Shown here piece by piece: positions 1-13,813 of a stretch of 13,813 bases of DNA. Each line of letters begins with the position of its first letter. Positions within the stretch are counted from its first letter, which is position 1. The translations under genes and the position numbers were made by a program. Below the pieces are notes generated by a model. The model made no database searches, was not told the origin of the DNA, and worked only from the letters and a program-made list of their open reading frames with translations. Source of the stretch: Octopus sinensis (lineage: Eukaryota); the NCBI RefSeq assembly GCF_006345805.1, contig NW_021826049.1:1-13813 (forward strand), read 5' to 3'.

Positions 1-18
1 ACAAATATATATAAATAT

Positions 19-49
<31 letters not shown>

Positions 50-699
50 CTATATATATATATGTATATATATATATATTATAACATAATTATATATATA
101 TATATAATATATATATACATATATATACATAATTACATGTGCATATTTAGGAATAGGTATGTGTGTATACGCACATACATAAGTATAAATATACATGCAT
201 ATATGTATACATATGTATATATGTATACATATGTGTGTGCGTTCTTGTGTTTGTATGTATACGCAAGTATATATGCTTAGACATATATATTCATTAGATA
301 TATATTACGGTATATAAATATATATATTACGGTATATAAATGTCTAAGCATATATACTTGCGTATACCTACAAACACAAAAACATACTCACACATATGTA
401 GACATATATACATATGTATTCATATATGCATGTATACATATATTATACATGTGTATATATATATGTATGTATATAAACATGTATATATATTATATACTTT
501 GAAATACTTGTGTATATACAGGATTGTCAGTGTTAGGGATGATATCCACTCAGCCAACACATGTTTGGCAGTCAGTGCGTGTACGTTTATTTGCGTGTCT
601 ATATATATATTTGTGTCTGTATGCATATGTATGTACGTGTATATATATATATGTGTGTGAGTGTGTGTGCGTGTGTGCGTGTGTATGTATGTATGTACG

Positions 700-733
<34 letters not shown>

Positions 734-842
734 TATGTATGTATGTATGTATATATATGTATGTATGTATGTACGTATATATGTATGCATATGTATGTAT
801 ATATGTATATATGTATATGTATGTATTATGTATGTATGTACG

Positions 843-876
<34 letters not shown>

Positions 877-960
877 TGTATGTATGTATGTATGTATGTA
901 TTTACGCATGTATGTTTGTATGGGTGCCTGTGTGAATGCGTACGTATATGTGTGCGCATG
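1..960. repeat. Compound microsatellite (TA)n/(TG)n/(TATG)n
   Basis: Seen directly: (TA)n at 1-125 and (TATG)n at ~684-900. The overlapping YI/MYVC/HTYI ORFs are translations of the repeat. Confidence 0.95.
190..436. repeat. Inverted repeat, ~95-bp arms (190-284 / 340-436)
   Basis: gttcttgtgtttgtatgtatacgcaagtatatatgcttagacat (241-284) is the near-exact reverse complement of atgtctaagcatatatacttgcgtatacctacaaacacaaaaac (340-383). The match continues outward with few mismatches. Confidence 0.85.
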
Positions 961-1250
961 TGTGATTCACTGTGTCAAATTCCTTAAATAATAGACCATT
1001 GTAGAAGAGATTCGAGAAATAAAATTTTTGAAATTTTCCTCTAATGGAAATCTAGACTTTCCAGAAGATTCTCCTCGATGGAAGCCAACCAAAAAAACTG
1101 ACAATAATGATTCATTTCCAAATTTCCTCCAAACCTAATTATCGAGGTGACACATGAATATACCATATTGTGATAAATTTACACAGGTGAAAAACGGCTT
1201 TCTTGTTGTTGGTGTTGTTGTCGTTGCTGTTATAATAACAGCAACAACAA

Positions 1251-1890
1251 GGAGGCGCAATGGCCCAGTGGTTAGGGCAGCGGACTCGCGGTCAGAGGAT
1301 CGCGGTTTCGATCCCCAGACCATAAGGCGGCGAGTTGGCAGAAACGTTAGCACGCCGGGCGAAATGCTTAGCGGTATTTTGTCTGCCGCTACGTTCTAAG
1401 TTCAAATTCTGCCGAGGTCGACTTTGCCTTTCATCCTTCCGGAGTCGATAAATTAAGTACCAGTTACGCACTGGGGTCGATGTAATCGACTTAATACCTA
1501 TGTCTGTCCTTGTTTGTCCCCTCTATGTTTAGCCCCTTGTGGGTAATACAGAAATAGGTTTCGATTCCCAGACCAGGCGTTGTGTGTGTTTATTGAACGA
1601 AAACATCTAAAGCTCCACGAGGCTCCGGCAGGGGGTTGAGGGGGTGGCGACACCTGTTGTACTCTTTCGCTCCAACTTTCTCTCCCTCTTTCTTCCTGTT
1701 TCTTGTCCCCGACTTCCTACGCAACCGCTGAACCTGGATGCGCATTCATCCATCCGTTGGTGCTCTCGGGGTCGGGGGTTGACCTGATTTCTCTTCTGTG
1801 GATCTTACGATAGCAAAGGACCACTTTTCGGACTTCTCCCACTAGCTCTGAGACGAAGACCGCTTCGCTCAACAAACAAAACAAACAAAC
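1251..1890 (+). mobile_element. tRNA-derived SINE family A (tRNA-Arg-like head, resembles octopus OR SINEs), interrupted by a family B SINE
   Basis: A box tggcccagtgg (1261-1271), B-box-like ggtttcgatccc (1304-1315), head and body shared with copies at 2652-2957, 11770-11918 and 12284-12572, (AAAC)n tail 1871-1890. The OR name is from recognition only. Confidence 0.85.
1323..1556 (+). mobile_element. SINE family B, full length, nested in family A head
   Basis: Near-identical to 11928-12161 and 6428-6613. Flanked by a 19-bp direct repeat ggtttcgatYcccagacca (1304-1322, 1557-1575, one mismatch). Confidence 0.9.
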
Positions 1891-1900
1891 AGCAATAAAC

Positions 1901-1947
1901 AATAATAATAATAATAATAGTAGTAATTATCATCATCATCATCATCA

Positions 1948-2029
<82 letters not shown>

Positions 2030-2039
2030 GTTATTATTA

Positions 2040-2086
<47 letters not shown>
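1901..2086. repeat. Trinucleotide microsatellites (AAT)n-(ATC)n-(ATT)n
   Basis: Seen directly. The (ATT)n run spans ~1950-2086. Confidence 0.95.
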
Positions 2087-2575
2087 GAGTCAGCTATCAA
2101 TGCATGCCAACATTCTGACACTGGGGTAAAATATACGAAGCCCAGTATACTCATCATGACTACCCGTCTGATAAGGATACACAAGGCACAAGCATCACGA
2201 CCATAAGTGCGCGACATAGTGATCTCATATAAAGAGCGCATGACCTTGCAGGTGGGGCTCAGTTAGAATTTTCTTCTGGTCGGGTAGCCTCTCCCGCTCA
2301 AAAGTTCCCTGAATAAGAGTTGTTTAAGGATGTTGAACAAAACACTCATGTTTCCGGAGGTGAATTATCCAAGCCTTAAAGAATTCCTCTCGACACATGG
2401 CTATGATGCTCTCCCAGTACTTCTACTCGTGATCAGAAGTACCGATCGTCAGCCACTAAGGGACCTGCTCAAATGGTTAATATCAAACAACTGACAAACA
2501 ATTCTGTGGTATTGAGTAGAATATTTGTTGCACCCATCTTTTACACCAAGACAAAACAATGGACACAGGGGCCTG
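2087..2575 (-). mobile_element. Putative 3' part of a non-LTR retroposon ending in a (TAA)n tail
   Basis: Complex, higher-GC block abutting the long (ATT)n run, which reads as a (TAA)n tail on the minus strand. No recognisable protein. Inference only. Confidence 0.4.
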
Positions 2576-2651
2576 CGTATCTGTTTCTCAACCCTCCCAG
2601 TAAACATACACACAAGCATATATATATATATATATATATATACGTATATAT

Positions 2652-2956
2652 ATCACCGTGAACACCATGACCAACCAGGCTATCAGATGTTGCTACACAT
2701 CGCTGGTCATAATGCGCTTCACATTGTTTTAGCCTTCAAATGACGCCACCCCACTGGTTAAGTGAGCAGGCCAACAGAAGAAAGAGTAAGAGAAAGTTGT
2801 GGCGAAAGAGTACAGCAGGGATCGCCACCACCCCCTGCGTGAGGCTGGTGGAGCTTTAGGTGTTTTCGCTCAATAAACACTCACAACGCCCGTCTGAGAA
2901 TCGAAACTGCGATCCTACGACCGCGAGTCCGCGCCCTACCACTGGGCTATGCACTC

Positions 2957-2957
<1 letters not shown>
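2652..2957 (-). mobile_element. SINE family A head/body with a different 3' tail
   Basis: Reverse complement reads ggagtgcatagcccagtggtagggcgcggactcgcggtcgtaggatcgcagtttcgattctcag...gtactctttcgccacaactttctc, then a tail (2652-2775) unrelated to that of the 1251 copy. Confidence 0.85.
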
Positions 2958-3026
<69 letters not shown>

Positions 3027-3080
3027 ATACATACATACATATATACATATATACATACATACATACATATATATACATGC

Positions 3081-3136
<56 letters not shown>

Positions 3137-3249
3137 ATGTATTTAGGTATGTATGTATGTATGTATATGTATATACATACATATATATATACTTACAAAC
3201 ATACATATATGTCTGTGCGTGTGTGTGTGTGTATGTATGTATATATATA
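2958..3249. repeat. Compound microsatellite (CA)n/(TA)n/(TACA)n/(TATG)n
   Basis: Seen directly. Confidence 0.9.
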
Positions 3250-3410
3250 ACTCGAGCTTTTCGCAATTTCGGTCTACCAAATTCACTCGCAAGACTATGA
3301 TCGTCCTGACGGTATAGTAGAAGTCGAAATTTGCCAAGGGTACCACTCAGTGGGACTGAACCCGTAAACATGTGTTTACAATCCTCTTATTATACATCCA
3401 CACTTGTGCT
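3250..3410 (-). mobile_element. Diverged 5' half of SINE family C
   Basis: gtctaccaaattcactcgcaag...tatagtagaag...cagtgggactgaaccc aligns by eye to 3750-3912 and 5888-6050 with many substitutions. Confidence 0.75.
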
Positions 3411-3514
3411 TATGTATTTATTCAACTATTATAATACCTTGCCGTAGCTGAAATAGGAAAGAAAGCGCAGTGTTTCTATACTATTGACGCACGAATAATA
3501 GTACGGAAAGAATA

Positions 3515-3913
3515 TACTCTTTTACTTTTTTCAGTCATTTGCCTGTGGCCATGCTGGAGCACCGCCTTTAAGTCGAGCAATTCCACCCAGGACTTATTCT
3601 TTGTAAGCCAAGTACTTATTCTATTGGTCTCTTTTGCTGAACCGCTATGTTACGGTGACGTAAACACACCAGTGTTAAGCGATGTTGGGGGGACAAACAT
3701 AGATACACAAACATATACACACACATATATATATATAATATACATATATACGACGGGATTCTTTCAGTTTCCGCCTACCACATCCACTCACAAGGCTTTA
3801 GTTGACCCGAGGCTATAGTAAAAGACACTTGCCCAAGGTGCCACGCAGTGGGACTGAACCCGGAACCATATGGTTGGTAAAACAAGCTACTTACCACACA
3901 GCCACTCCTACGC
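3515..3913 (-). mobile_element. tRNA-derived SINE family C with internal (CA)/(TA) microsatellite
   Basis: Collinear with 5638-6052. Minus strand has A box tggctgtgtgg, B box ggttcagtccc, a CORE-like accttgggcaagtg and an aaaagagta tail. Possible degenerate TSD aaagaatat/aaagaaaatat (3507-3515, 3914-3924). Confidence 0.88.
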
Positions 3914-4035
3914 AAAGAAAATATGCCTAAATTCTTATATAACCCAAGGAGGGCTTTATATTTATTTCAGGTATTTTTTTAATATTTTATCTTTCGTTGT
4001 GCATGAAAATACATATAGAGATCTCTGTATTGAAG

Positions 4036-4258
4036 AGACTATTAGATATCTTTATACACCGCTGATCACAATGCTCCTACTTACGTTGCTGTGCATTCAA
4101 ATGCTGCTACCCCACTGGTAAGGTGGACAAGTCAACACTAGCCACTGAATTGGAACGCCAATCCAACCCAGAGTCACAGATTTACTGTTGAATGGGCTGG
4201 AGCAACTTGAACAAGGCTCTGCTACTTGAGAATCGAAATCATGTTCTTGCGCTCGTCA
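4036..4258 (-). mobile_element. Old degenerate SINE sharing the tail of the 2652 copy
   Basis: acaccgctgatcacaatgc...ttcaaatgctgctaccccactggtaaggtggacaagtcaac matches 2697-2775, and gagaatcgaaa matches the B-box region at ~2897-2907. The middle differs (CORE-like ctggagcaac). Confidence 0.6.
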
Positions 4259-4276
4259 TTCGTACATACTTACACA

Positions 4277-4335
4277 TATTGTACACATACGCACACACAG
4301 ACGCATACACACACACATACACACACACACAGACA

Positions 4336-4401
<66 letters not shown>

Positions 4402-4452
4402 GCATGTATGTGTGTAAGTACTTGTGTGACACAAGAAACTACGGATATATGG

Positions 4453-4484
<32 letters not shown>

Positions 4485-4579
4485 TATATAAATATGGATA
4501 TATATATATATATTATATATATTATATATATATATAATATATATATATATATGGATATATATATATGGATATTATATAT

Positions 4580-4627
<48 letters not shown>

Positions 4628-4656
4628 GGATATATATATATGGTATATATATATAT

Positions 4657-4692
<36 letters not shown>

Positions 4693-4730
4693 ATATATAT
4701 ATATATATATATATGTATTATGTATGTATG
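4277..4730. repeat. Compound microsatellite (CA)n/(TA)n with recurrent GG interruptions
   Basis: Seen directly. ggatat recurs about ten times between 4443 and 4696. Confidence 0.9.
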
Positions 4731-4847
4731 TTGTATGCATTATGATAAGAGTGTATGCAGGATATATACTCATAGACGGGCGCGAAAGCGTGGAAGAAAC
4801 GAAGGTAATCAACAACTAAACACACAGACAAAAAGCAAAGAAAATTA

Positions 4848-4887
4848 AGATGGTGAACAGTTTCAGGTTACACCATCAGCGACATCT
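4848..4887 (-). ncRNA. Possible degenerate type I hammerhead ribozyme
   Basis: Minus strand agatgtcg CTGATG gtgtaacct GAAA ctgTT caccatct. The core lacks A9 and stem I has two mismatches. A plain hairpin (gatggtg/caccatc) is an alternative explanation. Confidence 0.3.
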
Positions 4888-5175
4888 AGCGTTGGAGTCT
4901 TTCAACTAAGAGGATGTAACAAATATAATTAAAATACACATTTTTAACGAAAATTCGAATTTAATTTCCGTTCAGACGTAATTCAAAATGTGAAAAGACC
5001 GGAAGTTCTTTCGTTTCAATTAATTATGAAGCTAACCATTGTAACTAACACAGCCAGGGCATGTAGTTAATGTCACCTGATATTACAGCCATATTATAAG
5101 GTCTGTGCTTATAGTAACTGTGTAAACATATGTTGACACACCAGCAGGCGTATGTACACATAGGTACATGCATGA

Positions 5176-5275
5176 ATACATACATACAAACATACATACA
5201 TACATACATACATACATACATACATACATACATACATACATACATACTTACATACATACATGCATACATACATAT
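5176..5275. repeat. (TACA)n microsatellite
   Basis: Seen directly. Confidence 0.95.
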
Positions 5276-5421
5276 ATCGGTCCACCAACGCACATATCTC
5301 TATGAGATATTTAGAAATTTAATATTTCTGATTTTGGTGATCAATGAATAAACTTCACTGAAAATATATATATATAATTACGAAGTCTAGACAGAAATCT
5401 TCAGCTAGCAGGCCTTGCTAC

Positions 5422-5467
5422 TCTAGACTGATGATGGGCAAGCCCCTGAAACATGCGTGTCTCTAGA
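5422..5467 (+). ncRNA. Type I hammerhead ribozyme, intact core, GUC cleavage triplet
   Basis: tctaga (stem I) CTGATGA (5428-5434) tgggcaagcccct (stem II) GAAA (5448-5451) cat-gc-gtg (stem III) TC, then tctaga (stem I partner). Predicted cut after 5461. Confidence 0.85.
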
Positions 5468-5637
5468 TGCAGGCCTAGATGTTGGGGGTGTTTGTCTCCC
5501 CTTCGTAAATATATAAGGTCTCAGGAAATGTGTCAAGGCCGACAAGAAGCGTCGATGCTTCCTAGGGCTAAACAGCGGTGAGGTAATTCCCTTTATGGGA
5601 CTGTCACGTTAAGTTGACAGTATACAACCACTATATA

Positions 5638-5847
5638 TACTCTTTACTCTTTTACTTGTTTCAGTCATTTGACTGCGACCATGCTGGAGCACTGCCTTTA
5701 GTCGAGCAAATCGACACCGGGACTTATTCTTTGTAAGCCCAGTACTTATTCTATCGGTCTCTTTTGCCGAACCGCTAGGTGACGGGGACGTAAACACACA
5801 AGCATCGGTTGTCAAGCAATGCTAGGGGGACAAACACAGAGACACAA

Positions 5848-5880
<33 letters not shown>

Positions 5881-6052
5881 CATATATACGACAGGCTTCT
5901 TTCAGTTTCCGTCTACCAAATCCACTCACAAGGCATTGGTCGGCCCGGGGCTATAGCAGAAGACACTTGCCCAAGTTGCCACGCAGTGGGACTGAACCCG
6001 GAACCCATGGTTTGGTTAGCAAGCTACTTACCACACAGCCACTCCTGCGCCT
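5638..6052 (-). mobile_element. tRNA-derived SINE family C, full length
   Basis: Collinear with 3515-3913, with internal microsatellite 5845-5888, tail (aagagt)x2 on the minus strand, and ctatatata on both sides (5631-5639, 6051-6059). Confidence 0.9.
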
Positions 6053-6427
6053 ATATATATATATATATATAATATAATATAGTATATATCATATGTATAT
6101 ATCTTATGTACGTATGTATGTGTATAGTCTTGTGAGTGTAATTAATGTATTTATGCGTGTATCTCTATTTAGACATCTATATATACATACATATACACTA
6201 AAATACATACACATAAACGTACACGCAAACGCCCATACACACACGCACACACATACACACAAGCACGCACAAAAAGACACACACACACAACACATTATTG
6301 TGGGGTATGCCGGTTTATGGGGTTACTCTGGGTTTCTCGCTCATAAGAGGTTTAGTCTTTCGGCGTGTCTTGAGATCCCGGCCTACCCTACTATTACATT
6401 AACTCCTCTACATCTTAGAGTGTGCTT

Positions 6428-6613
6428 CGCCGGGCGAAATGCTTAGCGGTATTTCATCTGCCATTACGTTCTGAGTTCAAATTCCGCCGAGGTCGACTTT
6501 GCCTTTCATCCTTTCGGGGTCGATAAATTAAGTACCAGTAACGCACTGGGGTCGATGTAATCGACTTAATCCCTTTGTCTCTCCTTGTTTGTACCCTCTA
6601 TGTTTAGCCCCTT
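6428..6613 (+). mobile_element. SINE family B, truncated at both ends
   Basis: cgccgggcgaaatgcttagcgg...gtcgactttgcctttcatcctttcggggtcgataaattaagtaccag...tttagcccctt, as in the other two copies. Confidence 0.88.
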
Positions 6614-6669
6614 AACCCGGCTTAAATGAAAAAATAAGCATCTCAAGAGTGTGGTGTAAAAGATAAAAC

Positions 6670-6769
6670 ATATATGCATGTGTGTATGTATGCATGTATG
6701 AGAGTGTATATGTAATATACATAAACACACACACCTATGCACATGCAGACATGTATATTTATATGCATA

Positions 6770-6808
<39 letters not shown>

Positions 6809-6827
6809 ATGTATATATATATATATA

Positions 6828-6866
<39 letters not shown>

Positions 6867-6949
6867 CCGTGTACATATATGTATATACGTGCTTGTACGG
6901 TGTGTGTTGTGTTTGTTTAAATATATATGGGCTGTAATCTGATTCTCAA

Positions 6950-6996
<47 letters not shown>

Positions 6997-7029
6997 TACA
7001 TACACAACACCTATTCACATATATATGTT

Positions 7030-7061
<32 letters not shown>

Positions 7062-7157
7062 TATTGCTTATATACATATACATTCGTAAATACATACATG
7101 TAAATATATATACATATATGTATATATATATATATATTATATATATATATATATATG
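6670..7157. repeat. Compound (TA)n-rich microsatellite
   Basis: Seen directly. Confidence 0.9.
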
Positions 7158-7176
7158 TTACATTACTCGGTAGTCA

Positions 7177-7239
7177 AGATAAAACTCTGAGTTTCAGATG
7201 CCGAAGTGGAAATCCACAACACCATCTCTTCGGTTATCT
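7177..7239 (-). ncRNA. Variant minimal type I hammerhead in PLE pLTR
   Basis: Minus strand agataa CCGAAGA gatggtgttgtggatttccacttcggcatc t GAAA ctc-a-gag TT ttatct: 6-bp stem I, long stem II, GUU triplet, core U4 replaced by C. Confidence 0.65.
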
Positions 7240-7430
7240 GGCTATTTGAAAACGTTATGAAAAAATACCGTTAAAAATGAAGGGAAATTACTCTGTTATA
7301 ACTCTGCTTTGCCTGCGTACTTATACATCGCTCGCATTTTTCGTCATAAAATTATATAAAAATACATAAAATAGATAAAAATATTAAAATATATAAAATC
7401 TTCTTGGGACATAACACAGAAAGCATGTTT

Positions 7431-8075
7431 CTATCCGTTTTCTTTAGGGACCAAAAACGTAACAGAAATTTAGTCCACATGTGGGCATGATCCGAAAGCT
7501 CTGTCCTTGTATTTAGACATGTGGTAGGGTCTAAGCTGCTTTTCCAGATAAGCCATCTCTCCATGTCGCATAAACCGCACCTTCCGCTGCCGTTAGTAAG
7601 GGCTTACATCTGGCCAAAATCTTCCATTGTATGTTTAATCGACACCTTTATCTCTTAAAGACCAAATATTATTGGATAATTGTGCCGCTTTTCTTTTGTT
7701 CCAGTGCCTAAAGCTCAAAGTGTGGTTATTGAACCTGGCCTTGAAATTACCCTCTGTCAGGCCACGTATTTCTTCGTCGAAACGGTGTCTTTAGTGGTTA
7801 TAGAGTTTACGGTAGCTTCATATATGATGGTCTTGGGACATGCACTCCATTAGCGGGCACAATTCTTTATTCCTGCATGAACAGCTGTTTTCTTCTTGTG
7901 TTTTTTGTATGTTATGATTGATTATGTTTTTAAAATTGGTAGTTGAACTAAAACTAATTTTTAAATTGTGTCTATTGAAGAGTTTCCTATAAGCATGGTT
8001 AACTGGAAAATGTCTATCTATCAGTGCTAGGAAATATTTACCTATATTGAAGGCCACCTCGGGTGAGTAAGGGGG
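7431..8075 (-). pseudogene. Frameshifted PLE ORF C-terminus: linker, Cys motif and GIY-YIG endonuclease (Naiad-like)
   Basis: Joining frames gives PPYSPEVAFNIGKYFLALIDRHFP..KLFNRHNLKISFS..CSCRNKELCPL..C..KTIIYEATV..KKYVGLTEGNFKARFNNH..WKILARCKPYTNGSGRCGLCDMERWLI..LNTRTEL(F)GSCPH. Several single-base indels must be corrected. Confidence 0.85.
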
Positions 8076-8260
8076 CCAGATGTAAGCCCTATACTAACGG
8101 CAGCGGAAGGTGCGGTTTATGCGACATGGAGAGATGGCTTATCTGGAAAAGCAGCTTAGACCCTACCACATGTCTAAATACAAGGACAGAGCTTTTCGGA
8201 TCATGCCCACATGTGACTAAATTGCTGTTACGTTTTTGGTCCCCTAAAGAAAACGGATAG
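8074..8260 (+). pseudogene. Inverted duplicate of the PLE endonuclease C-terminus
   Basis: ORF 8063..8260 contains ARCKPYTNGSGRCGLCDMERWLIWKSSLDPTTCLNTRTELFGSCPHVTKLLLRFWSPKENG*. Confidence 0.85.
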
Positions 8261-8452
8261 AACATGCTTTCTGTGTTATGTCCCAAGAAGATTTTATATA
8301 TTTTTTATATATTTATATATTTTTATGTATTTTTATATAATTTTTATGACGAAAAATGCGAGCGATGTATAAGTACGCAGGCAAAGCAGAGTTATAACAG
8401 AGTAATTTCCCTTCATTTTTACGGTATTTTTTCATAACGTTTTCAAATAGCC

Positions 8453-8514
8453 AGATAACCGAAGAGATGGTGTTGTGGATATCCACTTCGGCATCTGAAA
8501 CTCAGATTTTATCT
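8453..8514 (+). ncRNA. Second copy of the variant hammerhead, missing one G in stem III
   Basis: agataa CCGAAGA gatggtgttgtggatatccacttcggcatc t GAAA ctcaga ttttatct. Differs from the left copy by a 1-nt deletion (ctcagagtttt vs ctcagatttt) and one loop II base. Confidence 0.55.
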
Positions 8515-8613
8515 TGACTACCGAGTAATGTAAATATTGTATATAGATAATTTCCTCTATTTACATAATATTGAGGTCTCTTTCTTTCTTTTGTTTATCT
8601 TACCGTTTTATCA

Positions 8614-8701
8614 ATATATATATATATATATATAATATATATATGATATATATATATATATATATATATGTACATATATATATATGTAATATCTATGTAT
8701 G

Positions 8702-8735
<34 letters not shown>

Positions 8736-8780
8736 TGTATGTATGTATGTATGTATATATGTGTGTGTGTATGTATGTAT
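8614..8780. repeat. (TA)n/(TATG)n microsatellite
   Basis: Seen directly. Confidence 0.92.
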
Positions 8781-9059
8781 TCATTCAAGTACCCGAAGTC
8801 TTCGTTGGTTTTTGTGTCCGCGATTTATGTACAAGAACGATTGATTGCGAATATTGATGAGCTCTGAAAAGCACACTGCATTACGTATGTATGTAGGTCA
8901 TCAATGTATTATTTATATGATCGAGTTTATTGCCACTCATGCTGTTGAGTGTGCGTCTTGTTGAAGGACCTGGCGACATATTGACAAATGTGCGTGTTTG
9001 TGCTGCTGGTCTTCAAGACAGTAATACACGCAACCTGATGCTTCTGCTGTTGCTGTTGT

Positions 9060-9133
9060 GCGTGTGCATATATATATATACGCACATGCATATATACATC
9101 TATACATATACATATATATATATATACATATAC

Positions 9134-9165
<32 letters not shown>

Positions 9166-9168
9166 GTA

Positions 9169-9226
<58 letters not shown>

Positions 9227-9363
9227 CATATATATATATATATGTATATATACACCTAGACTGATAAATAGAAAGATAGATTGGTAGTTGTGTATATATA
9301 CGTATGTTGGTATACATGTTCTCTATGTATGTATATATAGACAGATTGATAGATACTACATAC

Positions 9364-9411
<48 letters not shown>

Positions 9412-9565
9412 TGTATGTATCTATTTCTATATACATACATATAGATATATAGATAGATTATATACATGTGTTTTATTATATTATATATTATATTATATAT
9501 ATATATATATATAATATATATATTTATTATATATATGTATATATATATATGTATCAGTATGTATG

Positions 9566-9594
<29 letters not shown>
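9060..9594. repeat. Compound (TA)n/(TAGA)/(TATG)n microsatellite
   Basis: Seen directly. Confidence 0.9.
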
Positions 9595-9597
<3 letters not shown>

Positions 9598-9621
9598 GAA
9601 TAAAAAGTTTCGAATGGTACA

Positions 9622-9665
9622 ACAATGCACCATGATACAGACAATGCACCATGATACAGACAATG
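9622..9665. repeat. 19-bp tandem duplication acaatgcaccatgatacag x2.3
   Basis: Units at 9622-9640 and 9641-9659, partial at 9660-9665. Confidence 0.9.
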
Positions 9666-9703
9666 TGTTATATACCTGTTGTAATTTAGTCATCCATAGT
9701 CTG

Positions 9704-9740
9704 ATATGACGTTTCGGAATATTATTCCTTCTTCAGATAT
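9704..9740 (-). ncRNA. Minimal type I hammerhead (GAAACGUC type)
   Basis: Minus strand atat CTGAAGA a-ggaata-a-tattcc GAAA CGTC atat, with outer pairing ccat/atgg (9694-9697, 9747-9750). Same strand as, and 3' of, the GIY-YIG remnant at 10300-10556. Confidence 0.75.
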
Positions 9741-9884
9741 TCGTAGATGGAGACGCTGCTATAATCGGTTTTCTAACGGCTTTTTCTTTTTTATTTTTGG
9801 GAAGCATCTCAGCAGTGGTCTCACGAGGCTCCTTCCGGAATTCCTCATGAGAAGTGTGTGAGGTCACAATCTCGTGTGAGCTGG

Positions 9885-10169
9885 TACTATGTTACATATT
9901 ATATGTTACATATTATATGTTACATACTATGTTACATATTATATGTTACATATTATATGTTACATACTATGTTACATATTATATGTTACATATTATATGT
10001 TACATACTATGTTACATATTATATGTTACATATTATATGTTACATACTATGTTACATATTATATGTTACATACTATGTTACATATTATATGTTACATATT
10101 ATATGTTACATACTATGTTACATATTATATGCTACATATTATATGTTACATACTATGTTACATATTATA
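9885..10169. repeat. Minisatellite of 12-bp (A, tactatgttaca) and 14-bp (B, tattatatgttaca) units with 40-bp ABB period
   Basis: Parsed as ABB ABB ABB ABB AB ABB AB'B A plus a partial B. One substitution (gctaca) in the whole array. Confidence 0.95.
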
Positions 10170-10299
10170 CGTGCGGCATCCTTTTTTCCTTCATTTTTTC
10201 CCTTCTTTTCTTTTTTTTTTGTTATAAACTGCAGATGATATTTATCAATAATATATATACACGCATCCAGATGTATCTAAATAATGTATTGATTACTAA

Positions 10300-10556
10300 T
10301 CTTCAGCCTATTGTTAATTTGGGGACCTAGGTCTGTGTATGAGTATAGCTTCCTTTATTCTTAAAATACCCAAATTTCTTTCATTGGACTCAATTGTGAC
10401 TGTTATGCTTTTGTCGGTGTTCCCACATCTGTCTAGATGTTTTCTGAAGGAGGAAGCTCTCCTGTTCAGATATTCTATGATGCCGACGTGTAACAGTCTT
10501 GTTGTGCTACTCACATAGAACTTGTTGCATTTGTTACATTGTATTCTATACACAAC
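10300..10556 (-). pseudogene. Decayed GIY-YIG endonuclease of a second PLE family
   Basis: VVYRIQCNKCNKFYVSSTTRLLH..EY..SSFRKHLDRC..LRIKEAILI, then PQINNR after a frameshift. CxxC lies between the GIY and YIG halves, unlike the 7431-8075 protein. Conserved G, R and H appear mutated. Confidence 0.8.
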
Positions 10557-10598
10557 CGTCGGCGTGTTCGTTTTCTATTGGACTTTCCTCTGTTTCTT

Positions 10599-10633
10599 GT
10601 TTCCGAAGAAGAGCATTGCTCGAAACACGAAAC
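10599..10633 (+). ncRNA. Degenerate variant hammerhead in a probable pLTR fragment (10560-10730)
   Basis: gttt CCGAAGA a-gagc-att-gctc GAAA cacg aaac. Stems I and II are intact but the expected CGTH reads CACG. Confidence 0.45.
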
Positions 10634-10729
10634 GACCTCCTCTTTTCTCCCCTGACCGTCTGCTAAAACTTTATATGTACCACGTCCTCGAGTATTTTTT
10701 TTGTTTGTTCTTCGTTTTCTCGGATTTAC

Positions 10730-11207
10730 TATATATATACATATACACATATAATATATATATATATATAATATATATTATATATATATATATACATATG
10801 TGTGTGTGTGTGTCTGTGTGTGTCTGTGTGTCTGTACACATACATAAGTACATACTTACAAACAGTAGTGATTTTTTTCTTATATTGTTGAAGTATATAT
10901 ATGTGACTGTATATATCCTCTGTGCATGCGCTTGTATATTTTTAACAGTTCATTAAAATAGTAGACCACTTGTATATACATATACATGCACGTGCCTGTG
11001 TATATGTATATACGTACAAATATATAAATATATATAAATATAAATATATATTTTATATACAAGTATATATACATTTGAATGTTTGTATATGTATGTGTAT
11101 ACCTAAAGATGTCCACACACAAATATCTAAAAATTTATATACATACACAAACATATTTATAAATACGTATATTTTCCTATCTAGCCATTTATATGTATGT
11201 ATGTATG

Positions 11208-11241
<34 letters not shown>

Positions 11242-11302
11242 TGTATGTATGTATGTATGTATGTATGTATGTGTATGTGTGTGTGCGTGCGCGTGTGTGT
11301 GT
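10730..11302. repeat. Compound (TA)n/(TG)n/(TATG)n microsatellite region
   Basis: Seen directly. (TATG)n spans ~11192-11278. Confidence 0.88.
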
Positions 11303-11769
11303 AGTTTCATGGTTCCCCGTTCTCTGCAGAGACAGTTGAGACCGAGTTAATGTTGCACTTGATATAGGGAAAGGAGAAAACTAAATGCAATTTTCAAAAA
11401 ACTCCAAGACAATAATTGTGAAATGAAACATGAGAAATAACTAAAAACATTGAATCGTATTAAATATCTGAAGAACTGCTTTGATGTGGAATGGTTTATG
11501 AGTGACTGGTTCTTGATCAAAGATGAAGAATGATTGAGTGCGAGGCTAGTGTGAAAAGTGCGGCGAGAGAGTAGGTGGTGTGAGAGTTAAGGAGAAAGTG
11601 CGCCGTGGCCAGACGTAAATGGCAACCATGTTTATGCGAATTGTATATGTACGGATACTCGCGTGAACACACTTTTTTAAAGATAGTTCAATGCTTTCCG
11701 TACATGGTGATACGAACGTATTTAATACGTATACATTTTTGTATAGCTATTTAGTATATCTATATACGT

Positions 11770-11918
11770 GGAGGCGCAATGGCCTAGTCGTTAGGGCAGC
11801 GGACTCGCGGTCGTAGGATCGCGGTTTCGATTCCCAGACCAGGTGTTGTGAGTGTTTATTGAACGAAAACACCTAAAAGCTCCACGAAGCTCAGGCAGGG
11901 GATGGTGATCCCTGCTGT
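11770..11918 (+). mobile_element. SINE family A head and partial body, no own tail
   Basis: ggaggcgcaatggcctagtcgttagggcagcggactcgcggtc...gatccctgctgt, matching the 1251 and 2652 copies. Confidence 0.88.
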
Positions 11919-11927
11919 TAAGAGAAA

Positions 11928-12161
11928 TAAGGCGGCGAGCTGGCAGAAACGTTAGCACGCCGGGAGAAATGCGTAGCCGTATTTCGTCTGGCGTTACGTT
12001 CTGGGTTCAAATTTCGCCGAGGTCGACTTTGTCTTTCATCCTTTCGGGGTCGATAAATTAAGTACCAGTTGCGCACTGGAGTCGATATAATCGACTTAAT
12101 CCGTTTATCTGTCCTTGTTTGTCTCCTCTGTGTTTAGCCCCTTGTGGGTAGTAAAGAAATA
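11928..12161 (+). mobile_element. SINE family B, full length
   Basis: taaggcggcgagctggcagaaacg...tttagccccttgtgggtagtaaagaaata, collinear with 1323-1556. Confidence 0.9.
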
Positions 12162-12283
12162 TATATACGTATGGACATAGAATACATACGATATATCACT
12201 ATCAATATCGTTCCTCCTCCGCTCTGTAGCCTACTGGGTAGCAAGTCAATGTTAGCTTCAGTTTTCTCTACATCCAGCTGTGT

Positions 12284-12572
12284 GGAAGCACATAGCTTAG
12301 TGGTTACAGCAGCGGACTCGCGGTCGAGGGACCGCAGGTTCGAATCTCAGATCGGGCGATGTATGTGTTTATGAGCGAAACACCTAAGCTCCACGCGGCT
12401 CCGGCAGAAGGTAATGGCCAACTTCTGCTGACTCTTTCGCCACAACTTTCTCTCACTTTTTACTACTGCATCTTGCAGCTCCCGGCATCCCGTCCAGGTG
12501 AGGAACCTATACGCCAAGGAAACCGGGAAACCAGTCCTAATGAGCCAGGCGTGGCTCGAGAAGGAACAAACA
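12284..12572 (+). mobile_element. Diverged SINE family A with a third tail type
   Basis: Head ggaagcacatagcttagtggttacagcagcggactcgcggtc with B box ggttcgaatct. Direct repeat acatccagcYgtgtg at 12270-12284 and 12573-12587. Confidence 0.85.
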
Positions 12573-12611
12573 ACATCCAGCCGTGTGATGTTGGGCTCTC
12601 TCGGTTCCATT

Positions 12612-13129
12612 ATGGGTGCCTTCTTTATTTATAGTTTTTAGTATCTGAGGCCGAGTTTTATCTTCTCAAACAGCCTTGCCACATTTCAGCGCTACAATCA
12701 CCTCCATAATTTGATACCCTATGAGGTTAGACTTAGCTCCTAGATACACCTCGTGTCCACCAGATTCTTTTATTACAACTGGATTTAGGAGATCAACAAA
12801 GTATACCCTCCTCCGCTCAAGGATTCTACTCTCTGTAGAGAGATCAACACTAACCGAGATTTTAATGACCGACGTTGAAGAGGGCTCCCTGTTAAAAATT
12901 CGATAGATGATCTGCCAGAATACTTGGCAAGCCAGTCTGAAGTCAGAAGCCACTTGTACGCCTCCTTCATTATACAGATGGCATCTGTAACTTCCTGGCC
13001 AATTTAGCAGGTGAGAGGGGTTCTTTTACCAGCTGGCGTCACACTGATCCGCTTTCATCTGCAGCATTATACAACTGACGAACTAGTTGCCAAGCAAAAT
13101 CACTTCCATTTCCCTTCGACTACCTCAAT
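12612..13129 (-). pseudogene. Decayed RTE-clade (Rex3/Expander-like) LINE fragment, EN-RT linker to RT start
   Basis: EGKWK*F..CC..QEVTDAICIMKEAYKW / SDFRLACQVFWQII..RILERRRVYFVDLLNP..VALKCGKAV*EDKTRPQILKTINKEG resembles the RTE motifs DFRxAxKxFWQTIRRL, RWxEYFxDLLNP and GKAxGxDxIRPExLK. Contains stops and an apparent internal deletion. Confidence 0.75.
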
Positions 13130-13548
13130 TATTGCAAGAATGTTCTGAATCTGAATACAGTATTTACCTATATTTATTATGCAACGATCTATCCACTATC
13201 ATTTATTCACTTGTAATTACTTTTTCATGCAACTCCATTTGACTGAAATTGTCTACAAAATAGTAGATTCAATTTTATAGTCTGCTGATACAATCAAATT
13301 CAATCTTATAGCTTTTCAACAAAACAATAAAATTTCATAATAAAAAGGATTTATTAAATTAAAATAACATTCATTAAAACAAATTCTATATTTGTTATTA
13401 ATAACATATATATATGCAATAAATATATGTTATCAATAACAGTGATAATGTTTAACAATCAATTACAATAATGTGGTAGATCTCTATTACAAAAAATTAC
13501 AAAATTTTCACTTGAGTTTTTTATTGCAATTGCTTTATTTCTTTTGCA

Positions 13549-13790
13549 AGTGAGTGGTCTAGTTGTTAGGGCATTTCACTGATGGTCACAAGATTATAGT
13601 TTCGGCTCTTGGACCGGACAATGTGTTGCGTTCGTGGGTAAAACACTTCATTTCACCTTACTCTAATCCACTCGTCTGTAAATGAGCAACCGCGCGATGG
13701 ACTGGCATCGACGAGAATGTTGTGGTGACCCCATGGATACACGTTAGCGGGCCCTATCAGTCCCAAGACTTGAGACGCTTAAAGCTAGGG
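13549..13790 (+). mobile_element. Old tRNA-derived SINE with CORE-like body
   Basis: A-box-like tggtctagttg, gggtaaaacacttcatttcaccttactctaatccactcgtctgtaaatgag (CORE-like) and gcgatggactggcatc (V-domain-like, from recognition). Ends are approximate. Confidence 0.55.
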
Positions 13791-13813
13791 AGTTATTATA
13801 TCTTTTTATCCCA

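Follow-up and report, generated by a model that had tools for sequence, protein, structure and literature searches.

The window, a stretch of 13,813 nucleotides of Octopus sinensis DNA (assembly GCF_006345805.1, contig NW_021826049.1, forward strand), holds a protein-free repeat unit with a predicted hammerhead ribozyme, a coding Penelope-like element (PLE) insertion and an older PLE remnant. The features are as follows.

5275-5632, + strand: nearly full repeat unit (about 356 of 359 nt), starting just past site A and ending at site A, delimited by homology to other copies.
5422-5467, + strand: minimal type I hammerhead, from motif positions read in the sequence and a covariation alignment.
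5378-5508, + strand: long helix rich in G-U pairs and lying within the element; it continues hammerhead stem I outwards and closes over the cut site.
5451-5460, + strand: near-palindromic stem III, with predicted pairing between two copies of -12.5 kcal/mol and no hairpin alone.
5600-5632, + strand: hairpin (5600-5606/5615-5621) followed by an AC-rich stretch to end A, the putative start of reverse transcription.
5275-5332, + strand: "tail" segment between ends A and B, with two short AT-rich predicted hairpins (5294-5310 and 5313-5329).
7139-8619: young coding PLE insertion, head-to-head inverted, with ends A and B of its own, in (TA)n; 8,935 family candidates.
9697-9736 and 10314-10574, - strand: older PLE family remnant (GIY-YIG piece and CTGAAGA hammerhead), split by a minisatellite of 40-bp period at ~9845-10250.

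The hammerhead core is complete, as the sequence-only reading had claimed: CTGATGA lies at 5428-5434, GAAA at 5448-5451 and GTC at 5459-5461, which places the predicted cut after C5461. Stem I is formed by TCTAGA/TCTAGA (5422-27/5462-67) and stem II by GGG/CCC (5436-38/5444-46). The latter comprises only 3 bp and carries one extra unpaired base per side, a position that is unpaired in 33 of 43 aligned copies. Beyond stem I, the four outer helices described earlier (5410-5418/5469-5476, 5397-5405/5481-5489, 5389-5395/5491-5497 and 5378-5385/5501-5508) were all found, together with the four G-U pairs ascribed to the second of them. Both strands were folded and compared to shuffled sequences. The predicted + strand fold (-54.7 kcal/mol, z -4.63) was equalled by 0 of 200 shuffles, whereas that of the - strand was weaker relative to its shuffles (z -2.90; 4 of 200 equally good). 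The minimum free energy structure (-22.1 kcal/mol) keeps stem I and misses the catalytic core; a fold that forms the core (-18.1 kcal/mol) is approximately 4 kcal/mol costlier. A loose hammerhead core pattern gave four matches at two distinct sites in the window, compared to a shuffled mean of 0.36. The hammerhead family was absent among the Rfam matches listed for the window at E up to 1 and from those for the 359-bp unit at E up to 10; the matches that were obtained, to miRNA models, were driven by microsatellites and were set aside.

The element had been thought an orphan bounded by TA runs, and neither view stands. A 131-bp query against the 2.72-Gb genome returned 1,356 candidates, 40 of which were scored and gave 45 matches of 91-96% identity (the window itself excluded). 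An internal hairpin 20-mer has 1,274 exact occurrences (its reversed control has none) and a hammerhead 18-mer has 166, these copy numbers being lower bounds that count arms and not insertions. The family is dispersed. Homology to other copies spans ~5275-5632, with the TA runs (5370-77 and 5509-16) lying inside the element. Many copies continue from 5636 into 5275, and on this basis we define the unit as circularly permuted with a period of 359 bp. The window copy (L001) runs from unit position 174 round to 170 and is 93% identical to L027; it is a monomer in a TA/TACA-rich site, where a target-site duplication (TSD) is not resolvable. Most copies are shorter than one unit, and although those of about one unit in length seem over-represented, alignment breaks in older subfamilies could account for this. 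The longest stop-free frame in the tripled unit is 59 codons, and a search for a tRNA-like head, as in tRNA-derived SINEs, yielded no tRNA call and no Rfam tRNA match. Fragments of the family, and of a sister family described below, are present in assembled contigs from five distinct runs that we guess to be RNA; ends, strand and circles are not readable from such contigs. Directly 3' of the element (~5635-6050) is an abundant repeat that we take to be SINE-like, with a second window copy at 3630-3900.

If the helices act in RNA, then substitutions on one side should be matched on the other. In an alignment of 43 copies drawn from across subfamilies, 24 of 42 pairs had changed on both sides, compared to 11.6 +/- 2.0 for shuffles and 10-15 for slid controls, although such counts are inflated by relatedness among copies and some alignment rows include flank. 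Overall, 86% of alignment cells are paired. One pair in stem I is C-G in 25 copies and U-A in 14; one in stem II is A-U in 24 and G-C in 15. Many swaps, of G-U to A-U or G-C, hold on the + strand. Together these data suggest that the RNA structure of the repeat is under selection.

Stem III could be parsed in 86 of 94 unique copies. In 49 it is a perfect palindrome, represented by three sequences (13, 8 and 28 copies), a further 28 are of the window type, with one change that permits G-U pairing, and the remaining nine are other variants. The sister family and a third relative add two more palindromes. Pairing between two copies is predicted for each of the five stem III words, at -4.6 to -13.3 kcal/mol, and a solitary hairpin for none, behaviour described for hammerheads that cleave as dimers (PMC4209133). 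The earlier proposal of a near-palindromic, dimer-type stem III is thereby borne out for predicted pairing and for palindromy across variants, and its retention in five sequence forms is as expected were the RNA to cleave as a dimer. The core variant U4C, which reduces hammerhead activity in vitro (PMC3088659), is found in 24 of the 94 copies, and minimal PLE-type hammerheads are reported to cleave poorly (PMC4209133).

Numbering the unit from the predicted cut, copies have variable 5' ends and two fixed 3' ends, A at ~170-172 (window 5632) and B at ~229 (window 5332), which are 58 nt apart and each directly follow short hairpins. For end statistics we used loci chosen by the internal 20-mer alone (L061-L147, three duplicates dropped); the first 60 loci were left out because they had been picked by best score. 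Head-to-head arrangements account for 37 of 88 insertions. Both ends could be classed in 25 of these, comprising 24 A+B, one B+B and no A+A, an excess of A+B over that expected of independent ends (P 7e-7); the other 12 have an unclassed end. Among the 51 insertions of one orientation, 43 end at A or B. TSDs were sought in 31 A+B insertions, 10 of which lie in microsatellites and were set aside. A TSD of at least 7 bp was present in 15 of the remaining 21, compared to 7 of 420 mismatched flank pairs; the median length is 9 bp and target sites are 80% AT. Such ends, inversions and TSDs make up the PLE tail signature. The suggestion that the locus holds a small non-autonomous ribozyme retroelement is accordingly upheld in kind, by the 359-bp period, the lack of an ORF, the retrotransposition-type ends and the TSDs, and is wrong as to size, the element being about 2.7 times longer than supposed. 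At one inversion junction (L047:1366-1500) element pieces form a 27-bp microsatellite-like array, suggestive of repeated template switching.

Coding PLEs share the genome. The family of the insertion at 7139-8619 has ends at ~+35 and ~+104, with six of seven inverted loci clearly A+B and one ambiguous; it includes 717-aa ORFs (L175, L177) bearing the Hydra-clade motifs RWK, DKT and CxCX5C, and the core of its pLTR hammerhead reads CCGAAGA (U4C). A second young ORF, of 781 aa, is labelled Neptune-type on the basis of motif likeness, and both ORFs are near-intact. An older family is, by inference, Poseidon-type. A search for a helper took in 74 PLE/GIY-YIG loci (L151-L186, L212-L249) from the top-scoring families only. 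Neither BLASTN nor local alignment detected DNA similarity of the 359-bp unit, or of the 351-bp sister unit, to the Hydra-, Poseidon- or Neptune-type loci. Matches to the unit in L185/L187, L238 and L246 proved to be separate insertions of sister families and were rejected as a link to a helper. At L219, L228, L232 and L234, Neptune-type pLTRs with the variant core TTGATAA (U3/A8) and a palindromic stem III lie 3' of GIY-YIG.

The sister family was sampled at the following loci.

L185:3690-4400 (- strand), L187-L211 and L250-L279: 351-bp hammerhead unit; a very young subfamily with tandems and (TA)n targets.

The two units are colinear over their full length (global score 221, compared to 116 +/- 10 for shuffles), and a 20-mer of the sister has 545 exact matches in the genome. 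Members of the young subfamily are 97-100% identical and occur in tandems of up to about four units; head-to-tail repeats with at least two hammerheads are rare in the 359-bp family. A first sample was biased because the query included TA flank, and the family was resampled by internal pattern. Sister copies end at 173 and at 216-219, seven of the eight inverted insertions among 22 chosen by pattern are A+B, and all six young insertions among the 22 lie in (TA)n. A third relative (L238:45-416), 73% identical to the sister, is an inverted A+B insertion with core CTGATAA and a palindromic stem III.

Were cleaved linear monomers the usual template, arms should not pass the cut. Among 105 arms that end at A or B, 43 cross it, eight stop within 12 nt and 54 fall short. 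Stops in the 50-nt windows on either side number 17 and 22, and an accumulation of 5' ends at the cut site, sought as a trace of cleavage in vivo, was not seen among the 105. Some arms exceed one unit (697, 515, 509 and 475 nt), the longest of which (L106) is the only one of the 105 to cross the cut twice. Because arms read through the cut, and reach 697 nt, a cleaved linear monomer cannot be the usual template. The template is a circle or an uncleaved multimer, and the DNA fits both.

We consider it highly probable that the element is one copy of a dispersed, protein-free repeat of 359 bp, the RNA of which likely cleaves itself as a hammerhead dimer and the copies of which are likely inserted by the enzyme of a coding PLE. 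As judged from genomic sequence, the data support its assignment as a non-LTR retrozyme, or non-autonomous PLE, of a large dispersed family with PLE-specific insertion marks. Multimeric transcripts would be cut into monomers by paired hammerheads and ligated into circles. The RT/GIY-YIG protein of a PLE would bind the hairpins that lie 140-230 nt beyond the cut and would nick both strands of AT-rich DNA approximately 9 bp apart. From each nick cDNA would be primed at a different internal start, A or B, and the two cDNAs would join head-to-head, or one would be lost.

Three other explanations deserve attention. Hairpins near ends and TA targets are also found in DNA elements, and the repeat might be a satellite, MITE or Helitron-like sequence in which the hammerhead is incidental. 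We regard this as scarcely credible given the variable 5' truncation, the two 3' ends, TSDs of ~9 bp, the lack of terminal inverted repeats and the covariation of G-U pairs on the + strand. Little more probable, in our estimation, is that an ordinary coding PLE is the source of the copies, as its solo or truncated pLTRs. The pattern of tails, inversions and TSDs is indeed that of coding PLEs, and a search with five natural PLE proteins found ORF fragments in 11 of 150 loci. Two of these (L019 and L072) have a co-oriented ORF piece immediately upstream, yet in both the unit has inserted into an old PLE remnant, and L072 shows a TSD. In none of the sampled copies does the unit follow on from a PLE ORF, in agreement with the earlier remark that none is adjacent, so that the refuting case named with that remark, an ordinary solo pLTR, does not hold for them. 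The 5' flanks (of arms starting at position >=160 or <=30) hold no shared ORF end. Moreover, copies read from site B back into their own unit with a 359-bp period, leaving no room for an ORF.

A more serious contender, which we nevertheless think doubtful, is a non-autonomous PLE copied only from uncleaved linear multimers of tandem source loci, with no circle and with a hammerhead that is weak or has some other role. Arms cross the cut freely, U4C is common, and PLE TPRT proceeds in vitro without need for cleavage, unprocessed RNA being the main substrate (PMC11167929). Against this, core, stems and dimer palindrome have been kept in families that are only ~60-73% identical, which implies selection for cleavage, and closure of the long helix over the cut site would suit a circle. 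The sister family provides further data: units within one tandem differ by a mean of 2.2 mismatches (6 pairs), compared to 4.7 between insertions (181 pairs), the pairs being few and non-independent.

The class of element is itself already known. Animal non-LTR retrozymes consist of tandem non-coding units with type I hammerheads; they are expressed as circles, and use of PLEs has been proposed for them (PMC7229834). A preprint (Li et al. 2026, 10.64898/2026.07.22.740005) argues from co-occurrence and from resemblance to pLTRs, across 35 genomes (31 of vertebrates, three of insects and one of an anthozoan), that retrozymes are PLE derivatives of a non-autonomous kind; one of nine Xenopus retrozyme dimers tested there cleaved. 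The octopus unit resembles these in its similar size (mussel repeats are 350-390 bp; Cervera and de la Pena 2020, PMC7229834), non-coding nature, type I hammerhead, short palindromic stem III, head-to-tail periodicity and the presence of PLEs in the genome. It departs from classic tandem retrozymes in that copies are mostly dispersed and of one unit or less, with few tandems. It also has no sequence similarity to any sampled PLE. For the octopus family, the fixed double 3' ends, inversions and TSDs have been measured; in the portions of the retrozyme papers available to us, the PLE link is one of co-occurrence, pLTR similarity or hypothesis. Among titles and the opening lines of abstracts we found nothing on a cephalopod retrozyme, or on tail or TSD statistics for a retrozyme (Repbase/Dfam or supplements may catalogue the family), and the word "ribozyme" is absent from the main text of a 2026 octopus repeat annotation (PMC13282606).

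Insertions of EN+ PLEs have a 5' copy in inverted orientation and, at one end only, a tail of 30-40 bp (Craig 2021, PMC8557442), with TSDs of 8-10 bp (Arkhipova 2013, PMC3846280). A PLE protein assayed in vitro nicks AT-rich DNA on both strands, and the two internal sites at which it starts reverse transcription define the tail, cleavage being dispensable (Frangieh 2024, PMC11167929). The octopus copies share with EN+ PLEs the 5' truncation, partial tandems, inverted 5' arm, one-end tail, 8-10-bp TSD, targets that are AT-rich or (TA)n, a start site with an AC-rich stem-loop and a hammerhead upstream of the start. They differ in lacking an ORF, in a tail of 58 nt in place of 30-40, and in having starts 171 and 229 nt downstream of the cut. 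The non-autonomous Chlamys PLEs, MRC1 among them (Craig 2021), are likewise pLTR-forming and inserted head-to-tail. Their 3' ends generally resemble those of their autonomous family, whereas for the octopus unit no similar autonomous family was found among sampled loci; hammerheads are missing from most Chlamys. With the minimal hammerheads of PLEs (Cervera and de la Pena 2014, PMC4209133) the unit shares the conserved core, the palindromic stem III and an extra base between positions 9 and 10.1. Its stem II is 3 bp, compared to 7-8 bp in those of schistosomes, with a second extra base before G12, and its stem I, unlike theirs, extends into a helix of ~40 bp.

It is an open issue in the field what enzyme mobilises animal retrozymes and whether their template is a circle. 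Here a retrozyme-type unit itself bears the PLE integration signature, with statistics. A young sister family (97-100% identity) and two candidate helper ORFs (717-aa Hydra-type and 781-aa Neptune-type) share one genome, so the question is directly testable by the published in vitro TPRT assay. A bolder reading, which we offer tentatively, is that an old lineage of ORF-less RNA circles of ~355 nt, with at least three colinear families ~60-73% identical and one still spreading, has diverged from any PLE. PLE enzymes would then recognise RNA structure alone, and the helper would have changed over time (AT-rich unique targets here, strict (TA)n in the young sister subfamily). If true, the genome itself would directly prove that PLE priming, at two sites and on two strands, inserts retrozyme circles. 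An unrelated 477-bp tandem at L176 (~330-1780), made up of three copies and one inverted arm, contains a type I hammerhead whose stem III is near-palindromic; this tandem appears to be another retrozyme-like family.
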